DNA of 62,412 nt, taken from Balamuthia mandrillaris. Its lineage: Eukaryota. Of the stretch, positions 1-62,412 are shown one piece after another. The stretch's first letter is position 1. Each line of letters begins with the position of its first letter. The stretch lies in contig JAVKOQ020000087.1 in the NCBI GenBank assembly GCA_031835245.2, forward strand, positions 124,001 through 186,412, written 5' to 3'. The notes below the pieces were generated by a model. The model was not told where the DNA came from. It saw only the letters and a list, made by a program, of their open reading frames with translations, and ran no database searches. Made by a program: the position numbers and the translations under genes.

Positions 1-262
1 TTGTTGTTATTTCCCCCTTATTTCCCTCCCTTTTGATTTTTTTTTTCATACTCTCAAAAATAGTGTATTTATTTGTTTGTTTCTTTCCCCCTTTTTTTCC
101 AGCATCTCTTGTTCGATCTTTTTCATCTTTGTTTTATTTTTTCTAAAAGCTTTGCGTTTGATATATTTTCTTTGTTTCCGTCAGATTAACAGAGGAGAAC
201 ACAATCTTACTCCCGAACCTATTCGATTACCGAGTACCCACCACCCCAAAAACCCAACAAAA

Positions 263-1954
263 ATGCAACACATCAAATGCGTAGTCGTGGGCGACGGTAC
301 CGTTGGAAAGACCTGTCTGCTAATAGCCTACACCATGAAAGCCTTCCCAACGGACTATGTGCCCACCGTTTTCGACAATTACAACGCGGTCGTGATGTAT
401 GATGGCATGCCCGTTAACCTTGGACTGTATGTTTTTCCGTCTTTCTTTTTTTTCTTTTTTTTTTCATTTCAAATCTTTTTTGTGTTCCTTTTTTTAACAT
501 ACAACGTTGTTTGGTTCTTTACTTTTCCTTGTGAACGGCGTTCAGGTGGGATACTGCAGGACAAGATGACTTTCAAGCGATGAGACCCATGTCCTACAAT
601 AATGCTGATATTTTCCTTGTATTTTTTGCCATTGACAATCCCGTTTCCTTTCAAAATGTTAAAGAAAAGGTTCGGCTATCCTCCTCTTCGCGTTCCTCTC
701 TCTTCTCTCTCTCTCTCTCTCTCCAAACAAACGAGGCCCGGATTAGAACGTACTCTATATGACCGTGTGGATGACATCACCTTCAAATCAAATTCACAAT
801 CTGTCGCATGAGCCTCTTCTTCTCCCTTCTCTGCTTGTCTTCTCTCCTTCTCCTTTATTTCTCACACTTAAATACCTTCTCAGTGGATGGACGAAATCAA
901 TAAGACAGACCCGCACACTCCTCGCCTCCTCGTAGGCACTAAATGCGACTGCCGAGATGACCCGGAGCGATTGGAAGCTTTGAGGGCCAAAGGTATCGAA
1001 CCCATCTCTTGGAAACAGGGCAAGAAAATGGCCAAGGATTGCGGATGTGTTAGCTATATAGAATGTTCCGCCATCAAGAAGAAAGGCTTTCGTGACGTGT
1101 TTGGACAAACCATCTCCGCGATTATTAACCTTCGAAAAGGCAAGCGGCCTGGCAAAGACTGCTGGTCCACCAACTGTACTGAAGTATTTAAGGTGTTAAA
1201 CAAAAAGGTTCGTTAGCCTTGTTTGTTATTGCTTTTATTTCTTTCATCGGGCTAAACATTCTCGTTTTTTTCCTCACTGCGTTTTCTCCTTATTTTCGCA
1301 ATACAACAGAACAAGTGTATAAGATGTCAGCACCAATTTTGCAACAACTGTGTGGTATTATTCCCAAAGGATCACGAGTTTTCCAACAAAATAGTGTGCC
1401 GCAAATGTACATCTTCTCTCTCTCTCTCTTGTCACTCTTTTATTTAATTAAATGCTTATACATTTGTTCTTACTACACCAGGCCGAGACATCACCGATGA
1501 TGAGCCCATTACGCGACCTTTCACTAAGAAGAGGGCTAAGACCAGGTCTTTCAGCAGTGCAGGGAGCAACGATATCAAGGGCGATGAAGTCAGTGGAGCA
1601 GGAGGAGACGGAGCAGAGGGAAGCCAGAAGGACTCTGATATCATGCCTCTCGACAAGGCAAGAATAGAGCAAGCCATGGCACATCAACCCATCAACTCCG
1701 ACACGGGTTCTGACTGGGACTCGGATAGCGATGAAGGTGGGAAGGGCAAAGGCAAAGGCAGAGGAAAGAAGAAGAAGAAGGCCAACCTCAAGGGAAGCTC
1801 GAAGGAGACGCTGAGCAGAAAGAAGTCGGAGAAGAAGGACAGCAAGAGGAGCCTCCGCGAGGAGGCCGAACAGGAAGTTGAGAACGGTGGAGAAGCCGCC
1901 AAGGATTCCAGTTCCTCGCCCCAATCCAACGGCCTTGCTCACTCTCAACAGTGA
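263..1954 (+). CDS. Rho/Rac-family GTPase with C-terminal FYVE-like zinc finger and charged tail (about 5 exons)
   Basis: G-box motifs [39 protein letters not shown] and ECSA lie across GT-AG introns. They are followed by CWSTNC..F....KKNKCIRC...FCNNC...CRKC and a K/E-rich tail ending HSQQ*. Confidence 0.9.
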
Positions 1955-2896
1955 GAACCAAATAAGTTAAAAAAACGCAACGAACCTCCATCCCTGCTCC
2001 CTCAACTTTTACTCTCTTCCTCTTTTCGGTCAGCCCTCCATTTCCTCCACTCCTTCTTTTGTTCCAAAGTATTCGACCTGTTTTTTATTTTAATTTCTCC
2101 GCGATTTTTTTTATTTTTTTTTCTATCTATTTTTTTTTTTTTTTACTGTTATTCTTCTCTTCTTTTCCGCCCCCATCCGCATTCCCTACTGATGCCGCCT
2201 CTAATGCTTCTTCTTTGGACCAAAGCATTCCTCTTCTTCGCCAATTTCACAAAACAAACGAGCAATAACTTACAAGATAAAGTCACAAACGCAACAAAGA
2301 AAGAATACAAAAAAAGTCTCGACAACAAAACACAGGAAGCAACGTTACAAAACAAAATAACAATGACACCAACGAACAAAAAAAAAACTCAACAAAAACA
2401 ACTTGAGGAAAGAGGATAAGGATAAGAACCCGAGTGGGAGAAAGCACCTTCTTCCTTCTTCCTCGCTGTACAGAGACGACGTTCCCATTTTGAACACCAA
2501 ATGCACCCTATTTTCCGTTATGGTTCTACTCTCCGTAGCACCCGTACTTACACGCAACGATCACCTTCTTCTCTTCCTCTTTTACATCGATCGTTGTGGT
2601 TTGTTGTTCGTTGGTCTGAGTGAGTGGTAAATGCGTGAAGTGTTTCTTTATTTCGTTTTTGTTGTTGCTTTTTTTTTCTTCTGCTGGATTTGTCTTTATT
2701 TTTCACAGGCTCCTCCTGGTTGTTGCTTTCTTTTTTTTTTAAATCTTCTTCATGGTTGCTTTCTTTATTTTTTTTTCTCTTCTCTTTTCCTTGTTACTTT
2801 GTTGCTTGTTTTTCTTTTCTATTTTTTAATTCTTTTACAAATCCACATTGTACACTTACATTTGTTTTGGTCTTTTATTTAATTTGGGTAGAAAGA

Positions 2897-3017
2897 GGGA
2901 GAGAGAGAGAGAGGGAGAGAGAGAGAGAGCGAGAGAGAGAGAGCGAGAGAGCGAAAGAGAGAGAGAGAGAGGGAGAGGGGAGAGAGAGAGGAGAAGAGAG
3001 AGAGAGAGAGAGAGAGA

Positions 3018-3073
<56 letters not shown>
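2897..3073 (+). repeat. (GA)n microsatellite, intergenic
   Basis: Near-continuous AG dinucleotide run. Confidence 0.95.
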
Positions 3074-3075
<2 letters not shown>

Positions 3076-3800
3076 CAGTGCGTGAACGAGTGCAGCACCG
3101 AGAACATTACGAGAACGAGAGATTACGAGAACGAGAAGGAGAACGAGAACAAGGGAGAAGTGAAAAGAGGCTCAAATATCTGTACTATTTGTGTCGTCAG
3201 CCAAGCAAGCGTTGGAAGACTGTTACAGTATCCAAACTTGTTGGAATACGCTTTTCTGTGCACTTTTTTCATCATCGCCGAAATATAAAGAAAGAGTAGA
3301 GAGAAAGAAGAAAGAAGAGAAGAAAGAAGTAGAGAAAGGACAGAGAGGAGAGAACCACTCATGAAGTGTTGTTGGAGCTGCTACTCAGCTAAGGAAAATA
3401 AAGGGCATCACTGTGGCAAGAGAGAAGAGAGAAGAGAATAAAAGAGAAGAGAAAACAAAAAAAAAGGTAGCATCACGGCAAAATAAAGCTCAGCACTGAC
3501 TGCATTTGTGTCTGCACAGGACAGGGTAGACCGTCCCTCTGGCTTAAACTAATGTTAGTAGTGCAAGAACAAAAAGAAAGGAAGTTTCTCTTCGTTCCTT
3601 GTGGTGTCGACACTAAACTTTCATGTCGACTTGAGAGGAGAGAGGAGAGAGGAGAGAGGAGAGAGGAGAGAAGAGAGAGGAGAGAGAGAAGAGAGAAGAG
3701 AGAGGAGAGAGAGAGAGAACTTACGGAGACATGTCGACTCAAGAACCCCTCAGGACGACATGAAAAATAAAAGAAAGAATAAAAGAAGAAAAGAAAGAAG

Positions 3801-4849
3801 ATGGGGAACAAAAAACAGCGCAAGAAGACGATGAACTTTTTTCGTCTTTCCTTTGGGATCAACCCTCCATTTCATGTTTTAGGTATGTTGCAAATAGTTG
3901 TTCGATACCCAGTTTTGTTTCTTTCTCATCGCGCGACAAAATACAGTGGATCCCGAATTTTTGGCAACTTCGCTGGCAAGAAAACTGTTTGTGAAGACCT
4001 CTGTTCCGGAATGTCTCGGAGGAAAAGCCACACTCAGTAACTTCCACTTTTTCTGCGCACACTAACAAAAACGACAACACTGATCTCTTTTTTTTTCATA
4101 GTTGTGACTCGGTGTGTCACTCACTTTCTTCGTTCGAATGGTGATAAGTACGCTGGAGCTGCTGCTATGGCCAAGCGCCTCCAACATGCACCCTGCGCGC
4201 ATGACGAGGGCACTACCATGTCGCCTGATAGCTGCCTATTCAACCTTCTCCGTATGCTATCTTTCTCTCATTGCACTTTCCTCAGCCAACCTTTACCTCT
4301 CTCTCTCTCTCTCTCTCTCCTACTCACAACACAATAGAACAAAGCTCAGAGGAGACAGGAACGAAATACTGTTTGGCCACTCAAAGCACACAACTGCGGA
4401 ACAAAGCAAGGGACATAGCAGGCGTGCCTATCATTTACATCAACAACACAATGCTCTGCCTGGAACCTCCTTCACGCACCTCTCAAAAGCATGCTCAGCT
4501 CCTCTCTTTGCAACATAGAAAACCAAAAGAAGCGGAGAAACGGTGGTTAGAACGACAACAAAATAACACGAACGACAATAACAACAATGAAACTGAAGGC
4601 AATAACAACGGTGAGGATGGAGGAGAGAAGCAAACGGAAAGGAGAAGCAGGAAACGCAAGGCCAAAGGGCCGAACCCGCTCTCCGTCAAGAAGAAACAAC
4701 CCAAAAAGAGGAAATTGGACGCAGAGGCAGGCTCTTCTTCTTCTTCTTCAGCTTCTACTGCTGATGGTGGTGAACAGCAGAAGAAGAAGCGACGGCGGAA
4801 ACGGAAGAGACATTCTGCAACACCAAAGAAGGAACCGTCGGAGGCATAA
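3801..4849 (+). CDS. UTP23: rRNA-processing PIN-domain protein UTP23 (Fcf1/Utp23 family), spliced
   Basis: N-terminus MGNKKQRKKTMNFFRLSFGINPPFHVL|VDPEF, then YCLATQ..LR...R.IAGVPIIYI....LCLEPPS, and C-terminal KAKGPNPLSVKKK, which is typical of Utp23. Confidence 0.88.
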
Positions 4850-4993
4850 AGCCGGTTCCGCACACGATGGAAAACGTTAATAACGATCTTCGCGGAAAGT
4901 GACGAAAATATGGAATAAGCCTGGAATATTTGTGTAATGCATTACTTTGGTCTTTGTTTTTTTTTCTTTGAAGAAACCGACCAAACATTTGCT

Positions 4994-5084
4994 ATGGAGG
5001 GAAGAACACAGAGAGATAGGGAGAGGCGCAGCATAGAACAGGTTTTGCCCTCCGAAGTCTGTCTCAAGGTCTTAGTCTTCACCA

Positions 5085-5128
<44 letters not shown>

Positions 5129-7202
5129 TTTGTCAAAGCGAGACCTGATTTTTTTTAAAAAGATTGTGTTGTTTTTGGACGATGTGAGGGATGTGTGCGC
5201 CTTGAGCGCGGCTTCTTCTTACTTTTACGGCCTCGTGAATACTTCCACCGTGTGGAAGAGCCTCTGCGCCAGAATGTTTGACGTGAGGGAGCTGCCCTCC
5301 CCGCTTCCCGCTGGCTGCAAGGAAGAAAGCGATCACCAACGTTTCCTCCAAATGCTGGACCAAGAAAAAGAAGGAGAGCAAGGCGAAAGCAACAAAGAGA
5401 CAGCAAAAGAAATAGAGGTTTCTTCTTCTCCGCCTTCCTCGCGTGAAGAAGCTCAGCGTTGGAAATCACTGCTGCTGCGTCTTCTCCGCCAAGAAACCCG
5501 ATGGAGCGGCAAGTGCACGCAGTACCCCACCCACCACGCCTACCCCATGTGCCTCTGGATAGACCGCAGCCAGACTTTTCAGCATAGCCGAGGCCTCGTT
5601 GTGGGCAACCGCTACCAGTCCTACGAGGGTAAGGTCCGCCGTGGCAATCCCAACATTCATGAATGGACGATGTATGTAGCCGGCATAGAGGGCAGCGACC
5701 CTTCTCACCTGGTAGAGAGGGTAACGTTCAGGCTGCACCCTAAGTTGCCGCAGTCGAACGTGATAAAGGTGAGGCTGCCGCCGTTCCAAGCAACCAGGAG
5801 AGCGTGGGACACCTTTGAGATTGGCGTGAAGATCTATTTCAAGAAGGAGGCGGGCATGAGGGACAGGGTATTGGAGGTGAAGCACATGCTAGTCTTTCAA
5901 CCGGGCGGCTCCCATAGTACGTATCCAATCGAAGAAGGAGAGGTGGTTGTGAGAGAGGGCGAGAAGATGCTCAGGACCATGAGGACTTTTGGTCGCATGC
6001 ATTGGTCCTATTTTTCCCGTACGTCTTTCACTCTTGTTAGCAATTGTCTGCTCTTCTGTGGTCATCTCCCTTTTCTCTACTAAGAGTATCTCCTCTCTCT
6101 CCTCTCTCCCCTCTCTTCTCTCTCCCTCTCTCTCACACTTTATGAACAGCTGGTAGCGATGTAAAAATAGAGAACAGCATTACAGCGTTTGCTGGACAAA
6201 TGACCTACCGTCAAGGCTGCCGAGCTGCCATTGAAAACGATGACGTTAGTCGACAACGTAACCAACTGCCGCTCCTCCTGACCGAAACTCAGTACATTGC
6301 GAAAGGCAGAGGCAGAGTCAGCTTGCCAACACCCTACTCAACCATGCTTGTGGGCAACAACTGCATGTTGGGCATCTACGATCCGTCTCCTTATGACGAC
6401 ATCAGCACCTTTTACGTGGTCATGAGGGAGGTGTCGCCAACCTCCGCTTTTGTTGCTGAAGCTAGTTTATCCGCTGCTCTACGATGGAGCGATGGGATTG
6501 CGGCTTGCTTCTCGTAATCCGAGATACTATCAAAAGAAGCAAAGGAAGACTAAAAGACAGAAGCATAAAAAGAGCAGGAATGAGGAGCATCGGGCGACGG
6601 AAGATGACAAAGGTGAAAACGAACAAATGAAAATGGAAGATGAGGAAGGGATCGTTTTGGAGTGGCGAGGATGTACTGTGACTGCTGCAAACCTAACGCC
6701 CTTCAGCTTAACGCTCACAAAGCTCATCCCCAACAACAACAGCAAAAACGAAAACGACCCAGAGCAACAAACTTTGCGTAACGCATTATCCGCAATTCCT
6801 CCCATCATGCAGTTCCCTTATGTCTTTGGAGTTGAAGCGGAAGATTCGGAGGTTTTGGCCTACGTTGAAGCAGAGGCTGAAAGCCAAGACGGGGTGACAA
6901 AACTGTGGGGCTTCCTGCGAAAGAGAGGAAAGGATCGCGTGGTTCAGGAGACGAATAAGGAGATAAGAAAGCTGAACCAACAACAACAAAAGCAACGCAC
7001 ACCTCGGGCACCGTTGAAGGAGGATCACTTGGAGGAAGAAGAGTTGGGGACTTGGATGCTTGTGCTTGTTGCTCCCGAGGAGGACAAAGGCGGAGACCAA
7101 CTTCTGGTTGCTGAGGTCCGTGGAAACCAACTGTTTGGAGTTTGGAATGAAGCGGACTGCTTCGCACTTCGCCTGACGACCGCTACCTCTGACAACACGT
7201 AA
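4994..7202 (+). CDS. F-box protein with YEATS domain and uncharacterised C-terminal domains, spliced
   Basis: F-box LPSEVCLK|IVLFLDDVRDVCALSAASSYFYGLVNTSTVWKSLC. YEATS GLVVGN..HEWTMYV...VERVTFRLHP...PPFQATRRAWDTFEIGVKIYF...KHML. Continuity from the 6200 frame into the 6450 frame needs a probable intron at 6514-6577. Confidence 0.72.
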
Positions 7203-7733
7203 CAAAAAAAGAAGGGACTCACTTCAATGTTTCCAAACAAAATCCAAAAAGATGAGTCAATCGAGTCGAAAGGTGGAGCAACACATTGTTCTTCAACCAG
7301 CTCATTTGGCACTTGTCGCTTCCGACGAAACCAGCAGAAGAAGAAGAAGAAGAAGCCAACAACTGCAATTATAAAAAAAAACAACAAGAATCATCGACAA
7401 CAAAAAGCAATGTACCTGTTCCTGAGTCGAACCCGTGTATTGTATTGTTTGTAGACCCAATACCATATCATGACGACACGGATATCTGGTATTTCATGGA
7501 AATGACCAACAGAGGAGCAGAGCTGTTGCACCGCTGTTATCAGTGTCATTTCTTCCCCCTTTTTTCCAGTGCTTTCTTGTTGGTGGTGTTTAAAGATTAA
7601 AGCCAAAGGAGCCTTGTTGTGGGCTGTCGGTTCTTCTGCTTCTGAAAACGTTGGTTCTCAGTCAAACAACAACAACAACAAACAACAACAACAAGATAGT
7701 CTAAAACTTGGATAACACGAAACAAAAAAAAAA

Positions 7734-8062
7734 ATGCGACTGTTGGGTAAAGATTTGGAGAAAGATGGAGGAGGTTCCATCTCTTTGAGGCCGGAGACGC
7801 TGGAGGACATGTGGCACGCCTACAACCTCATCTCGGAGGGCGATCTGGTGCGAGCGACCACCGTGCGGCGCGTGCAGGAGCGGACCACCACCGGCACCTC
7901 CAAGAGCGAGCGAGTGAGGATGACCCTCACTATTCAGGTGGAGAAGATCGAGTTTGATACCGACAGCGGAGTGTTGCGACTCAACGGCACCAACCGCTCC
8001 GAAAACGAGTATGTTCGCGTATGTATTTTCTCTCTTTACTGCTTCTCTTCCCTTCTCTGTGA

Positions 8063-8099
<37 letters not shown>

Positions 8100-9584
8100 C
8101 TCTCTCTCTCTCTTCACTCCGTCTCTTGTCTCCCACTCTCTCCGTCTCGTCTCATCTCTTGTTTATGCTTGTTCTTCTCTCCTGTTGCTGATTGCTTCTT
8201 CTTCTTCTTGTTGCTTCTGCCTTTGTGCTTTACTCGTTTCATTCTGTTCTTCTTAACGGGGTGCGCTATTCTTCCCTTTTCATTTCAGATGGGAGCATAC
8301 CACACCCTGGACCTGGAGATGAACCGCAAGTTCATCCTGACAAAGCGGTATTGGGACTCGGTGGCGCTGGAGCGGATAGACATTGCCTGCGATCCCACCA
8401 AGTACGCCGACCTCGCCGCCGTCATCATGACGGAGGGCCTCGCCACCGTTTGCTTGATCAACAGCAGCATGACCATCGTGCTGCCATTCCGAGGAAACGA
8501 CGCGGCTCTTCCGCTGAACACGACAAGGTTCTTGTTTTCCTCTGCTTGCTTTATTCTCGTTCTTTATATCTGCATTCTGCTCTCTTCTTTCATCTGTTCC
8601 TCTTTCGTCGTTTTCTTCTTATGCGTTTTGCTTTTTTCCTTTTTTCTTTCTATCTTGCTCTCCTTGCTCCTTTCTTTGTTCTCCTTTCTCCTTTCTTTTT
8701 TGCAAAGTCGTGCTTCTTCTCATCATCTTGTCATTGCACCCATGAACACCCAACAGGGTCTCAAAAAGTTCTTTGAGGCAACAATGCAAGCCATCCTCCG
8801 GCACATCAACTTTGACGTCGTGAAGTGCGTCATCATCGCCAGCCCCGGCTTTGTCAAGGACCAGTTTAACGAGTACATGACCGCCGAGGCCATCAAGCGC
8901 GAGCTCAAGGTGCTCATGGAGAACAAGGACAAGTTCGTGTTGGCCCACTCGACCTCGGGCCACAAGCACGCTCTGAGGGAGATCCTCACCGACCCTCTCA
9001 TGCAGTCCAAGCTGGAGGACACCAAAGCGGCGGGAGAGGTGAGGGTCTTGGCGCAGTTTTATGAGATGATGAAGATAGACCCGGACAGAGCGTTTTATGG
9101 CCTGTCGGATGTGGTGTTGGCTCAGGATCGTTTGGCCATTGAGACGTTGTTGCTTACAGATGAGTTGTTCCGGTTCGTTTTTTCCTTTCCTTCTTTCTTT
9201 CGTTCATTCTTTTTCTTCTAAACTTGTTTTTGTTTTGTTCCCCTCTTCCTTCCTTGAATAAAAATAAAGGGCATCGGACATAGCGACGAGGAAAAAGTAT
9301 GTGAACTTGGTGGAGTCGGTGAAAGCATTGGGCGGCAACGTCCAGATCTTTTCTACTTTGCATGTTTCTGGTGAACGTACGTTTGTTTCGCTTTTCTTTT
9401 CTTTTCTTTTGTTTGACAGAAGAGTTTGAATGAATGTACAGAGTTGAAGCAATTGGGAGGAATTGCTGCCATTTTACGTTTCCCACTGCCGGATGTGGCC
9501 GGCATGGAGGATGAAGAGGATGAAGATGAAGAGGACGAAGATGAGGAGGAGGAAGGAGAAAAGGTGAAAGAAGTGGAGCTGTAA
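7734..9584 (+). CDS. PELO: Pelota/Dom34 ribosome-rescue factor, spliced, with an apparent frame break near 8480
   Basis: [76 protein letters not shown]. Confidence 0.93.
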
Positions 9585-9757
9585 CTTGATTTTTTTTTTT
9601 GTCAGTTCTGTTTTTGTACAGTTTTGTTCGGGTGATATAATGCATCTGTTATATCATTCGCATCCGCTGCGGAATGAAAAAGGGAAGGAAAAAAGTTAAC
9701 AAACAAAAAAGAAGACGAATGAAGGCGAACCAAGAAAGAATGAAGAAGAAACCTGTC

Positions 9758-10073
9758 CTAAGAGAGATAATCTCGAACATGAGAGAGGGATTGATCCCCG
9801 GTGGTTGTGGCGTGAGTGTTGGTCTTGTGCCGTTTGTGTTTGGAAGCGATGGCCATGCTGCTAGATTCGTCTTCCTCCTCGGCGTGGATGTGAAGAGTTG
9901 GCGTGGAGAGGTCCAATTCTTCCACTTGTTCAACCAGTGGAACCAGGTTGTTTCTTCTTTGGATTGCTTCGTGTAACGTTTCTTTAAACTCTGTGTTGTC
10001 CAACGGAGAGAACAGAAGACGAGTGAAGTTGAAAGAGAACGATTTGATAAATTTTTCAAGAGAATGCAGGAAA

Positions 10074-10109
<36 letters not shown>

Positions 10110-10899
10110 GAAGGAACCTTCAGGTTTACAGTTAGCAGGCAACATGTGTTCCAAAAATGTGGCGTGCTGCTCTGCCTCTCGTTCCTCCTTAGCAAGGATG
10201 GCTTTTTGCTTCTTCAAGAGTTGGTTCATGGCGTGGGTTTGCAGTATCCGTTGTTGCAGTTCCTCCAGCTCTGCATCGAGTTGTTGTTCCGTTAGTGTTG
10301 GTTGTGGCCCCTCCAACACTGCCATTGCCTCTTCAGGCTTTTTGTTTGTTGTCACCCAAACAAAAACATCAGAAAGAGGAAAGATTAAAGAGAGCGAAAA
10401 AAAACAGAAGGAGATCACCAATGGCGCGCCCTGGTGTTGCAGTTGTTGGGTTTGTTGTTGTTGCTGTGGCGGTACCACAAAGATGTTACGCAGCACGTAT
10501 AACTCCCACCGATCAAAGTTCTTGTCACAAGACTGTGTGAAAATGGGCAATACTTTTTCAAAGGCCTTTTTTGATGAAGGAAGAGATGAGAACGTTTCAA
10601 TCGTAAAGCCCGAAGCCGATGCTAACCTGAGAAATTGTCAATTCATGGGAGGGTCCCAACACGCTAAGCAACCCTCTCTCCAGCGCATCGAGCACATCGC
10701 CAGTGTACGTGTTGACCGCGTTCAGAATATCATCCACCACTTCCAACGGGCTGTAGCCGAAAAACTCGATTTCGCGGGCGTAGAGCTCCCTCTGTGCGGC
10801 GGCATCGCCGATGGTGGCCTTCTGTTTCTCCTCTCGCCGCTGCTGGCTCGCCTCAGAGATGCTCTGCCTGCGTTTGCTTTTGTTGCTGCTGCTACTCAT
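9758..10899 (-). CDS. MIS12: Kinetochore protein Mis12 (MIND/Mis12 complex), spliced
   Basis: Both Mis12 signature blocks are present, EFFGYSPLEVVDDILNAVN and DKNFDRWELYVLRNIFVVP, followed by a coiled coil. Confidence 0.85.
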
Positions 10900-11070
10900 T
10901 TTTTTATCAGCCGTTTAATCACAAAAGTTCTCTTTCTTGCTCTCTTTCTTTTGTTGGGGAAATGAAGATGGGCAACAAAGAACGACTGCACACAGCGGAC
11001 AACTGTCCACTGCTGGTATCGGATTTCAGGTAGACAAAAAATGCCCTTCGCAGGAGCCGAAGGCCGCTGC

Positions 11071-11115
11071 TTCCCGCCAAAATTTGCTTGAGGGGCTGCA
11101 AACAACTTTCCCGCC
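11071..11115. promoter_or_regulatory. Two E2F-like TTCCCGCC elements in the MIS12/CSM1 divergent promoter
   Basis: TTCCCGCCAAA at 11071-11081 and TTTCCCGCC at 11107-11115 both fit the E2F consensus TTTSSCGS on one strand. Confidence 0.5.
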
Positions 11116-11217
11116 ATTTTTTTTAGCAACATACGTTGTTTCCTCTGTCCACTGTTCGTTGGCGGTTGTCAGGGAAGGTGGATTAGAAGCGTAAGAAGCA
11201 GGCAGGACCTTCTTCTT

Positions 11218-11257
<40 letters not shown>

Positions 11258-11353
11258 CGGTTTGGTTCCAGCCTAGGGAGGGAGGTAACTAGCAAACACC
11301 CAGAGTTTGCTCGTGTGTATTTTGCAGCCAAAAAAAATTAAAACAAGAGAGGC

Positions 11354-12203
11354 ATGGCGACACGTCGAAGCAAAAGAGCAACGAAGCAGGTGGACTACAA
11401 GTCTCAGCTTTATACCATCACCAACATCCCGGAGACAGAGGTCTCCATACTCGATGACTCCTTCAACGAAGTAAGTTTTCTTCTCCCCCACTTTTGTTCC
11501 GCTTTGAAAGCGTTCTTTCGACCAGCTATTAACCGAAGAGCAAAACAAAGGATGAAGCTGTGAAGGCAACAACGGTCGGCACTAACCAACGGAAGCGCAG
11601 AGGAAGATCCTCTGCTGACAAAGCCACAAGTGCCACTACCACCAACCCTGTTGCGCCGTCTTCTTCCCGAGGCCAGAGAGCCACCAAGAAACGCAAGACG
11701 TCCACTACCACGACAAAGGCCAAGCCTGGAACTCACGAGGAGAGCAGCGCCTCTGAGGCTGAGTACGAGTCGGACGTTCCTGAAGAAGAGGAAGAGGCGG
11801 TCCTCGAAGAAGAGGAAGAGGAGGAGAGATTCTCTCCTATTAAACCACCAACCACGAAGAAGGCAGCCACCACAACAAGGAACACTAACAAAAAGAAGAC
11901 TACCGCGCAAAAGGCACCCAGTTTGGATGCCTCTCTTGCATCGCAGCACAACAACAAGAAGATGGCTGCATCCAACAAGAACAGCAAAGGCAAGAAGCAA
12001 ACAGTTTCGGATGCTTCGTCCTCTCTGCCTAACGGCAGCAGAGACTCTGCTTCATCGTTGCTGGACACTTTGAACAGCAAAATACCGGATGACTTGTTTG
12101 CTAGCTCGGATAATGAAGAACTAGAGGAGGAGAAAGGACAAAAGAAGAAGACGTCCAAAGCATCACCTTCTGGAGGCTCTTTGGAACAGCCTTCCAAGGT
12201 TTA

Positions 12204-12237
<34 letters not shown>

Positions 12238-12427
12238 TCGCCCCCTTGTCTCCTCTTGTCTTTTCTATTCCTTCTTTCTCTATTTGGACGACTCTTACAT
12301 ATCCTGTAGGAAGAATATGATAGACTGTTGCGGAGCTACCAAAAGCTCAAAGCGCTTCGAACCACGAAACAAGAGGAATTGTACAAACAGCATCAACAAA
12401 ACTCCAAAAAGAGAGAAGAAGGTTTGT

Positions 12428-12459
<32 letters not shown>

Positions 12460-12733
12460 GTCTCTGTCTCTCTCGGGATCTTTCTCACAAGCATTATAAA
12501 CCAGAGCTACAAAAGATAATTGAACAATTGAAGAAACAAAGAGAAAACGTAGATACCGATAAACAGAAACTTATGGACAAGGTTCAATCGTTGGAGACAC
12601 AACTGACTGAATCAAAACAAGAGCTCACGCGAGCTGTTGCATTTTACGAGTTTATGACTCAGATGCAAGTAACCCCCACAGCAGATAACGTCTTCAACTG
12701 CACTGCCAAATTCTCCCACCGAGGTAGCCTTCG

Positions 12734-12772
<39 letters not shown>

Positions 12773-13070
12773 CTCTCTCGCTTTTGTATGGCCTTATTAG
12801 TGCTCAGAGTTGCTCTCCTCATTCCTCTCCATCCCACATAAATGTCTTCTAACCATTCTTTATCTTCTTTTATATTTAGAACTGGAATGCAAGTTGACAA
12901 TTGGAGAAGAGCACGTTGAATATGAGCCCATCAAATTGAATTCCAAGGAGAACATTCCAGACTACCTCAAAACGGAGATCTATTTTGCCGCCGACGAGAC
13001 GCCCATCTTTACTGCCAAGTTACTTTCATGGATGTTCCGCAAAGACCCAACAACTGCAAACTCTTCTTAA
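11354..13070 (+). CDS. CSM1: Monopolin subunit Csm1/Pcs1-like protein (disordered N-terminus, coiled coil, C-terminal RWD domain), spliced
   Basis: Coiled coil YDRLLRSYQKLKALRTTKQEE, then FYEFMTQMQV...FNC...LECKL...VEYEP...IPDYLKTEIYF...PIFTAKL, which matches the Csm1 C-terminal pattern. Confidence 0.7.
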
Positions 13071-13227
13071 GACCTTAACTGTTACAAGTTTATTCTTTCT
13101 TTTTAAAGTTGTTAAAACACACAAAAAGACGTTTCTTGTTAATAAACACTTATAGGATTGTCCCATATATCACATCCAAGAGGAGACTAGCCTATGCCGC
13201 GAGAGCAACGTTGCTCTCCTCAATTTT

Positions 13228-16200
13228 TCAACCCGAATCTTCAGGAGGCTGTTGTTCCATGGGCTCTTCTCTTCTCCGTTCTGCTCCTAACATCGGTTCT
13301 TCTCCGTTTTTAGTTGGTCTTCTTCCTTCTCCTTCTCCAGAAGAAGTACCTCCTTCATTGTTTTTGATTTCTTTACTCCTTCTCCATGCGAGTTTGCTGC
13401 TAGTGGTCGGTTTGGAAGAAGAGGAAGCAGAAGGAGAAGAGGTGACTATCTTTGCGTGGACTTCACTCGGTTGAGAAACCGTTCGACGAAGTTGAAGAGG
13501 ACTGTTCCCAAGTTCAGGACCAACAAGGACCTGATGAAGAGCGGTGGCAGTGGCAGAAGTTGGAGCTAAACTCTTTCTTTTTGAACTATCACTCTTATCT
13601 TTTTCTCCTTTCCGTTTGGTTCGTTTCTCTTTCTTCTTGTGGTTCTTTGGAGTCGTGGCATCAGAAGGACCAACATCAAACGATATTGGCGAAGTATCTA
13701 GTTGAAGCAAAGAGGAAGTAAGGTCATGATGTCTGATGCCCGGGAAAGGAGTAGATGTTTCCTTTTCTACCCCTCCACTTCCTCCGCTGCCTTTCCTCTT
13801 TACTTTCTTCTTCTTCTTGTGCTTCTGTTCTTTGCTGGACTCACTGCCGCTGTCTGTCTGGTCCGATGCATCCGTTTCGGCTTTCTTCTTTGTTTGTTCT
13901 TTTGATTCGAAGGACGGGGTCCGTCGGGGACTCTTCATAATGGATGGAATAGGCGTCTTCTTGGTCCATGTGGCGGGTTTTGTCGCCCGAGACCATCGAG
14001 GAGATGAGTTTTTGTTCCTCTTTGTTGCGGTTGGAGGTGGCACGGGAAGCGACGGCGAAGCAGAATGAGAACTCTCATTGGAGAAGCTTTCCTCTCCCTC
14101 TTCGTCATGTACTCCTCCAGTCAAAAACTCGTCTTCCACATCGCTGGCGGATCTTCCATCCAAGACAAGCTCTCCTCTGTTGTTCACGTAGGCAATGTCT
14201 GTGTCAGTATCGCTGTCGATCCCGCCCAGAGCTGACGTTGGCAAGCTGGCGGAGGCGTCCGTGGAGAGTGAAGAAGAAGGGTGGTGCACTATGGTATCCC
14301 CGCTGTGAACGCGGTGACGGCGAAGACTTTGATGAATGGATATGCCACGTTTTTTGTGACGACCACCAGAAGGAGAGGGCGCTGGACAGTCCGAAAGAGA
14401 GGAGGAAGTTGGTTCCTCTTCCGAAAGAGCTCGGGCCGTTCTCGTTAGGCTCGCCATGGTGCCAGTGGCTTCGGGGGTGATAATGGTAACAAATGATGAT
14501 GGCGAAGAAGAATGGAAGTTGTTTAGCTCTGGCAATGACGATGATGATTCTTCTCCTGGACTTCGTTCTCCATGACTGCCGCTGTTGTTGCCATCGGCAG
14601 CGGCCATAGCGGCTTGCACATAAGGGCTGATCATTCCTTTCTTCTTTCGCAAGGTCACTCCTTTGATCTTCGAGAGCAGATGAGGTTTGGTAGAACTTCC
14701 TCCTCCACTTCCACTGCCAGAAGGAGTCAAAAGCGAAGGAGAAGAGCCAGCAGAGGGAGATGAGACGTTTGATGCTGATGGAGAGGTGGAGATGGAACTG
14801 GATGAAGAAGCAAAGGTCTTGTCAAAAAACAGCTGAGAACCGCCGCCCACTCCTGACAAAGAAGCAGCCAACGCAGATCCCGAAGTAGTTGAAAGAGTCT
14901 TGTTCCTCTTTTTTCTCAAGTCCTTTCCCATCCTACTGTTGCTACCGTTGTTCACGGTCCCAAGCTCCACTAGTCCCTCCATTCCAGCGCTAGTGGTGTT
15001 GGACCGCCGTTTCATTTCCTCTCCTTGGCTGATCTCTCCCTCGAAGCTCTTCATCAAGGCAGCACAGACTTCTTGCCCATGAGCCTCCGCCACCTCCGTT
15101 GGAGATCGACCCTCTCCATCCTTGCAAAGCTTTGCTCCTTTATTCCACAGGACTTTAGCACATTCCACCTGGCCGTACAGAGCGCAGTAATGAAGAGGCG
15201 TTCTGTCGTTGTCATCCTTGGCGTTGATGTCTCCTCCATTTTGGAGCAGGAGCTCCAGAGCAACAGCAGCTGACGCGCTATTTGAGCTGGTATATGAGTT
15301 GTTGGTGTTGTTATTCTCTCCATCGACCATGTCGTTGTTGTAGGATAAGATGGTATGCAGGATGGTGCGATGCTCTTCTTCCTGGTTGGGCCAGTTGGGA
15401 TCCGCTCCGGAGGCTATCAGACGCAACACTTCCACATAGTCCTTTTCTCTCGTTGCAGCCCATAAACGCTGCGGTAAGTGTTACACTGTCGTTAGAAAGA
15501 GTGGAAGATAGCGAAAGTATTAAAGAAAGAACAAAGAGAGAGAAGAAGAGATTAAAACCTGTCCAAGCTCATCTGCAGAGCCACTCGCTTTAACCATGAA
15601 AGACTTGGCCACATACTTGGTCTTGATCCATGCTTCCACTACTTTGTTTTCCCCATCTGGTGTTGCTCGTTTGGTTTGCCATTCCTCCGGTACTTTTGTT
15701 TCCCACAACGTCTCGTTTGCTCTCTTGTTTCCTATAAGTTTCATCACCTGCAACACAAGTAAGTTTCATATGAAAAGCCAAAAAAACTCAAGGCAAAGAG
15801 AAAAAGGATAACCTCAATCTGTTGTCTCTCCCACTTATCCAACGCCAAAGACCGCACTTTAGAGACATGCACGCCCAAGCCCCTGTGAATGCCGGAACAC
15901 CGCACGCATATTAGTATGCCCATGTTGAGGACGGCCCACTCTGGGTCTTGCTGCTGGCAATCGGCACATGCCTGGTTGCCGGCCACCTCTCTCAACATGG
16001 CAACCAAACCGGAGGCCGATGTGATGTGAGCACCTCCAATTCCTGCAACTCCTCCCCCTGTTCGTTTATGATGAGAGTTGCAAGAAGAAACAAAAACAAA
16101 CACAAAACTAGAAAGAGAAACAAGCAAGACAAACCAAAATAGTCGGACTCGTCCTCTCTGCCAGAGTCAGTGAGCTGCAAGGCGATGGAATGCTGCAGCA

Positions 16201-17839
16201 CTTTGATCCATTCGGCGTATTCCTCGGCATTCGTGGCCCGCAGCAGCATCCGTTCTTCAGGGGAGATGACCTCAAAGCAGAAGCTCTTCTCGGAGGGAAC
16301 CTCTTTTACTGTACAGAGAAGAAGACTGAGAGAGCCTTCTGGTTCTGGATCCTATTTTTTACAGGTTTGTTTGCAATTCGTTCAATGCTGCTTTGTCTCA
16401 AAAATGACCAACCTTGAAGCTTCTGTAATGAACGAGAATACCTTTCTGAAGGACAAACCAGGAACACTTCCATCCCTTGGCGTTCTTCTTGAAGATATAT
16501 CCCTTTTTCTCGGTGTTCGTTTTGCTGGGTTCTCCGTTGCCAATTCCTTCCACTGTGTCGTGCTGCAACTGAACCTGTTCATAGATCAACGTGTCCTCTT
16601 CTGCTCCCAATGACTTGTTCTGTTTGTGTGACAGATATTTTGTTTTGCACACATATTAGCACAACTACCTTAAAAACAGATAGATAACGTTGCAGCTCAA
16701 AAGAGAAACGCAAGGTTAGAACCGGAGAACATACATTCTCAAATGTTTCCTTCCAGGTCTTCATCTCAGGTTCCTGTTTTAAGAGAGGAAAACCGTTTGT
16801 GTTAGACTACGTGCAAAAAGAGATTGAATGAACGCCATTACCAGGCTCCGAAAGATGGCTTCTTCCTCTTTAGCAAAGGTCAAGAAGGAGGCATAGAAAT
16901 TATAGTACTGTTCCAGAACGGTGTTCATCTTTTTGCTGTCCGCCTCGATGAGCTTCAAAACGGCTGTGTTGTACGTACTTTCGTAGTGTTGTTTCGACTC
17001 CGCCACTTCAGTCTCCAACTGTTATTTACACAAACAAACAAGTTCAGCGTTTAAAGTCCCGACCTGACAATACCAAAAAGAGAGGAGAACCTTTGTGAAC
17101 TTGCCAACATTGGTAGAACTGGAGATACTAGAAAACTTGCTCGACGCATTCTCGAAACGTTCTCTGGCTGCTTCCAAGTTTCTTATCATTTGCTGTATTT
17201 CTTCCATAAGACCTCTGGGCTGCAATGAAGAAAGAAGAGGAGGAAGTGCATAGTACCATAGCCTCTGCCACGTCACCGTTTAAAAAGTTTTTAAGTGTAG
17301 TCATGACTTGGCTTCTCACATCCACCGCCTTTAGTGTTGACGGTTCGTCCAATATAAAGTCGATTGAGAGATGTAGCGGTGTAACAACAAGAGAGAAAGG
17401 GAGAGAGGAGAGAGAAAGAGAGAAACGCACATCTCGGTACCGAGCTTTCGATACTTGTTTTAGAGCATTTGTAAGAGTTGTGGTAGCATAACCAGCTGGT
17501 CGAGTGAACGATACAGAAAAACAGAATGAGCTCACGTTTCGATCATGCGTTCATTCTCTTTGTTTGTTTGTGTTACCTTCAATGCCATGATGCACGTTAA
17601 AGTCAACCATGTCCATGATCCACTGTTGTTCTTTCATATAGAGATCTGTTTTTGTTGTTTTAACGAGTTTTTGTTCTTGTTTTGAAGCACGCACCAAAGG
17701 AAAATGAAATTATGAAGCGTACCCTCACGAGCCTTTGAAAGCTCTTCGCTGGACTTCACCAGCTGTCTCAAGTGTTTGTGCAATTTGACGATATTCTAAA
17801 AAGATAGCCAATAAAGAAAGTGAGTGCCAAGATGAGTCT

Positions 17840-17881
<42 letters not shown>

Positions 17882-18158
17882 AAACATATTTAAGTTGTGC
17901 AAACTTCTCGGGTTCTCGTGGCAAAGCCCCGATCTTCAACGTGGTGACCATGGTAGGTGTCGCCCAAGTCTCCCGTCGCTCCGCGCCCACAGCCGTTATC
18001 ACCGTTCCTCCGGGACTTGTTCCTCCACCTCCTGAGCCTCCTGAGGCTCCGCTCCCTAGACTCCCGTTGCCTCCTCCCCCTCCCCCACCTACAGTGTAGG
18101 GGCTACTTCCTCCACTTCCTGAGATCTCCAAGTGACCGCTTGTTTTGATGAAGCTCAT
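13228..18158 (-). CDS. ACAP/centaurin-beta-type ArfGAP (BAR-like helical region, PH, ArfGAP, ankyrin repeats, long S/K-rich tail), multi-exon
   Basis: PH KKGYIFKK..WFVLQKGILVHY...LRATNAEEYAEWIKVLQ. ArfGAP GNQACADC...PEWAVLNMGILICVRCSGIHRGLGVHVSKVRSL.LDKW. Ankyrin RTPLHYCALYGQVECAKVL. Confidence 0.9.
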
Positions 18159-19302
18159 TCCTGCTTGTGCGTTGCTTGACTCTTGTTTCGTGCAAAATGC
18201 AGAAAAGTCTTTCAGTGAGCATATGCACGGTGTCCGTTTCTTTTGTGCCTTGCCCACCTATGTCCTTCGTGCTTGGTTGTCAGAAAGTTTTTGCCCTTCG
18301 CAAGAGGGAACCAATATCTGAGAGAGAGAGAGAGAGAGAGAAGTGACCTCTTGGGAAATAAAAGCTCACCTCTTGCCTCCCACAAAGGGGTAACCCCGCC
18401 CCTTTTCCTTGTCCTTCGAAAAGAAAAAGCCAAAAGAGAAAAAACGCAAAGGAGCATAGCTGCACGAAAAGACGCTGTGCTCCGTTTTACTGTCGACGCT
18501 TGTCGTCATTTACAGCAATAAACCTGTAGCTTTTGACCTGTGCTTGGGCGCCATGCCTGTCACCACCCATGCGAGAGAGGAGAACCATACAGAGGCTCTG
18601 AGCGAGAGCTCAAGGTTCAAAACGCTCCATCGGTATTGTATTGTGGCAGCTGAAGAAGAAGAAGAAAAAAGACGATCACAACAACCACAAACAATTTTTT
18701 TAAAAAAAAATCACACACAAAAATAGTCCTTGATGTATCCCCTAGCTTGAAGATTAATATTCTGTTTTTTTTGTCGTACACAAACGGTTGGGTTCGGTCT
18801 CTCCTCCTCCAGGCAATAGGTCGTCGTCCTTGCACCCGATGAGATGGTGCGCAACACACGACTCTCTTGCTCCTGCGAGAGAGAGGCGGGTAGTCGAGGG
18901 TCACTCGCTAACTCGCGAAACTAAAGCCACCCCTCTCCCGCAAAACCGTGTCCAACAAACTCAGCAAAGCAACCTCAACCCGTGACCCTGACCTTTTCCG
19001 CTCGCCCCTCATTTCCTTCGATCAATTTATTTATGTATTTTGTTTACCAGAGGACAAACAAAATAAAATAGAAAAAGAAGAGTTCCTCAGAGGAGACAAA
19101 GAAACTGTTTCGAAAAGATCGTAACGAGAGAAAACCCCCTCAAAAAAAAAAATCCGAGTAGCAAGCTGCACGAGATTAGGACCTCTGTTGCTTTTTTTTA
19201 AAAAAAAACTAAAGGGAGATCTGTTTTAAATACTCTCGATTGAACGAGGAGGAGGAGGAGAAAAAAAAATCCCCTTCTCTCTCTCTTCGGTTATTTAAAA
19301 AG

Positions 19303-19659
19303 ATGGCGGAGCCGAAAGAACAAGTGGTTGTGTCAAGCGAGGGAGGAGATGGTGGTGTTGCCACAAAGGTTGAGGTGAGCGCCAACCCGCCCTTACAAAC
19401 GCAAGAGCAAGCGCCAAGTAATATTCACGCCTCCCTTCTACTGCTTTTTGATTTGTTTTATTTCTTGATTAGCGATCGCCAACCACAAAACTTTGCTTTT
19501 CTCTCTCTCCTTTTTTTTAAAAAACGATGTTATGAGTAGTGACGGCAGAACAAAAACGAAACTTGGCGGTGCAAGAGATACTGACCACAGAACGAACCTA
19601 CGTACAAAGCCTTCAAATCATTGTCAACGTAAGAAACCGTTCCTTCTCTTTCTTGCTCG

Positions 19660-19693
<34 letters not shown>

Positions 19694-20017
19694 TTAATGT
19701 TCACTAAGCCTTCTCTCTCTCTCTCATGTTGACGGTGGTTCAAAACAGTCATACTTGAAACCGTTGCAATTGAAGAACTTGCTCCCAAAGAAGCAAATAG
19801 AGTTCATTTTCTCCAACCTAGAACACATACTCATTATCAACGCAGAGTTGTTGGGTTCGTTGGAAGAAAGAATGATACCAACGGAATGGGCAGCCAAGCA
19901 ACAAACTGTTGGAGATGTGATGAACAAACTGGTCAGTTCTCTCTCCCATCTCTTCTCTGTTTCTTCTTTCATCTCTCGCTTCTGAAACTGTTTTCCGCTT
20001 CTCTTTTCTTCTGTTAG

Positions 20018-20048
<31 letters not shown>

Positions 20049-22150
20049 TCTCTCTCTGGTCTGACTCTCATCCTTTTGACGATAATAGATCCCTTGGTTG
20101 AAACTATATCGCCTTTACTGCGAGAACTATCACAACGCAAGCCAACGGCTCGTCGAATTGATGGAAAAGAACGCAACGTTGAGCGAATTTCTAACAGTAC
20201 TTATTCACTCATTTGTTTCAATATCTCCTTCCGTTTTTTCTCCAGGCTTATTTCCTTTTCTCTCTCTCTCTCTCTCTCTCTCCTACTTTCACCATCATAA
20301 TAGAAAACAGTAGAGACGGAAAGAGTATTGGATTTGCCTTCATTGTTGATTATGCCTATCCAACGAATCCCGAGATATAAGATGTTGCTCGAGGTACGTT
20401 ATGTCCTTTGCTTTATATGCTCTTCTCTCAAGTTCGTTTTGGTATCTCAACTCACTATAAAATCTATCTACAGCAAACAATTAAATATACTTCTGAAACA
20501 CATCCTGACTACGAACCTTTGAACCACGCTTTGAGCAAAGTGAACGAGGTCGCAGATGTCATCAACGACAGCGTTCGGACGCGTCAAAACTTCGAACAAC
20601 TCCAAGAGCTGGAGAAGCGTCTCACAGGAAAACTTCCGGTTTGTTTCTTGTTCGGCCTTCTTTTATTCTACAATTAACAACCCTCCTTCCATTAGAAAAA
20701 CTTTGCAAGGCCATACCGGGCACTTATCCACCAAGGCGTACTCACAAAGCTTTGCCGGAAGATCCCAAAGCCTCGTTACTTCTTCCTCTTCAACGACCTA
20801 CTAATGTACGGAGAGGAGAGCAAGGCCAAAGTCTACTCTGACTTTAATATCCACCGCTTCATAAGCCTTCGCTCCGGCCGCATTTCTGATGTTGAGGACT
20901 CCTCTAAGGCCAAGAACGCTTTCAAAGTGGTCAGCAAGGAAAAGTCCTTTTTGGTTTGGGCTAGTTCTCCTGAAGAGAAGCAACTTTGGGCACAGAAGAT
21001 TGAGGAAGCGGCTGTGAGCAGAGAGAAATGGAAGATCATAAAGTCGGAGGATGGAGATGAGGAAGAGGAGGAGTATGATGCACCAATTTGGGTGAATGAC
21101 CAGGAATTCAAAGAGTGCATGCTTTGCACCATCAAGTTTACTGCCATTCGTCGCAAAGTACGTGTCTTCTTGTTCTTTGTTATGTTTGTTTTTATTTGTT
21201 GTTTTATGTTTTTATGTTTTTAATTTTTTTTTGTATAACTTATCTTTCTTGAATTTATTTATGCAGCACCATTGCCGTAAATGCGGAAAGTTGGTTTGTA
21301 ACAAATGTTCAGAGAAGCGATGGGAACTGCCGAACATAGGTAAGGAGCGCGTCTGCGATGTTTGCTTTGAAGAGTTGAGCAGCGAGGGCGCACGACGAAA
21401 GTCCATCCGCATGCCCAGCCCCTCCAACGCAGGCAACGGGGAGGGAGGCTCTTCCTCCTTAAGCTCTAAGATCGACGCCATGTACAACAAAGACCCCAGC
21501 GGTAGAGGCCAAAGCTTCCGGCTGTACGTCTTTCTCTGCACCGCTTTTCTGCTCCACTTGCTCTTCTCTAACTTTATCAACTGTTGCTTAATCACAATAG
21601 ACCACCACCAAAGCCATTGTCACTGGCTTCACTGAAAGCTGAACCCCGCGAGCTGTCTCGCGGACACAGTGCTACCCAATCCGCTCCAAACCTCCCAACT
21701 CCCTCCGCCGGCACCTCCTCACCCCTCAACCCACGACACATCCCCAACAAAGCATTACCGGTGGTCCCCTCTCCTACCTCCCCTAAATCAACCACAAATG
21801 GCCATTCCTCTTCTTCTTCAAGCAGACCAGGACTCAATAAGTCGGGGACAGGGATGCGCGGCCCTCACTCTAAAAGCCCTCCTAAGACGCTCCGCAAACT
21901 CCCCTCTAAGCCTCTGCCCCCTCCGCCAACATCCACCCTCAGCGCTGCCGTTGATGCTCTCGCCCTTGAAGGCAACAACAATAATAACAAAGGACTATCT
22001 ACAGGGTTGAGCGCAAGCATGAGAGCACCACCGCCGCGTCCGGCTCGCGCACCACGGGGCAGCAACACCAACTCACCTCCAGTTACCACCGGTTCTGCTC
22101 ATCCCTTTGATCAGCCACCAAGCAGAGCGCCTCCAAGGCCTCCTGGTTGA
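19303..22150 (+). CDS. FGD-like RhoGEF (DH-PH-FYVE) with proline-rich C-terminus, multi-exon
   Basis: DH EILTTERTYVQSL...IFSNLEHI...LPSLLIMPIQRIPRYKMLL. PH RYFFLFNDLLMYG...WAQKI. FYVE WVND..CMLC..F...RRK|HHCRKCGKLVC..C...RVCDVCF. Confidence 0.92.
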
Positions 22151-22387
22151 ACTTTTCTGCAACTGTTTTGGTGATCCCCACTGTTTTTCCCTTTTTTTTT
22201 TTATTTTGTACTTAGCTACAGGTGTGTTGTTGAGGAGAGACCCTTTATTTTTTTTGTTCCCTATTTATTGTTCTCTTTATGTTTCCATTTCGTTTTGAAC
22301 TGCTTTGATGTGCGCAAGAAGAAGATTCATAAACAAAAAAAAAAGATCAAATTATGTTTGTTCTTGCATATTATTATTGTTTTTTGT

Positions 22388-22780
22388 TTAGAAGTAAGCC
22401 AAGGAATCCGTGGCAGACAGGGAAGTCTTGATGGAGTGGAGGCTGACGTTCTGGGACAAGTCCTTGTAAACTCTGGCGTGAACGAACTCTCCGTTTCCAA
22501 CGTCAATCTTGAAAAAGTAGTTGATGCCTGCTACCACCTTTTTTTAAGAGTAATCAAAGTGTGAGTTAGAAAGATTTACAAAGACAAAGACAAGTTTGAG
22601 TGTGATTGGCCAAGAAAGAAAAAAAAAACAACAACAAACCTGGGTGGAGTATTCCTTGGGCTCAAAGGTAGAGAAAGTCTTTCCTGCCTTGCTCTCAATC
22701 TCGCTCTTGACGCTCAGGGCAACCTGCTTGGCAGCGTCATCGATGGGCTTTGGGGCGGTGGTTCCTCCAGGTCTGGACAT
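22388..22780 (-). CDS. Cystatin/stefin (type 1 cysteine protease inhibitor), 2 exons
   Basis: N-terminal PGG, the STQ|VVAGINY hairpin motif (QxVxG) and a C-terminal D.LAYF*. Confidence 0.92.
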
Positions 22781-23043
22781 TGTTTATTGTGTGCGTGAAA
22801 GAGAGAGAGGTTTTTGTAGGTGTGCTATCTGCTGCGTTGCTAGCTTGTTCTCAAAAAATAAAACTTTGTGATTAAAAAAAAGAAATAAATAATATTTATT
22901 CAAGTTTTTATTTTTTTGCTTGTGGAACTCAAAGAAAGGAAATGTGAAAACTACTGTTTTTTTAACAGTTTCGTTGGTTGGGCGAAAGGCCGCGAAAAAT
23001 GGTGTTTTTGTCGACGAGGAGGGGAAGCGCTTCTCCCTTTTCG

Positions 23044-23493
23044 GTGCATGTTTTCTGTTGTTGCTTTCCAACCGCCCCCTTTGCTGCTGTCCTGCTGTGC
23101 TTTCTTTTGCAATGGACCCCCAACCGATAGCACAAGAACAAGGGGGGAAGGGGAGGGGTTTGTTTGTTGCTTTTTAAAAAAGGGTATTTTAGGAACATTG
23201 TAGAAGAAGTTCCACAAATTGTTCGTCAGAGACCTCTTTGATGGAGGTCCTTTGTAGCAACTCGGCCAATCTGCATGCCAGTTGATGTTTACACTTTGGT
23301 GAATGATTCAAGGAGAGAAGAGGACGGAGAACAAGGGAATAGGAGGAGGCAGCGAAGAAGGCAGAGAAACCAAACAGCAGAGGGGAAGAACGAGTGAGCG
23401 AGAGCAAAGTAATGGATGAAGAAGAGAGCAGAGAAGACGAGAATGAAAAGAAGAGGAGGAGAAGGAGAGTGAACCATGAGTGAGCCTCGTTTC
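23044..23493 (-). repeat. Direct repeat copy 1: duplicated 3' end of ZSWIM7 (exon tail, last intron, last exon, 3' flank)
   Basis: Near-identical to 27821-28204, with 3 substitutions seen in the core and an approximately 65-bp indel in the 3' flank. It encodes CKHQLACRLAELL...LLQCS*. Confidence 0.95.
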
Positions 23494-23959
23494 GTTGGTT
23501 GGGCTGATCTGTTTCAGGACCTTAATTTCCAACAAAACACTTTTTTTCTTTTTTTAAGTGTCTTGCCCTAACCTTAAATTTTGAAGGCTCAAGAGAAAAA
23601 AGGAATACTTTCCTTATATTTCATGGGTAAATTCTTCATAAGTGAGTGGTTGCCCTTATCCGGCGCAGCTCTCTCCTATCTACCTTGCCAGTTTTTGCTG
23701 GAGTCTTTTATCATTTACTTGCTTTTACTGAAACAAAAAATTCCTTGAATTGAGAAACAAAGGACCAAAGAAGAGAAAAAAAGGCCACAAAGAAAGATAG
23801 CAAGAGAGGAGGAGGCCAAAGCATGAGGGGAGAGCACGAGAAGAGGAAGAACAAGAACAAGAACAAGAAGAACATCAAGAAGAAAACAAGAACAAGAAGC
23901 AAGAACCTGTTTCAACTCTGCACACATAAGCTGCTGGAAAACAGAGTGTTGATAAAATC

Positions 23960-24850
23960 ACCAACACTTATCTCAAGACTCCTCATGTTGGATCTGTCCC
24001 GGACCCTCAGCTCTCCTTTCTTTTGTATCTTCCATCCTTCCTTTCTCCCTTTTTCCTTTTCTCTCAGTGTACTTTGAAGCAACGTTGGAGATTCACTCTC
24101 GTTGTCCTTCCTCTATTCTCTTGAATACACTTCTTGTCTCATTACCAACTCTTTCTTTCCTAAGGTTGGATTCAACCAACAAGAGTAATAGTAGCATTGC
24201 TTTCATGAAGTTTAATCTTGGTACAATAGTTAAAGCTCGCTCTGGTGAGGTGGCTTCTCTGGCCCTTTTCGTTTCACTGCCAGGGCTTCAATGCTTTCTG
24301 CTCTGCTGAGCATGAAATTGTAAAGATAGAAAGCGCCCATGAATAAACTTGCAAGGTACTAAACTATGCTCATCCCCACTATTTCATTGTTCAAGGTTTC
24401 TGTTAGGATTTGAACTGAACTTTTCTTCACCACCTTGCATATTACCAGATTGAAGGCATAAAATCTCTAAGGGCAACATGGGTTTGACTGTTTGCTTGTC
24501 TTGGAACATATGAAAGGATGGATGGAAGTGAGGCTTACACTATGATTGGTAGCAACTGGGTAAGATATTAATTATTTTGTTTTTTGGTTGTAACTGTTGT
24601 TGATATTCTGTTTTCTGGCATCCTTCCACTTTGGCTAGAACATGACATTTGCTTTCACTATCAGCTTCAGCTTTGACTTCAACTTCAACTTTGGCTTTAA
24701 CTTCAGCTTTGACTTCACTTTCAACTTTGGGTTCCGTTTCACCTTTGGCTTCAGCTTCAACTTCAGCTTTTGATTATTCCTCTTCTTCTTTTTCCTCCTC
24801 TTCACCATTCCCATCCTCCTACTCATCTCCCTCCTCTTCTTTCTTGACTA
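23960..24850 (-). pseudogene. Degenerate reading frame (E/K/A/V-rich repeats) with multiple in-frame stops, product unknown
   Basis: One frame reads KKEEEGDE*EDGNGEEEEKEEEE*SKAEVEAEAKGETEPKVESEVKAEV... and continues for about 290 codons with scattered TAG/TAA/TGA. Confidence 0.5.
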
Positions 24851-25459
24851 TAAAATGGGAAGAATATTAAATGGAAGCATCTGAAAAGGCACTTACCCTA
24901 AACAATTAGCTTCCATGATCGATGGGTTGATAATTAACCCACCAACCAAAAATCAAAATAGGTGCCTAACTATTTTAGAGCAGAGATCTTGATGATGTTT
25001 TTCCATATATATATGACCAACGCGCAGTGGTTTGGTTTGGCGGTGGTCCTTGTCGACACTAAATTTCCAGCTATTTCATATTTGGAAAGTTAAATTTTTT
25101 CTCAAGTTTGCTAAACAAATTTTAATTTCGAAAGACTTTTTTCCACCAGGCGTACCTACTGCTGTGCCCTGACCAAGCCATTATTCTGACTCGTTTGCAC
25201 TAACTCCAAAGTGACCTTACACGCCACTGCTGAAGGCAAGGCAACTTGTTGAGATTAATCCGAGGTTTTCTCACAATCCCAGTTTGTTCTCCTGCGTTTT
25301 GATTTGAGTTTCACAACTTGAATCTAACACCTACGTTCATACTGTGAATCATAGGTGCTCACCTTTGTTCTGACTGCTGACTCATAGCGGAGCCTCACAC
25401 CCTCCTCTAACAGCAATCTGGGACCGCTTCCAACTGGTGACTTGGAAGCACCAAAAACA

Positions 25460-27718
25460 ATGGAGATGACGACCGTCACCGTTGACTCCGAACATCTTGG
25501 CCTGGCAACCAAGATGGTACGTTTGTCTCTGGAGGGAGTTGACAACTCTTCGCTTCAGACTTGCCCAAGTTAGATGAAACAGAGCAAACAACTCACACAC
25601 ATTACCACACCACTACACTTGGCGGTTTTTCCTCGTTGCATTGGCTCCTTTACTTTGACCATCTTTATCCTTTTTTCTTGGTTGCATTGGCTTAACTGCT
25701 TTGCCTCCAATCCCTCTCTCCCTCTCTCCCTCTCCCTCTCTCTCCCTCCCTCCCCTCTCTTTGTCACTTTAAATGCTTGCCTCCTCTTTATTTTTTTTAG
25801 CAGGACGGCCATTATGACCAATACAGCACTAGCCGGCTCTCAATCAAAGAGCTTAAAAATCGCGAAAAGGACATGGATGAACTCCATGCTGCCCAGAAGT
25901 CCACTGCCGAGTTTCAAAAGCGACGAAAGGGCCTAAAGCAAACCATCAAAAGGCGAGAGAGAACGCTTGCAAAGCAAGGTAGTTTCTTTTTCATTTTCCC
26001 TCTTTTTTACATCTCAGTGCTGGGAGCTAATGGGCACTTTTTCTTTTTCTTCATATGAAGTTGTTTCTAGAAAACCTCGAGGAACTAGTAGAAATGCTCA
26101 AAGGGGCACTCCTCCTGATGAAGAGGATGAGGAGGCAGTGGAGGAGACCTCAATGAAGAACAAAGGCTTGAGCAAGAGGAAGACGAGCCAGAGAAAGAAC
26201 AACAACAACTGTCCGTCCACCTCATTGTTGCCTAACAGGCCACCAGGCGCGAGGCATCCCGCTGTGCCCAAAGCCTAGCAGAAGCATGTACAACGAATAT
26301 TTATGCCGATCCTCACGTTGTACATGCTTCTGCTAGGCTTTGGAAGAACCCAACACGCGGGTAGCTGTTGGAGCCAGAGGTGCTAGGCCAGCAACTGTTA
26401 CCACTGCTATCCCTCTAGGCCAAGTTCAGGTAGCAGCTTCACAAAAGAGAGCGGTTACAACTACAGGGCCTAGCACTAAGCAAGGTACTACCCCATTCAA
26501 AATCAATAGATGGTGTACAATCCATAATAACAGTGGTTTTATTTTTAAATGCAGGAGCAAACCTACAAAGCTCAAAAAGAAGAAGGGTTTTGACGCCTAG
26601 CCATGGAGCCACGCCAGAGGAACAGGTTAGATGAATGAAACAAAATGTAACAAAGAAGTTTGTTAACAATTGTCCTCTTTTGAAGAGATTATTAAATAGA
26701 TTACTTCTTTGTTTCCCTTTCCGAGCAGCAAAGGACTTTCAATATCTGTCTGATGTTCCTCTTTCTTTCTTCACATCCCTTCTAAACCGATTAGCACCAA
26801 TAGTCTCACACTCATGGGACGGAAGGTTTGCAAACTCGTCGCAATTCAATTGCAGCACTTTCCCCTGAGTTGGAGCTCTTTCTCGCTCTGCACCGCCTTC
26901 GCCATGGTCACACTTTGGGACACACCGCCATTATCACCAAGCAGAGCAAGGCCACATTGTCTCGTTCTTTTGCCAAGGTCACTTCCCTTCTATCAAGCTT
27001 CTTTCAAATGCTCAACTTGGTGTCATTGCCAATCATCACCTTCCCGTCGTCTTCATCATAACGTCATTTACTCTGAAGACACAGAGATTGCTTTGATTGT
27101 GGACGGGTCCCATCAACCTATTCTAAAGCCTTCTGACAAAAATACTCGATGTGGTTACTGGAGTGGCAAGGTACTTTCTATCCTCGCTGGCTGGTTTTTA
27201 TTTGTACCCACTCATGGTAACTTGCTCCTGTTCGTTTTCAGGAACAAGATTTCACCATTTTAATACTTGCCTTCATAACTCCTACTGGTTGGGTATCAAG
27301 TCTAAGTGGCAGCTTTCCTGGAAGCATTGGCGACAAGGGCATCTGGAATGTGCTTGGAGATGATGGACCATGGAATGCATTGGAAAGCTGGGGGGCAATA
27401 TGTGGCGATAAAGGATTTGTTGGCATTGAGCATGATCATCGTGCTGTGGTTTGCAAAAAGGCTCCGAAGAACGGTACTCTTTCAGAGGCTGACATCATGG
27501 AAAACAGTTATGTGAGCAGTCTACGAGTGCGCGTTGAAAATACCTTCGCCAGAATGAAGCAGTGGAAGGCGTGCCGGCAACGTAGAATGAACCTCGCCTC
27601 GCATCAACAAATGTGGAATGTTATTGCCTCGTTGGTAAACTTGGCATGGCTGGGCTGGGACCTTAGCAACTGGGAAAGTGGTGAAGACGGACTTTTCTTT
27701 CTTCATAACACCTCTTGA
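25460..27718 (+). pseudogene. PIF/Harbinger/ISL2EU-type DDE transposase, intron-containing and frameshifted
   Basis: HTH-like LSPELELFLALHRLRHG...SKATLSR, then IVDGSHQPILKP, YWSGK, FPGSIGD, GDKGF and RVRVENTFARMKQW (DDE_Tnp_4 triad). Frame breaks occur near 26820 and 27050. The 5' exons (25460-26700) are uncertain. Confidence 0.8.
26268..26343. repeat. Perfect 28-bp inverted repeat with 20-nt loop
   Basis: CCAAAGCCTAGCAGAAGCATGTACAACG (26268-26295) and its exact reverse complement (26316-26343). Confidence 0.97.
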
Positions 27719-27770
27719 GTGCATACTGGCGAGAGAGAAAGTGAGCGAGAGAGAGAGCGCACGAGAAAGG

Positions 27771-27801
<31 letters not shown>

Positions 27802-27820
27802 CAAGAGAGCAAGAGAGCGA

Positions 27821-28204
27821 GTGCATGTTTTCTGTTGTTGCTTTCCCCCCGCCCCTGTGCTGCTGTTGGGGGGTTTGTTGCTTTTTAAAAAAGGGTATTT
27901 TAGGAACATTGTAGAAGAAGTTCCGCAAATTGTTCGTCAGAGACCTCTTTGATGGAGGTCCTTTGTAGCAACTCGGCCAATCTGCATGCCAGTTGATGTT
28001 TACACTTTGGTGAATGATTCAAGGAGAGAAGAGGACGGAGAACAAGGGAACAGGAGGAGGCAGCGAAGAAGGCAGAGAAACCAAACAGCAGAGGGGAAGA
28101 ACGAGTGAGCGAGAGCAAAGTAATGGATGAAGAAGAGAGCAGAGAAGACGAGAATGAAAAGAAGAGGAGGAGAAGGAGAGAGAACCATGAGTGAGCCTCG
28201 TTTC
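27821..28204 (-). repeat. Direct repeat copy 2 (the 3' end attached to the intact ZSWIM7)
   Basis: Matches 23044-23493. Confidence 0.95.
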
Positions 28205-28710
28205 AAGACGTGATAGTCAAAGGCCTCGCAGGAACAGTAATGGGAGAAGCATATGTAGTCCATTCTATTTTTGCGATGGGAGGGCAACCGGAAGAAAGAG
28301 CGACCGCTGGGTTGTGCCACCACCTGCACTACTCGATTCCTATCGATGATGTCCAGGGCAGCAAATAGTGTAGTGGAAAACACAAAGTGCAACCTGCAGA
28401 AAATGAATCTCTCCGCGATGAGCAAAAAATGGAGGGGACAAAAAGGAAAGGTCACGTAAAGGAAAACCGTACGACAACAGGTTCTCATTTGACACTGCAC
28501 CAGAATGCCTCCATTAGCAGACTTTGAGAGAGGAGAGGGAAACCAAGTGATCTACGTACGCCCTTCCTGTTGAACCTGGGAAAAAAGTTCTTCCACTATC
28601 TGCTCCAACGAAGGAAGAGGGGGCGTCAACGAGGTTAGCGCCTCCCACCGTTCATCTTCCTTAGCGCTGCTTCCCATGCCGAGCCGCTCATGTCCCGCCT
28701 GTTGTTGCAT
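27900..28710 (-). CDS. ZSWIM7: SWIM zinc-finger recombination protein ZSWIM7/SWS1 (Shu complex), spliced
   Basis: ALDIIDR..V......SGRSFF......Y.C..HYCSCEAF.Y.VL....M|CKHQLA, which is the SWIM CxC...CxH motif in a ZSWIM7-like context. Confidence 0.85.
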
Positions 28711-28875
28711 TTTAACTTTTTTTTTTGTTCACCTTTAAATTTTTTCCTGGAAACTAATTATTAATAACAAATATGACTTTGTTTTTTTTAACTTGGTTGA
28801 ATTTATTTATCGTAGTCCTTTAGGGGCTATAAAAAAAGAATGGGTTTTCAGTCTATGGGCTGAAGACGAAATGCT

Positions 28876-34092
<5,217 letters not shown>

Positions 34093-34249
34093 CACCGTCT
34101 CTTTTCTTTCTGGTCTTCGCTACGTTTTTCTTTTCAAATTTCCCTCAAATTGTGGACAACCTAAGCACACCATATGACCGGACTGTGAAATTTCGTGGCC
34201 TGGATCAGGACGTCCCGACACTTACCTGGAAGGGGCGAGAGAGAAGAGA

Positions 34250-34600
34250 ATGGCAGAAGCTGAGGCGGAACAGTTGGGACTCTCCACCAATGCTGCTTTT
34301 TATTCGGTGTTGGGTATTGTTTTCCCTTTTCCTCTCCCCTTGGTAAGTTACTCAGTTGGTTTGTTTTGATGGGCAACAGCCAACTCCTTTTGGTTGGTAA
34401 CGGTGGGCATGCTTTGGGGTTGCACCAACCCATTTATCAAGTTGGGAAGCAGGGGAGTGCAGGATCTTGACAAACGGTCGCACCCACTGCTTCAGTTCCT
34501 GTCGGAAACTGTTTATCTCTTTACACGATGGCAGGTTTGTTTTTCTCTTTTTCCTGATTGTCTCTACTCTCGTTCTCCTCTTCTAGTTGTTGCTCTTGTA

Positions 34601-34640
<40 letters not shown>

Positions 34641-35306
34641 CGTACCATCCTCGTGCTAACGGAGTTACACGTGTAGTATGTACTGCCATTCGCTATCAAC
34701 ATGATGGGTTCCGTTCTCTTCTTTTGGTCTCTTGGAAGTTCAGGTGCACATTCCAAAACACTCACCCTTTCTCGCTGTCTCTTGCTTCTTCCTCTGCTGC
34801 CTCTTTTTCTTGTTATTATTATTATTATTATTATTGTTGTTGTTGTTCTTCTTCTTCTTCTTCTTGCTCTTCTTGTTCTTCTTGTTCTTCTTCTTCTTCT
34901 TCTTCTTCTTCTTCTTCTTCTTGTTCTTGTTCTTGTTCTTCTTCTTCTTCTTGTTCTTCTTCTTCTTCTTGTTGTTGTTCTTCTTCTTGTTCTTCTTCTT
35001 GTTCTTCTTCTTCTTCTTCTCTTTGGCTTTCTCACTAAGACTGAATCACAATTTTGTCTTCTCCAGATATATCATTGGTGGTTCCGATTACCAACTCTTT
35101 GACATTCTTGTTCACTACGCTTACAGGCCAGCTTCTTGGAGAGAAGTCACTCGCTCCTGGTACGCATCTGTTTTTCTCGCTGCATTCAATTCAACCTGTA
35201 GCGCCAACTTCAAGCATTTGTTTTTGTATTTTTGATAGGTGCTTACCTGGGCATGCTTTGTGTTCTCTTTGGCATCTCCATTTGTGTGCTCAGCAAAAGT
35301 GTGTAA
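34250..35306 (+). CDS. TMEM234: TMEM234-family small drug/metabolite-transporter-like membrane protein, spliced
   Basis: VGMLWGCTNPFIK, W|YVLPFAINMMGSVLF and DISLVVPITNSLTFLFT..TG.LLGE. Confidence 0.88.
34812..35020 (+). repeat. Compound trinucleotide microsatellite (TTA)n(TTG)n(TTC/TTG)n in a TMEM234 intron
   Basis: Read directly from the sequence. It is the source of the spurious poly-S/L/F/R ORFs here. Confidence 0.95.
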
Positions 35307-35329
35307 AAAAGTGGTTTCTCAAGATAGAG

Positions 35330-35366
<37 letters not shown>

Positions 35367-35699
35367 CAGAGAGCAGAGAGCAGAGCGGAGAGAGGGGAGC
35401 GGAGAGAGCAGAGAGGAGAAAGGAGAGAGCTGAGAGACGAGGTCACAATGTGGTCGTGTCGACCAGCCCTTTAAATTAAATTTGTTTTATTATTATTTAT
35501 TTTTATTTTTTCTGCCCCAAAAAGTAGTCGAGGAGGAGGAAGAGCCACACCGTCCGCACACGACCCCGTTGCTGATCTACTCGAGGTTTGCTTGTTTTTT
35601 TTTTGCTTTTCGTTGCTTCTTCATCTTCTTTTTTGATTCTCTTTTCGTTTTTTTTTTGACCCTCCTTTGATGAAATCGAATAAAAAATAGGAAAACAAA

Positions 35700-36647
35700 A
35701 TGGCAGCGAACATCGATTTCACTATTCGCAGCTGGGCTGATTTTGCCACGCAAGGCTACTCTGCGCCGCAAGGAGCGCCTGACGTGCAGAACCGATTGCA
35801 ACAGAACCCCAAGTTCTATGTCGCCAATTACACCGTCGTCATCGCTGCTATTGTCCTTCTTACCAGGTTTCGCTGGAACTTTTTCCCCCTCTATCTCTTT
35901 CTCCCTTCTTCTTTATTGTTTCTCTTTCTCTCTTCTTTTTCTTCCTTTTTTTCCTCGATGTTGTGTGTTAATCTTTTGGTTGTTCAGCTACTTCTACACA
36001 GAACTCTTTGCCACCATTTTGATCGTAGGCATCACGGCAGGCATCTTGTTCTTCTTGAAGGATCAAACCCTCCAACTCGGTGGTGTGGTCATTACCCCTA
36101 CCATGCAGATCGGCGCCCTCGTTGTTGGTACGATTCTCTCTGCTCACGCTTCTCTCGTTCTGCCGTTCTCTTTTCTGTATTTCCTATTCTCCTCGCTGCT
36201 CTCTCTGCCTGGTATTCTCTCCTTGTTGTTCTTTCTTTAATATATCATTATTCAGAGGCTCTGTTGGTTATCTACATTGCTGATAGCTTCCAGCCATTGC
36301 TCTATTCCTCACTCTTTGGTGTTGTGGGCACGTAATCCTCCTCATACGCACTCAATTCATGAACTTTATTCTTATTTTGTTGGTTTTTTTTTTTTACAGT
36401 ATGTTTGGGCCATGCTGTGATGAAAGAGGCTCAAACCGCTGTGGGAAGCTTCAAGTCTAGCATCAAGGGCGCTGGCGCCAAGGCCTCCTCCTTTGTCAGC
36501 GATGTGAGAACCGACATCCAAAACGAATTCCACAAGGTACATCAGCGTTCTTTCAACAACAAACAAAAAAAAAGTTGCAACCTGTACGTTCATTCTTTAA
36601 CCGTTGTACTAATTCCTCTCCTTTTTGGCATCCACCAGCGCGACTAA
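35700..36647 (+). CDS. PRA1-family (prenylated Rab acceptor) membrane protein, spliced
   Basis: IRSWADF......P.......RLQQN..FY.ANY, two hydrophobic hairpins, and the later HA motif (LGHAVMK). Confidence 0.75.
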
Positions 36648-37202
36648 AGCAAAGCAGCATTCATTCATTCATTCTTGCAGCGGCTTTCTTTTCGTTTCAT
36701 TTTGCTGCATGGGGATGGGGTCCCATTGTACACGAGTTCTTTCAATACATTTCACCTGTTAGACATGAGATTAGACATGAGAGTTCATCGAAGCTAGTCA
36801 TGACGACATTAAATGTAATTTCATGACGACACGGAAATGCGTTAAGCGGAAAGCAACTGGCGGAGAGAGCAAACTGATCTTCATGAAGCTTCTGCGAGGA
36901 GGCTCATGCTGGGGCTTGTCCACGACTCACTTTTCTCATTGCACGAAAGCAAAGGAGCGACACTTTTTTCGTTGTTTTGAACTAAAGGTTGGTCATTTGC
37001 TTGTGACACCAAACACACTCAAATAGTTCCTCCAGATGTTCATCCATCTTTTTGTGTTCAGTATCACACGCGCCTGCGAGGCTCTGTGAGCAGCAGGAGC
37101 CACTTCATTCAATCTGAGGGCACTTCGACGATCTTTCTTCGTAGAACACCGAAGGCACAACCCTTTTGCTTCAAAAGACACTGCTGGAAACGCTCCTTGG
37201 CA

Positions 37203-38239
37203 ATGGAAGACAGTCTCCCAAGGCTGAGGGCGGTGGCCCTGGACTTTGACAAGACCCTCACTGAGTCGGACACAATTCAATGGGTAGTTGAGGAGTCCAT
37301 CAACTCATCCAGAGACAAAGATGCCAAACGCGCTAAATGGGAGGAGCTCGTCGCCATTTACAACGCAGCTGTGCGGGACTACATGCAGACACTAATGGAA
37401 GAACAGCACCACTCCCCGTCTAGCGATGAACAGCAAAGACAGCAACGCCTGCGCGCTTTCTTCGAGGCACAAGCCAAAGCGGAACACACAACGCTGCCCT
37501 ACATCCAACAACACAAGTTATTGAGCGGAGTGACAAGAGAGCGGTGGCGGAACCTGTGGCGTAAGTGTGGAGGCACGCTGCAGGCGAGCGCGGTGGACAC
37601 ACTGGCTGAAATGCGTGCCAGCACTCGCGGTCAAGTGGAGTTCTACATCCTGTCTTCAGGGTGGAACAAGGAATTTATTTGGGGGTGTGCCCAGCTGCAT
37701 GGCTTGGTCGCTTCTCCTGACCACATTCTCAGCAATGACACCGTATATGCTCCTATCGAGGAGGGGGGCCATACCACCGGAGAGCTGACTTTGAGCTTTG
37801 TCACTGCTTTTGACAAAGAAGCTTGCATTAAACGATTACAAGCTCAACATGGTATGTTACTTCTTTCCTATCTCTTCTTGCATCGTTTTCTTGGTTTGTA
37901 TGTTTTTTTTTCTCAACACCTCTTTTTCTTTCTGCAGGACCGTTGATGTATGTGGGAGACTCACTGAACGACTTGTTGGCATTGATGGCGGCTGATGTGG
38001 GCGTGTTGTTGTGCCCATCCAAAAAGACAGAAGACGAAAATAAAATGGAGGAGAAAAGCCACGTAATGACAGTGATGGAACGGTTTGGTGTTAGGTACCG
38101 AACCATTGAGGAACACATGAAGCTCCTAAAAGAGACCGAACTGAGCGGTGAAGGAAAGGAGAACGCTGTCATACTTGCAACCTCTTGGACCCAGATAGGC
38201 GAACTGTTTCGGTTGTACACACAAAGACCAACAAACTGA
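37203..38239 (+). CDS. HAD-superfamily phosphatase (UPF0655/TH2-HAD-like), 2 exons
   Basis: Motif I LDFDKTLTESDT, motif II ILSSGW, motif III DK and motif IV YVGDSLNDLLAL. Confidence 0.85.
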
Positions 38240-38284
38240 AAGTGAAGGTTAGAAACGGAACAAATTATTACAAAGAAAAAACAT

Positions 38285-40079
38285 TCAAAATTCCTCCTCT
38301 TCATCTTCATCTTCATCTTCGGTTGACTCTTCCGAGGACTCGGCAAGATCATCCAAGTGGATATCCTGCCGTGGATGCTGTACCAACAATTCGTAGATAT
38401 TTTGTGGAATCTGTCTTACAAACTGAACGGCCACCGAAATGATGAGCTGTGCATCAAGGTCTGACTTATCGATGATCTGGGGCACGTTTGGGTTTTCCTC
38501 CTTCAGCAATTCTTCTCGATGAATGACGATACGAGCCACCGTGAAGAGAATGTTGAGATGCATACCAAATGCCAACATCATGTCCCATAACTCTATGATT
38601 TGGTCCAACGGCCGCGAACAAGCGTTGAACGTGAGAATGTCTTTTTTGAGGATAGATTGAAATTGTAAATGGCTCTGAGCACAGAGAAAAGAGGGAAGAA
38701 AGACAGAGAAGAAAGAGCAAGGAGAAAAGAGGAGAGCAGAGAAACATTGAAGAGAAGCAAAGGAACAGAAGGAAACGTACAGGGAGTGTAGAGGTAGGGT
38801 GATACACCACACTTGTTGAGATGGTCGTAGAGAGGAGAGTCCACTATCTCCAAACACAGTTGCACTAAGCGCACAGCTGGCTTCACCGACCAATGTTTCT
38901 CCTCTGATTCCTCTTCTTCTTCCCCTTTCTCTCCAGCTTTCAACTTTTCTTCCACTTGCTGTTGGTCCGTTTTCTTGCTCCGATAATACAATGGACAATG
39001 AGAGAGGACTAACTCTCTCAAGCAGTGAAAGGCATCCAACTCGGGCATTACATATAAAAACATAGCCGCCACCGTGTTCAATCCTTGTACATATGCTATC
39101 CGTTGGTTGCGTGCTTCCCTTTCATCTGGGTGAAGAAGCATGAAGTAAGGATAAGTAACCACCAGAAAGAGAAAGAGAAACGACGAAAGAGAAAGAGAAA
39201 ACAAGCAAAAAGACATAGGCGGCTACTGCGATGAAAGAAAAGTGTACCACAAGAACGAAGGAATACGTTCAAAACTCGACTCAGCTTCTGTTCGGGCACC
39301 CTCTGTTTAAAGTCCGTGACCTTGCCAAAGCCGGTGCGCCCAATGTCCTTCCTTATCTGCAGGTACGCCTCCGAGAGCTCTCCCCCATAGGCCCCCTTGC
39401 GCACCCACTCCACGTAGCGCCGGGCCTCCAGGGAGCCCCTGATGCGCAGCAGGACCTTCCACACCTTGGCCCGCAGGCTGCACGTCTCGGTGGCCCTTCT
39501 CCTCTCCGACTCTGTCTCTGGGGGAAGTCCCCCGACCAACACCAACTTGCGCAGGTTGTAGAGGTTGACATCGATCTCTGTATCCCCTCCCTCCCTCCCT
39601 TCCTGCAACAGCGTCTCGTAGTCCACCCGTAGCTTGGATTCAAAGGGGGAAAGTGTGCCGGCGAACGACGAGCCCTCGTCAGAATGTTTTTCTTTTGGGG
39701 TTATCAACGCTTTTGTTGATGTTGTTTGATTAAGGGAGGAAGAATTGGAACGGGGTAATTTTTTGGGGCTGGAAGGAGGAGAGTCTGCAAAGAAGTCATC
39801 TTCGTCGTCGTTGTGGTTGTTGTTGAGAGAGAGTTGACTTCGCAGCTTTTGTTGTAATGTGTTTGGTGTTTCCTCTTCCTCATCGCTGTCACCAACCACA
39901 AAGTCATCGTCGTCGTCCTCCTCCGCTTTGGCGGAGGGGCCGCCTCCACCTCTGCGACTTCCAGTTAGATGGGGTTTGGGGGATAGCACAACGCTACTGG
40001 CAGAGGCCCTTTGGTTGACATAGTTCATGCCAGCAGCCTGTTGCAGTTCCTTCCATTGCGTCAGGTCGATGGTCTTCAT
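38285..40079 (-). CDS. BUB2: Bub2/Cdc16 TBC-domain GAP (mitotic exit/septation), 3 exons
   Basis: LRAKVWKVLL, QIRKDIGRT, YVQGLN, MPELDAF...CPLY and PLDQIIELWD..LAFGMHLNIL. Confidence 0.85.
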
Positions 40080-40145
40080 CTTTCTGCTTCTCTTTTGCTC
40101 TCTTTCTTTTTTTTTTTTGTAATTTCAACAGAAATATATTGCGAT

Positions 40146-40270
40146 TACTGGGGTTCGATCGCGCGGACGCCTATCCTCAGTAAAAAAAATTATTCGTTTT
40201 CACCAGGATTCGAACCGCAGGAAAAAAAAAGAGAAAAACTTACGGTAAGCACTGGGATTCGAACCGCAGC
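40146..40270 (-). repeat. Three dispersed B-box-like (GGTTCGAATCC) repeats
   Basis: GGATTCGAACCGCAG at 40206-40220 and 40255-40269, plus a degenerate GGGGTTCGATCGC at about 40150. Confidence 0.7.
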
Positions 40271-40512
40271 TTAGGCGATGGCCCGTCTTTGCCCTCCTGC
40301 TACAGGTAGAAAATGGCACTGCGGAGGCGGCTGTTTCTGCCATGAGGGGTACTCTCTTAAAAGTGGAACTACTTTGAATATTTTGATTGGAAGTAATGGG
40401 TTTTTCCAGGATGGGGGGTCACGGCATTTTTGGCCGCTAACTTTTTCTTTCTTTGTTGGTTTTTTTTTTCATTTTATTTTTTGAAGAACAAAGAGAAATA
40501 AAAAAAAGAGCC

Positions 40513-42873
40513 ATGCCAAAGCGTGCAACAAGGCAGAGCCGAGCTCCACCGTTTATATGTACACATGTAGTGTGCACAACAGAGGCTGGAGCACGGTTCG
40601 AAGGGAGAGATAGCAAGACACTAAACGCCCATGAAAAAACAACACGTGCACATCGGCTCTGCCCACGCACGGGAACACCATGCCAAGCTTGCCAGGTGAC
40701 AGGAAATATAGATGTGAGCAAGCAATGGATTAGCTGTGGGCATGAAAAATGTGGGTTAGCCTACAAGTCAGAGAAAACAAAAAAGCAACACGAAAAGGAA
40801 GAACACATAAAGTGCTCCAATAGTTGCCAGCTCTGCAAAGAACATCAACACCAAGAGGAAGCCAAGCAACAGAAAGCGGCAATGAAGAAAAATCGTGAAG
40901 AAGAGGAGAGAGAACGAAAAAGAAAAAGAGAAGAAGAGAAAGATGAAGCAATCGAACTTGCAAATAAAAAGATGAAAGAAGTAGATCCAGCTGTTGGTCA
41001 CATAAAACTAGAAGTAGCAAAGGCTGCGGTGGAAGGTGCTCTAAAAACAAATATAGTAGATGGAGTGATAATGTTAGCACAACACTTTCCAATGATCACA
41101 ATGCACATACAAACAAACCTTTGTAACGAGCCTTGGATGCCACCAATTGACAAGCTGGTTGCGTTGAAGGATGTCATTGGTATCCCAGATAGTTGTTGGC
41201 CAATGGTAATGCTTACCTTCAACTTGGCAAAAGGAGCAAGCTTGTACTATGTCAAGAAAAGGATAAAGGAGTTGAATGCAACGATGAATGTGGAGAAGAC
41301 TGAGGGTGGACGAGGGCACCTTTTCCCATTCAAAGAGTTCATGGAGAGAGTGATTAAAGAAAACATCAACAAACCACCAACGTCAGGCATAGTGAAAGTC
41401 AAGCTTTCATTAGATGGTTCAACAGCAGCAGCTCGCGGCCATAGACAGATGGAGCTTGGAACCCTAGAGACACTCCATGATGAGTGGTCACTGAAAGCGC
41501 TCAAGTCTTCTCACAACTGTCGACCTTGGTTGATGTACCTTGGAAAAGAGGATAGCTCAACTCTTGAAGCAGAATTGGGAAGTCAGTTGAACGTTATCAA
41601 CGAAATAGCAATGAAAGGAAGCACACTTACCATTGAAGCAGAGGAAGTTAACATTGAGCTTTTTCTTACCGTGGATCTCAAGGCCTTGAAGGTACTAAGT
41701 GGCCTAAATAGCTTCTACTCAAGCAAAGCAACATACTGCTGTTTTTGGTGTTTGGCAACGCGACAAGAGATTGGAGATAGAAATTTGAAAGAAGAAACAA
41801 TAAGCTTTCGTACCGTGGAAAAAGTGATCAATAAGTTGCCAACACGAAAGAAAAAGAGGGCGAAGGAGTTTCTGGAACAGCTAAAAAGAACAGAGCCCAA
41901 CAACATTAACTATGAAAATCCTGGAATGGTTGTTTGGGAAGTGATTAAGAACTTACAACAAAGTACAAGAGAAAAGAGTGCATGCAATCATGCTGGATAC
42001 ATCAACAAACCTCTTCTTCTGTTTCCTCCGACTCGGGTTGTACCAGACCTTCTTCATTTAGTCATGGGAGTGGTGCGTAAGCTATTGATGAAGACGGCAG
42101 AGCTTGTAACTGAAAATGACGATGAACTTCATCTTCAAATACTCAACAAGTTGATCGAAATGGCGATTTATATTGTTGATATAGAAGAGAAAAGAAAAGA
42201 GATAGAGGACAAAAGGAAGAAGAAAAAGAGAAACAATCAAACAAAGATAGAATTAGCACAACAACTAAAGAGGAGCCGCTTAAACCGAGCTGAGTACTTA
42301 CACATTTTGCAACACTACAAAGAGATTCTTGACCTCTTCCAGTCAACAGAAAAAGAAGCAAACAAAACACTCCAGAACATATATAAAGCGTGGTGGGAGT
42401 TTCATCGCTTGTGTACATTAGCTTTGCAAGAAGGCATTATTATCATAGAAGAGCAATGGAAAAAAGAAGCAAAAAAGTTCAAAGATGCATACCTTGATGC
42501 CTTTGCTCCAGAAGACTTCACAACCTATATGCATGTGTTTGTTGATCATCTTGGACACTTTTTGGAAAAATATGGATGTGTGGAGATGTTTAGCAATTTT
42601 GGAATTGAGCACACACATAGCAGAGTGAAAAGGACAATAAGACAACGTACAAGTGGCTTCAGAGGAATTAATACAGGAACCTGTGACGTAACAAAGGATG
42701 TTCTCACCACAGTGCACAGAACACAAACAATTTCTTCTACTCATCCTGAAGCTGCAAAGGCCCATAAAGCATATCACCAGCAAGAATCCTGGGCAGACAA
42801 GAACTTGGTAAAATTTCCAGAGTTAATGATGTACTTGAAAAGAGAACAAAAAGGAAAGGAAAAAGAAGAATAA
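40513..42873 (+). CDS. RAG1/Transib-like (CMC-Transib clan) DDE transposase, 786 aa, intronless and uninterrupted
   Basis: KLSLD301GS, FLTVD388LK, YCC410FWC413, PDLLH515, TYMH674VFVDH679 and FSNFGIE699H occur in the same order as the RAG1 core motifs. The N-terminus carries Cys/His modules. Confidence 0.82.
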   Translation: MPKRATRQSRAPPFICTHVVCTTEAGARFEGRDSKTLNAHEKTTRAHRLCPRTGTPCQACQVTGNIDVSKQWISCGHEKCGLAYKSEKTKKQHEKEEHIKCSNSCQLCKEHQHQEEAKQQKAAMKKNREEEERERKRKREEEKDEAIELANKKMKEVDPAVGHIKLEVAKAAVEGALKTNIVDGVIMLAQHFPMITMHIQTNLCNEPWMPPIDKLVALKDVIGIPDSCWPMVMLTFNLAKGASLYYVKKRIKELNATMNVEKTEGGRGHLFPFKEFMERVIKENINKPPTSGIVKVKLSLDGSTAAARGHRQMELGTLETLHDEWSLKALKSSHNCRPWLMYLGKEDSSTLEAELGSQLNVINEIAMKGSTLTIEAEEVNIELFLTVDLKALKVLSGLNSFYSSKATYCCFWCLATRQEIGDRNLKEETISFRTVEKVINKLPTRKKKRAKEFLEQLKRTEPNNINYENPGMVVWEVIKNLQQSTREKSACNHAGYINKPLLLFPPTRVVPDLLHLVMGVVRKLLMKTAELVTENDDELHLQILNKLIEMAIYIVDIEEKRKEIEDKRKKKKRNNQTKIELAQQLKRSRLNRAEYLHILQHYKEILDLFQSTEKEANKTLQNIYKAWWEFHRLCTLALQEGIIIIEEQWKKEAKKFKDAYLDAFAPEDFTTYMHVFVDHLGHFLEKYGCVEMFSNFGIEHTHSRVKRTIRQRTSGFRGINTGTCDVTKDVLTTVHRTQTISSTHPEAAKAHKAYHQQESWADKNLVKFPELMMYLKREQKGKEKEE

Positions 42874-43019
42874 TACACTTACTATCTTCACGATTGTTGT
42901 GTTCTTGGTTTTTGTTGTTGTTCATTGTTGTACCCTGATTGCGCGAGGCGGCGCGGATGACAGTGAAAGTAGCGGTGGCGTATGTTATGCCGCGTCAGCG
43001 TCGCGTCTGTGTTGGCCTC

Positions 43020-43266
43020 CGCGTTGGCGCGTCAGCGTTGGTGCTGGTGCGTTCTGGCGTTGGCGTTGGCGTTGGCGTCATGCGTTATGTTGGCGTAGCG
43101 GTATGTTGGGCGTTGGCGTTGGCGTTGGCGTTGGCGTTGGCGTTGGTGTTGGCGCTGCGCTGGCGTTACGCTGGCGTTGGTGTTGGCGTTATGCCGGTGC
43201 TGGCGTTTGCGTTATGCTGCAGGAGTCACGGTACCATGTTTTGCGTTTGGTGCTGGCGGTTGGCGT
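43020..43266 (+). repeat. Degenerate (GGCGTT)n hexamer tandem array downstream of the transposase
   Basis: Perfect core at about 43109-43146, with degenerate GGTGTT/GGCGCT copies around it. Confidence 0.9.
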
Positions 43267-44666
43267 CCCTCCATCCTTTTTCATCTTTGACGTCATGTGC
43301 TTTCTGGAAAAGTACAAAGAAATGAACAAAAAGACAAAGACAAGGAAGAAAAGATCTAAATCGTTCTTACCCTCATTGCTTGACGTTGGAACTGTGTTTC
43401 AGAAAGAAAGAAAAAGTATGAGAGGAGAGCGAGAGGAGAGGGGGAGGAGAGCCGAGAGGAGCAACCTACTGTTCCAATGGTGTGGCCATTGCAATACCCC
43501 TTGAGGGTTGAAGACTCTGTAGTGCACAGAGAGCGTTGTTTTCTTTGTTTTGGCGTCATGCAAAAGAGAACAAGGAGGGACTATGTTTGCGTAGCTCCCT
43601 AAAGGAAACGTCTTGCTTTGTGGCATACAGGCCCAAAAGGTTGACTGGACTAGACTCTCTGTTGTCTCCCAGTGTACAGAGGATCTGCCAAACACAAGCA
43701 TAATATACTCAGTAGGGATAGGTGCAGAAGAATAGATAGGAAGATTTTGACGTCGTCGGAGGATGTTTTTCAACAAAACAGGAGAAAGAACGGTGACAAT
43801 AAAATCCAAAGCATTAACGTCTGTAACAAAAAACCCATCTTCCTGCTTTGTTGTCCTCCTTAATCAAAACTTGGTGTTGTGCCCCGTTCTTTGCTTCCAT
43901 CTTGTTTTCCCCCTTTTGAAGAAGAAGAAAAAAAAAAGAAACCTAATGTCGACATGAAAAAAAAGATAGCTGGCGTTTCTGCTTTCAGCTGCCACATCAG
44001 CTTTCCTCCGCAGTGGGATGGACACACGTTGTGCCTCCTGCACGCACTGCAATGCGTCCTTCACCTTCGTCGCAAAAAAGGACGGTCAGGGTTCATGCAG
44101 TAAAGAAGGAAAAAACGAGGTGTGCATACAACCAGGACTGCTGAAACAACAAAGATAAAAAAAAAACGGTTCCATACATAAAAAACTATGATGGGGGAAG
44201 TTCTGCTGCGTCCTGCCAGCTTTACTCCTTGGCTCAGAGCAGCCCAGTACGGCACTCCAGACACAATCCACGAGCTCAACGAGGCACATGCCCGCCTAGG
44301 GTTAACCGCAACACCTTACAAAACGACTCTCACCGAAAAAGGCCAATACTAATGCACGCTGCTACATGTCGACTTGACGGGAGTAATGCCTTTAATTCAT
44401 TACCTTTATTATTATGCTTTTTTTCATTATCTACTTTCTTCAATGCAAACCTAGGCCTCAAAGAAAGTTATTCTTGTATCTTCCGTTCAAACGAATTCAC
44501 TTCCGCGAAAGGGTGGATGGTGGGCGGTTCTTCGCCGGTAAAACACGCACCCTCCCTCCAAAGTATACCTCTTTCTTCCCACAGGGCTTGAGAGTGAAAG
44601 AGAGCAAAGTGAATAAGAGAGAATAGAACTCTTTTATTTACGTTTTTTTAAAAAAAGAAAGCAAAT

Positions 44667-47351
44667 ATGTTGGGAATATTTGGAAAAAGAAAGAAAGAAG
44701 AAGAAAGTGGAGGAGGAGGAACTACCAACGCTCGTCCAGTCTTTGGGATTCCTTTTGCAGACGCTGCACAACTAAGCGAGGATGGAAGCATACCGGTGCC
44801 GGTTCGCAAATGCGTGGAGTACATCAATGAAAAAGGTTTGCTTGCAAAGGAATGTTGCGTACTTGCTTTTGTTTGTTTAGTGACTGTTGTGACAAACAAA
44901 CAAGGTTTGGAGGAGGAAGGCATTTACCGCAAGTCTGGAAGTTTTGGGCGGATCAAAGACTATCGAAGAGCTTTTGACAACGGTTTGGTTTCTTTCTCTT
45001 TAAAGTTTCTCTCTATAGTGGTTTTTCACTTTCGATCATACTTTCGCCTTTGCTCTTTTCTTTTTAACAAAAAACAAACATAAACAGGCGAAGAAGTAAA
45101 CTTTTCAGAAGAACAAGACCCCTCCACGGTAGCCGGCGTGCTCCTCCTCTTCTTCAAAGAGCTGCCCGAGCCCATCTACACCGACTCCCTCCTCAACAGC
45201 TTCCTCCAACTCTGCCGCATCTCCGAGCGAACCCTCCGCTTCAACGCTCTCACCAGCCTGCTCTGCCAGCTGCCCCGCTGCAACCGCATCACGCTACGTT
45301 ACATGGCGGAGCATTGGCGCAACGTGGCGATGAATGCGGCAGCCAATAAGATGTCCCCCGCCAACATAGGCGTTTGCTTTGGCTCTGTATCGAGCGCTAT
45401 AGTGCCAGTGCTTATAGATGCTATAGGGCAGCCGGGGGCGTGGCCTTCCGAGGCAGAGTTGGAGGCGATCGTGCAGCAGGCCACCACCGAAGAGCAGTGG
45501 ACGCATGAGGAGGAGGACCCTCCATCCTCTTTGGCATGGGAGGAAGGAGGAGAAGGGTATTACGGTGATGAAAGAAGCGGAGAAGAAGAATCGGAAGAGG
45601 CTGCTCGTCCTCCGCTTCCGCCTGGAAGACCGACAAAAGATGGTAGCCGAGAGGCAGCCTCTGTACCTCCCCCGCTTCCACAAAGAGAGCCGTTCTCACA
45701 CTCTTCGTCATCTACGACGACAGCGGCACCTCAACAACCACTGCTTAGTCCTCGAAGACCTCCGCCGCCACTTCCTGCCGGTAGACCATCATCACAACCC
45801 CAATCTCTTCCTTCTATCCCACCAGCCACCGTTGGCAGAGGTGCAGTTGCTCCTCCATTACCTCCTTCTCGTGGCGTAGGAGGAAGAGGCGTGGGTGTTA
45901 GTCAAAGAGGAGGAGAAAGAGGGGGAAGAGGAGCAGGTGGGAATGGTGGTAATAGACCTCTCCCATCAGGACAACACCCACAACAGCAACAAAATAGAGG
46001 AAGATCTCATGTGATGAGAACGAGATATTGCACCTTACAGATGGAAGCCACCCATGTCACCAAGAAATTCTTTGGTAGTCCTGGCGAGTTGCGGTTGCGC
46101 TGCTTCACCACCAAACTTCCGTTTTACAAGCCCGGTGATACCATCTCTGTTTCTGGTATGTCCTTCTAGCCTTGTGCTTTTTCTGATTTCGATATGAAGA
46201 GAACAGAGAGAGGTGAAGCACTAACTCTCGAAAAAAAAAAAAAACCAGTGATGCTGGAAAATGAGACAAAGCAGAAGGTCAACGACCTTGCCATCTTTCT
46301 AGAAACCACCAAGTTTGTGGGGCCAAAGAGAAAAGCTGAAAAGATCAGAAGTCAGAAAACGGTATTCCATAAAGGCCTCGACTTTCAAGTGGAAAAAGCT
46401 GCCGCCAATAGCAAAGAAGAAGACGCAACGAACAAACCTGGTCTGTTGGTCAGTTGCTTCCAAAAGGAGTTTGTGTTCCAGGTTCCCATAGACGCGCCGA
46501 ACTCGGAAGAAGGAGTAGTGCAGCATTCTCTCATCATCGAGTTGGGACTCAAGTTGCATCGCCCATTGGAAGCTGTTCTTCCTTTGACCATCTCCAACAA
46601 CGGCAGCTTCCCTCCTCGTCTAGAGGGAGCTGTGAAGAAAGAGGGTGGTCTCCTTTCTCTTCCTCCACAACTTCTTCCTCCTCTCCCTTCTACTGCTGCT
46701 GGAGCTGGCGGTGGTAGAAGACCAAGTTCATTTGGTGGCGTTCATACGTCTTCATCTTCGCCTGCTTCTCCTCCTCCTTCCGTTGGCCCAAAGATGCCGT
46801 TCTTGTCTCGCTCTGGCTCTGATAATTCTCTTCCTCTCGATGGAAGCAACAACGACAACGTCTTCCTCAACAATAACGGAAGTAACATCGTATCTAACTC
46901 TCCGCCACTCCCACGACGACCTTCCACTCCACCTCTTCCGCGTAGACACTCGGCAGCATCCATCGATACTTCCATACTTGCTGCTTTAAACTCTTCGTCT
47001 TCCTCTTCTCCTCCTTCACCTTCTCCTTTAGGCTTTGCTCCTTCATCATTTACCAAAGACACGCCGCCTTCTCTTCCTCCTCGTGCCGGTCACTCTCTTT
47101 TGCCTCCTTCTTCTCCATCGTCACCTTCTTCTGCTCCTCCTTCTCTTGCCTCATCCCCTTTGCCACCATCAGCGCACCCAATAGCTCCACGTGGAGCAGC
47201 ACATCCACAGCTGACGGTCACGTTAGGTGGCATTCAACCGATCTCAGTGCGTGGACGCTCTGCAGCGCCCATTCCTGCCGGCACAGTGCGGCGGGCATCC
47301 CGTCCTATTGCTGACTTGACAAGTATGTTCGATGCTTCCTCTGGTTGTTAA
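44667..47351 (+). CDS. RhoGAP with proline-rich regions and an arrestin-C-like beta-sandwich domain, spliced
   Basis: VFGIP, IPVPVRKCVEYI..|GLEEEGIYRKSGS (arginine finger), VAGVLLLFFKELPEPI and NKMSPANIGVCFG. Later KKFFGSPGELRL......YKPGDTISVSV.LENET...V. Confidence 0.85.
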
Positions 47352-47537
47352 AATCTGTTTTTTTTTGTTAGTGTTGTTGGTTATGAAATGAAAGTTCGTT
47401 AGTTGTTTTTGGTTTGGCGAGAACGAAGCTATGTGGAAGAGTAGTGTTGTCTTCTGCGAAATGAGATTTTGTTGTGCAAAAAGAAGTTAAAAAAACATAA
47501 ATGAGCAGAGGGAGAAAGATAGAGAGACTGATGAAGT

Positions 47538-49266
47538 TTAGCTCTGTTGTTTTTCCTTCCTCGGGGGAAGTTCCTTGCGAGACGAGTTGACCCTCAATTT
47601 CACAAACTTTGAGCTCAAACGGTTCATCGCCATCGTTGCAAGGATCGCTCCCTTCCACTTCCTTTTGGCGTTGAACTTCTTGAGTTCGGTGATGGTGTCG
47701 TCCAGATTTGCATCTGGGCATTCAGCTCCCTGTTGTTTTTATTTTGAACGGTTGGAAAAACTTAGACACGAGAAAAAGCAAACTGAAACAGCAAAAAAAA
47801 AAAAAAAAAGCAAGGTGAAAGAGGGATGCCTTGCCTTGACCCAGGGATGCTCCAAACAATCTGCAGCGGTAAAACGTTTTTTAGGGTCAAGGACCAAAAG
47901 GTGGTTGATGAGATCTTTGGCAGACTCGCTGATCTTGTCCCAGTGAGGGGAGGGATAGTCGTATTCTCCCTCCAAAATCTGATCAAACACTTCGTCGTCA
48001 TCCTCCGAATAGAATGGAGGATAGCCGCAAAGTCTGATAGAAATGATAAGAGAAGTGAACAAAAGAAAGACAAATAGTGATTGTCCAACATAATAAGAGG
48101 AAAAATGCGTACAAGATATAAAGGATTACTCCAACGGCCCACATATCTATGATGTGATGCAACAAGAGGAACAGGTTATGATGGATAACAAACAAAAATA
48201 ACTTATATGCCACGTACCGATTTCAAGACCATACTCGCTTTCTTCATCCAAACACTTTACCACTTCAGGAGCTGTAAGTTTTATAACCAGAAAAAAGATG
48301 CATGATATGTGAGTGAAAGAAAAAAATGAAATAGAGGAAGAAAACAAAGAAAGGAAGGCCAGTTTTTTGTTTCAAAAAAAAAAAAACAAAAAGCAACACT
48401 ACGGTGACGAAGAGGGAACGAAAAACAAAGCAAAACAAAAACCATACCCACATAACCGGGTGTGCCGACCGGGACAGTGAGAGGCTCCTCTGGAGTGATA
48501 AATTTGGAAAGACCAAAGTCAGCTACCAACACAGGCGAGTCATCGTTCTCGTTTTCCAACAACAAATTCTCAGGCTTCAAATCTGCATATGATTGTGAGA
48601 AAAAGGAAAAAGAAAGAGATGAACGGATAAAGAAACCAACCGCGATGGACAACGTGTTGGTCGTGCATGTGCTTGATGGCGCTTACGAGTTGACGGATGA
48701 GAGTGCTGGCGTGTTTTTCTGAATAATGTTGCAGCTGTACTATCCTGTCGAACAATTCTCCTCCTGAAATGCTTTATAACACAAAATGAAAAGCAAAAGG
48801 TGAGCGAGGTGAGAAGAAGGAAGGTATCAAGGAGACTGAAGATAAAAAAAAAGTGGTAAAACGCAGGAGAAGAAAGAAGAGAGAAACTCACAGGTCCATA
48901 ACGAGGTGATAGTGCGTCTCAGTCTCATAGACAGCTTGCAACTTGACAATGTTGGGGTGAGAGAGGGTGCTGAGGATCTGTACTTCTGTTTCGATCATTT
49001 TCAGGGCCTTTGCTCCGGCATCCTTTTTGTCTTTTCGCGAAAACACAAAAAATGTTAAAAACAGTTTTTTTAGTTACCGTGTTGTGGCGTGTGGCGTGTG
49101 GTGTGTGCGTGGGTGTTGTGTTTTGTTGATTTGCAAACAATACCAATCATCTTTACGGCTACTCGTTTGCCGCTCTCTTTGTTAACGCCAAGTTTGACGA
49201 CCGAGTAGTTACCCCTGTGATATGCATAACATAAACGGTTAAAACTGTTACAGTTATTTGCCTGCA

Positions 49267-49304
<38 letters not shown>

Positions 49305-49390
49305 ACAAAAACGATGAACCTTCCAAGAACGTCATGAATAGTGTAGTGCTCATCGAGAGGTTCTGATCTGTAGAGACTGGTGGCCTGCAT
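47538..49390 (-). CDS. CaMK-group Ser/Thr kinase (CaMKI/MLCK-A-like), 9 exons
   Basis: LGRGNYSVV, VAVK, GGELFDRI, HRDLKPENLL, DFGLSK, GTPGYVAPE, DMWAVGVI, LCGYPPF and the regulatory segment LKKFNAKRKWKGAI. Confidence 0.95.
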
Positions 49391-49635
49391 ATTGTTTTTT
49401 TTTAAAAAAAGATCTGGAACTCCAAAAAAAAAGAGCCTGTTTGACTCTTATTATTAGTTCATTTGCCTCATGCAAGGAGGGGCTAAAGAAGAAGGAGAGT
49501 GCTTTCGTTTTACCTTCTTTCTCTCTCTGCTTTCTCACCACTTTTTGGTGTGTTTCGCCAAATAGCCTTAATTATCAAGTGTGTTATCGATCGTTGGAGA
49601 ATTATTACTATTTATGGTAAATTTTTCTGGTCAGG

Positions 49636-50598
49636 TTATCGATAATTGGGATTGTATGGCAAAGTCTTTCGATTTTTTTTCCTGTGTTGATCTGCTGGAT
49701 TAAACGTCACACAAGTGAGTAAACTCACAAAATGAAAGTTCTTGCGAGGATGTGGTGATGGGGTGGACTATGTCATGTCATGTCTTTACGGGCGAGGTCT
49801 TTGTGTTGGGAAGACAGACGGATCGTGGCATAGAACGTCAAGAAGGAGAGGAAGAATAAGAACAAGAAGAAGAACCAGAAGAAGCAACAACAAAGGAATG
49901 AGAAACACAACAAGAAGAACAAGAAGAAGAACAACAACAACAAAGGAATGAGAAATTGAACCTAAAGGCGTAGTTGCTTGCACTTCGTATCCATACTGTT
50001 GCACTTCCAATAACTCGCTCTGGGAGTTCAACGTAGACACCCAACAGCCAGTCAAGCAACTTGCACTGGCTTTGCTGCAATTGCAATACTGTACTTTCCA
50101 ATTGGCATCAGGACCCCAAGGCGAGACTGCAAACTTAGGTTCCAAACCTTCCAACTGCTCTCCCTCTTCTGCTTCTATCTGTCCAGATGGAGGATGCCAC
50201 AACAATGTGTCCACAGTAACAGCACCTAAACGAGGTGGAAGAAGAACCAGTCAGACAAAAATGAAGAGACACGGAAGGAAGAACATGAATGAATATCCAA
50301 CCATAGACAGCGGGTTCAAGATATGAAGGGTGGGCAGGACGTGTCTCAATGAATGCGTGAAAGTCATGCAAGCACCTTCTCTTCAAACACATGAAAAAAC
50401 AAAGGCAGAGGTGCGTTCAGTTTAAAATGGGTAAGTTTTTAAAGAGGAAGGAGGGCAGTGGCCTTACAATGCCTTCCAAAGACACTTATCAACGATAATT
50501 GCACGCCAAGCACTACACACACCTTCACAACCGGCCAAGGCTTTCGCTTCGAGCCTCGCCAAAATCAGCTCCACTAACTCAATCGGTAACCCTTCCAT
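49636..50598 (-). CDS. F-box protein (3' end uncertain, possibly truncated)
   Basis: First exon MEGLPIELVELILARLEAKALAGCEGVCSAWRAIIVDKCLWKAL (50598-50468) is a clear F-box and is not in the ORF track. Later exons were joined through GT-AG introns. Confidence 0.6.
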
Positions 50599-50767
50599 CA
50601 CTCACGTTAGTCAGTTGAAATATACTGGCAACGTGGCGGCCTTCTCTCAGCGCCGATACGCTCCAAGATTGGACATCTCCGAAAGCAATCGGGTCATCCC
50701 TCCGCTTCCTGACGTCTTTCAGGTATCCCATGTCGACATAATTTAATACATTATAATAACCACGTCC

Positions 50768-52698
50768 CTAATGCTTATTGCCAACCCGTGGGACAATGAA
50801 TACAGCTTCTTCTTGTGTCTCAGCGTTTGTGAAAATGGCGAAAACTTGATGTGCTGCCAAGTTTCTACCAGATACTTGATTCTTTACTCGGAAAGAGAAG
50901 AAAATGCTCTGGAAAACGGTGGCTTGCAGAGTGTCATCCATTTTATTGGGATATTCAGTGCTGAAGCAGCAAAATGTTAATCATCTGCTAAGAAAGGAAG
51001 GAAAAGAGAGAGGGAGAGCATAGAGAACTTACGAGGGGTCTGTGCTCTGATCTTCTTCTTCCTTGGACTCCACCACTTTAAGCACAAAGTCAGAGATGGT
51101 GATAGGGGTAATGACCTTCAAGCTGCGGACAACTTTGTTGCTGGTGATGTAAGGGCTGTTCTTAGTGGTCTGACCACTTGCATTCACGGGAGAAACGCTA
51201 AGCTCCATAGCGTAGAAGCCCGTGTTGGGTTTGGTGGCAAGGAAGTTGAAGCTGTAAGCGGTGTTTTTAGGGTCCTTGTCAGACACTGGAAGAAGTTCTT
51301 GGTTCATGGCCACGATATTAGTTCCCTCGTTTACTGGAAACGCTTTAACGATATACACTCTGGCCTTGGTGGCAAAGTTTCCTTGAATATCCGTTATTTG
51401 GACCTGTTTTTAAGAAAATTGGAGAGCAGAACCGCTTAGCGGAGACAATTAAAGCCATTTTCATGTAGAAGGGTGCGAAACATACCTTGACGTGGCCTTC
51501 TTCGCCTTTGCTTGTTGTGAGAAGAGAGGATGTGGGCAGGGTCAAGGCGAGGGGTTGCAGCTTAAACTTGTTAGAGGCCATGAGATTTACAGCTTCCAGA
51601 ACGAAGTGCGCGTCCTGCAGGTTGCTTGCGTGCTTATGTTGCACAAAATACTCGGCCATTCCGACCACTTGGGCCTATCATCATGGAGAGCATCGATAAA
51701 CATTATAAAAGTAGGTCAGTGAATGCTCTTTTATCATATGTTGGACCGAAACAACGAGAGAAGAGAAAGACAGACACGGAGACACGGAGACACATAGACA
51801 CAGAGGGTATTCAAACCGCTGAAGGGGCAAGTTCAGCGTCAGGGAGGGCAGCAGCGAGGGCGTTGAGGCCAGTCCAGACAAGGGAGGTAGCTCGTAGGTT
51901 AGCGAGGGGGTCTTGCGGGTGGATAAACTCCAAGATGCCTTCCTCTTCTTCAGCGAGAAGAAAGAGGTCGGAAACGCTCTCCACGAGGGTGCTAAGCTTG
52001 CTGCCTTCCTGGTCTGGGGATAGGCCAAACTCAGAAAAAAGTATGGCAAGGGAGTGATAAGCAAGTCCCGCATAGAGGGGAGATCCCTCAGTGTCGTCTT
52101 CCATGTTCTTGAATGAAGCGTCCACGTCCAAGAGATCAAGGATTTTCTCCAAGACGCTGGGAAGATCACTTTCATCCAACTGTGCGTGCTTGTTACGCTT
52201 AAGAAGGGCAAGGGTGCTGAGGGCCGCGTGAATGTCCTCGAGCGTGCCTGTTACGGCGGCGCTCTCCAATGAAGAGACGACCTCCTTCTTCACCTTCTCT
52301 CCGCAGTTGAGCTTCTCCACCAAATGAGCGGCAAAGAATATATCCTTGAGGTCAGCGGAGGAGCGCGCGGCCGCAAGAGCGTTTTTGCCCTGCTGGCACA
52401 ACAGGTCCTTGTGGGGCACTTCACCCACTTTCCCACCCAGCCCTGCAAGAACGGAGACAGCGTAGAAGCTGTCACTCAGATCTTGACTGCTACCGAACAA
52501 CCCCTCCTTCTTCTGGAGGGACAGCACGCTTTTCTTGAGGGTGGCAGCGTCCTGGGCCGAGAAGAAGTCAGTGAGACAGGTGGTGCCAGCACCAGCCACC
52601 GCGGCAGGCGCCACCATCAACACTACCGCCGCCAGCAACAAGGCCACGGAGAGGCATACTCCCCATAGCGTACTGCTTTGGATGGTTCTCTGGGTCAT
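50768..52698 (-). pseudogene. RPN2: Oligosaccharyltransferase subunit ribophorin II (Swp1), C-terminally truncated
   Basis: Signal peptide and lumenal domains are present, and the third domain reads EYPNK..L.AT..Q...F.VK...SG....HQVF..F.N.ET.EE.VF. There is a 1-nt frame break at about 50884 and a stop at 50768, with no transmembrane C-terminus found. Confidence 0.65.
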
Positions 52699-53011
52699 TG
52701 TTTGTGCTTGATTGGTAGAGAGGAACGGTGTGAGGGGCCGACCGATCGTGCCTTGGCTGAGGTTGAGGGGGGAGAAGGAGGAGGGCTAGTAGTAGTTGGC
52801 ACAACCAAGAAGGAAATAAATGCGCTCTCTCTCTGGCAAACGGAGGTGCCACCCCTCATGTAGAACTCAATCTTATTCGTCGACATTTAGGGCAACACAA
52901 CAGCAAGCAATCAAGCAAGCAAGCAACCGCGGCTGCCGCTCCTCCTCCCCCCTGAAGGGTTTGCAGTCTCGTTAACGAGTCGACCAGCAGCTCCTGGTTT
53001 GCAGTCTGACC

Positions 53012-53840
53012 ATGAAAGCAGCCAAACTACAGCCTTTTGTAATGCGCAGCTCACCTTGCACCTCTTTTTGGGGGGCTGCCTCGCGGCGTTCACGTGCTTG
53101 CCTCTCCTTCCGGGCAGGCTCGCCTTCTGCTTTGACCTCTGCCGCCGCCTCCTCCTCTTCCCACTTTTCCTCCCTTGCTGCTGTTCGCTATACCGTACAG
53201 GTAGCCCCCGTTCCCCTTTCATCGTGGTGTCTTGCGCTTTCCTCTGAAACTTTGTACTCCGCTAGCCACAACGAGGCTTTGCCTCTGCGACAGACCCCGC
53301 AGCCAAAAACGAGAAGCAAGAGGCGGCGTCACTGCGCACTTTCAGTAGGGAGGAGGTCGCCAAACACAACCGCCCTGGAGACATTTGGGTTATCATCAAC
53401 CGTAAGGTCTACAACATCTCTTTGTGGGCCAACGTGCACCCTGGAGGCTTGCAAGTTCTCATTGATGTACGCGTTTTACCCTCCCCCTTTGTTTTAGCCC
53501 TTGGGGCGTGGGTGGGGGTGCCCTCCTCAGCCCCTGCCTCCACTCTCTTTCCTTGTTCCCTCCCTACAAACCAACGAACGGACGCATAACCACTTGCAAA
53601 CAGCACGCAGGGAAGGATGCCACGGTAAGCTGGGCCAACGCCGGACATGGCTACAGAGCAAGGTCTCTCATGAAACAGTTTTTGATAGGGCAAGTGCTAG
53701 ACGAACCGAGGTTCACTGGCGTGGAGCATCCCTTTGGCTTTTATGACTCTGACAAAGCACAACTCCCCCACTGCTTTCAAGGGGAACAGCTCTTGCTTGA
53801 AGAGATCGCAGACGTCACCGACCCTTCTCGCAATTCTTAG
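53012..53840 (+). CDS. Cytochrome b5-domain protein with a presequence-like R/S/A-rich N-terminus, 3 exons
   Basis: FSREEVAKHN..GDIWVIINRKVYNI......HPGG.....|HAGKDAT..W..AGH...A......F.IG, with both heme-ligating His present. The start is at 53012 or 53042. Confidence 0.88.
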
Positions 53841-53912
53841 TATGTTTCTATTATTTTCCTCTATATATTCACAACCATAACAACAATAGGCTGCCATCTC
53901 CGGATGGTTGGC

Positions 53913-54070
53913 TTAAAGGTGAGCAAATCGTGTGTGACCTATCGCGCTTCCATGTTCCTCGTACTGATGGCGGCTAAGCTTAGATCGCTGATAGCGATCC
54001 TGTTCCACGAACACCGTCCCTCCTTGCCAGGCACCCATTATTGGACTGCAATGACGGTTCCTATCAGTTG

Positions 54071-54120
<50 letters not shown>

Positions 54121-56211
54121 CAGTACTCTTCGAGGGTGGTGACCCGCACCACCACACCTTCGGGGGCTAGCGCTCTCACGTCCTGCAAACTAAGCGTAGT
54201 TGAGAAGGAGTTTTAGCTCGATAACCCCGTCATCGCTGCGAGAAAGAAGGGCAAGCCGTACACTCGCTGCTGGAAATTGGGGAACTGTGCACTGCCCCCT
54301 GTGAGCACAATATTGCCGTAGAGATGAGGTCGTATATCATCATGAGCTGCTTCAATGCTCTGTACAATGGTCTCTGCAATGCCAGCTTGGTCAATCCCTA
54401 AGGAACAGTAGTTGTTGTTGGGAGGTATTAAGTATTGCCGCAGTTCTTGGATAAAGGCGCAAAAACAAGCAGTATGAACGTACCGATATCAGATGGATGA
54501 AACAGAATCTCAGGTATCACTATCCGCTCGTTGTTCATGACCAAAATTTGCTGATGGATTAAAAGTCACACAAGTGAGTAAACCCACAAATGAAAGTTCT
54601 TGCGAGAATGCGGGGATGGGGTGGGCTAGAGGGCTACAGAAGCGCCCATCCTCTTTCCCATCGGCGCGTCCCCATACGGCGAGAAAAATAACCTTGTCTT
54701 CTGGAATCGGGGAGCCCTCCTTCATCACCCAACCACGGTCGGTAGTGGTGTAATCGGGGAGTACATAATGCCGTTTAATGCTATTCAATGGGTCTCTGTT
54801 TGTGTGGTTAGATAACAGCATTGCAAAGTTAGGATACTAGCATTTACCGTGTAGCTTGCATGTCCTTCATAAATTGAAGCGACACAAAGCACAATCGCTC
54901 TTTCACCACGTTCATTAGAAGAGTTTCTTCCATCATATTCCAAGTCCTGGAAAGACAGGGAAGAACGAAAAACGTTTAAGCTAACATGTAGCACAAAGTC
55001 GATAAGAGAGCACTAGAACAGAGGGGCCGCTACCGAAACGAAACAACTTCTTTGAGATAATTGGTGAGTGCCTTACCCCCAACGTTTATCCGTTTTATGG
55101 CGTGGTTGATTTTGTGTTGACCGAAGAAGGGCACAACGTGTGTTGCTGAATAGCCACAGTCCACTAACAGAGTGCAGGGTTTGTGTGCTACATCTTCATT
55201 GCTTGCTTGCAGTTGTGCAGTACCGGCACGTGTTTCCTTCTCATGCTGTATCACACTCAGCAATTGTGCTGGAGTTTCAAGTGTTGACAGAAGAATAGAG
55301 GGGAGGGGGAGGCAGAGGCAGAGGCAGAGGCAGAGGCAGAGGCAGAGGCAGAGGCAGAGGCAGAGGCAGAGGCAGAGGCAGAGGCAGAGGCAGAGGCAGA
55401 GGCAGAGGCAGAGGCAGAGGCAGAGGCAGAGGCAGAGGCAGAGGCAGAGGCAGAGGCAGAGGCAGAGGCAGAGGCAGCAAGGAAGAGAGTAAGGTAAGTG
55501 GGTAGTGATAAGATAGGCATGGGGAATAATGGCGTACAAGAAGGGCAACACACGGAGCGGAAGCCATACTCTTCAAATAGCACCTCAAACATGACGTCTT
55601 GCAACTCCAAAGGATTGAACAAGGGTTGCGTGACCAACAGTTCGTGTTCATTGGCCTGCAGCTGGAAGGAGAGGGTGAGACCAGACCAGCCATGACGCGC
55701 TAATGAGCAGAATAGGGTGGGGGAGGTGTACCTGCAAGCCATGTGGACCAAGAGCCCGGTCCAGAACCTCTTTTTGTACCTCCCAGTTAACAAGGTAGCC
55801 CTTCCAAAGAGAAGCAAAGTCAGCGAGGAAAACAGGCCTGGGTGTGGGGCAGTACTAATTCTCCACTGTACCTTCTCAAAAGGTCGCTGGTAGAACAGGG
55901 AGGAAGTGTCCACACAACTACCTAGCTCTTCGCCCACAAACTTTCTCCGCTCGCTCTTCGACTTAACAACCTGGTTTGGGGTGGCTGACCTGCGATCGTC
56001 CAGCGTTGGTACATCATCACCACCACCAGTTTGGAGGGGAGCAAGCTCTCATTAACATATGAATGAAGGAAAGAAAGAAACGACAAGAAACGACAAGAAA
56101 GAAAGAAACGCACCGTGGAGGACGGGAACTGGTTCCCACTCGCAAGTTGGCGCCGCCCAAGTCCAGCACCAGCACCTCCTCCTGCTGCTCCTGCTCTTGG
56201 CCCAGCAGCAT
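53913..56211 (-). CDS. ACTR6: Actin-related protein 6 (SWR1 complex), multi-exon
   Basis: LFYQRPFEK|GYLVNW, TQPLFNP...EVLFEEYGF, LVDCGYSATHVVPF, RINVGGK.LTNYLKE, YVLPDY, NNER..PEILFHPSDIG and PI.GAWQGG. Confidence 0.93.
55311..55476 (+). repeat. Perfect (GGCAGA)n hexamer microsatellite in an ARP6 intron
   Basis: Read directly from the sequence. Confidence 0.97.
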
Positions 56212-56533
56212 CACGACAGGCCGTCTCCTCCTCCTCCTCGTTGTTGAGAGGACCCACACTTTACTTAATATTAGCCTAGTTCCCAACCTAATAGATGAAG
56301 CGCTGAAGAAGAAGAAAGAGGGGTGTCCCAACCACAACAACGACGAGGAGGAGGAAGAGGAGCAAGGCACCAAAAGCGCGTTGGAGCCTTACCGCTTAGA
56401 AGCCCATCCCTAATAAGAGTCCTCGCGATTCTTGGAGCTCACCTCCCTTGCTTGTGCAAGCAAGATCCTCCTGCTACCTAGTCCTGACGGCCGTTACCGT
56501 GAGCCACCCGTTTTTTTGATCGTGGCAGCACCG

Positions 56534-57667
56534 ATGGAACCTTCATCCTCCAGCTCAGCGCAACTCAGACCTGTTTACTCACATGAAAGGGAACAGATGT
56601 TAACTGGTGCTTCCATCTCACGCCTCTACTCTCTTTTCTTGTTTCTTAACTTAGCGCTCGCTATTTCTCCTAGAATTTGCACAGCGACCAGACAAGGACG
56701 GTGCCTTGTCCGACGAGCTGTTGCAAGTGGTCAAAGACTTGGCCCTCATTGGGCTCCCTTGGTAGGAGGACCACCCACGCCCTTCCTTTTTTTCTCTCCC
56801 AGTTGTACGTATATGTGACCTGTTGCTTTGTTTCTTCGCTCATGCCAGCTACCATGGGACCACCTGAAGGTCCTGCTTTCCTGTTTGTTGGAGAAGGTTT
56901 CTCTCGTCCTCCCTCTCTTCACCTCCCTCTCCCTCTTTTCCACCCGCCTCACAAGCTAACTTGTGTCTGCTATATCTGTTTTTAGAGAGTGACAGACATG
57001 AACAACGCCTTTCCCGGTTGCGACAGCTTCGAGCAGCGGAAAACACAGCTCGTTTCCTCCCTCAATTCTTTTCTGGGGTAAGTCTTTTTAGCGGGCGGGC
57101 TTGCTTGCACAACAATCTAACACTTAAGTTTGTGAAGACCTCCATTCACGCTACAGCGCCTCTGTGAACTGCTGGTAGAGGAGAAGCCCTACACTAACAC
57201 TACCAAGTACATGAACGCTCTAGAAAAGGTTTGATACACAAAAGAATGTATGGTGATGGAAAGAGGAGGAGGTTCTATCTAACGATACTCCATTCCTAAC
57301 AATGCAGATGTTTGCGGTGAGTGGCACAATGCCCACCCTCTCCCCTGCTGAATACAACCGAGCCATAGAGCAACAACATGCTGCCTTCCAGGCAGCTCTC
57401 TCCATCCCAACTCCAGGCCAACCCCAAAACTCTTTCTCTGGGATAAATGAGGAGCAGTTCCAGATTGCAGCTGTCATGCCTGACACAAACGCCACTTCCA
57501 CGGAGACTACCGATGCCACAGCTGAGTCTCCCTCTCCCTCCTCTTCTTCTAGCCTCTCTGCTTCCTCCTCCTCTTCTTCCGACAGTAGCTCTCTTCATAG
57601 CAACGCTTCCATATCCCCTACCACCACATCAGACGAAGTGGGCGAACCTGAGCCTATGGACTTGTAA
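56534..57667 (+). CDS. PPP4R2: Protein phosphatase 4 regulatory subunit 2 (Psy4), spliced
   Basis: PWDHLK.LL...LEK and the hallmark PPFTLQRLCELL....Y....KYMNALEK. The frame at about 56850 is unresolved. Confidence 0.8.
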
Positions 57668-57679
57668 ATCAGCGTCCTC

Positions 57680-57718
<39 letters not shown>

Positions 57719-57919
57719 AGCTGGCATTAGTGTCCGAGTAATAAGCAAGTTTATTGTAGGCGAGTAAGACATAAAATAATTAACAGAAGATAAAAGAAAC
57801 ACGCTCAAGGATAGGAAGGGAAGCAGGCTGCTTCCTTTGAAGAGCCCATCACAGAGTGAACAGCTTAAGGGCAGAGGTGATACTTGGGTTTGGGTCCCAT
57901 CTTATAACGCGCATGGTTA

Positions 57920-58870
57920 TCAACTAACTTTGATGGTAGTGGGATAAAAATCTGCTTGTTGCATGACTTCTTCTTTCTTCCTGGACAGGAAGTGCAGAAA
58001 AGAAAGCAAGTTGGCGCCTCGTCCCCTCTTCCGTGACTTCCCATCCTCAAAGGAGGAGGGTACTGATGATGAGGGATAAGGCAAAAAAGAGTTAAAACAA
58101 AATGCAAACACACAAAATAAAAGAGACGGAGATAGAAACAAAGGGTTGCAGGGAAGACCAACCATTTGTGTGAGCCCCAGGCAGGGTGCTCTCGTTGGCT
58201 GTGAGAGACAAGAAGAATGCAAAAGGCACGAGCCAGACCATGATCACAAAGAAAGCAAGGATCTCGCTGAATGGATAGTAGTACTGTGTGAAGTAATGAA
58301 ACCATAAAAAGTGGGCTATCACCGCCAAAGCTGGTAGTCAAGCGAGGTATTTTTTTTTTAACAGTCAGCACAGCACGGGCAAATGGAAGCAGAGAGAAAG
58401 AGTAAGAGAATTGCGTAGATCGAGAAAGAGAAAGAGATCACGAACCACAACTGCCCACAAAACGAACGTCCGTGAGTTCAAACAAAGGAAAGCTGCGGAG
58501 GAGGGAGAGGTAAAAGAGATGGGCCACAATGCCAATGCCGGTGTGCAGGTAGGGAAATTCTTCAAAGAAAGGAAGAGCCAAGTGCAAGCCCAACACTGTG
58601 AACACTGTGTAGCGAATGAGCCTCTTCGTGAACATTGTGTACTCTTCCACCCATTCAGCCAGGTAGTATAACCCACTCGCTGAACCACGGCCAAGTCGGT
58701 GGGTTTAATGTGTGGATTAGTGAGGGAGGGGGTTAGCCAGACAGGACCAAGGCAAGAGAGGTGTTAGTGGTGGCCACCACCATCAGCGCGGCCTGCGTAC
58801 CCAAACACACGAGACCAAACAAGGCCAGCAATGCGTAGCAGAGGTAAACCAGAGCACCCACCAGCAACAT
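57920..58870 (-). CDS. TEX261: TEX261/Svp26 ER-Golgi membrane adaptor, 4 exons
   Basis: ASGLYYLAEWVEEYTM.TKR.I, HFLWFHYF and FFVIMVWLVPFAFFLSLTANE.TLP. Confidence 0.92.
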
Positions 58871-59057
58871 CTTTTGGTCCTGCTCTCGCCCTGCCCTCGC
58901 CTTCCCCCAACCCAACCCAAACAAACAAAAAATAAATAAATAAAAAGCGAAACAAAAAAAAAAAGAAACAAAAAAACAGAACACAGAAACAAAACCCCAA
59001 GCAAGCAAGTGGTGCAATGTACAAGGCGAAAGAAAGTATTCACTTTAGTATTTATAT

Positions 59058-59486
59058 TTAGTATTTATATTTGGTGGAATAGTCCTTTGGGGAGACGACG
59101 AGGCCCCTTCCTTTTCGTGCCCCAAGGTACACGGTTTCAACGATATCAATCATTTCTTGCTTATCGTTAAGAGCCCAGTTGATCTTGTTGTTGTTGCCAG
59201 TGCCCAAGTCGATCATAATGTGTTTGTTGCGATAAAAGAACATCACCGTTACAGGATCATACAATTCATACATTTTGTTAAAGTCGGGCACCTCGGTGAT
59301 GTCGACCACGTAGATTACGGCCATGTTGCTGACCTTGTCCGCCATGGCGTACAAGATTTCGTCCATCTTCATGCACTCGGGTTCCCAGTCATGGCCAAAC
59401 CGGATAATCACCAAGCGGTCTTCCTCTGCAAGGATGGCTTGGTCCACAGCCCAACCGCTGTGCAAGTGCGTCAAAAAGTAGGACAT
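59058..59486 (-). CDS. TXNL4A: U5 snRNP thioredoxin-like protein Dim1, intronless
   Basis: MSYFLTHLHSGWAVDQAILAEEDRLVIIRFGHDW...GRGLVVSPKDYSTKYKY*. Confidence 0.98.
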   Translation of the reverse strand: MSYFLTHLHSGWAVDQAILAEEDRLVIIRFGHDWEPECMKMDEILYAMADKVSNMAVIYVVDITEVPDFNKMYELYDPVTVMFFYRNKHIMIDLGTGNNNKINWALNDKQEMIDIVETVYLGARKGRGLVVSPKDYSTKYKY

Positions 59487-59800
59487 GTTGTTGTTGTTGT
59501 TCTTCTTTGCTTTCAAAGCTGGTGGTGGTTGCCCAAAGAGAAGAATTCTGCGAGGGGTTGAAGAGTTTTTGTTTTCGAACTTTCCCTGAGGGGTCGGTCA
59601 TTCACCATAGTTTTTTTAGGTGTCTCCCTTAACGACCAAGCTTAAGGGAAGGTGCTCCTCACACGCTCTAACGCAAAGGAGAGCTCGCGTCTTTTTAATC
59701 GCCTTTGCCCCCTTGGTCGCGCGCAAGCAACAGTACCACCACCTTTCTGTACACCCCCCACAGAACAGCGCGCCAGCACTTGCGGCAGGGAAATCTAGTC

Positions 59801-61935
59801 ATGACAGACCTGGACCAAGTTATCCAAGACCCAAAGCGCGCTGCGCTCAACGTTTGGAGAAAGGGGTTTGTGTGGAAATTTTCTTTTGTAGGGTTGTTGT
59901 TAATCAACTTATGCATTTTCTTGTCCTCACTGCAGCAAAGACGCTGTGATGAACACACCTGAGATGGAGATTAAGGTGCGAGAAGCCACTTCAAATGTAG
60001 AATGGGGACCAAGCACCACCCAAATGGGGGAAATTGCTGCTGCTACCTTCCAATAGTAACCTCTCTTCCTCTCTTCCTTGTTGCTTTTGAACACTACTTA
60101 TTTGGATTGTTTTACCTCAAGTCATCAACTTCCAATTGTGATGCACGCCATATGGGCAAGAATCCACGAAGCAGGTCGTCATTGGAGGCACATTTACAAG
60201 GTTTGTACGCCATTGACACCAAAACAACTCATCATTATTATTCCTGCACGCTGAGTGGTGTCAACAATTTGTGGCTTCGTTTGGGTTTTAGAGCCTCTTG
60301 CTGCTGGAGTATATCCTTCGCCATGGATCTGAACAAGCAATCCGAGACATACAGGCACACAGTCATCAATTGCAACGATTGACTCACTACCATTTGATTG
60401 ACTCTAAGCGTGTGGACCGTGGCCAAACAGGTGAGACCCCACCCTTCTCTCCGTGTCATCGCCTACTAAGCAAAGAACTACAGTGCGTCAGAGAACCAAA
60501 GCCCTGCTTGAGTTATTACAAGATTCTAAGCGCCTGAAGGAAGAACGTGCTCAGGCCAAAAAAAATAGAGACAAATACACAGGTCATGGCTCTGATTCGT
60601 CCGGCCTTGGTGGCGGCAGTACGTATCTTTTTTTTTCGGGTGCCCCAATGTGCTAACTCTGACTTCACAGATTATTATAGTGATACCCGCCACAGAGACC
60701 CAAGGTTTGGTTTGCTAACTGTTACCCGTTTCCTATTTCTAACCATGTTTCCAATTGGGACAATTAGTGATATTTCTCGCAGAGATGCATACCAGAGAAG
60801 AGGAACGGGAGATAAAAAGCACAACTCAGATGACGATTCTGATTCTCTCTCTGACGATCAAGCCTCGGATTCTGGCTACTTTTCTGATGAAGAGCCCTCT
60901 GCCAGTGAGGGCACTGCCACTCCAGCAAAGGCTGGAAGTACAGATTCTGAAGTTCCTCCCAAAAGCAAAGGGACTACCACTTCTGAGCTGTTACTCTCTC
61001 TTTTTGATGAACCCGCTCCCACTGCTTCGCCATCCTTGCAAACCTCTTTCCCTGGGCAATCTATGCCTGCAGGAGTAGGGGTCTTCACGGCCACCCCTTC
61101 TTCAATTCTGTCTAATGCTAGATCAGCGCAACCCACTGCCTTTCCTTCAGCTACAAGCACCGCACCTGCTTCATTTGATTTGTTCGATTCTCTGAATACA
61201 ACACCCTCAGTTCCTGCCCAATCAACGTCTCAATCCGTTTCAACGGGTGCATGTAGGTATCTTTGCCTCTAAGTGATGTGCGCGTGTTAACCTGTTTCGT
61301 GCTGTTTTTGATAGCAGCTGAAGGCGACTGGGATTCGTTTGTGAAGTTTGAGGATACCAAGGTTGGTTTGCCTCCTCGTCGCTTGTTCTTTACCCCGATT
61401 GTTGTATTTTTTTTAAATTTTTGTCTCAATATCCTAGAGCAAGGATGATCTTTGGTCCAAGCATCAAAATCTGTTTGATTTACAACATCTTAACATTTCA
61501 GATAAGCCCAAAGGAACTGTTGCTAGTACTCAAAGCCAACATGCTTCAACTTCTTCTACAACTACCGTCAAAAGTACAAATACAACTCGTACTACCACAC
61601 CAGTTTCAACCAAGACAGCATTTGGAGGAAACGCCTGGCCTCATTCTCCTACTGGTCTCTCCACCTTAACGCCTTCAATAGGAGGATCGGGTAGCCCAAT
61701 ATATGCTTCAACGCTCCCTCAAACCACTGCCTATGGTAATGGTGGTGTCATGCCCCTTGGAGCCTTTTATGGCCCCACTACTACTATGCCAACTCCTGGT
61801 TATCCTCTTGCTGGGTATCCACCTGCTGCTTATCCCTCTACTGGCTATCCTCCTGCTGGTTATTCCTCTACCGTTTATTCAGGTGGCACCACGGCCTGGC
61901 CTGGCAGCACCACTCCTGCTTTCAAAAACAATTAA
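59801..61935 (+). CDS. ENTH-domain clathrin adaptor (epsin/epsinR-like), multi-exon
   Basis: EIKVREATSN.EWGPS, IW.RI.....WRHIYK|SLLLLEYI...GSE, DRG..VR.....L.ELL.D...L.EER..A...RDKY.G, followed by a low-complexity tail with DLF/DLW motifs. Confidence 0.9.
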
Positions 61936-62412
61936 TACTTTTCTTTCAACTCATAACAACAACATAAAAAACAAAAAGATCTTTTTGTTACTATTTACTT
62001 TGAAAAAAAATATTATGAGAAGAAAACAAGTGCTTTTGAACTTTTAAAAGTTGTTATCATAAGTAACAATCTAAGGTACTAAATAAAAAAACAGAATTTA
62101 AATTCAAAGTATAAGGGAAAAATGATTTTATGTAGTATTATTGTAGTTATTCAAGTTTTGAGAAATAAAAATATTGTTGTTTTATTGCTTTCCTTCAACA
62201 AGAATGAAGCATACACTTAATTTTCATAAATATAAATGCCAATATCTGATAATCTAGATAATTTAGATATGTTTTGCTGCCAAATGCTTGTTACACTTGT
62301 TAATATGTATTTTTTACTGCAAATCCCTTTTGATCAACAAAAGCACTCATAAACAATGCAAACAGATCAATTGAAAAATGTAGGTGAAGATCAAAGGTCT
62401 GTTTAAAGCAAA

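What the first reader, a model, noticed from the sequence alone, without database searches (positions are those of the whole stretch)
40513..42873. Intact RAG1/Transib-like transposase in a protist genome
Seen: a single uninterrupted, intronless, A-rich 786-aa ORF among intron-rich host genes. It contains, in order, SLD301G, VD388LK, C410xxC413, PDLLH515, H674xxxxH679 and E699. Established: the mouse RAG1 core uses D600, D708 and E962 with zinc ligands C727/C730 and H937/H942 and a DALH795 motif. The HxxxxH spacing and the first-His-to-Glu distance of 25 residues are the same here, and the CxxC follows the second Asp by a similar distance. Inference: this is a catalytically complete member of the RAG1/Transib/Chapaev clan, either a young active transposon or a domesticated recombinase. 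No RAG2-like kelch gene is recognisable nearby, and the N-terminus is unlike RAG1. It may therefore belong to a poorly described lineage relevant to the origin of the V(D)J recombinase.
Basis: partly seen in the sequence, partly recalled or inferred. Interest (0 to 1): 0.88.

Follow-up and report, generated by a model that had tools for sequence, protein, structure and literature searches.

The report
Two-gene RAG1-like amoeba transposon
The gene is the predicted DNA-cutting enzyme of a 3.7-kb jumping element in the amoeba Balamuthia, a distant relative of the antibody-gene recombinase RAG1, and it lies tail-to-tail with a small conserved gene of no known family, which likely helps or restrains the jumping, where RAG elements carry RAG2.

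Summary
ORF and motifs confirmed. The host is Balamuthia by homologue names. The ORF lies in a 3,699-bp element, 40317-44015, with 11-bp CACTGCGGAGG inverted ends. Public runs show other flanks at both ends, alleles without the element, and deletion derivatives: a young transposon, not a domesticated recombinase. The model (pLDDT 92) matches the RAG1 core, Z 25, but for a homologue predicted Plavaka and CACTA folds match about as well. So the call is CMCT clade, not RAG1's closest kin. There is no 5-bp duplication and no RAG2. A profile search finds 504 relatives; 7 of the 8 named ones among 20 looked up are amoebozoan. It is present in 10 of 17 amoebozoan-type and 0 of 12 animal-type metagenome elements. 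Its role is untested. Protist RAG-like transposons are in print (PMC9435367), and this scan noted RAG1-like elements in Naegleria, on other DNA. The Dictyostelium DDT elements may be this family (recalled, untested).

The parts
40317..44015 (+). Whole DNA transposon, 3,699 bp, two convergent genes
   Evidence: Inverted ends. An X3 contig starts to match exactly at 40317 after 777 other letters, and an X6 contig leaves it behind 44015. X4 has loose ends before 40317 (2 contigs) and behind 44014, and an X12 piece ends at 44014. Joints that skip the element occur in X1 and X4.
40317..40327 (+). Left terminal inverted repeat CACTGCGGAGG (11 bp, perfect)
   Evidence: 13 of 2,000 shuffles of the flanks gave an 11-bp CAC-starting inverted pair. 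No RSS-like nonamer or bipartite structure is visible in the first 45 bases.
44005..44015 (-). Right terminal inverted repeat
   Evidence: One X4 contig leaves the match one base earlier, at 44014.
40315..40316 (+). Candidate 2-bp target-site duplication GG (repeated at 44016-44017); uncertain
   Evidence: The flanks read AAATGG and GGATGG, so there is no 3-, 4- or 5-bp match. The element-free allele in X4 starts to align at 44014, which fits 1 bp better than 2, but that allele is diverged.
40513..42873 (+). Transposase gene, 786 aa, no intron
40558..40836 (+). Two copies of an N-terminal CxHxxC...H...H-C...CxxC motif (aa 16-60 and 75-108), predicted zinc-binding, candidate end-recognition domain
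   Evidence: A pattern match in 10 of 19 proteins tested: none in the 3 animal-type proteins, nor in the 2 named dictyostelid proteins. No Pfam family above cut-off. The function is inferred.
41413..42609 (+). Catalytic core: D301 (41413), D388 (41674), C410/C413 (41740-41751), H515 (42055), H674/H679 (42532-42549), E699 (42607)
   Evidence: Conservation. The profile aligns D388, CxxC, H515, HxxxxH and E699 with the matching zebrafish RAG1 motifs. D301 lies outside that sequence match and rests on conservation and the structural match over model residues 20-551.
43293..43900 (-). Second gene (ORF2), about 154 aa, no known family. ATG at 43900, main exon to 43470, GT-AG introns at 43392-43469 and 43304-43370. 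The window copy lacks two bases at 43853 that X1, X3 and X4 carry, so its first 15 codons are out of frame with the main exon.
   Evidence: Introns from X6 contigs; the two extra bases; homologues on the minus strand just behind the transposase in metagenome loci; leave-window-out profile E 9.8e-15 among 4,132 segments; codon-position pattern of a coding gene (126).
43055..43219 (+). TGGCGT-type tandem repeat between the two genes, differing between strains; lies in the inferred 3' untranslated part of ORF2

Best explanation
This is a 3.7-kb, likely recently active cut-and-paste DNA transposon of the amoeba Balamuthia whose transposase has a predicted RAG1-core fold and whose second, tail-to-tail gene is conserved across the family and likely acts in transposition or its control. 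Shown: inverted CAC ends, other flanks at both ends, alleles without the element, internal-deletion derivatives, conserved DDE and zinc residues, and a conserved spliced second gene. Inferred from RAG1 and Transib (established knowledge): the enzyme binds both ends as a dimer, nicks at the CAC terminus with D301/D388/E699 and two metal ions, frees the element through hairpins on the flanking DNA, and joins the 3' ends to a new target. The stagger appears shorter than the 5 bp of RAG and Transib. The N-terminal Cys/His motifs would read the ends in place of RAG1's nonamer-binding domain. The shorter derivatives would be moved in trans. Spliced minus-strand transcripts run from ORF2 on across the transposase gene and may damp it. 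I file it as a lineage of the CMCT clade centred on Amoebozoa, outside Transib and RAGL proper. My guess for ORF2 is an element-encoded helper or regulator (about 0.6) rather than neutral cargo.
For: Ends and mobility. X1 holds the left junction at depth 42 and a joint that skips the element at depth 41. X1's core contig (1,436 bases, 1 difference) is at depth 206 and its end contigs at about 330-350; depth is only a rough guide to copy number. Derivatives: X1 41131-42804 with a 5-bp microhomology; X4 40614-41182 and 41461-43111. Annotated copies: 4 proteins in the query's cluster (95-99.7% identical); 14 in a sister family 42% identical to the query, 5 of them compared at 97.8-99.7%; two more Balamuthia families. 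Fold: family profile to lancelet RAG1L 6b40 E 4.8e-10 and zebrafish RAG1 1.1e-5; Foldseek RAG1 4.6e-13, HzTransib 6.0e-9; Z 25.0, rmsd 3.9, 442 aligned for RAG1, against 22.7 RAG1L, 21.2 HzTransib and 12.9 P element. Range: 504 representatives at E<=0.001. Of 20 looked up, 8 carry names: Balamuthia 2, Planoprotostelium, Heterostelium, Synstelium, Acytostelium and Nematostella, one row each for the last five. ORF2. CACT(G/T) ends recur in L006, L007, L009/L010, L016, L022 and L024.
Against: No excision or insertion was observed, and activity today is not shown. The duplication length is unsettled: 2 bp in the window, none in L007, 1 bp in L022; the other loci may join flanks of different copies. 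7 of 17 amoebozoan-type elements show no ORF2. Several are cut short, but L007/L008 has 4.5 kb downstream and its own inverted ends 2,370 bp apart, so the partner is dispensable in some members. The ORF2 profile was built from amoebozoan-type loci, so 0 of 12 in animal-type elements may reflect distance, and kin share labels. Only 22 of 12.9 million RNA reads from X17 fall on the stretch, and they carry the variants of a diverged copy, so sense expression of this copy is unshown. The tree is the quick version with no RAG1, Transib or EnSpm rows, so it does not place the family. The query has Ala406 where most family rows have the Ser that precedes CxxC (59). Some of the four annotated copies may be alleles of one locus.
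Confidence: 0.85

Rival explanations
1. A domesticated RAG1-like recombinase serving the amoeba.
For: An intact ORF among host genes with all catalytic residues.
Against: Inverted ends, other flanks at both ends, joints that skip the element in X1 and X4, deletion derivatives, near-identical copies and broken copies.
Confidence: 0.03
2. A true member of the Transib/RAGL superfamily (for example a deep Subgroup I Transib) with changed ends and target geometry, and so a near relative of the RAG transposon.
For: The family profile hits RAG1L and RAG1 and no other transposase in the PDB. Language-model neighbours of a dictyostelid homologue are RAG1 clusters at 0.96 (87). CAC ends. A 2026 preprint reports Transib elements with 3-bp and TA duplications (10.64898/2026.08.26.747230, section 20).
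Against: Only 13-17% identity to RAG1, RAG1L and HzTransib, against an average of 26% for RAG1L and Transib combined in PMC9435367. No RAG1 or Transib Pfam hit in 86 members, though that Pfam copy may predate the newer RAG1 models. No 5-bp duplication and no RSS-like end. Plavaka, CACTA and unnamed fungal and cnidarian models match equally.
Confidence: 0.25
3. The family is the one already named DDT in Dictyostelium discoideum, which I recall as two-gene DNA transposons with short duplications and an unassigned transposase. This does not exclude the best explanation; it would lower the novelty of the layout but would give DDT its enzyme family.
For: Dictyostelid homologues are among the hits. 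A review says that none of the D. discoideum DNA transposases resembles known ones and names DDT as the largest family (PMC5633606, passages). The two-gene layout of DDT is recalled and comes from no call.
Against: No D. discoideum protein among the 20 hits looked up of 504. DDT-B is 5,471 bp (PMC9012585), against 2.4-4.6 kb for the elements seen here. No ORF2 was sought in dictyostelid DNA.
Confidence: 0.35
4. ORF2 is inherited cargo, or matters only as a source of antisense RNA, and has no part in the transposition complex.
For: It is absent from L007/L008, an element with its own ends. Spliced minus-strand transcripts cross the transposase gene.
Against: It is kept in the same place and orientation in 10 distinct elements whose transposases match the query at only about 27-42% in their best segments, with a protein-level selection pattern: codon-position identity 0.59/0.76/0.39 and 0.46/0.63/0.33.
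Confidence: 0.35

Closest known systems
RAG1 core and RAGL/ProtoRAG transposons (PDB 6dbo, 4wwx, 6b40; PMC7204232, PMC9435367)
   Same: Predicted core fold (Z 22-25 over about 440 residues), DDE triad, CxxC + HxxxxH zinc site, CAC ends, and two convergent genes between the ends.
   Different: 13-17% identity. The partner is about 154 aa with no kelch or PHD match, not RAG2L. The ends are 11-bp and symmetric, without RSS-like structure. No 5-bp duplication. The N-terminus has two CxHxxC-type motifs and no RING match.
Transib superfamily (HzTransib 6pqx; PMC1131882)
   Same: Same fold (Z 21.2, rmsd 4.0, 401 aligned), 3-4 kb size, CAC ends, and non-autonomous derivatives.
   Different: Second Asp to Glu is 311 aa here against 206-214 in Transib and 253 in RAG1 (PMC1131882). 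No 5-bp duplication. A second gene. HzTransib is not hit by the family sequence profile at E<=10.
CMCT clade: EnSpm/CACTA, Mirage, Chapaev, Transib, Plavaka, ESTA, Lanisha (PMC12730594)
   Same: [quoted passage not shown]
   Different: No member hits Transposase_21, Plavaka or DUF1258 in Pfam, and one of 86 has a weak DUF1280 hit. The partner gene matches nothing. The duplication length is unsettled.
Dictyostelium DDT-A/DDT-B elements (PMC5633606, PMC9012585, PMC2665215: passages only)
   Same: Amoebozoan DNA transposons with an unassigned transposase; two genes (recalled).
   Different: Larger (DDT-B 5,471 bp). The sequences could not be compared here.

Membership tests
CMCT clade | DDE triad in an RNase H fold | tested here: met
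   (predicted model; distances between the three residues were not measured)
CMCT clade | [quoted passage not shown] | tested here: met
   C410/C413 and H674/H679; definition from PMC12730594
CMCT clade | 5'-CA..TG-3' termini | tested here: met
CMCT clade | 2-5 bp target-site duplication | tested here: inconclusive
   2-bp GG in the window; none in L007; 1 bp in L022; the element-free allele is diverged
Transib superfamily | 5-bp target-site duplication | tested here: not met
   AATGG against GGATG in a young copy (20); none in L007 or L022 (107). The feature is reported as labile in some Transibs.
Transib superfamily | RSS-like ends (heptamer plus a spaced second element) | tested here: not met
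   Only CAC is shared; the inverted match stops after 11 bp (read by eye over 45 bases)
Transib superfamily | Transposase groups with Transib/RAG1L in a tree | not testable with these tools
RAGL/ProtoRAG | Linked RAG2-like kelch (+PHD) gene | tested here: not met
   The only other gene found between the ends is the about 154-aa ORF2, too short for a six-bladed kelch domain and without a Pfam or PDB match
RAGL/ProtoRAG | Two convergent genes between inverted ends | tested here: met
Chapaev | N-terminal Chapa zinc finger, with or without RING | tested here: inconclusive
   Cys/His motifs are present but of a different pattern from the RAG1/Chapa-type motifs quoted in PMC1131882; no Pfam hit; no profile comparison was made
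EnSpm/CACTA, Plavaka, Mirage | Pfam Transposase_21, Plavaka or DUF1258 domain | tested here: not met
   0 of 86 members at E<=0.01; only fold-level likeness
Dictyostelium DDT | Sequence likeness to the DDT-A/B reading frames | not testable with these tools

The most novel reading that the evidence does not exclude
Amoebae carry an unrecognised, still mobile branch of RAG1-fold transposons that took up, independently of RAG2, a small tail-to-tail gene whose product is a dedicated subunit of the transposase. It would be a second, natural experiment in how a RAG1-type enzyme gains a partner, with a shorter target stagger than RAG.
Probability: 0.22. Interest if true: 0.82.

Novelty: new variant of a known kind. 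Interest (0 to 1): 0.58.

Why it matters
The step from a single-gene Transib-like element to the RAG1-RAG2 pair is the open question in RAG origins. Here a RAG1-fold transposase sits tail-to-tail with a different, conserved small gene in young intact elements, so one can test whether such partners are a recurring solution and what they do. The family has hundreds of unnamed members at about 20-45% identity and no Pfam model. It fills a gap in the CMCT clade for Amoebozoa and may give the unassigned Dictyostelium DDT elements their enzyme family. For Balamuthia it shows at least four such families, with very recent copies in at least three and insertions that differ between alleles and strains. 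It does not move the origin of RAG: protist RAG-like elements are already in print.

Tried and rejected
Single-sequence Pfam and PDB searches gave nothing. The first fold, from a 4-row alignment, had pLDDT 36 and was not used. Word-indexed homologue searches found Balamuthia proteins only, 3, 3 and 4 hits. Viral contigs: no relative in 104 and 110 candidate stretches. Viral structure library: no match at E<=0.001. First metagenome scan: 0 of 146. Prokaryote genomes: 1 of 15 stretches, a 3.2-kb contig of animal type (L040), not taken as a bacterial member. Complex prediction of the core with ORF2 returned 'no answer' (score 0.02, alignments not used, partner fold uncertain), which says nothing either way. 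ORF2 has no Pfam or PDB match and no likeness to the transposase profile. My first guess of a Ulp1 protease from an 'HW' motif was dropped: the HW is not conserved in A6. The X3 loose end behind 43885 first suggested a deletion in the window copy; X1 and X4 contigs run through it as in the window, so this was rejected. No RNA holder was listed among the indexed runs; X6 is labelled 'DNA?' but skips introns. No tRNA or Rfam family lies in or beside the element. B-box targeting as a family trait was not supported: 1 of 40 loci has the motif, far from the element, and there is no tRNA in 27 loci. The careful tree did not finish; 44 of 86 rows were left out for covering under 330 core columns. Literature: searches listed no paper describing this family. 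The held library lacks most subscription journals and Repbase Reports. The DDT paper, the D. discoideum genome paper and Yuan and Wessler 2011 were not held.
Full report
Observation. The ORF is real: 40513-42873, 786 aa, no stop, 38% A. All named residues are at the stated places. Alone it has no Pfam family and no PDB match.

Host and copies. The closest proteins are named Balamuthia mandrillaris. The query's 90% cluster has 4 members on 4 contigs, one 784 of 786 identical. A sister family at 42% has 14 members, of which the 5 compared are 97.8-99.7% identical to its representative. Two further Balamuthia families appear among the profile hits, one with copies 781 of 782 identical.

The element. 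An 11-bp perfect inverted repeat, CACTGCGGAGG, lies at 40317-40327 and 44005-44015 and brackets 3,699 bp; 13 of 2,000 shuffles gave such a pair. Runs confirm the ends independently. An X3 contig matches from exactly 40317 after 777 other letters, and an X6 contig leaves behind 44015. Two X4 contigs have other letters before 40317; one X4 contig and one X12 piece stop at 44014. Contigs that join the left flank to the right flank occur in X1 (40166 to 44020, depth 41, beside a junction contig at depth 42) and X4 (40229 to 44014), so the insertion is polymorphic. In X1 a 1,436-base core contig with one difference has depth 206 and the ends about 330-350. A derivative that lacks 41132-42803 (5-bp microhomology) has depth 136. 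X4 has other deletions. The tool warns that depth is no copy number; read loosely, it suggests several near-identical full copies and several shorter ones. The flanks share only GG. There is no 5-bp duplication, and the diverged element-free allele cannot settle 1 against 2 bp.

The enzyme. A two-row core profile ranked zebrafish RAG1 first in the PDB at E 0.029. Against 1.84 billion representatives it found 504 proteins at E<=0.001 and 189 at 1e-10, of which 150 were listed. I aligned 84 of these with the query core and P0003 (A4). The triad and zinc ligands are nearly invariant; position 512 is mostly Cys. Profile A4 hits lancelet RAG1L at 4.8e-10, zebrafish RAG1 at 1.1e-5 and mouse RAG1 at 0.02, and does not hit HzTransib; the alignment pairs D388, CxxC, H515, HxxxxH and E699 with the RAG1 motifs. 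The model from A4 has pLDDT 91.8 and pTM 0.91. It matches RAG1 (Foldseek 4.6e-13; Z 25.0, rmsd 3.9, 442 aligned, 16% identity), RAG1L (Z 22.7), HzTransib (Z 21.2) and, well below, P element (12.9) and Hermes (8.7). No EnSpm, Mirage, Chapaev or Plavaka structure appears in these lists, and I recall none being solved. For the Planoprotostelium homologue, predicted models of Plavaka (TM 0.77), Transposase_21 (0.74), unnamed fungal (0.72-0.74) and cnidarian (0.81) clusters match as well as RAG1 (0.77). The transposase call is firm; special kinship with RAG1 is open.

Range. Of 20 hits looked up, 8 carry names: two Balamuthia, Planoprotostelium fungivorum, Heterostelium, Synstelium, Acytostelium and, in the weak tail, Nematostella; the others are unnamed assemblies. 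In a quick tree of 42 rows, 32 rows that include all the amoebozoan names form one group (SH-aLRT 96), apart from 4 animal-type rows (100) and 6 unnamed rows. The tree has no outgroup.

The second gene. X6 contigs skip five stretches that are GT-AG introns on the minus strand, two near the right end and three across the transposase gene; X17 reads add a sixth. The minus strand holds a 127-codon exon at 43471-43851. X1, X3 and X4 carry two more bases at 43853 than the window, which put it in frame with an ATG at 43900, for about 154 aa; the window copy is either an error or a private frameshift. A metagenome scan gave 39 related loci of 174 candidates. The exon hits the minus strand just behind the transposase in several. 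A profile built without the window finds the window exon at 9.8e-15 among 4,132 segments, and five further elements not in its seed. After merging overlapping contigs, 10 of 17 amoebozoan-type and 0 of 12 animal-type elements carry it, always tail-to-tail. Identity by codon position shows protein-level selection. It has no Pfam or PDB match. L007/L008 is a 2,370-bp element with ends and no such gene. Related ends, CACTGCG, CACTTCG and CACTGTA, recur in six elements; none shows a 5-bp duplication, but only L007 and L022 have both flanks long enough to trust.

How it likely works. By analogy with RAG1 and Transib (established knowledge, not tested here): end binding, nicking, hairpin formation on the flank and strand transfer by the DDE centre, with a shorter target stagger. 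End recognition would fall to the two N-terminal Cys/His motifs seen in 10 of 19 proteins tested. Deleted copies would be moved in trans. ORF2 is likely a helper or regulator; its read-through RNA is antisense to the transposase and may silence it. In X17 only 22 of 12.9 million reads lie on the stretch, most with the first mate on +, the class that holds the minus-strand intron, and they come from a diverged copy.

Comparison with print. PMC1131882 (passages) defines Transib by 5-bp duplications and RSS-like ends. A 2026 preprint (abstract and section 20) finds both traits labile. PMC12730594 (passages; supplement searched, its tree file cut so the taxa were unseen) defines the CMCT clade by the motifs and ends found here, and reports ESTA as another lineage whose structure-based hit is RAG1. 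PMC7204232 and PMC4411706 (passages) describe convergent RAG1L-RAG2L elements and the Chapa domain. PMC9435367 (whole main text) reports an active RAG1L-RAG2L element in Aureococcus and RAG1L fragments in other early-branching eukaryotes. Its supplement text has no amoebozoan name I searched, but its species figure may be a picture I could not see. A broad DDE survey calls amoebae minor hosts (10.1101/2021.09.26.461848, passages). One Balamuthia annotation paper has no word starting 'transpos' (PMC10471605). PMC8355894 and PMC5006619 gave nothing of use. The DDT elements of Dictyostelium are described as having transposases unlike known ones (PMC5633606; PMC2665215 and PMC9012585, passages). 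Their two-gene layout is my recollection, and the source paper was not held. Repbase and subscription journals were not searched, so a prior name for this family cannot be excluded.

Verdict. It works like a RAG1/Transib-type cut-and-paste transposon. It is a CMCT member and fails the Transib and RAGL membership features tested. What is new is an amoebozoan-centred family with a conserved convergent partner that is not RAG2. Interest 0.58; novelty: new variant of a known kind.

Noticed in passing
window 40206-40216 and 40255-40265 (- strand): The only two GGTTCGAATCC (polymerase III B-box-like) motifs in the 62-kb window lie 51 and 100 bases left of the element (0.06 expected). No tRNA is called there. 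The stretch 40167-40316 does not align in the element-free alleles. It may be a short allele-specific repeat or a preferred target; related loci gave no support.
   Followed up: partly
window 41132-42803; X4 joints 40614-41182 and 41461-43111: Different strains have amplified different internal-deletion derivatives; in X4 they outnumber the full core about four to one by depth, and an X4 core contig has a 4-base insertion at 41671.
   Followed up: partly
P0023 (unnamed, 805 aa): A family transposase with a C-terminal Ulp1-type protease domain (one member hits Peptidase_C48 at 8.9e-19), a cargo also known from other DNA transposons (recalled).
   Followed up: no
L007:1468-3837: A compact single-gene member with CACTGTA ends (11 of 12 matching), the same insertion in L008, and no duplication at its flanks.
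   Followed up: partly
L006:4609-4618: A second CACTGC-starting sequence begins 8 bases after the right end of the element: perhaps two elements side by side.
   Followed up: no
L026-L035, L038-L040; P0076, P0136, P0144, P0149: An abundant animal-type sister group (named member from Nematostella) with the same motifs and no Pfam transposase family; L040 is such a sequence inside a bacterial genome bin, possibly contamination.
   Followed up: partly
window 39096-40079 (-) and 44667-47351 (+): The element sits between a RabGAP-TBC gene and a RhoGAP-like gene that point away from it, about 240 bases upstream of the RabGAP start, so it may affect their promoters.
   Followed up: no
window 55277-55742: A long six-base tandem repeat that reads as an (SA)n or (LP)n run in two frames on the minus strand.
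   Followed up: no
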